A program made the position numbers and the translations under genes. Shown here in pieces: positions 1 to 64,000 of a DNA stretch of 64,000 bases. A model generated the notes under the pieces. The model made no database searches, had not been told where the DNA came from, and saw only the letters and a list, made by a program, of their open reading frames with translations. This stretch comes from Malacoraja senta. Its lineage: Eukaryota. How positions within the stretch are numbered: position 1 is the stretch's first letter; every line of letters starts with the position of its first letter. The DNA lies in assembly GCA_038087875.1 (NCBI GenBank), contig CM075987.1, positions 20,896,001 through 20,960,000 on the forward strand, written 5' to 3'.

Positions 1-499
1 TAGCTTTGTTTTGGATGTTATGCAAACAGAGCAGATATATCATACATAGATGCAATCAGTTCAAACTCAAGCACGATAGAGCAAAGGGGAAGATACAGAG
101 CACAAAATAGTCTCAGCATTGCAGTGCATTAGTTCCAGCAAACTGCATAGCTCTGGGATAATAGGGATAGTCAGCATAGCTTTGTCTACCCCGACATCAG
201 TCTGAAGAAGGATCTCGACCCGGAAACGACACCCATTCCTTCTCTCCAGAGATGCTGCCTGCCCCGCTGAGTTACTCCAGCATTTTGTGTCTCGCTTTGT
301 CTACGGCAGGTAATGTCTTACTAACTTGATTTAAGTTAGTTTTTTGAGGCGAGGAAGGTGATTGATGATGCTAGGGTAGTGGATGTTTTTTTACGTGGAT
401 TTTAGTAAGGCATTAATATGTCCCTCGTGATGGGTTGACGCAGAAGATGAAGATGTCGGGGATCTATGGTGACTTTGTTGGATTCAGAACAGGCTTCCC

Positions 500-1760
500 C
501 ACTGAACTGCTGATGCTGGCTTACAAAAAAAGACACAAAGTGCTGGAGTAATTCAGCAGGTCAAGCAGCATCTCTGGAGAACACAGATAGGCGATGTTTT
601 GGGTTGGGAACCTTCTTCAGACTGATTGTAGGGGGGTGGGGTGGGAGTGGGAGGAGGAAGAAAGCTGGGAGAGGTGTGGGCAGGACAAAGTCAGGCAAGT
701 GATAAGTGGATACAGGTGATGGAGGTTTTGAATTCAAAGCCAGAGATAGGAACATTTGTGGTGGGGGGGGAGAAGACGGAAAAAAAAGTTTTTTTTGCAG
801 GTTACCTAAAATTCAATGTTCACACCACTGGGCTGCATGTCACGCAAGCAGAATATGAGGTGCTGTTCCTCCAGTTTACGTGTGGCCTCACTCTGACATT
901 GGAGGCAACCCAGGAACAAAGGTTCAATATGGACATGGGAAGGCCTGTTGAAATGGTTAACCACCAGGAAATCCAGCAGGCCTTGGCAAAGCGAGTGCAA
1001 GTGTGCAACGTAACTTTGAAAAGTAATTGGTGGTGGGCAAAATTGAAGGTGGTGGTAATGTTAGACAATGATGTGTTGGATGGTAGGGTGAAAGGCAAGG
1101 ACCGGGGAACTTTATCCTAGCTCCCTCCAGGAGAAGGGTAGCAAAAGCAGAACTACAGGACAGAGAAGACGCGGGTGAGAAATCCATCTGCAACAGCAAG
1201 GGGGAAAGCCACGTTCACTAAATGAGACGACATCATGGATGTCCTAGAAAGGAAAGGCTAGTCTTGGGTGCAGATGTGGAGGAGACAGAGAAATTGAGAG
1301 TCTTTGCAAGAAGCAGGGTGGAAGCTGTGTAGTCCAGTTAACCGTGGGAGTCGTAGACGTCCGTTGAAAGTCTGCCCCCTGTGATGTAGACAGAGTGATC
1401 AAGAGGAGAGAGGTAACAGATCTCAAGAAGGGTCTCGATCCAAAACGTCACTCATTCCTTCTCTCCAGAGTGCTGCCTGTCCTGCTGAGTTACTCCAGCT
1501 TTTTGTGTCTCAGGGATCAGAGATAGTCCAACTGCATTTCAGGATAGGGTGAAGGTTAATAGTAAAGTTAATAAAACCAACGAGCTGTGCAGGAGGCAGC
1601 CCTGATGCAGTTATATATATAATGGAGAAAGAGTTGTGGGATTATGCCAATGTCCATATGGAACAAGGATTTTTCAACGTAATCAACAAAAAGACAGGTA
1701 TAGCTGGAGCCCATGGTCACATCTTTTACTTAAATGAAGTGAGAGTCAAAAGAGATGTAC
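500..1760 (-). mobile_element. Degenerate Penelope-like retroelement (RT and GIY-YIG remnants, terminal repeat)
   Basis: Minus strand shows SYTCLFVDYVEKSLF...IPQLFL (RT-like) and CQSEATRKLEEQHLIFCL...GVNIEF (GIY-YIG C-terminus). Confidence 0.7.
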
Positions 1761-2285
1761 GACTACATAAAATGAAGTGATAGGCGAATGAAAGCAGTTT
1801 TGCATCACCAATGTCAAAGACATTGTGTTGAGATTGGCAAGTAACATGCGCACAGTCATCCACTGCGAGGCATCTCACAAAATTCAAGATTGCATGCATC
1901 AGTCTCCATTTCATAGACAAATTTGGTTCAGTAACACGGAGTAGTGAACAGTTCAACATATTAATGCTTACTTTTCAGACACAATGAACTGAAGATGCTG
2001 GTGCCAAACAAGGCACAGTGCTGGAATAATTCAGCAGGGTGAGACAGCATCTCTGGATAACAGATTGGTGACTTTCTGGGTCAGGATCATTCTTCAGAAT
2101 CAAGAAGGGTGCTAACCCAAAAAATCCAAGTTCTCCGGAGATGCTGCTTGACCTGTTAAATTATTCCAGCTTTAAAAAAAAAAAGATATTCTTTAGGTAT
2201 TACAATCACATTATTTGTCCAATATGTCAAAGTGTGCAGTCCCTGTTAGCTAAAGCGAGGTCACAACCAAGTGAGCAATACCTAC

Positions 2286-2478
2286 AAGAAGTGATGCCAG
2301 CAGTGGCCGGAAGGTTAGCATGCTGCTTAATGATGTCAGTAACCTCCAATATGGTCACGCTTCCATCTGACATGCAGATTGCCAGGATGGAAAATACCGT
2401 GGGATTCCATTTTAAATCCAACACTGTGCACTTTTTTTCTGGCTTGTAATACACAAATGGACGCTTCTGAGGTTTATC
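2286..2478 (-). CDS. NUP214: NUP214 coding exon 4
   Basis: tttattgtag|GATAAACCT...TCTT|gtaggt; 193 nt; DLKWNP...ICMSDGSV. Donor chosen by homology; an alternative GT lies 4 nt further. Confidence 0.88.
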
Positions 2479-5400
2479 CTACAATAAAGAAAACATATTT
2501 ACATAGCTGCAATTACTGTATATAATAAAAGCACACAAGGCAACTGATACAGGTTAAACAGAGCTAGGCAAAGGTATCTTTGGACAAATCGCCTAAAATA
2601 TGGCCAGAAAAGATATGCTTTAAACGTTGATTAGTTTTAAAGACAAATCTGGTAAACTAGTACTTGTTGGAACCAGGCTCTGCAAGGACTTTTAAGAGGC
2701 AATTGGACTAGCATTTAAGATAAAATAGTTTGCAGGATTTTGGCAGAAAAAAACCAACTAAACTGCTCTACTTGAAGCAGTAATGGCCTGAGTAGCCACC
2801 TCCTGTGACATCCTAATTCTGTTTTAAGGAGAAGACAGGCAGAGAGCTGGAAACAATGGGGAATTTATAGACCCTTTGGCACAGTTCTTCATGCTGGAGC
2901 AAAAAGAGTGCAGCATTACGGGTCAGAAACATTAGAACGGTCGGTCACAATGCCAAAGGATTGGAGTGCTGGATGAGCCGAAGAGTTAGAACTCGAGCAA
3001 AGACATGGAGGGATTAGAACAAGAGGAATTAAAATGTTGGATATTAGCCATGTGTAACATCAAAGTGGTACAATTAGTCATGACAAATATATACATTATT
3101 TAACATTACAGTATTCACTCCTGTACAAAAACGAACCACTCAGAGCGGCAGGTCTATGCACCACATAAACCACTAGAGATGACAAAGAAATAATAGTCTC
3201 TCCACAATGTGTGTTTATTTCAACAGTAAGGAGGAAAGGAATAAAAGTGCATGATAATGGAGATAGATTAAGTAGTGTAAAAGCACATGTAGCACAAATG
3301 CTGCAAAGATCGGTTGAATGCTTTGTTCTTGCACAACTTTTAAGTAATCAACTTTTAACTTTTAAATATGGGTATGGCTGGTGTTCACTATCTACCCCTA
3401 CCCAGTAGATAAAAATAAACCTGGACTGGAATCAAATATGGCAAGGCATTTGTTTTCTTTCCCTGCAATATACTCATAAACTATTTAGTTTCAGAGACAA
3501 GCCAACAGCTTCATAAGAACTTTTTATTTGATTATCGCCAAAGTTTATGTTTAAAACATAAATGGACGGGATTTCAGTTCTTGCCATACTATTTTAGAGG
3601 AAAGATGAACTACGTGGCTTAAGCTGGTAGGGTGGACACGATGGCTATGGGTTACCACGGACACAATAGCCACCTTATCCGCTGTATCATTATGGTGTTG
3701 CTAAACCCATGAACACAAACAGCTTGCATAAATGTATAAGCATGTGAATGAGAATGTGATTCCTGGATGGATTATGTTTACTAACATTGGATGATGAACA
3801 GTGTGCAATAAAAACAAACTTATGCATACAAAGAAAATTAGCACTCACCTTGTTCAGAAATGTGCGAATATCAAAGAAAGCAATGACCAGCCCATACTCC
3901 TCTGACACCATGGCAACAGACAAGGTTAAATCATCATGGCTGAGTGCAATGTGGTGTATAGGGAGCTTCATACTAACTGTCATAAAAGGTGCACCTTCAA
4001 CTGGGACATTAAAACAGAACCAGGTTAGAAAAAGAGACAGCCTATTCAATGACTCAGCCCTATACAGATTAAATATCTTTCAAGATAAAGAAACTACAGA
4101 GCATAAGGTCATCTCCTATTAATGCAGCTGGCAGCCTTGGAAGAATATAAATTATACCAACCTATTAAAGATAATGGCAAGTTTGAAGAAAGTGATTGTT
4201 CTAGGTACTTAATTCAGAGTATAAACACAAATTTATGATAATTCCTTTCCCCTCCCCATCTCATATACTATGTACCCATAAGCATTGTCACTTCAGCAGT
4301 ACCAGCAAAGTTACTTACAGTCACTTAACTCAAATTGCTGCAACTTTGCTCTGAAACAGTGTAATTCCACGCCAGGAAGATAGCTCAGGCTTTTTTTAAA
4401 TAAGAGTTTGGATACGTTGAAAACAAATGATCTATTTCGCTTGTCACAGATGTCACCAACTAATGGGGATAGATCTAAAGAACCAACCAGAGGGAGGTCA
4501 AGGAAAATAAATGTAATCATTATGGTGGAAGACTGGACTTAAAGGTCAAAGCAGGTAGAAACCCTCGCCATATTTAAAGGATACAGCTAATAATGTGTCT
4601 TTCTCTAATATGAATTGGATATAAAGTGAGCAAAACATCATCTGTACAGGTAAAAGCATGAAACACAACTTCCAAATATAAAGACCAATGGGTAAAGAGC
4701 ATCCATAAACAAGGAAGCATCATTTGATTTCATCAATAAAAACTGCAAGTTGAAGATTTTTTTAAACTACCAATTCAGCAATCACTATCCATCCCCTTTG
4801 AAGACCAATGGGGTAAGAATTATAGTTTTGTTGTTTGCTCCAACAACTCATTATTCTTTGTGCACAAATGAGAAAAATAGGATTTATCAAATTATTAGAT
4901 TTCCTAATTCCCTTACAATAAAGTGGGTGGTATAGCAGATAGTGAAGATGGTTGTCAAAGATTACAGCAGGATATTGGTCAGTTGGGCAAGTGGGCTGAG
5001 GAATGGTTAATGGAATTTAATACAGAGAAATGTGAGGTGTTGTATTTTGGGAATATCATGGGCAGGACCTACACAATGAATGGTAGGGTTTTGGGGAATG
5101 TTATGGAGCAGAGGGATCGAGGAGCACATGTGCATAGTTCCTTGAAAGTGACTTCCAGGTGGATAGAGTGGTTAAGAAGGCTTTCGGCACATAGGCCTTC
5201 ATCAGTCATTGAGTATAGAAGTTGGGAGATCATGTTGCAGTTATATAAGACGATGGTGAGGCCACATTTAGAATATTGTGTTCAGTTTTGGTCACCATTT
5301 GATAGGTAATATGTTGTCAAGTTTGAATGGGTTCAGAGAAGATTTGCCAGAATGTCACCAGGACTCGAGGAGTGAGCAATAGGGAAGATTGTACAGGGTG

Positions 5401-8400
5401 GTGCCTTATTCCTTGGAATGCAGGAGGATGAGAAGGGGTCTTATAGAGGCAAGCAAAATCATGAGAAGAATAGATTGGGTAAACAGACAGAGTCTTTAAC
5501 CCAGAGCAGGTGAGTTGAGAACCAGAGGACATAGGCTTAAGGTGAGGGGGGAAATAGACAATAGACAATAGGTGCAGGAGTAGGCCATTCGGCCCTTCGA
5601 GCCAGCACCGCCATTCAATGTGATCATGGCTGATCATCCCCAATCAGTACCCCGTTAGAAACATAGAAAATAGGTGCAGGAGGAGGCCATTCGGCCCTTC
5701 GAGCCAGCACCACCATTCATGGTGATCATGGCTGATCGTCCCCTATCAATAACCCGTGCCTGCCTTCTCCCCATATCCCTTGACTCCACTAGCCCCTAGA
5801 GCTCTATCTAACTCTCTCTTAAATCCATCTGTTCCTGCCTTCTCCCCATATCCCCTGACTCCGCCATCTTTAAGAGCCCTATCTAGCTCTCTCTTGAAAG
5901 TATCCAGAGAACCAGCCTCCACCGTCCTCCGAGGCAGAGAATTCCAGACTCACAACTCTCTCTGAGAAAAAGCGTTTCCTCGTCTCCGTTCTAAATGGCT
6001 TACCCCTTATTCTTAAACTGTGGCCCCTGGTTCTGGACTCCCCCAACATCGGGAACATGTTTCCTGCCTCAAGAGTGTCCAAACCCTTAACAATCTTATA
6101 TGTTTCAATAAGATTCCCTCTCATCCTTCTAAACTACAGAGTGCACAAACCCAGCCGCTTCATTCTCTCAGCATATGACAGTCCCGCCATCACGGGAATT
6201 AACCTTGTAAATCTACGCTGCACTCCCTTAAATAGCAAGAATGTCCTTCCTCAAATTAGGGGACCAAAACTGCATACAATACTCCAGGTGTGGTCTCACT
6301 AGGGCCCTGTACAACTGCAGAAAGACCTCTTTGCTCCTATACTCGACTCCTCTTGTTATAAAGGCCAACATGCCATTCGCTTTCTTCACTGCCTGCTGTA
6401 CCTGCATGCTTACTTTCAGAAACTGATGAACAAGGACCATCAGATCCTGTTGTACTTCCAATTTTCCCAACTTGATGCCATTTAGATAGTAATCTGCCTT
6501 CCTGTTTTTGATACCAAAGTGGATAATCTCACATTTATCCACATTAAACTTCATCTGCCATGCATCTGCCCACTCCCCAAACCTGTCCAAGTCACCCTGC
6601 ATTCTCATAGCATCCTCCTCACAGTTCACACTGCCACCCAGCTTTGTGTCATCTGCAAATTTGCTAATGTTACTTTGAATCCCTTCATCCAAATCATTGA
6701 TGTATATTGTAAATAGCTGCGGTCCCAGTCCGAGCCTTGCGGAACCCCACTAGTCACTGCCTGGCATTCTGAAAGGGACCCGTTAATCCCTACTCTTTCC
6801 TGTCTGCCAACCAATTTTCTATCCATGTCATGTCACCCCCAATACCATGTGCCCTAATTTTGCCCACTAATCTCCTATGTGGGACCTTATCAAATGCTCT
6901 CTGAAAGTCCAGGTACACTACATCCACTGGCTCTCCCTTGTCCATTTTCCTAGTTGCATCCTCAAAATATTCCAGAAGATTAGTCAAGCATGATTTCCCC
7001 TTCATAAATCCATGCTGACTCAGACCGATCCTGTTACTGCTATCCAAATGTGCGTCTATTTCATCTTTTATAATTGACTCCAACATCTTCCCCACCACCG
7101 ATGTCAGGCTAACTGGTCTATAATTCAGTTTTCTCTCTCCCGCCGTTCTTAAAAAGTGGGATAACATTATCTACTCTCCAATCCACAGGAACTGATCCTG
7201 CTATAGAACATTGGAAAATTATCACCAATGCATCCACGATTTCTAGAGCCACTTCCTTAAGTACCCTGCGATGCAGACCATCAGGCCCTAGGGATTTATC
7301 ATCCTTCAGTCCCATCAGTCTACCCAACACCATTTCGGGCCTAATGTGGATTTCCTTCAGTTCCTCCGTCACCCCAGATCCTCTGGCCACTACTACATCA
7401 GTAAGATTGTTTGTGTCCTCCTCAGTGAAGACAGACCCAAAGTACCTGTTCAACTCATCTGCCATTTATTTGTTTCCCATATTTAATGTGAACCCAAGGG
7501 ATAACTTTTTTGATACAAAGGGTGGTGGGTGTATGGAACAGGCTGCCGGGGGAGGTAGTTGAGGCAGGTACTATTACAATGTTTAAGAACATTTAGATAG
7601 GTACATGGATAGGACAGGTTTAATGGGAAATATGGGCCAAAAGCAGGCAGGTAGGACCAGTGTAGATGGGGCATGTTGGTCGGCGTGGGCAAGTTGGGAC
7701 GAGGGGTCTATTTCCACTCTGTATGACTCTAATCTCAAAAATGATTTCAAATTATGAATCGATCCTTTGGATGGCAGAAATCTGCACAACATTTCCACAT
7801 TTAAGGAAAGTGAAACAGAACGATGAGGTGATTATACAGAGATTAACCCACGGTTTGTACTCAATAAACTACTACAAACAATAACCAAACTACAAAAACA
7901 CTGATCATTTTCTGTTGATCAGAGAAATCCAAACACACACACACACACACACGAGGCATAGCTTGTGGCGGTACCTGGTGGCTAGCCACGGGTAGCGAAC
8001 CCTCGGCTCAAGAGGGAGGCGTTGAGTGTTTGGGAGTGGGAGGCGTTGGGTCATGGGGTCCGACCCGGGGTATTTAATGTCGGGTCACGCCCAGTCACGG
8101 GGTTGGTGTTGGAAGCAGCACCGTGACAGTAATAAACGCCATTTCGTGCACATAACTTGTTTTCGCCTCATTCTTGGCTGGACTCCTGGAGTCCCCACTA
8201 CAAGCTCAACATTTCAGCAAACCTTTGCTATTATGTTTCATAACTATTTTACCAACAATCTGGTTCCAATTTAAATTTTGTCTCATCAGCAGAAAGGGCC
8301 CCCAGAAATTCTATTCAAAATCCATAAAGAAGATAATTCCTCTACATCATATTAAGTAGAATACTTGAAGTCACTCTTTAGAATTTCCATGAACGCCTAA

Positions 8401-10333
8401 CAACAATCTACTGAGCCTGTGAAGCAGTAATTCAGAGGCCAAAACTCTTTCAGCAGTGTAGTGCCCATGGCCTTCAAGCATGCACATTATCCTTGACCAA
8501 AAGTGAGGAGAATTAAGTTTTCCACCATCTAGCTCACAATTTTAAAAAGAAAGATGCGTACTTACTAATATCATTTATACTTCCCTCTTCCTTGTCAGCC
8601 AAAGCAATGTACTGACTGCTGATAATTTTCATGCCATTGATGCCTCCCATAAAGACGAGTCCATAATGGTTGGATATGACCAAGAGACTGACCCTATCTT
8701 TCGGCAACTCCTCCGGGATGTCAAAGACGCGAAATCTCTTCATCTGCCGGAACATGAAGTACTGTGGAAGGAAGTTAGACATGTTCAAACAACTTACTAA
8801 AGGAAACCACTACATCCTAAAGGTGGCATCAAAACAGTAAGAAACTCCATGCAAGAGGATTAGATAAATTGGAGGTACGGAAGGGCAAATTGGATGGCTG
8901 ATACAAATGGCAACTATCTGTGTTATATGACAGAGGTTTGGAACCGTACCGTTATGTCACAGATTTGTTTTACTACCTTAGAAACTGACAATCAAAAAAA
9001 TCTAGCTTATTCAATCTCTCCTTATAACCAAATTTTCTAATCCATATAACATCCTGACGAATCTCTTTGGGATCCTCTCCAACACAAGCAAATCCTTCCT
9101 CCAGTGTGGCATTAATCTGTATACAATACTGTAGGTGAGGCCTAACCAATGTCTTATAAAGTTGTTACATGTCAAGGTCTTTCTTCAGACCGTCTAAAGT
9201 CTCAATCTGAGTCCGAGTCTCAGTCTGCAGAAGGGTTTTGACCTGAAACGTCACCCATTCCTTCGCTTCAGAGATGCTGCCTGTATCGCTGAGTTACTCC
9301 AACGTTTTGCATTTATCTTCGGTGTAAACCAGCATCTGCAGTTCCTTCCTACATCTTTTATACCTTTATTGCCACATGCAGAGATCTCTGGACTTGTACC
9401 CCAAGGTCCCACTGTTCATCAAAACTACCAAGGGCTCTAGCATTTACTGTATATTTACTTGACTTTTCAAAACGTATCATCTCACACTTGTCAGGATTAA
9501 ACTTCATCTGTCATTGATCGGCCCAATTAGCCTTTGACAATCACCGTTATCTACAACACCACATGCTGAAGTCTTGAACATAGTGATTCTTGTGAAATCC
9601 AAAGCGGGCATTAGTAAGTATGCAGACACAAAAAGTTGGAGTAACTCAGCAGGACAGGCAGCAATCTCTGGAGAGGAGTGGGTGACATTTCAGGTCGAGA
9701 CCCTTCAGTAAGTAGGTTATTGACGAGTAAGAGCTATTCAATAACAGTGATAGTGACACTATTACTTTGGTGATGATTGAGAGAAGTCTTCAGTACCACT
9801 GATGAAATGTTAACTGATCACTTTACTATATCCAGTGCCCTCAGCCACTTCTTGATATCACATTGAATGAATCAAGTTGGCTAAATACAAACTTCTGCAC
9901 CATCACAGCTTCCTCCTGAGACCTCCAGCACAACTGAAATGAGAACTCAGCATGGTCTTTGACGCACACCTTCTGGGCCTCAACATCACTTGCAGCGTCC
10001 CACAAGATGCTGCATGAATAGCGGAGTCACTCCGGCACTTTGTGTTCTAGGCAAGATTCCAGCATCTGCAGTTCCTTGTTTCCCCCTTGAATCTTTAAGT
10101 TGTGAACACGGAATGCAAACTTCAAAATAAGTATTTACAAAACTAACATAGTCATGTAGGATCACACTCTCAGGCAATGTCAGCGCCCATTATCTGCCAC
10201 TTGCTGTCCCTCATCTCACCATCACCACTTCACCCTCACATTCGCCCGTCCGGTGAATCACAGCAAGCCATTTATTTTCTCCACCACTCACCTTCATCTC
10301 CTTCTCGGGGACGCCGACCACGCCGTCCCCCAT
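2286..10333 (-). CDS. NUP214: Nucleoporin 214, 5' part: coding exons 1-4 (10333-10292, 8761-8566, 4000-3849, 2478-2286); gene continues beyond window start
   Basis: Spliced translation MGDGVVGVPEKEMK|YFMFRQMKRFRVFDIPEELPKDRVSLLVISNHYGLVF...|...FFDIRTFLNK|DKPQKRPF...LDLKWNPTV resembles the NUP214 N-terminal beta-propeller; GT-AG sites with compatible phases; synteny with AIF1L and LAMC3. Confidence 0.95.
3849..4000 (-). CDS. NUP214: NUP214 coding exon 3
   Basis: gtcccag|TTGAAGGT...AACAAG|gtgagt; 152 nt; KLPIHHIALSHDDLTLSV...FFDIRTFLNK. Confidence 0.93.
4921..7730 (+). mobile_element. CR1 LINE 3' fragment (4921-5553 and ~7480-7730) split by a nested CR1
   Basis: LQQDIGQLGKWAEEWLMEFNTEKC...[14 protein letters not shown]; the element resumes after the insert. 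Confidence 0.85.
5554..7478 (-). mobile_element. 5'-truncated CR1 LINE (RT, frameshifted), with a second CR1 3' end nested at ~5657-5830
   Basis: [42 protein letters not shown]; (TCTATTG)n tail. Confidence 0.92.
7933..7952 (+). repeat. (AC)n microsatellite
   Basis: Read directly. Confidence 0.9.
7964..8202 (+). mobile_element. Solo LTR (probably Gypsy-type)
   Basis: TGT...ACA ends, 4-bp TSD AGCT (7960-7963, 8203-8206), TATTTAA ~8071, AATAAA 8131. Confidence 0.8.
8566..8761 (-). CDS. NUP214: NUP214 coding exon 2
   Basis: cttccacag|TAC...ATTA|gtaagt; 196 nt; overlaps ORF 8534..8788. Confidence 0.93.
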
Positions 10334-10560
10334 CGCGAGTCACTTGTTAACCGGCGCCAACACCAAGAGAACAAACTGCGAGTCGTCGACGCCGCCTCCG
10401 CCCGCTCAAACAGGCCTCCACGCGCGTCACATCCGGCGCCGCTGCGCGCATCACAGACAGAGCCTCGGTCACGTGGGAGCGAGCGGGAGGCGGGGTCAAA
10501 AGTACGCGTCATCATCAGTCCAGGCAGCAGCCCGACGCAGGCGCGCAGAGCTGAATGCAT
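10240..10560 (-). promoter_or_regulatory. NUP214 CpG-island promoter
   Basis: CpG-dense around exon 1; E-box CACGTG 10470-10475, GC box GAGGCGGGG ~10487-10495, NRF1-like TGCGCGCA 10443-10450. Confidence 0.75.
10292..10333 (-). CDS. NUP214: NUP214 coding exon 1 (MGDGVVGVPEKEMK)
   Basis: ATG at 10333-10331 in a CpG island; donor AAG|gtgagt; 42 nt, phase 0. Confidence 0.9.
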
Positions 10561-10586
10561 GAATGAATGAATGAATGAATGAATGA
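10553..10586 (+). repeat. (GAAT)n microsatellite
   Basis: Read directly. Confidence 0.9.
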
Positions 10587-12229
10587 TACTTTGTAATAGT
10601 GTCGGGTAACATTTGCAAACACTACGTTAGGACGAAATGAATGTCAGGAGGAAAGGAATAGAAATGCATGATAATGGAGTTAGATTAAGTAGAGTAAATG
10701 CACATGTAGCGCAAACAGCAACGGACAGCAAAATCCATTGCACCACTTCTGACACCATTGACCATGCAAGGCCTTATTTATTACCTTTTTCATTTATATT
10801 TCAGGATGCAAGCATAGCGGCAATTTAACACCCATTCCTTGATCATCCTTGAGAAAGCAGGGTGAACCATCTTCTACTGAAGGCATTCCCATGGTGTTCT
10901 CAGATAGAGAATTTTAGATAAAACTGAAGAAGGGTCTCGACCCGAAACATCACCCATTCCTACTCTCCATAGATGCTGCCTCACCCGCTGAGTCCAGCAT
11001 TTTGTGTCCTATTGTCGTGTTGTGTCTAGCATATCAACTACTTAGGATTCCAGTCAAGTTATGTTTGAATTATGAATTTCTATGGGAATGTATTTGCTTG
11101 TTGCATGAACTTCTGTACTCAATTCCTGACTGGTGAAGATGGACATGACTGAGATTGTATATTTCTAATATAGTTCTACGGAGCGCAAAGTATTGAGGAA
11201 ATCCAATTTGCTTTACCCACTCAATCAGAACCCAAATTTAAACAAAATAAAGCTCCCCCATTTGTCCATGTCAGAATATTTCAAATGCTGCAGGCACAAA
11301 TATAATAGAGATCGAAACAACACGTGGATTTGGAGTTATGATCCCTGTTAATTCACTCTTTAACATCTTCTAAACATTATTCTCAAAGGTATATTAGTGA
11401 GATCATATAGACTCAGCAAATATTTGCCAAATATGTGCTCAGTCCGCCAAAGTCTACTGGATCTCCCATTTGCTAACCATATTAACTTCCATTCCCATAC
11501 TGACCTTTCTGCCTTAGGCCTTCTCTATTGCCAGAGTGAGGCCATGCGCGCACAGCCATTTCTCCCTCCCATCCTATATTCCTCCCTCTGACCACAATTT
11601 ACACCTGTTCTATTCTTGTCCCACACCTTTTATCTTTTCATCTCTGGCCTTTTCAACCACCTGCCTTTCAAAAACTGCCCTCACCTGTATCCACCTATCG
11701 CTTGCCAGGCTTTATCCTGTCCTCTCTTCCAGCCTTATCCCTCCCAAATCATAATCAATCTCAAGGGTCCTGAGCTGAAATGTTACCGACACGTTCTGCA
11801 GACATGCTGCCTGACCCGCTGAGTTACTCCAGCACTTTATGTCTTTATTTGTAAACCAGCATCTGCAATTTCTCATATCTACTATTGGCTAATTGTTGGG
11901 TGTTAATTATGAGGCCAATGTTTAGGATATTTCGCAACTAGCACGAGGTGTACTCTCTGCTCTGCTGAAACAACTCAACTTGGAGCAAGTTTTAATGACT
12001 TAACTTACTGTGACAGGCAGTTTGATATTGATCCCAATTTTAACATCAGTTACACACATTAGCGCCATATCAATGAATCCCTCTATGGGAGCAGGGGAGC
12101 ATTACTGCCAATTATTTGAAATGTGTTTAGTTGAAATCAACAAAGAGAGAGCAACTTTCATTCAAGAATTGCTTTATTTCACTCTTGTTATGTACAAAAT
12201 TATGAAATGATTCCCAACAGAATGGATAT

Positions 12230-13380
12230 TAGTTACATGAAGAGGTTGAACAAAGTTGGATTGTTTTCTTTGGAGCTTTGGAGACTGAGGGGAGACCTGA
12301 TAGAAGTTTATAAAATTACTAGACCAACGGGGACCGTCCCCTCAATGCGGTTGCGGTGAGGGCGGCCTTCAGCATCACACACAGACACACACTAACCATC
12401 CCCGCCTTAGTATTATACTAATATTATTAATTTGCTCCTTTTACCCCATCCCCTGACCTATCCACTCACGCATCACCCCCAACTGCACAGGCGTGGCTAG
12501 AGAGGGGGGTGGAGAGGGAGGGGGAGGGTGGTAGAGAGGGAGAGGGAGGGGGGTAGAGATTGAGGGGTGGGGGGTCGCGGCATCACAGGGGAAGGCTGTT
12601 TCTCGAATGCAATACTCCACCATACCCATATGTCTCAATATTCACCACTCCCTAGCGAGGGAGGGGGGCAGAGAGGGAGCGGGGGCAGAGAGGGAGGGGG
12701 GGCAGAGAGGGAGCAGGGGGCAGAGAGGGAGGAGGCAGAGAGGGAGGGGGGGCAGAAAGGGAGGGGGGGCAGAAAGGGAGGGGGGCAGAAAGGGAGGGCC
12801 CCCTCCCCCCCTTCTCCATCCCCCCCTCCAACCCCCCTCTCTCTCTCTGCCCCGGGGAGGGGATAGAGAGGGAGGGGGAGGGGGGTAGAGGCAGCACCTA
12901 CCCAGGTCGTAGAGCAGAAGCCTCCTCACCAGGCGCCTGGTCCGAGATAGGCTTCGGCCGGCATGGACCAGAGCGATGCCCGGAGCGATCTGAGGATGGT
13001 CAAAAGCAGCGGAGGGCCGGATGATGGTGGCTTCCGTGAGAGGCATAGATAGGGTAGACAGTTCATTTTTTTCCCAAGGCATGCCCATCAAATACTAGGG
13101 GCATAGGTTTAAGGTGAGAGGGGTAACATTTAAAGGAGATGCGCAGAGCAAGTTTTTTATTTATACAGAATGGTGGGTGCTTGGAATGTCCTGCCAGGGG
13201 TGGTTGTGGAAGAAGATACGATAGTAATATTAAAGACGTTTTTCGTAGGCACATGTGTATGCAGGAAATGTAGAGACATGGATCAGGTGCAGGCAGAAGG
13301 GATTAGTTTAATTTGGCATAATGTTCAGCACAGGCTTTGTAGGCCAAAGAGTTTGTTCCTGTGCTGCACTGTTCTGTGTT
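12230..13380 (+). mobile_element. CR1 3' fragment interrupted by a Helitron-like element
   Basis: CR1 3' motif gggagacctgatagaagtttataaaatta|tgagaggcatagatagg is split by the insert. Confidence 0.75.
12319..13036 (-). mobile_element. Non-autonomous Helitron-like element
   Basis: 3' CTAG preceded by hairpin GGGGACGGTCCCC; inserted between A and T without TSD; purine-rich repeats inside. Confidence 0.65.
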
Positions 13381-13740
13381 CTCTGATTCATTCTTCCTAC
13401 AGTTCCCAACAGCACCATATTCTGAAATCTTCGCACAAGTTCCATTCACATGCAGAAAGATGGGCAAATAATAAGTAATTAGAAACAACTTCCGAGAGAC
13501 AAAATCAATGAAGTCAGAGTAATAGAATTAGATTTTGCATTAGAAGCAGGAAGGATAATACGGCAGAATAGGAGTGGTATTGGCAGCATATCAAACAGAT
13601 TGAATGATTATAAACATATTATATATTGAAAATACAAAAATGATTTAGAAGGATGAAGCCAGAACTCAGAGAGAACTCATTTAACACTAGTAAAATTACA
13701 ATTACAATACAATTTATTTGTCTTTTGGACAAATTTGTCA

Positions 13741-13794
13741 TTTGGACCCCTTGAGGTCCAAACGAAATGTCGTTTGGACCTCAAGGGGTTCAAA
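13741..13794. repeat. 25-bp-arm near-perfect palindrome
   Basis: TTTGGACCCCTTGAGGTCCAAACGA-AATG-TCGTTTGGACCTCAAGGGGTTCAAA, one mismatch. Confidence 0.9.
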
Positions 13795-15077
13795 ATAATT
13801 CCGAACATAATAGATCAACCACATTGAATCCCATATGGTATCTTTTCTGATTTATCAATATTATGGTTGATCATCTCTCAAAGTTCCACTTAACTGCCAC
13901 AACCATACAGTATACCTCAATTCTGATATCTACCATTCTTAACCTTTATTCACTCATGTTTGAACTTCATTCTCTTGGACACATGGCTGAGGTGTGATTT
14001 GATGGAAATCTTTAAGATTATAGAAAAAGGTTTGCACGTGTGAGCACAAGAGAAGATACTTCCAAGGTAGACACAAAATGTTGAAATAGCTCAGCAGGGC
14101 AGGCAGCATCTCTGGAGAGAAGGAATGGGAGAGAAAGAAAGATACTTCCACTCCTGTGGAGCCTAGAACTTGTAATCCTAAGTATAATTTTGTCACTTAG
14201 AAAACAAATAGAAAATTGTAGGTAGGTATTCGGCCAAATGACCTGCATCTGAACATTGTTGAATTATCTCTTATTAACCCTCCCACGCCACTGTTTACTG
14301 GTCTAATTAGCACCACATGGCAGTAACATATTGAGGTATAGAAGGAACAGGAATACTGTTCTATATCAGAAATTTGTAGCAAGGCTTTGAAAACTAATCA
14401 GGCCCACGGAACAAGAAATTATTTAGATTTCTATGCTGCACGTTTCGCATCCTAGGCTATTCCAAAAGGTCTTCACAGAAAATTACTAGATTTAATGTAT
14501 AAGAAAGATGACAACCAATGTACTTGCAGTAACCTCCTGTATACAACATTGTGATAATGGTCCAATAATCGACTTTAGTGGGGGAAAAGCACCAGCCAGT
14601 AAACAACATGGAACCCAGCTTTGCTTCAAACGCACATAACCTTTTACATCTACCAAAGAAAACAAAGAATTAACCCAATTTTACACTTCCGACGATTCTG
14701 CACACCATGGGGAATGTTGACTGAGTGCTCAGGTCTTTGGCGTACCAAACTACAAACTCCGGGATCATAAGTAACTGTGATAGCCACACAAGTCAAGCAC
14801 AAACCTAAATGGAGTTCTCTATTAAGGTTAGAGACTACAACAAAGGGGTACTGGGTAGTCTGTAAGTTCTGTTGGGTAGCATTGGACAAATGAGTAATAG
14901 ATTTGTGCATCACTGTACAGGAACACATAGATTTGAAAAATATCAAACATGACATTATGTTTTGACTGACAGGGAACATTCAGCCACCACCTCAACAAGT
15001 CCAAGATGAAACATCACACGGGGGTATTTACAATTCAAGAGAAGTGCACAATCATTCCCAGTTCTTCATCCAAAGGA

Positions 15078-15165
15078 TCACGGAAGGCTAGAGATGTCCC
15101 TCTTAGCAGGAGGTCTGGTAGGTTTGGAGTCATTTCCGTCACTTTTTCCTTCGAACATCATGATT
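15078..15165 (-). CDS. AIF1L: AIF1L coding exon 6 (last)
   Basis: ttttcag|AATCATGATGTTCGAAGGA...[37 protein letters not shown]. Confidence 0.94.
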
Positions 15166-18100
15166 CTGAAAATAAATATTTAAACTCTAATTTTAAATCT
15201 TTAATTTGTGATAGGATCAAAAGACATTTTCAGTTGATACTCCTTCAATGGAACTGAATATATTAAAAATGTAAACATTATTTATGTTTATATTGTTCTT
15301 TTGCTCGAAATACCAGGTCATTTCACGGCACATTGGTCCAACACGGGAAACAGGAGAGCTAAGATGGACACAAAATGCTAGTAATTCAGCGGGACAGGCA
15401 GCATCTCTGGAGAGAAGGAATGGGTGATGTTTTGGGTCGAGACCCTTCTTCAGACTGAGAGTCAGGGGAGAGGGAGATATAGAGATAAGGAAGTGTAAGG
15501 TGTGAAAACGAGACATCAAAGGAGATTATCAAGGAAAATATAGAATAGATCACGGTTAGCGAGGGGAAGGTAACAACAAAGCAAACAGAGATAAAATGTA
15601 ATCAGGGACAGTCAGACTGGTCGGAGAACTGGGAAGGGGGAGGGTTGAAGAGAGAGGGAAAGCAAGGGTTTGTTGGAGTTAGAGAAGTCAATATTTAGTT
15701 TAGAGCTAGTTTGTGCACAGGAAGCTCACACAATGGCGATCTGATATCAACCAGAGAATGATGATGATTGGATAAAAAACAAAAAACTTTGATTTTCTTC
15801 ACAACTTTGCTAGGGGGATCTTTTGGGATTCTAAACTAAACTGAACAGATAAAATGTTTACGGTTGTGGGGTGGTACAACATTTAGGATCATTGATGCCA
15901 GTTGCTAATAAGTTAAAGGAAGAATTGAGGAGAGGCTTTCTTATCCAGAGTGTGGCAAGATTGTGGGAATACCACTGTGAACAGTTCAGGAAAATACCAA
16001 TGATGCATTGAAGAGAAGTTAGGTAAGTATACACAAAGGAGAAAGGAGGAGAGCTGATAAAGAAAGGAGGTGGGAGAAAGCTTCCAGGAAGCAGAAGCGG
16101 CACCAGTATGTGACGATTCAGATTTCTGCAATCCGAGGAGAATGGAAGGGATATGGTGCAAAGTACAACCTTGCAACTTGAGTGACACAGTTTACCACTG
16201 CCCCTCCTGGTGATGAGGTCTATTTACATAAAGTCTAAGTACATTTATCAATGTACCTAATCAACAAACTGTTCAGTGATGAAATGTGAAAAAAAATCCT
16301 TTTACTTCTAAGTGTCACTCTCATTTACAGGAGTGTCCTCATAAGTCATAAGTGATAGGAGCAGAATTAGGCCATTCGGCCCATCGAGTCTACTCTGCCA
16401 TTCAATCATGGCTGATCTATCTCTCCCTCCTAACCTCATTCTCCTGCCTTTTCCCCATAACCTCTGACACCTGTAGATTAACTATCCTGGATAGACACAG
16501 CATAGTTAATTGTAAAACTGCACTGTGCCATCCCTCTCCACTGCCCTAGATTGTAGACTACTGAATCATCAAACATTATTCTTGCATTACATTATGCACT
16601 GAAATCAACCCACTCTACTATACAGGGAACACTTGCCCACTTAATCTCACCATGTTGTCCTTTGTGCCAAATCACACTATGCTGCTAGGTTGGCATTCTG
16701 CATTAATTTATGTCCCACAACCCTGGGATCTCACTGTGCACTAAATCTCACCTCTCAGTCCTGAGAATTTAATTGCCCTAAATCTAGTGATAACATTCCC
16801 CTAAAGCGGCTTTGAGCAACAGATCAGACCCCATACACCAGTAAACTCTAGTCTATCACTGAAGATAGAGACAAAATGCCGGAGTAACTCAGCGGAACAG
16901 GAAGCATCTCTGGGGAGAAGGAATGGGTGATGTTTCGGGTCGAGATCCTTCTTCAGACTGAGAGTCAGAGGACAGGAAGTCTAGAGATATGGAGGGGTAG
17001 GGTGCGAAAACACCAGATCAAAGCAGACGATGATAAGGAAAAGTAAAATGGTTCATTGTTAGCAGAATGGAAGGTGACAAGTAAACCATACACTCAGTAA
17101 AATTAATCAGAAGGACAGTGACATTAGTTGGAAAACTAGGGTGGAGGTTTGATGGAGAGAGAGGGAAAGCAAAGGTTACTTAAAGTTAAAGAAGTCAATA
17201 TTCATACCGCTGGGGTGTAAGCTGCCCAAGCGAAACATGTGGTGCTGTTCTTCCAATTTGCGTAGGTCCTCACTCTGACAGTGGAGATAGCCCAGGACAG
17301 AAAGGTCAGTGAGGGAATGGGAGGGGGAGTTAAAGTGTTTAACAACCGGGATATCGTGTAGGCGGAGGCAGACTGAGCGGAGATGTTCAGCGATATGATC
17401 GCAGAGCCTGCGCTTGGTCTCGCCGGTAGTCTATCACTCACTGGGATATTAGAGTTTCGCTTGGGGCATCTGAACTTTCACACCTCCTCTAAAGCAAGGC
17501 ACCCAATAAAGTGAAATTGAAATCCAGCCATGAAATTAGTCCTGTGAATGGCCTGAATGCCTGCACTTGCTCGCAATCAATACAGCCCCCCACACTATGA
17601 ATAAATTCACTAGAAGCATGCTGCATCACCCCACAATAACCCATTCATCCAACTCTGCTGCGTAGGAATTTCATTCCCATTTAAATACAGCAAATTCAGG
17701 CTTAAGGTAGGCAAATCAGAATGGAATAAGTGATATCACTAACAAGAAGCCAAAAAGGGCATGTTCTATTCAGCAACTACTATAGATTATTCTCATGCAT
17801 TTTTATGTTCCAAATCTCAAGGACCATCCACTAATGCAACACAAATCTTAAAAGCTTTCCACATGCCTGGAGCTTGCTTGAATCCAGTAACAAATTGACG
17901 AGGAAGACAATTCTTCCATTTTACACTTACATAATGGAATTCTGTGCATTGTCTTTGTCCCCTAATTACAGAAGATGCAATCAAAGCACTGTGAAAAAAA
18001 ATCTACGGCTATGATACCAGGACTGAAAATGTAAGGTTGAGAATGGTGATGAAGATGGGGGTGGCTGTGGATGAGGCCTTCAATCAGAAGCAGATGCAGA

Positions 18101-18943
18101 GAAGTAGCTTCCATTTCTACCTAGATCAACACTAATGAACACAAATATAAAGGTTGTCTCCAATAAATCCTTTGGGTATTGCAGGAGGAATTTCAATACC
18201 CAGAGTTGCCAAACATGTGGAATTTGCTACAAGGCAAACTGAATGCAAAAAAGCATTGGCATATTTAAGATTTATTATATTGAGTGAAACAAAAAAGAAA
18301 ACTGGGAGGCGCGGTGGACTGCCGGCAGCTCTACAGCCTTACAGCGCCAGAGACCCAGGTTCGATCCGGACCACGGGTGCTTGTCTGTACGGAGTTTGTA
18401 CATTCTCCCGATGACCTGCTTGGGTTTTCTCCAAGATCTTCGGTTTCCTCCCACACTCCAAAGACATACAGGTTTGTAGGTTACTTGGCTTGGTAAAAAT
18501 GTAAATTGTCCCTCGTGTGTGTTGGATAACGTTGGTGTGCGGGGATCGCTGGTTGGTATGGACTCGGTGGGCCGAAAGGCCTGTTTCCACGCTGTATCTC
18601 GAAACTAAACTACAAACATGGGAAGAATAGGTCTGGCTCATACGGAGCACAAGCATCAGTGTGGGGACATTAGACTGAATAGCTTGACTCGAAGGTGTAT
18701 GTAAAATAACGAGTCTATCAGGCTAATTCCTGCCTTTGATTAGTGACTATCCCTCAGCTAAATGGTCTGGTAATAAATTTATGATCCCATCAATAGTCAG
18801 GCACTATCTATAGGATACAAAGGTAGCTTAATATGCTATAAAGCACATCTCAAAAATGGAAGGGAAGATTTAGTTCTTAATGTATAATTATTTTTAAAGT
18901 GAAATGATCATTACAGTGACATCAGGTAATTCAGAACGGCTCA

Positions 18944-18975
<32 letters not shown>

Positions 18976-19005
18976 ACGCCGCAGGCCGCCCCCTCCCCGC
19001 TCATG

Positions 19006-19039
<34 letters not shown>

Positions 19040-19071
19040 ACACCGCAGGCCGCCCCCTCCCCGCTCATGCT

Positions 19072-19107
<36 letters not shown>

Positions 19108-22100
19108 ACACCGCAGGCCGCCCCCTCCCCACTCATGCTAGCGTGTGTGTGTGTGTGTGTGTGTGACGCCGCAGGCCGCCCCCTCCCCCCGCAACCGCTC
19201 GTAAGGGGGGGGGGGGGGGGAAGGGACCAACGGGTCCCACTTGGTCTAGTTAACTTTTAAAAATATTCCTTTGTTTTAATCCTTCATGACTTCAGGATGG
19301 TCTGAGCACTTCGTGAAAATACTTTCCGAAGTAAAGTCACGTTGCGAGGCGGGAAATTCACAGCAAGTCCCACAAAAAGTAAGTAATTTATGCTGAACGT
19401 TTAACATAGCAAACATTCTCAAATCTCAGGACTTTACAGAAAATAAAGTACTTAAAAAAAAAATTTATAGGCACTGCTGTCATGCAGGAAACAGGGGAGA
19501 GAATTAGTCCCACGGCAACCTCCCAGAAATAGCAGTGTGATCATGCGTAGAGAATCTGTTTTCAATGATGTTGGTTGAGGGCTGACCATTGGGTTTGGAG
19601 AGAACACACATTTCTTCAAATACTGCCATGGGAAATTTGCAGTCTGCCTGAGCAAACAGAGTCATGGTTTAAAATCTCATCCACACGGTTCAATTCATCA
19701 AACACCTGTCTTTGGATTTTAACTGCACTAACATCTATAACTGGTTGAAACAAATGATTTTCAGTTGCTGTCTGCACTTAATCCTGTTCTGTGTCAACAC
19801 AGAAAATCCCTGCGATACACAGTCTGTTAATTCGGTTAAGTTGCACTCTTAACAGGGTAATGCCTTTCTCCCTTCCCACCCAAATATTAGGACTGAATGC
19901 ACATCAACAGAAAATATCATTTAAGTCTTAAATGCACAGTGGCGCAGCAGTTAAGTTGTTGCCTTACAGCGCTAGGGACCCTGGCTCAATCCTGATTACA
20001 GGTGCTGTCTGTTCGGAGTTTGTACTTTCTCCCTATGACAGCGTGAGTTTTCTCTGGATTTCTCCCCCCGTTTCTTCCCACATTTCAAAGACGTGAAGGT
20101 TTGTCGGTTTTCTACATTTTCATTGATCTCCATTCCCTCGTCCTTACACTTCCTTATCTATGTACCTCCCACTCCCTTGACATCAGTCTGAAGAAGGGTC
20201 TCAACCCAAAACATCACCCATTCCTTCTCTCCAGAGATACTGCCTGTCCCGCTGAGTTACTCCAGCATTTTGTGTCAATCTTCCAGGTTTCTAGGTTAAT
20301 TGACTTCGAACTAGCGTACAAGTGAGCGTTGGTCGGCATGGACTCAGAGGGTCGAAGGGCCTGTTTCCACGCTGTATCTCTAAACTAAACTGCCTGACAT
20401 GTGGGCGACGATTGGGCTCTCAAGATCAGAACACCAAACTTAAACATGTCTTTTCTGCATTTAAACAAGGGAGACTGGGTGGGCCCCATAGAGGCAGAGC
20501 GGGTCAAATCGGTACTCTTCAATGGGTAATAAAAGGTTCTGATATACTAATCATTGTAGTGGTCAAATACATCAGTGTTCTCTGACGAGTGGTTGACCTA
20601 TACGTGGGACCATGCATTAGGTCATCTGAGTCACAGTAAATTGTGGGTTCTAGTCCCAACTCCAGAAACTTTAGCCCTAACCTGGCAGTCATTGAGGATC
20701 AGCTTTCACATGAAACATTAAAACTAGCTCTTATTCTCTCTTTCCACAGAAGACAGCTGGAGAGTGCCCCAGATTGTCCTGGCAAGTTATCCTCAAACAA
20801 CATCACTGAAAAGAACAAAACACAAATTACTGGAAGAACTTAGCCAGTCAGGCAGCATCTTCGGAGTGAATGGGCAGACAATGTTTTGGGATGGGACCCT
20901 TCTTCACACTTAAAATATCGCCTGTCCATTCCCTCCCCAGATGCTGCCTGACCCACTGAGTTCCTCCAGCATCGTGTTTTGCTCCAGATTCCAGCATCTG
21001 CAGTTTCTTGCGTCTCCATCATTGAAATGAAAATGATCTGACCACTTGTCTGCATTTTGTGGCTTAAAAGTCCATCTTGAAATTTTGGAAGGTGAAACGT
21101 CATGCAAGGTTTTACTTTAAGTCGTCCACATCCTTTTGTACAGAATTGGATTTGATGTGCTTTCCACATGAACTTCCCCAGACTAGTATGTGGGCAGATG
21201 CAGCACTGCACCTCACAGGTCAAAGCTTATGGGAGGTTGGTGGAATAGTATCAGAGAAAGCTACAATGGAACACAAAACAAGGGCAGGAATGCTGCAGTG
21301 TAACTCAGCTGTTTTCTTCAATCACTTGTATTGTTCCATCAATGAGGAGGCGGAGAACACATGTGATCTGGCTCCTGAAAATCAGCAGGATGTAAAATTA
21401 GTAAAACAGTGATGGAAGGCACTCGAGAATGTTGGCAGGAACTGCAGATGCTGGTTTAAACCAAAGATAGATACAAAAAGCTGGAGTAACTCAGCAGGTC
21501 AGACAGTCTGAAGAAGGGTCTGACCTGAAACGTCACTTATGGAAGGCACTTGAGTCAGCGTTGGGTCATGTTACTGCCAAGGGTATTAAGAGGCATTCAT
21601 TTGTAGCTTTCAAAATGAAGCTGGTTAACTATCCAAAATAATTTGTGGTGGGGTGGATTTGGGATGGTGGGGCGGGGAGTAATTTGTTAAAATTGCACTT
21701 ACATGAATCTACTGTGGATTCAATGGGCCGAATGCTCTTCTTCCGTGCAGTAACTATACCATAACTTTGTATCCGAGCAACTGTGTCGCAGGTTATTTTT
21801 TCTGGGCCGCAGAGGATAAATCATTTCAGTGATTACTTTGGATGAAACTCTATTGTTTAACATAAGCGAGGTTGCTATTTGGAAGCCTGCTCAGCTCTGA
21901 AATGGCCACAGGGGGGAGCAAGGACAGGTTTGGCAAGGTGGGACCAGAGGCTTTGTGCGGCACCAATACTTACAATCTGAGGACTGTGGAGCACTTGCCC
22001 AGCATCATGATGACAAAGTTGCGGTAAGAGATGGTCTCACTGCTGCCACCCGTAGCTTCTGCAATCATCTTCTTCACTTCCAGGTGAGTCTTGGGAACTC

Positions 22101-25100
22101 CAAGTTTCTCCAGCATCTGCTTCAGGCTCATCAAGTCTGGTGGATAGGAGGAGCAGGAAAAAATAATCAGATTTCTTGCTAAGAAAGGCAATGACATGGG
22201 CTGTTTTATTTTCTTCATTGCCTGCTGTCCCCTTTGAATGCTACACGAACCATCTCTCCACACAAGTCCTTGCGTTATGTCAAAAGGGAGCAATCACACC
22301 AAGTGCTCAGTATTTACAATGTCCTCACGGCCCTCGATAACAGCACATTGAACTGGCTAAAGCACCTGGAGGGCATTACATAACCTCTGCTGCCTCATAC
22401 GCAAGATGAAGAAGAAGAAGAATGGCTTCTGTCTGTTGTGCCTGATTCTTTGACCCTATCCTGACACTATCAAGAGGGACAACTACGTTGGACTATTGAA
22501 GAAGATGCACATTGGTGCGGAGATGTTGATTTGCTTGGGCTCTTGTCTGGCAACTGAATCTTCAGAACGGTACTCATTAATGAATGTAATACCATAAGGA
22601 GGAGGAACACAGGTCAGGATCCCTCGAATGTGCACTGCCATTCTACAAGATCATGGCTCATCTACCGCCCCATCTTGTCCTTGTAACCCTTAATTCCTTT
22701 ACTGTTGGAAGATCAAAAATCTAGCTGTTTGGCAAGCTTTTGGTCACCTTTCCTAACATCTCCTCATGTTATTAGTGTCAACATTTTTGCCTTAAAACAT
22801 TCCTGTAAAATGCAATAGAGCATATTATGACTTTGAAGATGCAATATAAATTGTTGTTAGGTTTCACCTTAAAAAATGTTGATAGTGGAGAGTTTGCTGA
22901 GTGAAGCTTGTTTTTGTGAAGGCAAAATGACCTTCGGGTTCTCCTCGAAACATTATCTGTAGAACAAGGGAGCTGGGACCAGATTATGTCTGAAAAGCGC
23001 ACTTCACCGAGATTAAATCAGTGGTTTTTTACTCTCGTGACTTTGAAATAGTGAATAACAGGAGTGGTGTTGGCAGAAGATAGAGTCATGTTACATTCAA
23101 AACCATTTCACTTTCATATATACGATTATTAGTTTGATATTGTGGCCAAAATGCCAGAACTCACCAATGTCACCTTGGTCATTGAGATCAAATTCCATAT
23201 ACTTCTCTGCAATAAAAAAAAAGTGAGTTATTGTGAATCTCAATGTACTCACGAGGTCTTAAGAAACAAGCACAATAACAACACTGAAATAGCACTTTTA
23301 CATGAATAAAATAACCTAAAGGATCATAGAAATGACAATAAAAAAGTTAATAAAAACTGCGTGTGGAGGAGGTACAACGGCAAATAATCAAAATATTGAC
23401 GTCTTGATGAATGTCTTAAACAAGAAAGGAGGAGCGAAGGGAGAGAGCGAGGCAGACAGTGGAGGGCAAGCGAGGGCAAGCAAGGGCAATTAGAAATGTA
23501 TTGTTTCTGTATTAAAAGCAGCAGAAAGAAATGATTACTTCTTTCATTTGGAAGATTGTTTTGAAAGTAACAAAGTAGAAAGGTGACACTGTGGAAGAGT
23601 CGACACATGCCAGCACTTTCCTGGCTGTCATGGAAGCTGCAGTGCAGAATGGGTTTGAAAAGCCATTTTCAAGTCTGTCTCTTTAAAGCTACCCTTCAGG
23701 TTGTCATCGTTGGTTGACCATTGAGTTTGATGATGTCAGTTGTGCAGTCTTCGTTGGTAAGCCTTAGAGTGGCTGGCAAGACCAGGCCTGAAGGCACACT
23801 CTGGGGGACAGTGGGGGGACAGGAAAGATGCTGCAGCAGATACGTCTTGCGTTCTGCGGCTCCAGTGACTCAGTGCCAAAGGCTTCCTTCAAAGTGGATA
23901 CAGGACCTTTTGGTCAAAGCACATCAGCCTGTTCTGTCCTGGACACAAGGCCCCCCCTCTCATGCAGGGATGATGCTGTGTTTGACGCTGCCTTTGGTAC
24001 AATCCATGTATCACTTTTTTTTTAGTTATCTGGAACAAGAACTCATAAAGGAGCTGGCGTAGCATACGGAAGCTGTCCAGGCGGATTATGAGGCCTGTCC
24101 AGAGCAACTGTCCCAACCCAGGCGACTACTTGTGTGCTTGCCACAGAAGCAGATGTGCAATGACATATTACAATCGCTCCACATCTTTATTCCTACAGCA
24201 ACATTTCTTACTTTAACTATGATATCTCTACACTGAAAATGGCTTGATTGGAATCTTGCATTGTCTTTCCGCTGACTGGTTTAGCATGCAGCAAAAGCTT
24301 TTCACTGTACCTCGGTACACGTGACAATATGAGGAAAGATTGAAAAGACTAGGCTTATATTCACTGGAGTTTAGAAGGATGAGGGGGAATCTTATAGAAA
24401 CATATAAAATTATAAAAGGACTGGACAGGCTAGATGCAGGAAAAATGTTCCCAATGTTGGGCGAGTCCAGAACCAGGGGCCACAGTCTTAGAATAAAGGG
24501 GAGGTCATTTAAGAATGAGGTGAGAAAAAATGTTTTCACCCAGAGAGTTGTGAATTTATGGAATTCCCTGCCACAGAGGGCAGTGGAGGCCAAATCACTG
24601 GATGGATTTGAGAGTTAGATAGAGCTCTAGGGGCTAGTGGAGTCAAGGGATATGGGGAGAAGGCAGGCACGGGTTATTGATAGGGGACGATCAGCCATGA
24701 TCACAATGAATGGCGGTGCTGGCTCGAAGGGCCGAATGGCCTCTTCCTGCACCTATTTTCTATGTTTCTCTATGTTTCTAATAAACTAAATCTGAAACTG
24801 GATCATGGTCTTGATGCTGTCCAGATCTTCCAAGTTTGTCACCCTGTCCTGCCATTCGATGCTTTATGTGGAAAGACTCCAGCTGTTTGATGTGTTTCCT
24901 GCAACGCATCGAGGTCTCACACACACAAAGGCTTGTGAGGACAACTGCTTTGATCTTGGTTGACAGCTTGTTGTTTCTGTGGTTCATCATGCAAGAGCAG
25001 AGACAGACAAGCGTCTGCCTGACCTCGCTGTTCCCACGTCAGGACAGCCATCAGAAGAGCTAACATTTCCCTGGCACTTGAACTGATCTGTCTTTAGCCT

Positions 25101-28100
25101 TTCATGTAAAAATCTACAAACACTCAGAGATATCAAATTTCCACATTTATTCATTTTCACTGCTGAGCTGAAATATTTGACATCCATTCTGTTTCACTGT
25201 TCCACACTAACTGGACAATATCTCATGTCAGTTTGTATAAAACTATTTTGAATCATTGAGTCACACAGCAGAGACAGGCTCTTTGGTTCATCGCATTAGT
25301 GGCAATAATTTGCATTATTCCTATGACTTCTGATATCCATATCAATTTCCCCACACCTCATCAATTTTCCTGCCATCTATCTGCACCAGAGACAATTTAC
25401 AGTCGACAATTAATCTACCAACCAGCATATCTTTGGCATGTGGGTGGAAATCAAAGCACCCGTGTGAAATATGCGTGGTCACAAGGATAATTAAAATTCA
25501 ACTCAGACAATACTCAAAATCAGGAGAGATGTAATAGGTAAAATGACAAGTTATATATTAATGAAAATGGATAATTACTCAAATGGAAAAAAAAAGTCCC
25601 GTGCCACCGGGGAAAAGAGGAAGAAATTGGGTCCAATTCGACAGCTATTTCAAAAACTAGATTTATTAGATCATAAATTCTCAATAACATAGCAGCCTCT
25701 TCCATCCTCCCAGAGTCTATCAGCATGACAGACTGTGTTGTGCAATGAACTGGAGTTGATTAGGGAGCTGAAGGTAAAGGAACCCCTAGGAGGTAGTGAC
25801 CATAATATGATAACATTCAACATACAGTTTGAGAAGGAGGAAGATCAAATCAGATGTGTCGGAATTAACTGTTGAGTAACTACAGAGGCATGAGGGAGGG
25901 GCTGGATAAAGTTGATTGGAAAGGGACCCTAGCAGGAATGACAGTGGAGCGGCAAGAGCAAAGGTTTCTGGGAGTAACTCAGAAGATGCAGGATTTTATC
26001 ATCCTAAAGAGGGAGAAAGATTCTCAGGGGAGAATGAGGCGAGCATGGCTGACAAAGGGAGTCAAAGGCAGCATAAAAGTAAAAGAGAAGGCGTATAACA
26101 TTGCAAAGGTTAGAGGGAAGCTGGAGGATTGGGAAGCTTTTAAAAACCAACAGAAGGCAACAAAAACAGCAATAAGCAGAGAAAAGGTGAAATGTGAAGA
26201 TAAGCTTGCCAATAATATAAAAGAGGACACCAGACGTTTCTTCAGATATATAAGGAGTAAAAGAGAGGGATGAGTGGACATTCGACCACTGGAAAATGAC
26301 GCTGGAGAAGTAATAATGGGGAATAAAGAAAAGGTTGATGAATTGAATACATTTTTCGTGGCAGTCTTCATAGCAGAAGACAACAGCAACGGGCCAGAAA
26401 TTCAAGAGTCGGGGCAGAATTTAATGGACTTGCTATTATGAAGAAGAAGGTGCTTGGGCAGCTGAAAGATCTGAAGGTGGTTAAGTCACCTGGACCAGAT
26501 GGATTACACCCCTGGGTTCTGAAAGAGGTAACTTTAAAGATTGTGGGGCATTAGTAGTGATCTTTCAAGCATCACTGGAGTCAGGAGTGGTCCCAGAGGA
26601 TTGGAAAATTGCAAATGTTACTCTACTGTTCAAGAAAGGAGTGAGGCAAAAGAGGGGAAAACTATAGGCCGGTTAGTCTGACTTTAGTATTGGTCAGATT
26701 TTAGAGTCCACTATTAAGGATGAGGTTTCCGACTACTTAGAAGCACATGATAAAACAGGCCAGCATGGTTTTGTGAAGGGGAGATCTTGCCTGACAAATC
26801 TGATGGAATTCTCAGAGGAAGTAAATAGCAAAACAGACTAATGAGAGTCAGTGGATGTTGTTTACTTGGGCTTTCAGAAGCCTTTGATAAGGTGCCGCGC
26901 GTGTGGCTGCTAAACATGAGAGCACATAGTATTAAAGGGAAGATACCAGCATGCATAGAAGTGTGTTGGAAGGAACTGCAGATTCTGGTTTAAACCGAAG
27001 ATAGACACAAAATGCCGGAGTAACTCAGCAAGACAGGCAGCATCTCCGGAGAGAAGGAATGGGTGACATTTCTGGTCGCGACTCTTCTTCAGACTGAAAC
27101 GTTACCCATTCCTTCTCTCCGGAGATGCTGCCTGTCTTGCTGAGTTACTCTTGCATTTTGTGTCTATCTTTAGCATGGATAGAATATTGGCTAACTGGCA
27201 GAAAACAAAGAGTGGGAATAAAGGGGGCTTTCTCTGGGTGGCTGCCTGTGACTAGTGGTGTTCCGTAGGGGGTCGATGTTGGGTCCGCTACTTTTCACAT
27301 TGCATATTAATAATTGAATGAAGGAATTGATGGCTTTGGGGGCAAGTTTGTGGATGATACAAAGATAGGTGGAGAAGCAGGGAGTTTTCAGAATGAATTG
27401 GACAGGTTTGGAGTGGGCAAATAAGTGGCAAATGGAATACAGTGTAGCAAAGTATGTGATTATGCATTTGGTAATAGGAATAAAGGCATAAACTATTTCC
27501 TACCTGGGGAGAGGATTTTGAAATTCGAGGTGCAAAGGGACTTAGGATTGTTGGTGCAGAATTCCCCAAAAGGTTAATTTGAATCGGTAGTAAGGAAGGC
27601 AAATGCAATGTTCGCATTTATTTTGAGAGGACTAGAGTATAAAGTAAGGATGTAATGCTCAGGCTTGAAAGGGCACGAGTCAGACTGCATTTGGAGTATT
27701 GTGAGCACTTTTGGGCTCATATCTGTGCTGGCGTTGGAGTGGGTTCAGAGGAGGTTTACCAGAATGGAGCAAACCTTCTACTCCCAGCTTAAAGATGGCA
27801 AACGTAAAAGAGGCGGACAAAAGAAGAGATTCAAAGACGCCTTAAAAGCCAACATGCAGAAATGTGAAATCGACATCGACAATTGGGAAACCAATGCCAA
27901 GGACAGGAAACTCTGGCGAACCATCATCCAAGAAGGAACAGCGACCTTCGTAGCCAAGAGATGCGCAGAATTAGAAGTGAAACGAAGATAACGGAAAGAG
28001 AGGCAGCAACAACCAAAGCTCCATCTGCCATCTGGAATTACCTGTCCTGAATGTCGAAGAACTTTCAAAGCCAGGATTGGACTCATAAGCCACCTGAGAG

Positions 28101-31100
28101 TCCATAAAAACAACAGAACGTGGACCATCATCCTCGACCTCGAGGGATAGCCACGACGACGAGAATGATACCGGGAATGATTGGGTTAACGTACGATAAG
28201 CGTTTGACGGCTCTAGGCTTTGTGCCAAATAAATTGAAGAGAGAATAGCAGGAGGTGCCAATGCGGGATACCTTGCATTTAGTTGTTGCTTAATGTAATT
28301 GCTGGCAACACACACACACACACACAGGAATCACTGCTGACACTTAAATACCAAGCAGGTACTCAGCACCAAGGGACGTGACAGAGGCTGAATGTGATAC
28401 TGACACCAATGGACTTAAACATGATTAATGTGGAATATTACAGAATACTGAACAAGATTTAACAAGGAAACTGGGCCATTCTGTCACTTACTTTTGAAAG
28501 ATTCCAGATTTTCTGCTAAGTTTTCTTCATCTTTATATTTTTGATCTTCCAGAAATTCCTGGAATAGAGAATTTCTAAATGTAACATTTTTATAACACTA
28601 AATAGGACATCCTCACTGTAAATAAATCACCACGCTCAACAATTCCAGTGAGTGGGTCATTCTAAAACTGAAGAGGGGACACTGAATTCCAATTTCGCAG
28701 CCCACAATAGCTTTGCGGTAGAGCGACTCTGAGAGTTTGCGAGAGGGGTAAAGAGATCTGGGGATACTTTGAAGGCACTGTCTTGAGAAATGTTGAATGG
28801 TTTGAATGTACTTGTGATCTTGGGGAGGTCTGAATTGTGAGAGGCTGGAATTTAAATTTTTGCATAAATAGAAATACCAAATTCTGGGCATGATCCCAAT
28901 TGCAATAACAGTGGGTGGCACAGTAGCACAGTGGTAGAGTTGCTGCCTTACAGCGCCAGAGATCCGAGTTGAATCCTGACTATGGGTGCCGTCTGTACGG
29001 AGACAGTACGTTCTACCTGTGACCCATGGGTTTTCTCCCACACTCCAAAGACATGCATGTTTGTAGGCTAATTGGCTTTGGTAAAATTGTAAATAGACAA
29101 TAGACAATAGAGAATAGGTGCAGGAGTAGGCCATTCGGCCCTTTGACCCAGCACCGCCATTCAATGTGATCATGGCTGATCATCCCCAATCAGTACCCCG
29201 TTCCTGCCTTCTCCCCACATCCCCTGACTGCTATTTTTAAGAGGCCTATCTAGCTCTCTCCTGAAAGCATCCGGAGAACCTGCCTCCACCGCCCTCTGAG
29301 GCAGAGAATTCCACAGACTGACCACTCTCTGCGAGAAAAAGTGTTTCCTCGTATCCGTTCTAAATGGCTTACTCCTTATTCTTAAAATTGTCCCTGGTGT
29401 GTAGGATAGTGCTGGTAGTAATCACCGGTCAGTGTAGACTCAGTGGGCCGAAAGGGCCTGTTTCCGTGCTGTATCTCTAAACTAAACTAAACATGGACTT
29501 GTGCCAGGAGAAAGAGCACTGTGCTGATCAATCGTGATTGTACACAATGAAACAAATAATGACCTGTGGGCCACTGATCTCCAGGCAAACAACCTTCGTA
29601 AATAATGGAGACAATGAAGGCACGAGTTTACATTCTACACTAAATTGGCCATAACAGTACCCCCAGGTGATATCCTTCATTTAACCATCTGTTCTTTTTA
29701 TGTTGCAGCATAGAGGTTGCCAGGATCTGTATCTGTAAGTAAGCACCACACCAAGAAATGCAACCTTTACAATGCATGACTATGGGTGCTGTCTGTACGG
29801 AGACAGTATGTTCTCCATGGGTTTTCTCCGGGTGCTCCGGTAGTCTGAAGAAGGGTTTCGGACCGAAACGTTGCCTATTTCCTTCGCTCCATAGATGCTG
29901 CCTCACCCGCTGAGTTCCTCCAGCATTTTTGTCTACCTTTTACAATGCAAGTTGTTTTTAACATAGAAAGTGAGAGAAAATATTGGAAACACATAGTGTA
30001 AAACAATACCATTTACTTTCTGAAGTTGAATTTAACACTGCCAATAATTCAACTAAAGACACGCAGTGGGATTTGCATGCTTTTGGTTTATGCTCCACAC
30101 ACACCGTCCATCTTGCATCCCACTCTTTCAGCACACCCCTCTCTTTCTCCCTCCCTCCCTCCCTCCCGTGTCTTTGGGCGGGTACAAGGTTGGAGGGGGC
30201 AGGCTGGGAGGAGCATCCCCAGTGGCCCTTTATCATCAAAGATTATACATTTAAAATGGAGCTTGAAGGGCACATACATGTGTTTGCGCCCCAGTTTCCA
30301 GGACATGCATGCATGCCCTCCAAACAAATGGTAAGTTTCTCTACACACCCCTGCCTGTGGCTATCAAACTTCTCCTTACATCCACCAATACCCTTTGCCT
30401 CATCTATTTCACCAAATTCTGACTGCTCTCTGGGTAAAGTTGTTTTTTTCTTCTAATGACTGAATGACTTTTCCCTAATCCAACTTTATATTATTCACAC
30501 ATCAGTTACTTCAGTGACTGTGGATGATCTGCAGCTGTGGCTGACAAGTGGGAAGTGTGACCTCCAATGGAGTGTCGTCCCACGGAAACATTTGGTTCTG
30601 ACAAAGAATTAGCAAAGAACTTAGAAGTCATAATCCTTCTTCAGACATCATAAAGCAAGGCACAGACAGTCAAGAAGTTTTTTTTTTGGAATGTGGCCAG
30701 TGTTGCAAAAATAAGAAAATGTGTCAGTCATTTTGTACACCACTAGCTCCCATACACAGCAATAAGATAGTGACCAGTTAATGTTTTTTTTAAATTAATA
30801 ACTATAAAATACTCACCCAGAACAATAGGGGAAAAAACTACTCTTTTAGCATGGACTTCAGGGACAGAATCACCTCCTTTCACAATGAAATGATTTGATC
30901 ATCCATCTCACTAATTCACATTATTTGCAAATCCCTTTGTACCACGGGCATCAACCAAAAGAACAAGGGTGGACCGTTCAGCCCCTTCATTCTGTCCCGT
31001 CCCGTTAGGTCTATAAGTGGACCAAGAATGCATCTTATATTGGGTGTACAAGACCAGGGTGATCACCTCCTGAATGATGTGTCTTTCTGGGATAAGGCTG

Positions 31101-34100
31101 TGAATACCAGGTTCCCAGGCAGAATGAGAAATACGGTTTACATCAAAAAATGGATAAATATTTGAAGGAGAATAAAAACTGCAAGAATGTGGGGCATGAG
31201 CCTTGTAACAGGACTAACCAGATCACTCTATCAAAGAAATGGTGCAGCTTGAGGCTTGCAACATCAGGCCTCCTCATAAACCTTGGGCTGTTTAAGGAAG
31301 GGAGTGAGTGGTTAGTTTGGTACCTGGGAAAAGCAAGTTGAATGAGTCATTTTTTGTTTGAGTTTAAGAAGACAATCGACACAGGATAAACCGTTATGCA
31401 AGTACTTTTACAATCGGCAATAGGTGCAGGAGTAGGCCATTCGGCCCTTCGAGCCAGCACCGCCATTCATTGTGATCATGGCTGATCATCCACAATCAGT
31501 ACCCCGTTCCTTTTCCCCATATCCCCTGACTCCACTATCTTTAAGAGCTCGATCCAACTCTCTCTTGAAAGCATACAGAGAATTGGCCTCCACTGCCTTC
31601 TGAGGCAGAGAATTCCACAGATTTACAACCCTCTGTGTGAAAAGGTTTTTCCTCATCTCCGTTCTAAATTGCTTACCCCTTATTCGTTAACTGTGGCCCC
31701 TGGTTCTGGACTCCTCCAACATCGGGAACATGTTTCCTGCGTCTACCATGTCCAAACCCTTAATAATCTTATATGTTTCAATGAGATTCCCTCTCATCCT
31801 TCTAAATTTAAGAGTATAGAAGCCCAGCCGCTCCATTCTATCAACATATGACAGTCCCGCCATCCCGGGAATTGTGAGGATGAAGATCGTGTGGGTGAAG
31901 ATTGAGTCTTCATGGTTTCCCTCTTAAAGATAAACTTAAACAAAGTAAATTCTCAAAAAATTCGTCAGCTGTGGCTTAAAAAGAGCACCTTAAAGTAAAG
32001 GGGTGCTGAAGTAAATAGGATTCATGGATCCATATTGATTGATTGATTGATTGAAAGATGCAGCATGGAGATGTCACCTATCTTTTTTTCTCCAGGGATG
32101 CCGCCTGACCCTCTGTGTTACTCCAGCACTTCGTGTCTATCCATGGAAACACGCCCTTTGGCCCAACAAATCCACTCTGACCATCGATCACATGTCCTCT
32201 CTAGTTCTATGTTATCCCACTTTCATATCCACTCCCTACACATGGAGAGCAATTTACAGAGGCCAATTAACCTACAAACCTGCACATCTATGGAAGGTGG
32301 GAGGAAACCGGAGCACCCAGAGGCAACTCACCCGCTCACAGAGAGAAGTTGCAAGCTCCACACAGATGTACCCGGGGTCAGGATCAAATCCAGTCTCTGG
32401 CGCTATGAGCTCTACCATCTGTGCCACTGGAAGATCCAGCATGAATCTCCCCACCAGTAATTTTGCCAGCATTCTGCCAGTGCCACACTGGGAGAGTTGG
32501 CCTAGATTGTGTGCCTCTACCTGGAGCAGGGAGTTGAAACTTACTGCTCCTGACTGTCCTGAAAGATAACTCAGAATCTATGATGTGTGCTTTGCACTAT
32601 CTTCATCACAGGACTGTGCTCAGCCCTGTGACTAAATCCAGGGCTGAGTACAGGCAGACTGGCCGCCTGTCTTAGGTTGAAGGCTCTGAGAAGAGAGAGC
32701 CTGCCATCTGCTGATTAGGACCTAGCTCTGGTCTTAAACTGACCTGCGCTGCATTACATTTCAGAATATTCCAGCTTGAAACCCAACGCTCAGTGAAACC
32801 GACCCAGGGTTTCCATGATGTTCATATAACACAGTTCCTAAAGTAACCAAATTAAACAGCCTTGTTGCTGTGGGAATGAATCCACTTGTCCTGATGATTT
32901 GGCTGCAATTTTAACATCCATCCCAGATTTGGTAACACTCTAAAGACTATTAAGCAAGACTTTTTTATTTATCATTTTGATCCTCAGGATAACAAAGATA
33001 TTGCAATAAGGTGTAATAGGTGCTATAATTTATTAAACCAATGTCGCAGTGATAGATCTACTTTCCGGAAATTGTATTCTTGGCGGCTAACATTTGTCAC
33101 AGCCGACACCCAAGAAAATATTAAGATCCAGAGTATTTAAGAGTAACAAAAAGCAACAAGGAATACCCAGGGCAAATGTAGGTGAAAACTGTTCATAATT
33201 ATTACTACCAATAATTATATCGGCATAAGTAAACAATTCAGTGTTATTTTGTAACAATACTGGTAACTCCAGCCCTTTTTTATTTGTTGAAGGGATATGG
33301 GGTTAACAGACTGAGCCAGCACTCAATTCCACTTCCCTAGTTGTCCTTGAGGAGGTGGTGGTGAGCTGCCCACTTGAACCTCATCAGTCCTTGAGGTGTG
33401 GGTACAGCCACAATGCTGTTAGGGAGAGAGTACCAGGCTTTTGATCCATCTATGTGGAGGGAATAGCCATATATTTCCAAGTCAAGGTGGTGTGCGGTTT
33501 GGGGGGGCATCTTCCAGGTTGTGGTGTCCCATTGGTTTTACTGCTCTTGCCCTTCTAAATGGTAGAGGTGGTGGGTTTGGAAGATGCTAAGGAGTCTTGG
33601 CGAATTGCTGCAGTACATCCTTCTTCTTGCGTACGGCGTGCACAGCCTAAAGTTGTAGGACAACTTGTTCTATTTGATCTTATTTGATTGTGCACGCCGG
33701 GTTGATTGCATTCGTCGCAACAGGGCAGACCACCTGAAGGTTGCAATCTCCCACCCCGCAGTACATCCTGTAGAAGGTACACACCGCAGCTACTGTGAAT
33801 GAATAATGGCCAAACGCAAATTGGATGAACAGCACCTCATGTTTCGCTTGAGCAGCTTACAACCCAGCTGTATTAAAATTCATTTCTCTAACTTCAAGTA
33901 ATGCTTGCATCCCCTCTCTCCATCCCTCCCCCACCCTAGTCGTGGTAGTAGTTTCACTGTCATCCTGTCAAGTTTCATTGTCTGTATAACTCATTATTAC
34001 CTAGCACGCAGCCAACAATGATGGGCTCCGCCTTGCCTTGATCATTGTTACTTTTTGCATATCTTTCATTCATTTGTTCTATATCTCTCTATATCACCCT

Positions 34101-37100
34101 CTATATCTCTTATTTCCCTTTCCCTTGACTCTCCGTCTGAAGATGGGTCTCGACCTGAAACATTACCTATTCCTTTTCTCTAGAGATACGGCCTGACCCG
34201 CTGAGTTACTCCAGCATTTTGTGTCTATCTTAGGTTTAAACCCGCATCTGTGGTTCCTTACTACACATTGGGCCTTTCATGTGGGCTACTATGTCCGGGA
34301 TGGTGCGGAGCTTCTTGAGTGTTGTTGAAGCTGCAGTCATCCAGGAACGTGGAGAATATTCCATCAGACTTCTAACGTGAGCATTGTAGAGGCAGGTAAA
34401 CAGGCATTTGAGGAGTGAGGAAGCAACGATGGGCCGAATGGCCTAATTCTACTCCTATAGCTTGTGAACTCAAGGGACAAATTGTTTCACTGCTCCTACT
34501 GCGCTCCACTGTCAGAGGTGCAATGTCAAATGAGGCATTAAACCATAGAAGGACATATAAGATCATTCTTACAGAGATGAGTTGGGAAGTTCTCTGCAGT
34601 GTTCTGTTATTATTTATTCCTTAACTACAGCAGATTATCTGTATATTGTCACATTACGAGGTGCAGATGGCACTAAAGTAATAGAGAACGAGACAGAGCT
34701 ACAAGGACCCAGGTTTGCTCATGACCTCAGTGCTATCTGTGTGGACTTTACACGTTTGCCTCATAAATGCCTGCATTTCCTCTCAGCGCACCTGTTTCCT
34801 CCCACATCACAAAGAATTGGCGGTGGGGTAATTCTTTTCCTCTCACATCCTGAATAGATAAATGGCAAAAAGGGTAACTTATTGGGAAAGAGAAAAAATT
34901 GCAGGCTTTCAGGGGAATAAAGCAGGTGGAAAATTGGTGCATTGGGATTGGTCTTCTTGGATCCGGCATGGATTAATGGGCTGAATGGCCTGCTCCTGCG
35001 CTGTAATAAGCATAAAATACATGGCATGGTCAGGAATGGTCTCCTGAAAAGGTAGTGGATGGAGATTCAACAGGTTCTTTCATGACTGAACTGGAAGAGT
35101 ATTTTGAAGTGAGAGGTCTGTTGTGTGGGAAGAGGGAACAGGACAAACTAGAGTTCAAATAACCTCCTGCTCACCACATCGTTTCAGGATCCTGCGAAGT
35201 TTTAAACATATTCCTCTGTTACTCGGTGCATCCCATGTGAATCAGTCCAGCATGATGAATAGTTGTTTGCGAGTGACACACCGTGTCTTTAAAGCACCAA
35301 GGAACTTGATCAATTTATAATCCTTCTCTAGAGATTAAAAATCCTTTAATACAGCTCACATATTAAACCTTATCTAAGGGACAAGATGGTTCTCGACAGG
35401 AGGATTGCTCATACTCCAGGACTGCCCTGGAACCGGCAGGGATTAAAGATTCATCTCCAGAAAACTCATGATATTATGTAGATTAATAATCAATCATCAC
35501 AGTGAACATAAGTCATGAAAATGTTACTGCTGCGAAGGAAGTCTGGGCAATTTTATTTTCTCTTGATTGCATTATAAACGTAATGGAGACGGAAGAAAAA
35601 GGTGTTTTGGCTTATAGTCAGAAATCATTCCAACCAGATAATTAAGTTACCTTTGAGGTTTCCATGAGGTGGGAGGAGCACCCAGAGGGGGACTCATGCA
35701 GGAGTTACTCAGTGTCGCAAGCCATGAGCTGAAATCTTCAGGAATATACTCATGAACAACAGTAAATCCGTCAAAAACAACGGAGTGCATTGTTGACAGT
35801 TTAAATATTGCAACATTGGAGCAGGTTATTCAGCCCTTCATGGTGTATGTCAGCATTTGGAAAGACTTTCACCAAACCCCTGTTCATATTCTTTCTCTAT
35901 TTTTAAAGTCATGTTTAATAATCATCAGTTTTTATGCAAACTCTTCATTTTTTACTGTAATCTGAAATTGTTGGGTGAACCAAGAAGCGTGAAATACTTT
36001 ATAAACACTAGTTAATGCCTCCGCTCCACCACATGCACAAACGTAGTTACACTCAGACACAAACTCACCCACGAGAAAACATTCAAAGAGACGCCCAATG
36101 TACATGGAGGCCCAAGCCCAGAATTCCACAAACACTCATGCAGACAAATAAATACAATCACACACACCTCCAGCACAGAACTGTGTGTGCAAGATATGAA
36201 TCATATCAATGGTCACCTCACCTATACCTGTCGATTAAAGTGTGCCACTTCTCTCTTCAAGTGAACATTTTACCAGATAATTTTTCTTGAAGATAACAAT
36301 TCATTAATCTGCATCGTTTCAAAGCCATTTTCTGCTCAGTTTTACATTTCGGATTATCACAGAATTGTCAGTACAGTACAGAAGCCAATCTTGCCCGTCA
36401 TTGCTTTTGTACTGATTCCATTTCAGTTATCAAATCTAATCACATAGATCAATAACAGTGAATCTCCCTGACACAATGTTCCATTGATGGGATGTTTGTT
36501 ATTGGAGCATTGAGTAGACCACAAGGATTCTACAACAACGCTATCCTGTTATATACTGCCTTTAACAATGTTATATTTCCCAAGGTGCTCAAACAACATT
36601 TAACACATCAAGAAAGATGAAAGAAATGTTTTAGGAGGAGATTCCCCGAGTTTAACACACAAGCAGCTGAAAGGTTGACCAAACAAGGTGGAACAATGTG
36701 TGTGTGAAGCGAGAACTGGAGGACAGTCTCTGGAGGCCTTGGGCTTGGAGATGATTATAGAAAAAGGCAGGACATGGTCAAGGGGGGCTTTCAATACGAG
36801 GATGAAAACTTTTAAATCAAAACATTGCCAAGCATGGAATCCGTGTATAAGAAGGAATTGCAGATGCTGGTTTACACCAAAGATCGACACAAAAAGCTGG
36901 AGTAACTCAGCGGGTCAGGCAGCATCTCTGGAGAAAAGGAATAGGTGACTTTTCAGGTCGAGACCCTTCAACAGAATGAGTATAATTCAACAAACACAGG
37001 ATTACTAAAACAGGACTTGGTGCAAACTCAGATTTGGGTTAAATAAATTGGAAGTTCACGTTTATGCAGACACAACAAGGTTTGTGTCAGACAAAGAATA

Positions 37101-40100
37101 CTGCTCAGCAGCCACAAATATCTGTAATTCCACTGAATAAGTGTGGGCTGTGGAAGAATGGGAAAGCTGAATTACTGGCTTTGGAATTATTCCGAAAAAT
37201 GCCAGTCTATTATTAATGGACAGATACGTACCACAGTAATTGCAACCCATGTCCCTCCTCCCCACAACCATAACTGTGGAATCACTTCTGCTTTCATGAT
37301 TGATGCTGGCTTAAAACACTCATGACTGGCTGACTTTATACTGTAGCGGGAACTCCCTCAGAATCACGACTCCCAGCACAAAGACACTTCTGATTCACCT
37401 CTGCACAGCTGGTGCCAAGCACCTGCCACAGTTCTGGTGCTTGGACTGATGTCCTCAGAATAGCACACTTGGGCCAACTCGTGAATGCCAATGTAAGCTG
37501 CCTTCCAAGCTGGGGAGCGTACAAAGGTGGTAGCAGATTAGTATAATTGTCTATCCACTGCCTGGACACGAGCCAACTTCATGTTTACCTCCTGCAGTCT
37601 GGCCATCAGCCACAGTGATGAGCGAGCGAGCGAGCGTGTGGTTGGGGGAGAATGTAGATTTTGTTTTGTCCCGCATAAATCTAACTAGCACTGATCCAAG
37701 ACCCATCTGTCAGTGCACATCCCAGTCCTGTCGTTAATTAGAACAACAGGAAGCCATAACCATAACTTAAACCATTGTGGAAAGTGGGTCGTTACTAATT
37801 ACACAGACTTGGCAGTTTACCAGTGCTAAGTGTCAGCATTTTCTTTCACTATTTTAAGCTCCTGCTCTGTATTTTGGGGCATTTCCACATAGAAAAGAGA
37901 ACTCTTAGCTCAGTGGCAGCTTTCCCACCTCAGAGCCAGAGGATTTGAACCCTGTTCCAAACTGTCTTGACGAGCTCCAGCTCAGATGGTGAGATTGATA
38001 TCCAGTGGAGTGCAAGAATCCATTTGGACACCCTACTCATCGTATGTGTGGTCGGAGCCCTTAAAACCTTCCTTGACCACGAAGGACCAATTTGTCAGCT
38101 GCTATAAATGCAACTGCAGCCAAATAGCCATCTTGATCTGTCTGAGAGATTTCAGAACTAAGAGATTATAGATATCAGAGAATTTCTTTTAAAACAGCCT
38201 CAGGAGAGTAATGGGCAACCCTAGAGGTCTTCAACATATTGATTGAAATGTGGGGCATGGGACCAGGCCTTTCATTCACATCGACCCTTGATCACCCATT
38301 CGCACTAGTTCTGTTGTCCGATTTTTGGCAGCAACTCCCCACACACTCGGGGCAATTTTTGAGAGGGCAATTAACCAACTTATCCGCATGCATTTGGGAT
38401 GTGGGAGGAAACCCACGCGGTAACAGGGAGAACGGATAAACTCCACACAGGCAGCACCGGTTCTATCGTAAGTTCTTAATGGGTCAGGTGTTGGAGATTT
38501 TTCCATTTTGTACACGAAACCAAAATTAGGGTTCATTAATACAAGATGATCAATAACAATTCCAAAAGGGAATCGGGATTAAACTCTTTGCCCAGAGATT
38601 GTTGAGAATGTGGAATGCTGAAGGAACAATTGAGGCAAAGGTACATTTAGAGGGAATGAGATGAATGGGAGAGAGAAAGGAATGGAAGAATAACAATGAC
38701 AAGAGGTGAAATGAAAAAGCAGGGAGTGAGTTCATGCTGAAGATTAAAGTTGTGATGATACCTGGGGTTGAACGGCTGGGGTCTGTGCTGCAAACATTTT
38801 GAAGTGCTGTTAATCAGCTTGAGGTGCAGCACTTTTCAAGGGAACAAAATGTATGGGGAGAAATACAGTTAGACCATTCATTCACTCACGCAAGGATGAA
38901 TAAGTGGACGTGAATTTCTTTACTTTTAAAAAGAAACAGAAATATGGTTTGGAAGGGGTGTGCTACATTGGCTGACAAGAGATCTGGAACAATGAACAAG
39001 GCTGCAAAGCCTGTTGATGGAGTGGCAATGATGCTGCAAAACAGTCATCTGAAAGGAGAAAGCCAGTCCTTCACACCAGGTGGCTCTGAGCTGCAGGACG
39101 AAACTCATGGATAATCGACAACATTTACTGCTGTTCACCAAGCAATTAAACTCTGGTTGACACACGCCAACGCTATATGCATGCTAAATGATCGTGCGAC
39201 CTTAAGAATTTTGTAGCCACTATCCAAGGAGGTTATTTTGCAATTTGCATGCTATCGGTCCGTTCTGTGAAAAGGTTTATATTAGAAATTCAGCTAAAGC
39301 CATTTTATGAAAGGGGGCCCTCTTTTTGAGGGACATGGTTTTCTCCTCACTATATCTGATAATGACACGATAATCACAGATTGTTTGTATTGTACACCTG
39401 CTTGGAGTGTGTGTGAATGACATGTTTATCTTGCCCAATATGTCCATTCCCATCATTAATCGGGGTCAGTCCTTCCTAATCTAAAATATAGGTCTAATTC
39501 GGCCACCTTCCAAGTTGTTTCACAAACAGATTCCTTGCAAATGATCTATGAAAAGAATGAGGAAGAAACTTACTTGGATCCCATGAAGGATTAGAGAAAT
39601 TGGAAAAGTTAGGACTGTTCCCCTCAGAACAAACAAGGCTAGCTGGAGATTTAATGACAAATTCCAAGATATGGTCGGATTTGAGAGGTGAGCAAGAGTG
39701 AAAATAATTTAGATTTCTTACTGCTATGATTGTATTACTACCATTGTTTTCTTACCCATTGGTACTAACCACTTGTCAGATACTTCCATACAGGTCTGCC
39801 CATACTACCTTACTTTTACCACTGCACAAAAGGAGAATATCCATTCCCTTTGGTGAAAGTCAATGATTCCCAGGATGGAAATACCAAATACTAGAGGGCA
39901 TAGCTTTAAGGTGAGAGGGGCAAAGTTTAAAGGAGATGTGCAGGGGCAAGTGTATTTTTTAATGCAGAGGGTGATGAGTGCTAGGAATGCGCTGCCAGGA
40001 GTGGTGGTGGAGGCAGATACAATAGTGGCATCTGAGAGACTTTTCAATAGGCACATGGATGTATGGGGAATGGAGGAATATCAGTCATGTGCAGGCAGAT

Positions 40101-43100
40101 ACAAGTTGGTCTTGGCATCAAGTTCAGCACAGACATTGTCGGGTTCCAGCGCTGTACTGTTCAATGTTAAAGGTTAAGGCAAAATCTCCAGGGAAGAATG
40201 AGTAAAACATTTTTCACCGCAGATGTTTGCCAGGATGTGCAAGTTTCCACCTGAATAGGTGTCGGAAAATGATTCTATAAATTATTTCAACTGTAGTTGG
40301 ATAGCTACCCGAGGATGAGGAGATTGCAAATTTACAGATGAGAATTAAGGCTATGGGGTTAAAACCGGCAGTTCTTTCAAAGAAACATGACAGGCTAAAT
40401 GGTCTTCTGCTGTTAATTCTGGACCAGTCCTAATTGTGCAAGTATTTGATAGTTTTGTAAATGAATGCATTAACTAATTGTCATCGACTCTATTTGGTTT
40501 TGTGAAATGATTTGAACAAAGGAGGTCTTTACGAGAGCCTTACAGCATGGTACGTTTAGGATTCTGATATTGTTTCTGATCTCTGGGCTTGTTCCAGCAT
40601 ATTTGCATTGCAAAGTGCCTGTCCACACCAGCACAGACTTAACCCAGCTGGTACAGTAATCTTCTTGGCCAGCTTGACTAATGTGTTCAATGAAACGCTA
40701 ATTGGGGAATCACATGCAAGGAATAAAGAATAATGAACAGCATTTTTCAGCCAACCTCCAGCATTTATTATCCACTACCGATAGTTCCTGAACTGAAGGG
40801 GGAATTAATGGTGACCAACATGAATGGGTCCAAAATCAGTAATGGCCCAGACCAGGTAAGGACAGCAGATTACCGAAGCAGAAGAGTTTTAAACAATAAT
40901 CCAGTAGTTTCATGGGAACCATCACCAAGAGTGTTTTTTTCAAAAATTACACATTTGCATAATTAATGAGTTTAAATTTCCTAGCCAACTTGGTGGGATT
41001 CAAACTCCTGTCTCTCTGTCAATGGTCCACGATTCTGGCTGCTAGTCCAGTGGCCATTGATTTAATGTAGGAAGTGCCATTTGCAGGAAGCTCCAATACC
41101 ACAGTTGCCAAATGACCTGATTTTAGAAATGTTGATTTTGGGATAAATATAGACCTGGGTGCCAGGGAGAGCAGCCCTAAACATCAATCAAGGAGAATTG
41201 TCCTGCTCTTAGATCATGTCATGTGATCGGAGTAGAATTAGGCCATTCGGCCCATCAAGTCTATTCCACCATCCAATCATGGCTGATCTATCGTACCCTC
41301 CTAACTCCATTCTCCTGCCTTCTCCCCATAACATCTGACACCTGTACTAATCAAGAATCCATCTATCTCTGCCTTAAATATATCCACTGACTTTGTCCCC
41401 ACAGCCTTTGGCGGCAAAGAATTCCACTGATTCACCACTGACTAAAGAAATTCCTCTCATCTCTACAAAATAGAACCAAAGGTCCTTTTACATTTACAAG
41501 GTAGTTCAGACTGAGCCGAACATGTGGCATCTCTTACCTTGCTCCATTCTCTCTGTATTCACATTGGCGTCAACCTCAAACTCTGTGTTGAAGTGTCTGA
41601 GGTGGGATGTGATCAAAGAACCTTCTGATTCAGGGGCAAAAATGGTACCAACTATGAGTTATAATTGAAAGAGTACAGACAGCCACAGCTGAAATTGCGC
41701 ACAGTACCAGATTCTTTGGAATTCACTTTCCAAGAGAACTGTAGGGGCTCAGCTACTGAGTAAATACACGAACAAGCCAAACCCCCACACGTTCAAAAAT
41801 GCAACTCATGACTAATTGACTTAGTCCGTAATTTGAGCTACCTATTAGCTCTCCTGCAGTAATGCTCGCAATATCAGCTGCTGCGCAGTTGGGTTACAAT
41901 GAGACGTGTGTAGGGTAATATTGCGTTAGAACGCTGGGTAATCTGATTTGATCCTTTAAGTCTATAAAGTCTAATTGCTGTAAGAAAAGCTGGAATCAAT
42001 GGGAGTGCTTATTATGACTAAAGTATATTGGTAAAAGGGTACAAAATAGGCCATTCAGCCCTCAAGACTCTTCTGTCATTCGTCAATTTCTGCTGTCTAA
42101 TTTGTAACCCCGTTAATCTGCATTATGATCCATATCATTTAAATCCCTTTCCAAACACAGAGCCAGTAATTTTACTCCTCCTCCCTAAATATCCTGTAGC
42201 ACGATTTGAAGAACAGCATGGGATCCTAGCTAATGTTTATCCTCCAAACTATAATCATTAAACCCTTATCAGAGCATTCTCGAATTGCTGCTGATGCGAT
42301 ATGCATGCACAATTTGGCTCTCACTTTGTATATTGCAAAACAAGACATTGCCTATAAAGCACTTTGGAACATCCGAAGGTCATGACATGATCTGTAAAAT
42401 TCCAAGAATTTAATTATTTTCATTCTTCCCTACCGCTGATATATTACATGACCATGAAGGTTCGGCAATAGGACATCAGGCATTCTGCAATGTGGTCAGA
42501 GTCAAACACCTAACCAAACAAAATTCTTTGCAAGGGCGGGTGAATCATTACCTTTCCCGTACCCCTAACATCACCCCCTCCACAACGGCCACTTTTTGTA
42601 CCCATGTCTACAACAGCTAATCCTTTCTCTATTGATGCGACTCCAGACAGACAAAACAAGCAGGAATGGGATCTAAGTTCACTGGTGAGGAGACAGCGAT
42701 TTGTAAACTTTTGGCAATAAACTCAGGTAATGTTCACTGTGAGGATCCATGCCAGCGTCCTGTTGACCAAGAGCGGTCAGGAGGTCAGGAAGGAGATGCA
42801 GTTGTCTTTGTTCGGGTTCATCCTGAACCGTGCACGACCTCCCTCTCAATTCATCCATCTCCCCTGTATCTGTTCCCAAGATGAGCCTTTCCATTCTAGG
42901 ACATCCGTGATAACCTATTTTCTTTTTTCCCTTTCTGTCATACCCCACCCAGTCTCCTGTGTCCTGTATTTCTGCTTTGCTCCCCCACCCCCCCCCCCAG
43001 ATGGAACAAGGATAGCATTCCCTTGGTCTTCACCTTTCAACCCACCAGCTTCCATATCCAACACATCGGACATTTCCCTCACCTCTAATGGGATCCCACT

Positions 43101-45416
43101 GCTAGTCATATCTTTCCATCTCCACCCCTCTCCACCTTCTGCAGAGACTGCTCCCTCCACAACTCCTTGGCCCACTGATCCCAACCCAAGTCATCCCCTC
43201 GCCAGGTACTTTTCCCCTGCAACCGCAGGAGATGCAACACCTGTCCCTATACCTCCTCTCTTGCCTCCATCCAGGGCCCTAGCAGTCCTTCTAGGTGGGA
43301 CAGAGGACATGCACCTCCTCTAACCTTATCTTCTGCATGCACTGTTCCCAATATGGGCTCCTGCACATTGGCGACACCAAATGTAGACTCGGCGACTGTT
43401 TCGCTGAACATTTGTGCTTGGTCCGCCAAGGCAGACTGCATCTCCTGGTTGCAATCCATTTTAACTCCCCTCCCCAATCCCACGCGGACCTTTCTGTCCT
43501 GGGCCATCTCCATTGCCAGAGTAAGGCCACACACAAACTGGAGCCGCACATAACAGCACTTCATATTCCACTTGGGTAGCTTACAACCCAATGGTCGTTG
43601 AATTCACCCACCAATTTTAGGTGACCTCTAACTAAGCCCCTTGCCCCTTTCTTCCCAACCCCCCCTCCCTTCCATGTGTGCTTTCTTTCCTCCACCAGAC
43701 CACCCCCCCCCCCACTACTACTTATTTTTCCCAGGCTTCATAATCCACAACTTTTCACTCCCGCATTTCTTATCTCTGGCCTTCATTCCAACCATCTGTC
43801 AAATGAAAACCCTCGTCCGTGTAAACCTATAACCTGGCTCTCCCCCTTTATCAGCTCGCCCCCCCCCCCTACAATCAGTCTGAAGAAGGGTCTCAACCCA
43901 AAACATCACCAGTCCATGTTCTCCGGAGATGCTGCCTGACCTCCTGAGTTACTGCAGCACTTTGCATCCTTCCGTCCATGACCAGACCTGTGCTGTAGTG
44001 TTCCCAGCAATGCACATCGACAATGGTTGGTGCAGCTGGTCGCTTATCATTCAATGAACGACCTCTTTAGGGGTCTGCATGAAACTTGATCTTCCAGTTG
44101 TCTGTGAACAAATGTTGCCCACTCATACATTCCAGGGCCCGGCTGACGGAGCAGCTGAAGCTTGCTGCACACCACAAAGGCTGTAATGGGAAAGGCCACT
44201 GGTACACATCCCTCCCCACCTTGTACACCAAGTGCCTGCAAAGCCTCTCTGACAATTTAACCATGGGGCATACGTAAAGGACAAAGATTATCAAGCTGAT
44301 CAAGTGTAAGCATTCTTAGTGCGTGAAGTGATCTGACTTGGACCGTGAGTGGCAACATGCAAAGAATATTTGAAAATGTTAGGAACACTGTAAATAGATC
44401 GATGGTAAACATGTATTGTCTTTCTGCTGACTGGATAGCACGCAACAAAACGCTTTTCACTGTACACGTGACAATCAACGAAACTGGGGTGGAAGATTGC
44501 AACCTTCACGTGGTCCGCCCTGTTTCGACTAATGCAATCAACTCGACGTGCACAAACGGGAGATCAAACACTGGGAACAAGTTGTCCAACAACTTTAGGC
44601 TGTGCACGCCAAACGAAAGAGGAAGAAGAACTAAACTGAGTGTATGCTGCAGAAGGAGAAAGTGATGTGAAAGTAGGGTGTGTTTATTGAACGGGAACTT
44701 GACTAAAAATAATGAAATGGAAGAGAATGTGGGTAAAGTTCACAACATCTCCGGGAGGAGTCACAGCACTTAGGACATGCCCGGGATCTGACAGGGACTG
44801 AGCGGGAAATCGGCTTGAAGGCTTTAGTCCAGACACGCGGGAGAGCGCAGGGGAAAGGAGAAGAGGCGGAGAATTGGAAATAGGACCGAATGTTTAAAAA
44901 AAACAGTATACAATGTAAAATAGAGACGAAGGGAGGGTGGCTAACGAGCATAAAGTAAAGCGGAATTAAGCGTGGAACAGAAAGGAAGCGAGTAAACAAA
45001 CACTGGGAACATTGTTTAATAAAGTGCGGGAAGGAACTGCAGCAGCTGCTTCACACCGAAGATAGACACAAAATGCTGGAGACTGACTGAGGTCTGTGGG
45101 GTCTCGACCCGGAACGTCACCCATTCCTTCTCCCCGAAGATGCCGACTGGCCCGCTGAGTTCCTCCAAACATCTTGTGTCTATCTTCTGTTGTTTAAGAA
45201 AGGGCGGGCGGGGGGCAGGGGGCAGGGGTCGGCTGCTCACCTTGTTCACACCAGCCAAGCGCTCCTCCTGCTGCGCTCTCAGGACACCGAACATTTTGCC
45301 ACCTTAAAAGTGTGAACGGAAGAAACAGAATTCAGGCCACAGTCGGAGAGGAACCGCTCCCTCCCCCCCGGCCGGAGTGGAAGTTTCTTACCCTGCGCCT
45401 GTTGTCCCGAAGGCAT
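15078..45416 (-). CDS. AIF1L: Allograft inflammatory factor 1-like (EF-hand actin-binding protein), complete: 6 exons, 447 nt, 148 aa
   Basis: [90 protein letters not shown]...[19 protein letters not shown]...RDISSLP*; phases consistent; lies between LAMC3 and NUP214. Confidence 0.96.
15360..15695 (-). mobile_element. Penelope-like terminal-repeat fragment
   Basis: Homologous to 16862-17200. Confidence 0.65.
16862..17428 (-). mobile_element. Penelope-like element 3' fragment
   Basis: Homologous to 43380-43965. Confidence 0.7.
18305..18612 (+). mobile_element. tRNA-derived SINE (HE1/V-SINE-like)
   Basis: B box GGTTCGATCC, V-domain ggtttcctcccacactccaaagac, CR1-like tail. Confidence 0.8.
18940..19249 (+). 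mobile_element. Helitron-like 3' end with (GT)n-containing minisatellite
   Basis: Hairpin GGGACC-AACG-GGTCCC then CTAG|T at 19246-19250; 4 units of (GT)n-GACRCCGCAGGCCGCCCCCTCCCC. Confidence 0.65.
19938..20390 (+). mobile_element. HE1-like SINE interrupted by a Penelope-derived repeat (~20105-20283)
   Basis: A box TGGCGCAGCAG; SINE tail after the insert. Confidence 0.75.
21428..21538. mobile_element. Short inverted Penelope-derived repeat ending just after a hammerhead core
   Basis: TSD ATGGAAGGCACT(C/T)GAG at 21412-21427 and 21539-21554. Confidence 0.7.
21974..22136 (-). CDS. AIF1L: AIF1L coding exon 5
   Basis: ccaccag|ACTTGATG...AGATT|gtaagt; 163 nt. Confidence 0.95.
23165..23206 (-). 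CDS. AIF1L: AIF1L coding exon 4
   Basis: ttgcag|AGAAGTATATGGAATTTGAT...ATTG|gtgagt; 42 nt; EF-hand loop DLNDQGDID. Confidence 0.94.
23740..25110 (-). mobile_element. Old RTE-clade LINE fragment, interrupted by a CR1 3' end (24330-24780)
   Basis: [14 protein letters not shown]...KQLESFH and [22 protein letters not shown] resemble RTE C-terminal motifs. Confidence 0.55.
24330..24780 (+). mobile_element. CR1 3' end
   Basis: [22 protein letters not shown]; (TCTATGTT)-like tail. Confidence 0.85.
26961..27171. mobile_element. Palindromic Penelope-derived repeat inserted in CR1
   Basis: TSD AGCATG(C/G)ATAGAA at 26948-26960 and 27172-27184. Confidence 0.75.
27767..28161 (+). mobile_element. 5'-truncated RTE LINE with C-terminal C2H2 zinc finger
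   Basis: [24 protein letters not shown]...[21 protein letters not shown]; (ACG)n tail; TSD AGAATG at 27761-27766 and 28162-28167. Confidence 0.85.
28492..28558 (-). CDS. AIF1L: AIF1L coding exon 3
   Basis: tattccag|GAATTTCTG...TTCAAAA|gtaagt; 67 nt. Confidence 0.94.
28912..29490 (+). mobile_element. HE1-like SINE interrupted by a minus-strand CR1 3' end (~29093-29385)
   Basis: A/B boxes, V-domain, (CTAAA)n tail. Confidence 0.75.
31420..31872 (-). mobile_element. CR1 3' end
   Basis: Homologous to 5570-6200. Confidence 0.8.
32130..32430 (-). mobile_element. Older HE1/V-SINE-like copy
   Basis: Reverse-complement V-domain gggaggaaaccggagcacccagagg. Confidence 0.6.
33622..33757 (-). mobile_element. 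~140-nt short retroposon headed by an HDV-like ribozyme (copy B)
   Basis: 12-bp TSD GCAGTACATCCT at 33610-33621 and 33758-33769; same 5' end as copy A. Confidence 0.82.
33704..33757 (-). ncRNA. Minimal HDV-like ribozyme motif (copy B, sense to AIF1L)
   Basis: GGGGTGG-GA-GATTGCA-ACC-TTCAGGT-GGT-CTGCCCT-GTTGCGA-CGAA-TGCAATC. Confidence 0.65.
33805..34268 (+). mobile_element. Penelope-like 3' fragment
   Basis: [19 protein letters not shown] followed by the terminal repeat. Confidence 0.7.
39860..40170 (+). mobile_element. CR1 3' end
   Basis: [14 protein letters not shown]...FLMQRV. Confidence 0.7.
43000..43965 (+). mobile_element. Penelope-like element 3' half with GIY-YIG endonuclease remnant
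   Basis: [35 protein letters not shown]...HFN; ends in the CTGAAGAAGGGTCTC repeat. Confidence 0.8.
44486..44539 (+). ncRNA. Minimal HDV-like self-cleaving ribozyme motif
   Basis: P1 GGGGTGG/CCGCCCT (G1.U), P2 GATTGCA/TGCAATC, P3 ACC/GGT, L3 TTCACGT, J4/2 CTAA. Confidence 0.75.
44486..44628 (+). mobile_element. ~140-nt short retroposon headed by an HDV-like ribozyme, (GAA)n tail (copy A)
   Basis: TSD AAC(G/T)AAACT at 44477-44485 and 44629-44637; homologous to 33622-33757. Confidence 0.8.
45241..45302 (-). CDS. AIF1L: AIF1L coding exon 2
   Basis: cttttaag|GTGGCAAA...AACAAG|gtgagc; 62 nt. Confidence 0.93.
45392..45416 (-). CDS. AIF1L: AIF1L coding exon 1
   Basis: ATG CCT TCG GGA CAA CAG GCG CAG G|gtaaga; 25 nt. 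Confidence 0.85.
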
Positions 45417-45754
45417 CCTGTGAAGCGAGCGGGGTCTGAGCCCCCGGCTGGAGCTGCCCAAGTCAATGGCTCGCTGTGAGGAGCTGCGCCTCGCACCAGA
45501 GGGAAGGTCCCGGGACCATACGCCCGCTGCGGGGAGGCAGAGAAACTACAACTGGTACCAGGGACACACCCTTACGTGTCTGGGCAGTTCTGGCTACACG
45601 CTGTAGGAAGGGTGGAATTAGGCAAGAGGGAGCGCAGACAATATTCACATAGATCTTGCGTGTACTGCAGGACTAGAGGACTAGAGGAAGAGACTGGGTC
45701 GTCTGGGGACTGTTTTCTCTGGACAAAAAGAAGCTGTGGGATGACCATGTAATG

Positions 45755-45948
45755 CAGGGGATCCCAACCTTTTTCGTCCCGTTTACCCGTGGCAACTTTA
45801 ATAGCACATATAACAATGCTATTTCACTTATTTATGAACAACTAATGAACCAAACGCAGTCAGTCAATGAGAAAAAATATGTACAAATCCAGAATCAACA
45901 AATTTACCCCCTGGGTAGGCGAAATTTATCCCAGGTTGGGAACCCTTG
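45755..45948. mobile_element. hAT (Charlie-like) MITE within a CR1 remnant
   Basis: TIRs CAGGGGATCCCAACCT / AGGTTGGGAACCCTTG; 8-bp TSD ATGTAATG at 45747-45754 and 45949-45956. Confidence 0.85.
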
Positions 45949-48900
45949 ATGTAATGGTTTATAAAACTATGAGACTAGCGGGTATATGTTTAAGGTGAGA
46001 GGGGGGAATGTAAAGGGGTTCTGAAGGAGCGTTTTTTGCACACAGACGGTGGTGGGAATATGCAACATGCTGCCAAAGAAACAGGTGGAGCCAGGTACAA
46101 TTGCAGCATTTAAAAAAAAAAACATTTGAATAGGTACATGGTTGGGAAACGCTGAGAAAAATATATGCCAAATGCAGGCAAATTGGATTGGCTTTGACAG
46201 ACCTTCACTGACATTGACGGGTCAGGCGGAAGGACGTGTTTCTATGCTAATTCTATGAACATATGGCCGTGGTACCCAGTTCCCTTGCTCGTACCCTCCC
46301 TCAAACCCCAGACCCTGCACTAACCATAGGCCCAGTGCCAAAGAAACCCGCAGAACATATCGAACCTCACATCCCAGTATGAGATCTGACCATTCCAATT
46401 TCAGCACCAACTCAAAATCCCACTGGAAACCCACACCCTTCCAATCCCCAACCACAAGACCCATCAACAATCCCACTCCAAACTTCAGATACCTAACCCA
46501 TCACCAGCACAAACTCCAGTATTGCCTTTTATCTGTGGGTTGGCAACACAGGACAATGAACACACCGTGCAACAATCTGCAGCAAAACTCAACTAGGTAA
46601 ATCATACACAGAATTATAAAACAGAACATGTTACTTTTCTTTTGAGAGAGACACAAAGGTGAATTGTCACGAGCTATTCCATTACTGGTTGTAACTGGTT
46701 ACTTCTTCAGTTTGTTGGTGATGGCCTTGTCGTTTCTGAGATTGGTTTTAATCAAACAGGGGTTATCTCTGATATTGACAGTGAATGAAAACAAAAATAA
46801 ACTCCACATGCTAGGCATAAAAACAGATCATCTTGAAATGACACAGTGTCAGGCAGCATCTATGGAAAGTGAGACAAATTTAAATTTGCAGACCTGAAAT
46901 GTTGACTATTCCTCTTTCCACAAATGCTGCCTAGCCAAAGTTTTGTCCAGCAATTCCTGTTTTTCTTTGATACGTTATTGGCACATTGGTTTGAGTTAGT
47001 GCTCACATAAAGATCTGGAGTTTGACGCAAAGCTTGGGTTCGGGTTGGTGCTGAGGTTGGGAGGTACTTATGGTTTGAGCTCAAGTTTGTTTCTGAAGTA
47101 ATTGCAAGTTGTTATTTGTGTTGGGCTAGAGTCAGTGTTGGGTTTTAATGCAAGAATTTGAGTAGGGTTTGGGAATGAGGGACAAATTTAAGCGTGATAC
47201 TTTAAAACATGAAGGACATAAGATGCATGCAAAATGTTTAAATAATGTTATAAAGAGAATCCAGATGAAGGCTCAAATCCTAAACTTAATGCTGGGCACA
47301 AACGCAGTCCCATCAACCTCACTGAATTGGCAGCAGCATTACAAAGCATTGTTTGTCATGTCTGTAGCTAGTAACGTGAGAGGTCGACAATAAACACACT
47401 GACACCCGAAAGACCAAAAATCAATGATGCAATTAGCAAAATGGTTTGATAAAATAAAGTGCAACCTGTATAAACATTAAAAACATACAAAAGCCACACC
47501 GTGAACTGTGGTACAAAACCATCAACCAAATAAATATTTAATAATAGTGATTAAAAGCAGACCTGTGTGCAGAATCAATTATTATAAATTTAATTTTAGA
47601 TGCATCATATTAAACAGAATGACAGCAGAATAAATTTTGAGCGCAAGAATGAATAGAATGTGAAGTGGTCCAAACTCTCCGTGATACTCTTAGTCTATTT
47701 TGCTTTCTTTTGAATTAAGATTCGAAGCAGGTTTATGCTGCGAAAGAATAGAATCACAATTCTATTCCTTCAACACTGGATCATACTGACTCAGTCAGCC
47801 CATTTTGCCTTTGCAAGCACTTTGAGAGAACTATCCATAAGTCTCCCACTTTCCCCCTGCAAATTCCCTGACAATTAAAAAATTATCTTTATTTATTCTA
47901 TTGAAAACATTAAGCATATAATTATACCGTATTGATCTGAGCGCGGCCTACAAGGGCCAATCAATTTATTTCAAATCGCGACATTTGGGATTAGCTGTAA
48001 AGATCTCGCCTCTAGATATAGTGGGCTCTCTTTTATTGAGCTTTGCTGTGATTGCATCTTCAAAAGACACTATAGTGTCTACAGTTGTGATACTGTAGAC
48101 CAGCCTGACTAAATACATCTTTTTCCAAAGCACAACAAAGAGACAGTTGGATTTTTATAATGACTTTTGGGGAAACAACTTAACCACCTGCTGTTTCAGG
48201 TAATATAAAAGAGACAATCATTGAGCATGTCGTGGCCAATACTTCTACTCATTATCACATTGCTTCTTGTGTACGTTTACTGTGTGCAAATTGGTTGCTG
48301 CGTTTCCCACAAGTGAAACATAGTAACTTGCACATAAAACACTGTAAGATGTCTTGAAGGTACAAAGTCAATACAAATGTATTTGCTGCCTTCTGTATGT
48401 TTGGAAATGAGAGCAGTACGAATGGGATTGAAAATGTGAATTGGGGAGAGGTTGTGTGGGAACTGGGATGGGTAGTTGTCCAAGGTTGTGCGCTGCTGGT
48501 GCAAATTATAAAATGGACCTTTTATAGTTTCATGTCATTACAAGTCTGAAAGTCAAAACAACTTTACATTGTCTGATAAGCAATCCTGTTAGTTTTGAGT
48601 GAATGCAGTCCATGGTTATTTGAATACTTTACAAACGTTACAGTGATCACTAAATGTTATTCCCTTATAATGTATCTGTACACAATAAATGGCTCGGTTG
48701 AAATCATGTATTGTCTTTCTGCTGACTGGATAGCACGCAACTAAAGCTTTTCATTGTACACATGAAAACTCAGTAAACTTGGTACACATGACAATAAACT
48801 AAACTGAACTGAATGGAACTGAGCAGACCGAATTCCCTCCGGGGATTAATAAAGTTCTATTGTTTCATATCATTTAGAAATAATCTGAAATTCCTAACTT

Positions 48901-50382
48901 GTGGATTCTAGGACGGGAAAATTCTTTTAGTATTGTAATTAGACTGGTGATTTATTGGAAATTACATTTTAACTCCTTAACATGAAACACTTTAATTGAA
49001 CTTTTGGCATCCATGCCACTATCTCCTTATTGGTGCAGTGTCAGTTTTTTGTGTCATTACTCTCTTGTCAAGTGTCTCAGAATGTTTTACTTTGATAAGA
49101 CTGTTATTTATGCAAGTCACTACTGTATGGACCAAAATATCTCCACTGCTGTTGGGAAAGAAGACAGCAGTGGACCTGAGTGACTGTAGAACATTTACGA
49201 CTATCTCATGTTTGAGAGAGAAACGTTATAAATGGTAGTTTGTTGGATTCATAGGTTTATAATACACAAATACCGTGTTATGGAATGTATTACTTTGCTA
49301 TTAAGATTAATCTCCAATTCATGGAAAACAACTTAAATCTGTTCTCAGTCGCTGATTATTTTACATTGTATTTTGTACAATAGAGGGTCTGGAAAAGGCC
49401 TGGCCCTTTAACTCAGAAATAGCTAATAAAATGAATAGTATTCCTTTCAAAGGCAGCCAAAGTATGAATGCTATATGGACAAAAAAGGCCCAAGTTCAAT
49501 AGAAACATAAGAAAATAGATGCAGGAGTAGGCCATTCGGCCCTTTGAGCCAGCACCGCTATTCAATATGATCATGGCTGATCATCTAAAATCAGTACCCC
49601 ATTCCTGCTTTTCCTCCCATATCCTTTGATTCCTTTAGTCCTAAGAGCTAATAGGTTCCTCACTCACTTCACAGATTTCAAATAGGGTAAAGTAATACTG
49701 AGCTAGAACTTCACCAGCTAGGAGAATCTTCAAACTCTTATCATACATATGGATTATTTTTAAAGAACATCGTAACTGTACATATTTGTTAATGCTTGTA
49801 TCTGTTTGGACCCTATCAGCATTGGTGATTTAGTGGTTGTTTAGTGAAAATTATATTTGAAACAAATTTGAATGTAAAGAGATTTACTGATCTCAAAACT
49901 CAGCCAGGCCTTTAATGAGTAAATGAACAAAGGGCTGGCTGAGGATTACTTAGCGAGCAAATACAGTTTGGACTCAATTTGAAAATAAGGCAACAGTTCC
50001 TGCATCCCACGCGCTGGCATACCAGGGACCAGTTACAAAGTGAGACGTTGCAGTTGTCATGCAACCTTGCCATGGTGGGTGGGGGGGGGGGGGTTAGAAG
50101 GAGAGTGTTAGGTTTGGTGGTATCGACTCGTTCAGCAAACAGTATGAAGGATTTTCAAGGCCACCAACCAGTTGCATGAGATACGAGAGGGTCATGGCTC
50201 TCCACCATGTCAAAGCTACTGACAATAACATAAAGAGCAGCTGAAGGAAAAATCTGAGGAATGCAGATGGAGTAAATGCCCAATTTACAATAATCCATTA
50301 AATGGAAGTTAACTGCTGGCATGGCAAATACCTCAGGGATATATCAAAAACTATCCACAGCCATCACCATCTTCCCCAAGTT

Positions 50383-50642
50383 TCATTGTCTTCTGGGCCC
50401 CACTTTGTCATAACAATCCTGGGGCAAGTTCTGAACAATGTCCTCCAGGTTCTGCTTGTCTGCCTCGATCTCCGCAATGTCCTGTTCAAATACTTTCATC
50501 CTCAGGGTCTGCATCCCGGAGGCTGCTTCCAACTTCTGCACTTTCCGCGTTAGTTTCTGATTGATTGCCAACCTTAGTGCTCCTATCTGATTCTCTGTCT
50601 TATTCAAGGATTCCTCTGTTATTCGGCCAATCTGTAGGCTCT
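50383..50642 (-). CDS. LAMC3: LAMC3 last coding exon, ending [14 protein letters not shown]
   Basis: tcttaacag|AGAGC...TGA; laminin gamma C-terminal motif. Confidence 0.93.
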
Positions 50643-53600
50643 CTGTTAAGAAAACATGCAAAAAATATTAGTCTGGGTATAGCATCGCCAGTCTGCAACT
50701 CTCACAGCTCAATGATCAGGAGTTCTGCGTTGTGTACCCCTTGGCACTGTAACACATTTTCTCCAATCCCATAAGAATGTAACCCAGGAGACCCTGAAGC
50801 CAATGAGATCAACAACCCTTCAACCAGGGCGTAATAATACTACTTTTAGCAGCAGAATGCGATCCTTGAACATACCTATTTTTCTCAGCAATTCCATCAA
50901 CTGCTTCACGTTGCGATCAAGGGAGTGCTTCGCTTGCTTTGTGCTCTTTCTCAGCACCTCCATCTCACTAAGAACCTGTTGACAAGGGGAGAGAGAGGGA
51001 GACCAGAGAGTGAGCTTGGTATCCACTTTTGTATTATTGGTTTGCTTACCTTCATATTTCATCTTTTCTACCCTTATTGACTTTTTAGTAGCCTTCTGTT
51101 GGTTTTTAAAACCTTCCCAATCCTCTAGCTTCCCTCTATGTTTGCAATATGAATACACCTTTGCTTTTACTTTTATGCTGTCTTTGACTTCCTTTGTCAG
51201 CCATCTTTCTCCCCTTAGAATCTTTCTTCCTCTTTGGGAAGAAAAGATCCTGCATTGTCCGAATTACTCCCAGAAACTCCTGCCATTGCTGCTCTACTGT
51301 CATTCCAGTTAGGGTTCCTTTCCAATCAGCTTTAGCCAGCTCCTCCCTCATGCCTCTGTAGTTATCTTTACTCAAAAGTATCCAACACATCTAATTTCAA
51401 TTTATCCCTATCAAACTGCAGGGTAAACTTTGTAACATTATGGTCCTTTACCTTATGCTCCCTAAAGGGCCTGTCCCACTTGGCGATTTCTTCGGCGACT
51501 GCCGGCGTCATATCAAGGTCGCCAAAAGATTTTGAACCAAAAAAATGTTGCGACACTTGAAAAAGCACCGCGCGTCAATACGTCATCACGCCACCGCACG
51601 CCGCATCACGCTGCGACTTTTTCGGTGACCCGATACGTCAGTCAATGATGCCGGCAGTCGCCAAGTTGGACAGGCCCTTAAGCAAATTTGGTTTGCAACA
51701 CAACACCAAATCCAGAATTACTTTATCCCAAACAGGCTCGAACACAAGCTGCTCTCAGAAGCCATCTCGTAGGCACTCTACACATTCCTTCTCTTAGGTT
51801 CCAGCACAAGCCAGATTTTCCCAGTCTACTTGCATATCGAAATCCCCCATGACCACTGCCTTTCTTACGTGCCGAGTATATCTCCTGATATAATTTGCAC
51901 CCCACATCCTAGCTACTGTTCAGAAGCCTGTAACTCCCATCAGGATCTTATTACCCTTGCCGTTTTTCTTAGCTCTACCCACAGGATTCTACATCTTTTG
52001 ATCTCATGTTATCCCTTGCTAAGGATTGAATTTCATTGATTACCAGCAGAGCCATCCCACCTGCTCTGCCCATATGCCCCTCTTTTCGATAGGACATGTA
52101 TCTCTGGATGTTCAGCTCCCAGCTCTGATCAGCTCTGGTTGATTTTGAGTTGAAAGCATCAAGGCACCAACAGGTAGCAATAGTTTAAAATGGTAAGGGC
52201 CGAGGGAAAATCTCCCTCTTCACACAGTTCTTAGAGTTCTGGAGCTACCTTGGCTGCCGTTTTGGTGTTCTCCTGGATGACGGCCTTCCAGGCTGCTACC
52301 TGGCCCTCCTGGGCATCAAGTTGTTCCCGTGTGACTTCCAGCTGCGTGCGCAGTGAGCCAGTCTGCAAGGCCTCACCCCGTGCCTGCCTCCTCACCTTCT
52401 GGGCTTCCTGGAAAACGCAAGGAAACCAGAGGTTGCCATTTGGAAAAGAATACAGCTGCAAGATTCTGCAGGCTTGGAATTTTATGTCATTATTATCTGG
52501 TTCATTATTCAGGGATATGGTTGAAATGTTCCGTGCGTGTGAAATTATATTGTCGGCCTGTGACCTTTGCAATGACTCTGCTGACACGTGAGGTTTGCAC
52601 AGCTGTGGCATTGCTGACTGCAGAACTTGACTGGGCCGTTCCCAACATCCGCCGGGCCTGTGCGGCCTTCCTCTTCGCTTCTGCGATTATCCTCTCGCTC
52701 AGCCCCATCTTCCTGAAGGCCCTCTTTGTTTTCTGCCTCCTCATAGAAAACATTTGCTTGTTATCTGGAACAAAAATATAAAATGACCAAGATGAATTAA
52801 ATCAGGAGGACAAGTTGCATTGACAAGACGTGACTATTTACAGAACAAAGACCTTAAGCGCAATTAAAAGACTTGTGAGAAAAGATATTCTTCCATTGTC
52901 TGAGCAGAACAAGGTGCGGTAATATTAGCAGTAGAGTTTGGCTGCCAGCGTCACGTCTCACACTTTTTCCACACAGAGCTTGATAAATCTATATGTCTTT
53001 TCCCTGAAACGTGCTGAAGCCAGGGACGGGAGTAGGTTGGACGATAAGGGTTGGTAGGAGGAAGCAATGCTGCACAGGGGGCTGGGGATGGTGTGACACT
53101 GGGGAAGGCTTCTAAAGTACCTGAAGCTGCCATCCACTCCAACTATAAGCCTGACACTCCCTTCCCCAAGGTTGCCAACATAATCCCAGCTACTGCTCAA
53201 TTATTTCACCCCAGTCCGTGTGGTAGCCACTGTACAAGCCTGGGCATCTCTCCGTGTACACCAAGCCCCACAAACAATAGCAGGAGCACAGGATTCCAGG
53301 ATCTTTAGTCAGAGGGTAGTTAATCTGTGGAACTCATTGCCATGGAGGGCTGTGGAGGCCAAGTCAGTGGATATTTTTGGCATAGATAGACAAATTCTCG
53401 ATTAGAACGGGGGTCAAGGGTTATGGGGAGAAGGCAGGAAAACGGGATTAGGAGTAAGAGATCAGACATGATTGAATGGCAGAGTAGACTCGATGGGCCA
53501 AATGGCCTACTTCTACTTCTATGACTTGTGAACGATCTATCCCCAATCTGTTCCAGGTATCACTGTCCTGCACACGCTCATCATTGGTCACCCGACACAC

Positions 53601-56600
53601 CAATTTGCTCAATGTCCTACTTTTCTAGACCAGTTAGAAAGTAATTACATTATTTGCAAGGTAGACAAAAATGCTGGAGAAACTCAGCGGGTGAGGCAGA
53701 ATCTATAGGCGAAGGAATAGGCGACGTTTCGGGTCGAGACCCTTCTTCGTCAGTCTGAAGAAGGGTCTCGACCCGAAACGTCACCTATTCCCTCGCTCCA
53801 TAGACGCTGCCTCACCCGCTGAGTTTCTCCAGCATTTTTGTCTACCTTCGATTTTTCCAGCATCTGCAGTCCTTTCTTAAACACATTATTTGCAAGGACG
53901 ACAGGCAAGAAAGAGACACAATACCTTCCAAGGTTTTCAACAAAGAGAGCCCTGCTTGCTTTATCTGTAGCGCTTGGTGCAGTGACACATTTGCAGCGGC
54001 CTCGACAGATTTGACGCGTCTCAGGAACTAAATGCAGAGAAACAATCAGTTATTCAACAATAATCGCTGAATACGACTTCTTCCCCATGTTAGCTGTCGA
54101 ATATCAATAGAGCCAACTGCGTACATTCATGCAGCAGAGAAATGGGCCCTTTGACACAATGAGTCTGCATGGACTGCCAAGCACCCATTTACAATATTCT
54201 TACACTAATGGAAACAATAGAGACGGTAGATGCTGTAACCTTGAACAAAATTATAAAGTGCTGAAGGATCTCAGTGAGTTAGGGCAGCATCTGGGGAGGA
54301 AATGGACTGGCAGTGCTTCAAATTACACTAATCCTATTTCAGGCAGGCAGTGACTAGTGGGGTACCGCAAGGCTCGGTGCTGGGACCGCAGCTATTTACA
54401 ATATACATCAATGATTTAGATGAAGGGATTCAAAATAACATTAGCAAATTTGCAGATGACACAAAGCTGGGTGGCAGTGTGAACTGTGAGGAGGATGCTA
54501 TGAGAATGCAGGGTGACTTGGACAGACAATTGACAATAGACAATAGGTGCAGGAGGAGGCCATTCGGCCCTTCGAGCCAGCACTGCCATTCAATGTGATC
54601 ATGGCTGATCATCCCCAATCAGTACCCCGTTCCTGCCTTCTCCCCATATCCCCTGACTCCGCTATTTTTAAGAGCCCTATCTAGCTCTCTCTTGAAAGCA
54701 TCCAGAGGACCTGCCTCCACCGCCCTCTGAGTGAGTGGGCAGATGCATGGCAGGTGCAGTTTAATGTGGATAAATGTGAGGTTATCCACTTTGGTTTCAA
54801 AAACAGGAAGGCAGATTATTATCTAAATGGTGTCAAGTTGGGAAAAGCGGAAGTACAAAGAGATCTGGGTTTCGTTGTTCATCAGTCAATGAAAGTAAGC
54901 ATGCAGGAACAGCAGGCAGTGAAGAAAGCGAATGGCATGTTGGCCTTCAAGAGGAGCTCAACCACTTTTTTGCCCGCTTCGAGAGAGGTCCGAATGAAAG
55001 AACCTCTCTCCAACTGGACCCTGCTGACCAGCCACTTACCCTCCAGTTAGAGGAGGTAAAGCGGGCCCTGAGAACTGTTAATGCTAGTAAGGCTGCTGGC
55101 CCGGATGAGATCCCAGGCAGGGTGCTCCGGGACTGTGCTCACCAGCTCGCTGGGGTATTGACAGACATTTTTAACCTTTCCCTAAAACACTCCTCCGTGC
55201 CAACGTGCCTGAAAACCACCACTATCGTCCCGGTGCCCAAGCAGACAAACATCAACTCCCTCAATGACTACAGGCCCGTTGCTCTTACATCTGTAGTCTC
55301 CAAGTGCTTTGAAAGGCTGGTCCTAGGTCACCTTAAATTATCTCTCCCCCCCCCTCACTCGACCCACACCAGTATGCATATAGGGCTAATAGATCTACAG
55401 AGGATGCCATAAACACTGTCCTCCATGCTGCACAACAACACCTAGAGGAGAATGGGTCATATGTCAGGATGCTTTTTGTTGATTACAGCTCAGCTTTTAA
55501 CACAATCATACCCAGCAAGCTGATCACAAAAATGCTAGACCTTGGCCTCAGCAGTCAACTGTGTCAGTGGATATTGGACTTTCTCAGTGAACGCCCACAG
55601 ACGGTGAGACTTGGACCCTACACCTCGACATCCCTGACCCTCAGCACAGGAGCACCGCAGGGCTGTGTGCTCAGTCCGCTCCTCTACGCCCTATATACAC
55701 ATGACTGCTTGCCCCATCACCCCGCAAATAGGATCATAAAATTTGCGGACGATACAACCGTGGTGGGGCTCATCTCAAATGGGAACGAGGACGCCTATAG
55801 AGAGGAGGTGCACAGACTTTCTGAGTGGTGTGCTCACAACAATCTCTCTCTGAACACTAAAAAGACAAAGGAGATCATTACTGATTTCAGGCGGCATAGA
55901 GCGGAGCTCAGGCCACTGGAGATAGGGGGCGAGGAGGTGGAGAGGGTGCCTAGTTTTAAATTTCTGGGGATCAACATCAGTGAGGATCTTAAATGGTCTG
56001 TGAACTCTGCTGTAGTTGTAAAAAAGGCGCAACAGAGACTTTACTTCCTCAGAACACTGAGGAAGGTCCATCTGTCTGCTAAACTGCTGGAGTCTTTCTA
56101 CCGCTGTTCGGTAGAAAGCATACTGACTTACTGCATAACTGCCTGGTTTGGGAACTGTTCAGCAGCTGACAGAGCAGCTCTCCAGAGGGTGATAAAAACT
56201 GCCCAGGGTATCATTGGACTCCCCCTGCCCCCTCTGGAGGACATTTACCCCTCCAGGTGCCGCAGCAGGACCTGTAATATTGTGAAAGACATTACCCATC
56301 CTTGTCACCACCTTTTCACACTGCTGCCCTCAGGAAAAAGGTACAGGTCGCTAAAGTCACGCACTGCCAGACTCAAGAACAGCTTTTATCCATCAGCAAT
56401 CTTGGAACTGAACTCTGTCTCAAGGAGGGGGGGGGGGGTGGGGGACAGTGTTAATTTATGTAAATGTGAATCCATGGGTGGATTTGGGGAGGGAGGGAGT
56501 GTAAAAAGTTTGTGTATGTGAATGTTTGAAGTTCTTTTAAATGGAGAGACACAGTAATCTCGTTGTATGTGACACATGCAATGACAATAAAGCATTCTGA

Positions 56601-59600
56601 TTCTGATTCTGATTCTGAAAACAAGTGGAGTTGAGTATAGGGGCAAAGAGGTCCTCCTGCAGTTGTATAGGGCCCTAGTGAGACCACACCTGGAGTATTG
56701 TGTGCAGTTTTGGTCCCCTAATTTGAGGAAGGACATTCTTGCTATTACGGGAGTGCAGCATAGGTTTACAAGGTTAATTCCCGGGATAGCGGGACTGTCA
56801 TATACTGAGAGAATGGAGCGGCTGGGCTTGTATACTCTGGAGTTTAGAAGGATGAGAGGATATCTTATTGAAACATATAAGATTATTAAGGGTTTGGACA
56901 CACTAGAGGCAGGAAACATGTTTCCGATGTTGGGGGAGTCCATAACCAGAGGCCACAGTTTAAGAATAAGGGGTAAGCCATTTAGAACGGAGACGAGAAA
57001 ACACTTTTTCACACAGAGAGTTGTGAGTCTGTGGAATTCACTGCCTCAGAGGGCGGTGGATGCCGGTTCTCTGATACTTTCAAGAGAGAGCTAGATAGGG
57101 CTCTTACAGATAGCAGAGTCAGGGGATATGGGCAGAAGGCTGGGATGGGGTACTGATTGGGGATGATCAGCCATGATCACATTGAATGGCGGTGCTGGCT
57201 CGAAGGGCCGAATGGCCTACTCCTGCACCTATTGTCTATATTCCCACTTTTCCACAACACCCCCCCAGACTCTACCATTCACCTATGCAGTAGGGGCAAT
57301 TTACAGTGACCAATTAGTCTTTGACCCTGCTCCTCTGTGGAAAGTGGGAGGAGAACCACACAGTCACAGGGAGAACATGCAAACTCCACACAAACAGCAG
57401 GGATGGCTACAGCTGTGCCACCATGTTAACACAGGCGGGTGGCATGGTGGCACAGCGGTGGAGTTGCTGCCTTACAGCGCTCGCAACGCCGGAGACCCGG
57501 GTTTGATCCTGACTACGGGTGCTGTCTGTACGGAGTTTGTACGTTCTCCTCGTGACCACGAGGGTTTTCTCCGAGATGTACGGGTTCTCCCACACTCCAA
57601 AGACGTACAGGTATGTAGTTAATTGGCTTGGTGTATGTGTAAATTGTCCCTAGTGTGTGTAGGATAGTCTTAATGTGCGGGGATCGCTGGTCGGTGCGGA
57701 CTCGTTGGGCCGAAGCGCCTGTTTCCACACTGTATCTCTAAAACCTAAAACTAAAATAGGCCTCTCTTGACCCAGAATAAAAAAGGAAAAAAAAGAGAAA
57801 AGAAAAATGGTTTGCTTTTCTAAATTGCCTTCTGTGACATTTCAAGGGCAATGAAGCAGCTTGAAGTCACAGATGCAGCTTGACTAAGCCCTGTGTCCAA
57901 CACTGAATGTCCACGCCATGAGACACTGCAAAGAAGAGAACACAGCACACGCTCCAATCTCACCTGCTCATACGTTTGTTTGGCTTCTAACCCATTGGTC
58001 AAGTTCGTCACCAGAGGTTCTATCTCCATGAAGAGTTCCTCGATCTGCTGATCCTTGGACCAAAGTGCATTCTCCAGATTCTCAATCTCTGCGGTCAAGT
58101 TGTCCCAGCTCTTTCAGACAAACAAAAGCCCAATCAGAGAGAGACTCTTTCCTCACGATGAGTATAATTTCACTGGAACAGAGACCAGTGAATGTATAGG
58201 TTGCAGGCGCAACACTGCAAAAGCATCTTGGATGTTTAACGGAAGCATTGACATGAAAACAGCTCACAGGAGAGTTATCAAACATTAACAGAAGCCACAT
58301 AAGGATATTAGGGCAGATGACCAAAAACATAGGAGGAGGAGAAAGAGGAAGAGCATTTGAGGGAGAACTCAGAGAATTGTCCTAGAATTCGGGGGACCTT
58401 GGCTGCTGATGGCAAGGGATAACGGGAGACATAAACATGTTCCCAAAACAATGAACCCTGCAGGAATATAGGGTGGGGGCAATTCGTCTGCAAATACAGG
58501 CAGTCACCAGAGAAAACGTGGCTATTAGTAACAGGCCTGTCGAACACATTTGACCTTTGCAGGGATATGACGTGGATTGATTCAATCATGGCGTGCTTTG
58601 AAAGGTCAGATAATGACCAGTGGCAGGGTCACATGTCAAGTTTGTAAAGAAGTTATATTGAATGTCTGGACGTTAGACAGGTAATGCTCATTAATGGCAT
58701 GTAATTAAATGACACATCACTTGTAACCATGCTTGGAAGTTGTGATTTTTTAAGCATTCCTGAACTCTACTTGGGTGGCTTTCTTGATGTGAACATGGTC
58801 ACATAAACCAGTGAACAAAGGAGCTCGAGTTTGGGATGATTACTATGGCTGAGCTCAAACATAGAGCAGCAACATCCACAGCAAAACGTTGTGCCTCCTC
58901 AGAGTATTGGCCACAGCAAATTTCTGAGGAACGGTCTTAAAGCAACTGACCAGAGTCTACAACCCTGAAGATAGACACAGAAAGCTGGAGTAACTCAGCG
59001 AGTCAGACAGCATCTCCGAAGAAAAGGAATAGGTGACATTTTGGGCCGAGACCCTTCAGACTGAGTCTGAGTCTTGAGTCTGAAGAAGGGTCTCGACCCG
59101 AAATGTTACCTATTCCTTTTCTCCAGAGGTGCTGTCTGACCCACTGAGTTACTCCAGCTTTCTGTGTCTATCTTCGGTTTAAACCAGCATCTGTAGTTCC
59201 ATCCTACACATTTCGTCAACAATCCTGATACACATCCAGGCAGATTGAAGTAACATCACAGGAGATGTGCTAACAGCAGATGGAAGAGACAGCACACTGA
59301 CCTCCAGCTTTATCTCAGTGTTATTCAGCAGTTGAATTGAGCTTGAACCTCTAGCTTGTTGAATTTTGATGTATTGTCTCTTTGCTTCCTTCAGCACCTC
59401 GCTCGCCTCCAACTCCAGCTCTTCTATTTTGTTCTGGAACACCTGCAGTCTGCAGAGTTAAAGAGCAAACACAAATGTGCACTTTAATGCTTTGAGTTAC
59501 CTGAAAGACAACTCTTTTTAGAACAGTAAAAAGGGAATTAAAGAGAAATACTTCCTTGCCCTGTCCCAAAATCTTCCCCTATGACTGTCCCCAATGCAAG

Positions 59601-62600
59601 TCCTTGCTCCCACCCTGGCTCAATCTCTCCACCTCAACCTTTTAGAGGGTCCCTTGACAGCACGTCCAGACAGGACCTTCCTTCCGCCGATCCTGCTATT
59701 TGGGACCTGCACTGGGAGCGGCTGCCAATGCCCAGCCCACGTCCTCAAGAAAGGAAATGAATCCAACTTAATTTCCCGAGCAGAGCAGAGTCTCCCTGCT
59801 GTTCACCACAAGGTAGGTCACTGCCTGAGCCTTCCTCGGCCACCTTCTCCATTGACCGAAGAGCTGCTCCTTGAACCACAGTGTGGACTTTGATCACCTG
59901 ATGGTACCATGGACATGATCTTCACCATGCACCAACCTGAAGTCATGGCATTGGTGACACCATGATGCCACCTGTATGTCCAGGCTGACAAGGTTTGAAT
60001 CTCAGGCAGAGACTGTGGGCATTTCAATGGCATCACTCATCATTAGAGTTAACTGCCAATAGAGCTCTACTCAGAGGGATCAGTGCCCTCGTCCATTTCT
60101 GATTTCCTCAGCCTGTCTTTGCGCCAAAAACCCCGGAATTCATTCTGTAAATCATTCTGGTGAATGGCATCAGTCACAACCTCTCCTTAAACCCCTGGAC
60201 CTCTCTCCTCCACTAAGATGCTCTTTAAAATGCATCAACCATCAGGATTTTTTTGCTTTTTTATGAATGAGGCATGTGGGTTGCAGAGAGACGGATTTAG
60301 TAACTCACTCACCGGTCCTCGGCCAGTGTGATATCTCCTGCTGGGGAATTGTCCTCGAGGATGCTTGACAGGAGGAGGTAACTTTGGTTGGATGCAGCAA
60401 GGACTTGTCTCACCATTGTCTCCACCTCTGCTGCTTCTCGCGTGTGGCTGCAGTAAGTGAAGAGGGGGACAGGGATTCAATGGGTGATTTTTCCATAATG
60501 TTCTCTCCTTCCAAGTTGTTGCTTCATGTTGTAAGATCCAATGACCCTAACACGTCAATATTATTGGTGTTAGTTTATTATCATCAAATATACAGAGATA
60601 CAATGAAAGGCTTTTGTGTTTGGGCAATCCAATTAAATCAGATAATACGAACATGAGTACAATCAAGCCACAAGTAAGCACAACAAGTAGTGCAAAGAAA
60701 TATCAACAAGTATGCAGAAAATAGTTTTGCAACATAGTCATATTAGTGATTTTCTGAAAGAAATCTACAAGTCACAGCAAATGATAGGTTTATTTGAGTA
60801 CAAGAATTTTTAAAGGCATGATAAAATCTGCATTGTTGTCAAATAACTTCTTAACCTGACCAGTTAATTTTATAAGACTGGAGTCTCATTCTTTCAATTA
60901 CTGCCAGAGAATTAAAAAATAATTCATGGCTCCCATGTGACATATCCCCATCTTGGCTTCTCACTTGTTATTTCCCTTTCTGAACACAATTTAACAATGA
61001 ATTAGACCCTGCAGGTATCAGTGAGGATTCTACCATGACATTAGCTTAAAAATAACGCTGGCTCAACCCCCTGTATTAGGCGCTGATCCCGGAATTGGAT
61101 CTCCAACAATATGATGTCCAAAGTTGTATGCAAACTCCGCAGGCAGCTGCCAGCATTGTTAGCAACAAGCACTGTTCCTTTGCAAGACACAAAATGCTGG
61201 AGTAACTCAGCGGGACAGGCAGCATCTCTGGAGAGAAGGAATGGGTGACATTTCGGGTCGAGACCCGAAACATCACCCACGTCTCGACCCGAAACGTCAC
61301 CCATTCCTACTCTCCAGAGATGCTGCCTGTCCCGCTGAGTTACTCCAGCATTTTGTGTCTATCTTCGATTTAAACCATCATCTGTAGTTCCTTCCTACAC
61401 TGCTCCTTTGCTGCTGACTGCCAAACCCTGGGCAATATTGGCTGAACGTAAAACCTACACAGATCCTGAGATGCGGCAATGAAGTGGGGATTGGATGGGC
61501 CAGTCTACAATCATTGGTTGAAATGCAGAAGGATTAACAATTTTTCTAAAAAGGTTAACGTCAAACACCCCAATAAAATATGAATGGTTCACATAAAATA
61601 TGAATAGTCTCTAATGCAAGTTTCTTATCCAAGGTAGCAAGTTCATTCCCAGTCCTGCACACCTGGTGATTTTCGATTTTCCACAACCATGGTGTTTGCT
61701 CTTTTACCGGGAACTCACCTGGAGTTGTCTGAGGCTCATCTCCTGCCCAATCCCAAAGACCAGGAACCAGGGTGGAGGGAGTCAGCAACGGTGGAGGACG
61801 CTGGACAAAGGGCCAAGATGGCGGCAGATGGAGGCGAGGATTGGTGCCACCAGGGCAACGGGCCTTTAAGGCCAAGGTAAGACTGCACTCTTAAGAACTT
61901 TGAAACTTTGTGGGCACCAGAAACGTAGCACCTCTTTGTGCACCGTCTTGCTGTCGTCCACTCTTACACTACAATCGTTGCACTTTTGTACTTACCGATA
62001 ATTGTGCTTATCTATAGTATGATTTTACTAGATTGTTCACAAAGCAAAGAATTTCACTGTACCCGGGTACATAGGTGCTAATAAAATATCATCACCATCA
62101 AAACAGAGCAAAGTACACCCACTGAAACTGTAATACCAGTGTTAACCACTGTGTGGCGCAACAAGCATGATTTCCCTCCTCCGACATGCTGTTGCTTTCC
62201 ACAAGAATGGGCACAGCGATTGGTATGAGCGCTCTGAGCTCAGAGTACTGCTCATCCTGTATATGATTCCTCCCTCTCACTGTGACTTGTATGATGATTC
62301 ACTGTCAATTATAGCATCCATTGACCTTGATCACTGTGCAAACAATGGCCACAATATGGCCACAATATCAGTCGCATGTCTTAGTTAAGGATGAGGTTTG
62401 CATTAAAGGCCCATTGGAGCCATTTGCTTGGGTTAAAGAGTCAATGAAAAGCAAATAACCTTGAAATTAAACCTTGACCTATTCAGCAGCCAAATCTAGA
62501 ATCATTATTTCATTCCTAGCAGAAAGAAAATCTATATCCTTTGCTTTACAGTTCAATTCAAACAGAGCATGAACTAGCCAGGACAACATGGGACTGCAGC

Positions 62601-63676
62601 AGTTAGTGCTGCTGCCTCACAGCTCCAGTTCAATATTGAACTCAGTTGTTGTCTGTATTCTCCCAGTGAGAATGTGGGGTTCTACCTGGTGCTCTGGCTT
62701 CCTCCTTTATCCAAACGATGATCTGGTAGGTTAATGGGCTCCTGTAAATTACCCCTTGGTGTTGATAAGGGACAAAATAATTTGACGGGGAAATCAAGGT
62801 ATAATCAAGGATCACTCATACCCTGGCCATTCCCTTTTCACCCCCTTCTAAAGTCAATATACAAAAGTTTGAAAGCATGTCCCACCAGATTCAAGACCAG
62901 CTTCTTCCCCATCGATATCACACACTCCCATAAACTAATGATGTATTCACAATCTACAATCTACATCATTGCAGTCCTTGCATTTTTTTTAAAATCTGCA
63001 CCTTCACTGCAGCTGTTAAATTGTATTCTGCATTCTGTTTCCTGTTTAGTACGTGTCATACTAGCGTATGGTTTGTTTATACACACGTGGTATGATTTCC
63101 CTGGTCAGTACACAAAACAGAGTTTTTCACTGTATCTCGGTCCACGGACAATAATGAACCAATACCAACGTGAGAGGGAATACACAAGGCAACAAGTTGA
63201 ATCCAACGAGGGGAACCTGGACTGCTCCGTTTGAAGCAAAGCAAGGGCCAACCCTGCCTGTGTGTTGTGATGAGTAGATGAGTAACAGAGAGTATAGTAC
63301 AGGTGATCCCTTCATTACGGGAGTTTACGTTCCAAAAAGCCGTCTATAATCATAATCTTACATCATGTGAAATCACATCATCTGCGAACGAGTCAAGAAA
63401 AAAATGTATGTTTATTTTCACAAATTCTGAGAGGGAATTTTTGTTCTGTATCTTGATTTTTTTATTGTTACTTGTGAATTTGGATGTTTCCAATCCCAGA
63501 ATCCTGTAAAGGCGGGGGGATTGGGAAGAGTCACCTGCGAAGGTGTAACAGGGTGCAAGAACCCAGGCTGAACCCAGAGTCAGAACTTGCCTTTCCGCCA
63601 GAGTGCGGGATTCCCGAACCACCCTGGTCCAGTTCTGGGATTCATCGCCGGGAAAGCCACGAATCAGCACGGGCAC
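50383..63676 (-). CDS. LAMC3: Laminin subunit gamma-3, 3' part: last 9 coding exons (coiled-coil domain); gene begins beyond window end
   Basis: C-terminus [26 protein letters not shown] is laminin-gamma type; TLAES|HTREAA...[11 protein letters not shown]...EDR resembles LAMC3; synteny with AIF1L and NUP214. Confidence 0.92.
50876..50975 (-). CDS. LAMC3: LAMC3 penultimate exon [10 protein letters not shown]...LLRKI
   Basis: cttgtcaacag|GTT...ATAG|gtatgt; 100 nt; phase 0-1. Confidence 0.9.
51016..52125 (-). mobile_element. CR1 ORF2 internal fragment
   Basis: [18 protein letters not shown], homologous to 25870-26230. Confidence 0.75.
51466..51678. mobile_element. PIF/Harbinger-like MITE
   Basis: TIRs AGGGCCTGTCCCACTTGGCGA / TCGCCAAGTTGGACAGGCCCT; TAA TSD at 51463-51465 and 51679-51681. 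Confidence 0.85.
52249..52407 (-). CDS. LAMC3: LAMC3 exon [12 protein letters not shown]...TAAK
   Basis: ttttccag|GAAGCC...AAG|gtagct; 159 nt; phase 0-0. Confidence 0.87.
52565..52764 (-). CDS. LAMC3: LAMC3 exon (D)[16 protein letters not shown]...VIAK
   Basis: ttgttccag|ATAAC...AAG|gtcaca; 200 nt; phase 1-0. Confidence 0.88.
53662..53882. mobile_element. Palindromic (head-to-head) Penelope-derived short repeat
   Basis: Inverted arms centred ~53750; 15-bp TSD ACATTATTTGCAAGG at 53647-53661 and 53883-53897. Confidence 0.8.
53751..53786 (+). ncRNA. Minimal hammerhead ribozyme motif (best-preserved copy)
   Basis: CTGAAGA-A-GGGTCTCGACCC-GAAA-C-GTC; palindromic ACGT at stem III. Confidence 0.65.
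53925..54027 (-). CDS. LAMC3: LAMC3 exon [34 protein letters not shown]
   Basis: gcatttag|TTC...GAAG|gtattg; 103 nt; phase 0-1. Confidence 0.88.
54345..57240 (+). mobile_element. CR1 LINE 3' half interrupted by a minus-strand CR1 3' end (~54523-54730) and a Rex1 element
   Basis: [30 protein letters not shown]; pieces are colinear with 5880-6760. Confidence 0.9.
54950..56617 (+). mobile_element. 5'-truncated Rex1/Babar-clade LINE, nearly intact RT ORF
   Basis: [67 protein letters not shown] then (ATTCTG)4 tail. Confidence 0.9.
57437..57755 (+). mobile_element. Full-length HE1-like SINE
   Basis: A box TGGCACAGCGG, B box GGTTTGATCC, V-domain, CR1-like tail. Confidence 0.82.
57964..58110 (-). 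CDS. LAMC3: LAMC3 exon [13 protein letters not shown]...KQTYEQ
   Basis: tctgaaag|AGCTGG...CAG|gtgaga; 147 nt; phase 0-0. Confidence 0.88.
58962..59210. mobile_element. Palindromic Penelope-derived repeat
   Basis: Inverted arms around a short (TGAGTC)-like spacer ~59060-59080. Confidence 0.7.
59302..59449 (-). CDS. LAMC3: LAMC3 exon [14 protein letters not shown]...EIKLE
   Basis: ctctgcag|ACTGCAG...GAG|gtcagt; 148 nt; phase 2-0. Confidence 0.88.
59690..59945 (+). mobile_element. Ancient RTE RT fragment
   Basis: [12 protein letters not shown]...[11 protein letters not shown] motif. Confidence 0.55.
60313..60447 (-). CDS. LAMC3: LAMC3 exon [44 protein letters not shown](R)
   Basis: cttactgcag|CCAC...GACCG|gtgagt; 135 nt; phase 2-2. 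Confidence 0.9.
61184..61397. mobile_element. Palindromic Penelope-derived repeat
   Basis: Inverted arms; TSD CACTG(T/C)TCCTTTGC at 61170-61183 and 61398-61411. Confidence 0.75.
63591..63676 (-). CDS. LAMC3: LAMC3 exon [28 protein letters not shown](S), GC donor
   Basis: aagcag|GTG...GAAAG|gcaagt; 86 nt; phase 2 matches next exon. Confidence 0.8.
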
Positions 63677-64000
63677 CTGCTTAATCGGAAATAAATATTA
63701 TCACTGCCCTGTAAGGTTGTGTCTGCTACATCATTGCAAAGGCCCGTAAACTTGCCAGTCTGAACTCTTCAAGACTATTCATATTAACAACGCCACATTC
63801 TGCACTGGACATTTAACCAATGAAGGAGCACACGATACCGCGACCCAATGATTGAAGGGGGAATTATTAATTGCCTCTGATCACTGGTCAGTGCCGTGGT
63901 AACTAAAGAAGTGTCAAGGTAGGTGTCGCAGGATAGAACTGCGGAAAAGGCAAGTGGCCTCTTGTTGCTCACTGATCAGGTGGCCCAGGTTTGGGCGAAC

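What the first reader, a model, noticed from the sequence alone, without database searches (positions are those of the whole stretch)
44486..44628. A ~140-nt retroposon whose 5' end is a minimal HDV-like ribozyme
Seen: the first 54 nt fit the HDV double-pseudoknot order exactly. P1 is GGGGTGG(44486-92)/CCGCCCT(44515-21) with a G1.U wobble; P2 is GATTGCA/TGCAATC; P3 is ACC/GGT; L3 is TTCACGT; J4/2 is CTAA with the candidate catalytic C at 44529. P4 is reduced to GTTTCGA. A second TSD-flanked copy (33622-33757) starts at the same G, directly against its TSD. I see no Pol III A/B boxes and no ORF; the tail is (GAA)n. Established: HDV-like ribozymes process the 5' ends of R2, RTE and L1Tc transcripts, and R2 SIDE elements are short ribozyme-plus-3'-end derivatives. 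Inference: a promoterless non-autonomous element that cuts itself out of host read-through transcripts and is mobilised by an RTE-type LINE. I do not know of it being described in cartilaginous fish, but could not search.
Basis: partly seen in the sequence, partly recalled or inferred. Interest (0 to 1): 0.9.

Follow-up and report, generated by a model that had tools for sequence, protein, structure and literature searches.

The report
Short retroposon headed by minimal HDV-like ribozyme
A 139-base mobile element present in about ten thousand copies in this vertebrate genome starts exactly at the cleavage site of a stripped-down HDV-type self-cutting RNA fold, which most likely trims the element out of host transcripts before it is copied back into DNA.

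Summary
Window 44486-44628 (+) and 33621-33757 (-) are two copies of a ~139-nt non-LTR retroposon with target-site duplications and a (GAA)n tail.

- **Abundance:** the 21-nt ribozyme core occurs 10,287 times in the 1.94-Gb assembly. The exact 54-mer occurs 355 times.
- **5' end:** all 60 full-length copies examined begin GGGGTGG. In 38 of 57 distinct loci a perfect 7-15 bp duplication abuts G1.
- **Fold:** the first 54 nt satisfy every sequence-level HDV-like feature. These are P1 with a G1.U36 wobble, P2, P3, U20/C22/A23/G25 in L3, a C22-G37 P1.1 pair and a CNRA J4/2.
- **P4:** it is reduced to U-[UUCG]-A.
- **Chance:** my descriptor hit only these two copies in the window, against 2 hits in 100 shuffles.

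Weak points:
- Rfam scores are far below threshold (20.6 bits against 50).
- There is no covariation, because the family is too uniform.
- No cleavage data could be obtained.
- No autonomous LINE sharing either end was found, so the RTE partner is unsupported.

Verdict: a real, young element and a probable (~0.7) minimal HDV-like ribozyme. It is a new variant of a known kind.

The parts
44486..44539 (+). Ribozyme module of copy A (54 nt). P1 44486-92 with 44515-21; J1/2 44493-94; P2 44495-501 with 44533-39; P3 44502-04 with 44512-14; L3 44505-11; G37 (P1.1 partner of C22 = 44507) at 44522; mini-P4 U-[UUCG]-A 44523-28; J4/2 CUAA 44529-32, with the candidate catalytic C at 44529. The predicted cleavage site is immediately 5' of G44486.
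   Evidence: It is identical to 355 exact genomic copies.
44540..44574 (+). Variable linker. GACGTGCAC at 44545-53 can pair with GTGCACGCC at 44602-10. This copy carries a private CTGG insertion at 44571-74.
44575..44614 (+). Conserved 3' module. Hairpin AAGTTGT-CCA-ACAACTT at 44579-95, TAG at 44596-98, then GCTGTGCACGCC. This is the presumed recognition structure for the reverse transcriptase.
   Evidence: the fold of the subfamily B 3' part has z = -3.99 (0 of 200 shuffles as stable) and of subfamily A z = -1.54 (14 of 200); only the loop base 44588 is listed as variable.
44615..44630 (+). Degenerate (GAA)n tail.
   Evidence: Family copies carry (GAA)3 to (GAA)25+.
44478..44485 (+). 5' copy of a weak target-site duplication of copy A (ACGAAACT). 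The 3' copy, ACTAAACT, is at 44630-37 and has one mismatch.
33621..33757 (-). Copy B, of the older subfamily. Ribozyme at 33704-33757, with L3 UUCAGGU (a change absent from the subfamily majority), P4 loop UGCG and J4/2 CGAA.
33610..33620 (.). Target-site duplication of copy B (GCAGTACATCC), repeated at 33758-33768 where it abuts G1.

Best explanation
This is a ~139-nt non-autonomous non-LTR retroposon built of two conserved modules joined by a variable linker.

Proposed mechanism:
- The 5' module (nt 1-54) folds as a minimal, P4-less HDV-like ribozyme with a CPEB3-type core.
- When a copy is transcribed as part of a longer host transcript, the ribozyme cleaves immediately 5' of G1. The released RNA begins exactly with the element (inferred).
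- The 3' module, a long-range stem plus hairpin followed by (GAA)n, is bound by a LINE reverse transcriptase supplied in trans.
- That enzyme primes on a nicked target. Reverse transcription yields 7-15 bp target-site duplications, occasional 5' truncation and 1-3 extra bases at the 5' junction (shown at the DNA level).
- The LINE partner is unidentified.
For: Retroposon status:
- The 21-nt core occurs 10,287 times with up to 2 mismatches (reversed-pattern control 0 and 1). The exact 54-mer occurs 355 times.
- There are two young subfamilies, with about 1,000 first-look candidates each.
- All 60 full-length copies examined start GGGGTGG.
- The 57 distinct loci divide as follows:
  - 38: a perfect 7-15 bp duplication (median 12) abuts G1.
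  - 6: the duplication abuts G1 with one mismatch.
  - 9: 1-3 extra bases lie between the duplication and G1.
  - 4: no duplication found.
- In a sample anchored on the 3' end, 18 of 29 copies start at nt 1, 2 start at nt 2-3, and 9 are truncated at scattered places.

Ribozyme fit:
- The descriptor hits only the two copies in the window, against 2 hits in 100 shuffles.
- Two Rfam HDV models each align end to end over the same helices. RF00094 matches positions 1-89 of 89 at 20.6 bits. RF02682 matches 1-74 of 74 at 16 bits.
- Their E-values are 0.5 and 0.81, and these already include the factor of 4,227 families.
- The element has the residues that the CPEB3 NMR paper names in the catalytic core: U20, C22, A23 and G25.
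- It shares the other features that paper describes: a P1.1 of one G-C plus a U-U, and a 4-nt J4/2 that begins with the active-site C (PMC4836649, passages).

Constraint:
- The majority sequences of subfamilies A and B differ at 3 of 54 ribozyme columns. These are J1/2, a G-C to G.U change, and the N of CNRA.
- They differ at 3 of 47 columns in the 3' module, and at 7 of 34 linker columns including a 2-nt indel.
- In contigs of four runs carrying four organism labels, 3 variable places are listed in the ribozyme. All three are structure-neutral: U.G to U-A, the last base of the loop, and the N of CNRA.
- The same table lists 20 variable places in the linker and 1 in the 3' module.

Precedent:
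- P4-less HDV-like ribozymes are reported to self-cleave in vitro (preprint 10.1101/2023.06.13.544163, passages).
- HDV-like ribozymes head R2, R2 SIDEs, L1Tc/NARTc, baggins and RTE elements (PMC6765202, passages).
Against: - Nothing reaches Rfam's gathering score. The best hit is 20.6 bits against 50. Other copies give no hit at E <= 10 when 9.2 kb is searched.
- There is no compensatory change in any of the 19 pairs across 24 distinct sequences. Shuffles equal the observed values, so covariation is uninformative.
- The nested fold of the 54-mer is no more stable than shuffles (-12.6 kcal/mol, z = -0.04). That program cannot score the pseudoknot.
- P4 is absent and J1/2 is only 2 nt. In drz-Agam-2-1, spacers of 0-1 nt abolished or nearly abolished cleavage (PMC4908430, passages).
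- Conservation of the 5' module would equally fit an internal promoter.
- A precise 5' end is also what a transcription start gives.
- No RNA evidence: every run is held as contigs.
- The variant table is not exhaustive. It omits places 44493 and 44516, which differ between subfamilies in this genome.
- The 60 full-length copies were chosen by best full-length match, which biases them towards intact 5' ends.
Confidence: 0.7

Rival explanations
1. The first ~54 nt are an internal promoter, for Pol III or Pol II. The uniform 5' end is then a transcription start, and the HDV-like fit is coincidental and catalytically dead.
For: - A precise 5' end and a conserved 5' module are what any SINE promoter gives.
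- The element has no run of four or more T, so it is compatible with Pol III.
- The Rfam similarity is weak.
- There is no covariation.
Against: - No tRNA gene.
- No B-box within one mismatch in either copy (consensus recalled).
- No similarity to any small-RNA family at E <= 10 apart from the two HDV models.
- The chance of a full descriptor match starting exactly at nt 1 is of the order of 1e-7 per position.
- The changes that distinguish subfamilies in the module are all structure-neutral.
Confidence: 0.13
2. The module has a dual function, as in L1Tc Pr77: the same 54 nt act both as an internal promoter at the DNA level and as an HDV-like ribozyme at the RNA level.
For: - A precedent exists in L1Tc/NARTc (abstract of PMC3383444 in the listing; passages of PMC8256844).
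- About 10,000 dispersed copies and very young subfamilies would be easier to sustain with some autonomous transcription.
Against: - No promoter motif was recognised.
- Nothing in the data requires a promoter.
Confidence: 0.1
3. The pseudoknotted 5' module is kept mainly as a protein-binding structure for the mobilising reverse transcriptase, as the R2 protein binds the 5' pseudoknot of R2 RNA. It does not cleave efficiently.
For: - The R2 protein binds a pseudoknot within its ribozyme region (PMC6765202, passages).
- The weak P1.1 and the missing P4 suggest that catalysis is slow at best.
Against: This does not explain why the element begins exactly at the first nucleotide of P1 in all full-length copies.
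Confidence: 0.05

Closest known systems
R2 SIDEs (short internally deleted elements of R2, Drosophila)
   Same: They are short and non-coding. A 5' HDV-like ribozyme defines the 5' end by cleavage of a co-transcript. The 3' end serves the reverse transcriptase in trans (abstract of PMC3414825 in the listing; PMC6765202 passages).
   Different: SIDEs share both ends with a resident R2 and insert in 28S rDNA. This element is dispersed with 7-15 bp duplications. No autonomous element sharing either end was found. Its ribozyme lacks P4.
NARTc / L1Tc of Trypanosoma cruzi (L1TcRz within Pr77)
   Same: A dispersed non-autonomous element carries an HDV-like ribozyme in its first nucleotides, releasing it from longer transcripts (listing).
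   Different: NARTc shares its 77-nt head with L1Tc, and that head also acts as a promoter. The host is a protist with polycistronic transcription. The ribozyme is full-size.
Mammalian CPEB3 ribozyme
   Same: The core numbering and residues are the same: L3 starts at nt 20, with U20, C22, A23 and G25. P1.1 is one G-C plus a U-U. J4/2 is 4 nt and starts with the catalytic C (PMC4836649 passages). From my recollection only, P1 also begins GGGG and L3 has the identical seven letters.
   Different: CPEB3 is a single-copy intronic ribozyme with a full P4 hairpin. The Rfam CPEB3 model gave no hit here at E <= 10.
Minimal (P4-less) HDV-like ribozymes: drz-Mtgn and theta ribozymes
   Same: P4 is reduced to a few nucleotides, and they are reported active in vitro (preprint 10.1101/2023.06.13.544163, passages).
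   Different: They are known from metagenomes and gut phages, next to tRNAs. That preprint calls the origin and function of the minimal forms undetermined. Here the host is a vertebrate genome and the role is retroposon 5' processing.
RTE-clade LINEs with 5' HDV-like ribozymes and microsatellite tails (Rex3, HmRTE-e01)
   Same: They are promoterless elements with a 5' HDV-like ribozyme. Their tails contain GAA: Rex3 ends GCG(GAA)2(GATG)n and HmRTE-e01 ends (GAA)2GA, each after a very short 3' UTR.
   Different: The link is by analogy only.

Membership tests
HDV-like self-cleaving ribozymes | Nested double pseudoknot in the order P1-J1/2-P2-P3-L3-P3'-P1'-P1.1-(P4)-J4/2-P2' (PMC4908430) | tested here: met
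   The descriptor matches both window copies. Across 24 distinct copies, 99.6% of 455 cells are paired, against 31-47% when partners are slid by 1-3 columns. The structure was derived from these sequences, so the slide control is generous.
HDV-like self-cleaving ribozymes | Catalytic C as the first nucleotide of J4/2, followed by N-R-A | tested here: met
   C44 is present in 23 of 24 distinct sequences, and A46 and A47 in 24 of 24. Position 45 varies T/G/C/A.
HDV-like self-cleaving ribozymes | Cleavage site at the first nucleotide of P1, with a G1.U closing wobble | tested here: inconclusive
   G1.U36 is present in 24 of 24 sequences, and the element's DNA 5' end coincides with G1. Cleavage itself was not observed.
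HDV-like self-cleaving ribozymes | P1.1 between L3 and the nucleotides after P1', and the U20.G25 pair at the base of P3 | tested here: met
   C22-G37 forms in 23 of 24 sequences, with U-G in the other. U20 is present in 24 of 24, and G25 is nearly invariant. The layout is the same as described for CPEB3.
HDV-like self-cleaving ribozymes | P4 hairpin | tested here: not met
   Only U38-A43 closing UUCG. This places the ribozyme with the minimal variants.
HDV-like self-cleaving ribozymes | Rfam gathering score for an HDV family | tested here: not met
   20.6 bits against 50 for RF00094, and 16 against 44 for RF02682.
HDV-like self-cleaving ribozymes | Covariation supporting the helices | tested here: inconclusive
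   0 compensatory pairs and 7 one-sided pair-keeping changes. Shuffles equal the observed values.
HDV-like self-cleaving ribozymes | Mg2+-dependent self-scission abolished by C-to-U at the active site | not testable with these tools
   This needs an in vitro assay.
Non-LTR (LINE-dependent) non-autonomous retroposon | Variable target-site duplications, a 3' simple-repeat tail, 5' truncated copies, high copy number and no ORF | tested here: met
Classical Pol III SINE (tRNA-, 5S- or 7SL-derived head) | Head derived from a small RNA, with A/B boxes | tested here: not met
   ARAGORN finds nothing. There is no B-box within one mismatch in either copy (consensus recalled). No small-RNA family scores at E <= 10. 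The A box was not scanned.
SIDE-type internal-deletion derivative of a resident LINE | Both termini shared with an autonomous element in the same genome | tested here: not met
   Patterns that demand non-element sequence next to the ribozyme or next to the 3' module gave 0, 1, 96, 31 and 77 hits. None formed a recurrent foreign family. The 29 loci read were all copies of the element. The test is limited to near-identical termini.
RTE-mobilised element | 3' end homologous to an RTE in the same genome | not tested
   No RTE sequence was obtained. Non-L1 LINE families were seen only as coordinates and could not be fetched.

The most novel reading that the evidence does not exclude
This is the first eukaryotic home and function for P4-less minimal HDV-like ribozymes. 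A promoterless vertebrate SINE class defines its 5' end by self-cleavage instead of by a Pol III start, and it has amplified to about 10,000 copies in several organisms. Its core matches the CPEB3 ribozyme residue for residue at the named catalytic positions. The single-copy mammalian CPEB3 ribozyme could therefore be a domesticated descendant of such an ancient vertebrate ribozyme-headed retroposon.
Probability: 0.1. Interest if true: 0.85.

Novelty: new variant of a known kind. Interest (0 to 1): 0.62.

Why it matters
- HDV-like ribozymes at the 5' end of non-LTR elements are established in insects, trypanosomes and some other invertebrates. In the passages and abstracts I read, the non-autonomous forms described (R2 SIDEs and NARTc) share their ribozyme head with a resident autonomous element.
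- A free-standing, highly amplified, SINE-sized element in a vertebrate would show that self-cleavage can replace an internal Pol III promoter as the way a SINE fixes its 5' end.
- It would give minimal P4-less HDV-like ribozymes a eukaryotic host and a role. A 2023 preprint still called the origin and function of the minimal forms undetermined.
- The family supplies about 10,000 natural variants of a 54-nt ribozyme for mutational analysis.
- It offers a concrete candidate lineage for the origin of the CPEB3 ribozyme.

Tried and rejected
LINE partner:
- Ribozyme 3' part followed by four non-element bases: 0 hits.
- Four non-element bases followed by the 30-nt hairpin block, exact: only the window copy.
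- The same with a free loop base and up to 2 mismatches: 77 heterogeneous hits.
- Four non-element bases followed by the 26-nt terminus, up to 2 mismatches: 96 hits. Of 30 loci fetched, 29 were located. All were internally deleted, 5'-truncated or variant copies of the element.
- An altered P2 next to the ribozyme core, up to 1 mismatch: 31 heterogeneous hits.
- The RVT_1 search returned L1-like LINEs. L093 has a 1,271-aa ORF2 with APE, RT and zf-RVT domains and an A-rich tail. L094 is a broken L1-like element.
- The window's own LINE is CR1-like with an (ATTCTG)4 tail.
- Other endonuclease-bearing LINE families (open frames of 1,277 aa and of about 1,000-1,070 aa) could not be read.
- Only 2 (GAA)n runs of four or more units outside the element occur in about 250 kb of held sequence.

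RNA 5' ends: all 24 runs offered are stored as contigs, which cannot show RNA starts. Contig breaks at 44485/44486 are expected at any repeat boundary. I therefore draw no expression or cleavage conclusion.

Other negative or uninformative results:
- Thermodynamics: the nested fold of the 54-mer is not unusual (z = -0.04). Full-length folds have z = -1.31 and +0.17.
- Covariation: uninformative.
- Rfam RF00094 on the whole genome scored only 84 of 38,783 candidates. It returned one unrelated full-size ribozyme.
- Earlier findings of this scan: three look-ups, nothing held.
- Target-site preference: Y at -1 in 29 of 38 sites and R at +1 in 33 of 38. The R bias is partly an artefact of overlap between the tail and the duplication.
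- The idea that the 3' module is the end of an ORF (a frame ending in TAG 22 nt before the tail) is left as an idea only. The frame is not kept in subfamily B.

Literature searches for this element:
- 'HDV-like' + ribozyme + shark found 2 papers, neither relevant.
- Ribozyme + SINE + cartilaginous + retrotransposon found 1 paper, on R2.
- 'HDV-like' + ribozyme + retrotransposon + fish + vertebrates found 17 papers. None describes it, judged from titles and abstracts.
- Ruminski et al. 2011 is not held and was not read.
- Dfam and Repbase could not be consulted.


Full report
**1. The observation**

Copy A (44486-44628, +) reads:
- P1: GGGGTGG, pairing with CCGCCCT
- J1/2: AA
- P2: GATTGCA, pairing with TGCAATC
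- P3: ACC, pairing with GGT
- L3: TTCACGT
- P4 region: GTTTCGA
- J4/2: CTAA

Copy B lies on the minus strand at 33621-33757 and is 83.8% identical to copy A. It starts at the same G, directly against an 11-bp target-site duplication. Copy A's own duplication is poor: 8 bp with one mismatch.

I wrote a permissive HDV-like descriptor and ran it over both strands of the window. It hit exactly these two copies and nothing else. In 100 dinucleotide shuffles of the window it hit twice in all, both with a shorter P2. That rate still predicts hundreds of chance matches in a 1.94-Gb genome. The fit alone is therefore not proof. The telling point is that the fit starts at nucleotide 1 of an element whose 5' end is fixed independently.

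**2. A real, abundant and young retroposon**

The window lies in an assembly of 1.94 Gb. Copy counts are:
- The 21-nt core of the ribozyme occurs 10,287 times with up to two mismatches. The reversed control pattern occurs 0 and 1 times.
- The exact 54-mer occurs 355 times.
- Searches with copy A and copy B each gave about 1,000 first-look candidates. The 40 scored in each were nearly all full-length, at 94-97% identity.

I read 58 further full-length loci plus the two window copies, 60 in all.
- All 60 begin GGGGTGG.
- The 57 loci with distinct flanks divide as follows:
  - 38: a perfect 7-15 bp duplication (median 12) abuts G1. One of these, L038, is by eye better read as a duplication plus one extra base.
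  - 6: the duplication abuts G1 with one mismatch.
  - 9: 1-3 extra bases lie between the duplication and G1. This is the kind of addition that reverse transcriptases make at the end of a template.
  - 4: no duplication was found.

These copies were selected as best full-length matches, which favours intact 5' ends. A second sample was anchored on the 3' end and is itself enriched for damaged copies. There, 18 of 29 copies start at nt 1, 2 start at nt 2-3, and 9 are truncated at scattered places, some down to the last ~27 nt with their own duplications. Tails run from (GAA)3 to more than 25 units. This is the signature of target-primed reverse transcription by a LINE enzyme.

**3. Anatomy**

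The majority sequences of the two large subfamilies differ as follows:

| Module | Columns that differ | Nature of the differences |
|---|---|---|
| Ribozyme | 3 of 54 | A/G in J1/2; G6-C31 against G6.U31; the N of CNRA |
| 3' module | 3 of 47 | one of the three is the hairpin loop base |
| Linker | 7 of 34 | includes a 2-nt indel |

Contigs of four public runs under four coded organism labels also hold the family. Their flanks before 44485/44486 are unrelated to one another. The variant table for these runs lists:
- three variable places in the ribozyme: U5.G32 to U5-A32, the last base of the UUCG loop, and the N of CNRA;
- twenty variable places, and all the listed indels, in the linker;
- one variable place in the 3' module, the hairpin loop.

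That table is not exhaustive. It omits two places that differ between subfamilies in this genome.

The 3' part folds into a 9-bp long-range stem (GGCGTGCAC with GTGCACGCC) topped by a 7-bp hairpin. For subfamily B this fold has z = -3.99, with 0 of 200 shuffles as stable. For subfamily A it is weaker, with z = -1.54 and 14 of 200 shuffles as stable. The element is therefore two conserved modules joined by a free linker.

**4. Is the 5' module an HDV-like ribozyme?**

For:
- The helix order is correct. The element has the 7-bp P1 with G1.U36, the 3-bp P3, the 7-nt L3 and the 4-nt J4/2 that starts with C and ends AA.
- The numbering coincides with CPEB3. U20, C22, A23 and G25 are the residues named in the CPEB3 NMR study.
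- That study also describes P1.1 as one G-C plus a U-U. C22-G37 and U21/U38 would give the same here (PMC4836649, passages).
- Two Rfam HDV models align end to end over the same helices, deleting only P4. Their E-values of 0.5 and 0.81 already carry the factor of 4,227 families.
- P4-less HDV-like ribozymes are reported to cleave in vitro (preprint, passages).

Against:
- No Rfam match reaches a gathering score. Other copies score nothing at E <= 10 in a 9.2-kb search.
- There is no compensatory change in 19 pairs across 24 distinct sequences, because the family is too uniform.
- The nested fold is no better than shuffles.
- J1/2 is short.
- There are no RNA data.

Neither conservation of the module nor a sharp 5' end separates a ribozyme from an internal promoter. 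What speaks against a classical promoter is the following:
- No tRNA gene was found.
- No B-box is present within one mismatch (consensus recalled).
- No small-RNA family matches.

I put the ribozyme reading at about 0.7.

**5. Mechanism**

Steps shown at the DNA level:
- Dispersed insertion with duplications.
- Tail-first copying with truncation.
- 5' ends at G1.

Steps inferred:
- Copies are transcribed as passengers of host transcripts.
- The ribozyme cleaves 5' of G1 and stays on the product.
- A LINE enzyme recognises the 3' stem-hairpin and the (GAA)n tail.

**6. The partner**

I could not find it. Five pattern searches were built to detect either terminus joined to foreign sequence. They returned only deleted, truncated or variant copies of the element. 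In the laid contigs the 3' module is not deeper than the 5' module. That gives no sign of an abundant LINE sharing the 3' end.

The LINEs I could read are two L1-like elements, with no (GAA)n tail, and one CR1-like element with an (ATTCTG)n tail. Other LINE families were seen only as coordinates and could not be read.

RTE-clade elements do carry very short 3' UTRs and tails containing GAA, and they are known hosts of HDV-like ribozymes. A SIDE-like origin from a resident element with the same ends is not supported in this assembly.

**7. Comparison and novelty**

HDV-like ribozymes at the head of non-LTR elements and of their non-autonomous derivatives are established. A review states that some non-autonomous SINEs use hammerhead or HDV-like ribozymes (PMC6765202, passages). 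The kind is therefore known. Four things differ here:
- the P4-less minimal form, so far described from metagenomes and phages;
- a vertebrate host;
- SINE-like size and copy number;
- no detectable parent LINE.

Three literature searches aimed at this element found nothing on it. Dfam, Repbase and Ruminski et al. 2011 could not be consulted. I file it as a new variant of a known kind.

Noticed in passing
L092:1501-1583 (-), = G000:C1:320228970-320229052: A canonical full-size HDV-like ribozyme with a long P4. It scores 43.8 bits on RF00094 (gathering score 50), E = 2.4e-05 in a 301-nt search, end to end. It is unrelated in sequence to the retroposon. The 1.5 kb downstream is AT-rich with no obvious ORF, so it does not look like the head of an R2 or RTE.
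   Followed up: partly
window 54780-56618 (+): A CR1-like LINE fragment with RVT_1 plus the ALKBH8_N-type domain. It ends in (ATTCTG)4 at 56594-56618.
   Followed up: partly
window 56620-57235 (+); also flanks in L003, L024, L027, L046/L047, L085: The 3' end of a very abundant repeat (...GATCAGCCATGATCACATTGAATGGCGGTGCTGG...GGCCGAATGGCCTA...TATTGTCTAT). Two independent insertions of the retroposon (L003 and L046/L047) sit at the same position of this repeat, with duplications ending in TTGAATGGCG / TTGAACGGCG. This hints at a preferred target.
   Followed up: no
window 57440-57740 (+): A stretch that looks like a tRNA-derived SINE head, with GGGTTTGATCC resembling a B-box. It is a different and conventional SINE family in the same window.
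   Followed up: no
window 22393-22421 (+): CATACGCAAGAT followed by (GAA)5. It matches the last 11 nt of the retroposon's subfamily B terminus plus its tail, so it may be an extremely 5'-truncated insertion. It lies near a host exon at 21970-22293 (-) whose translation looks like an EF-hand protein; the resemblance to AIF1 is recalled, not tested.
   Followed up: partly
L093:1993-7793 (-), = G000:C4692: A young L1-like LINE. ORF2 is 1,271 aa with APE, RT and zf-RVT domains, and there is a 341-aa ORF1 with coiled-coil-type hits. The 3' end is A-rich. Many genomic copies have the same intact 1,271-aa frame and identical scores, so it is probably active.
   Followed up: partly
L008, L011, L019, L028, L038, L041, L050, L052, L053, L056 (5' junctions): One to three extra bases of varying identity lie between the target-site duplication and G1. 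They are consistent with untemplated addition when reverse transcription reaches the RNA 5' end.
   Followed up: partly
L086 and L088, and the 'TGTTAGG' hits: A further subfamily has a different sequence in place of the 3' hairpin (...GATGTAGTGCTTTGTTAG). It keeps the TAG and the 26-nt terminus, so the hairpin sequence is not strictly required.
   Followed up: no
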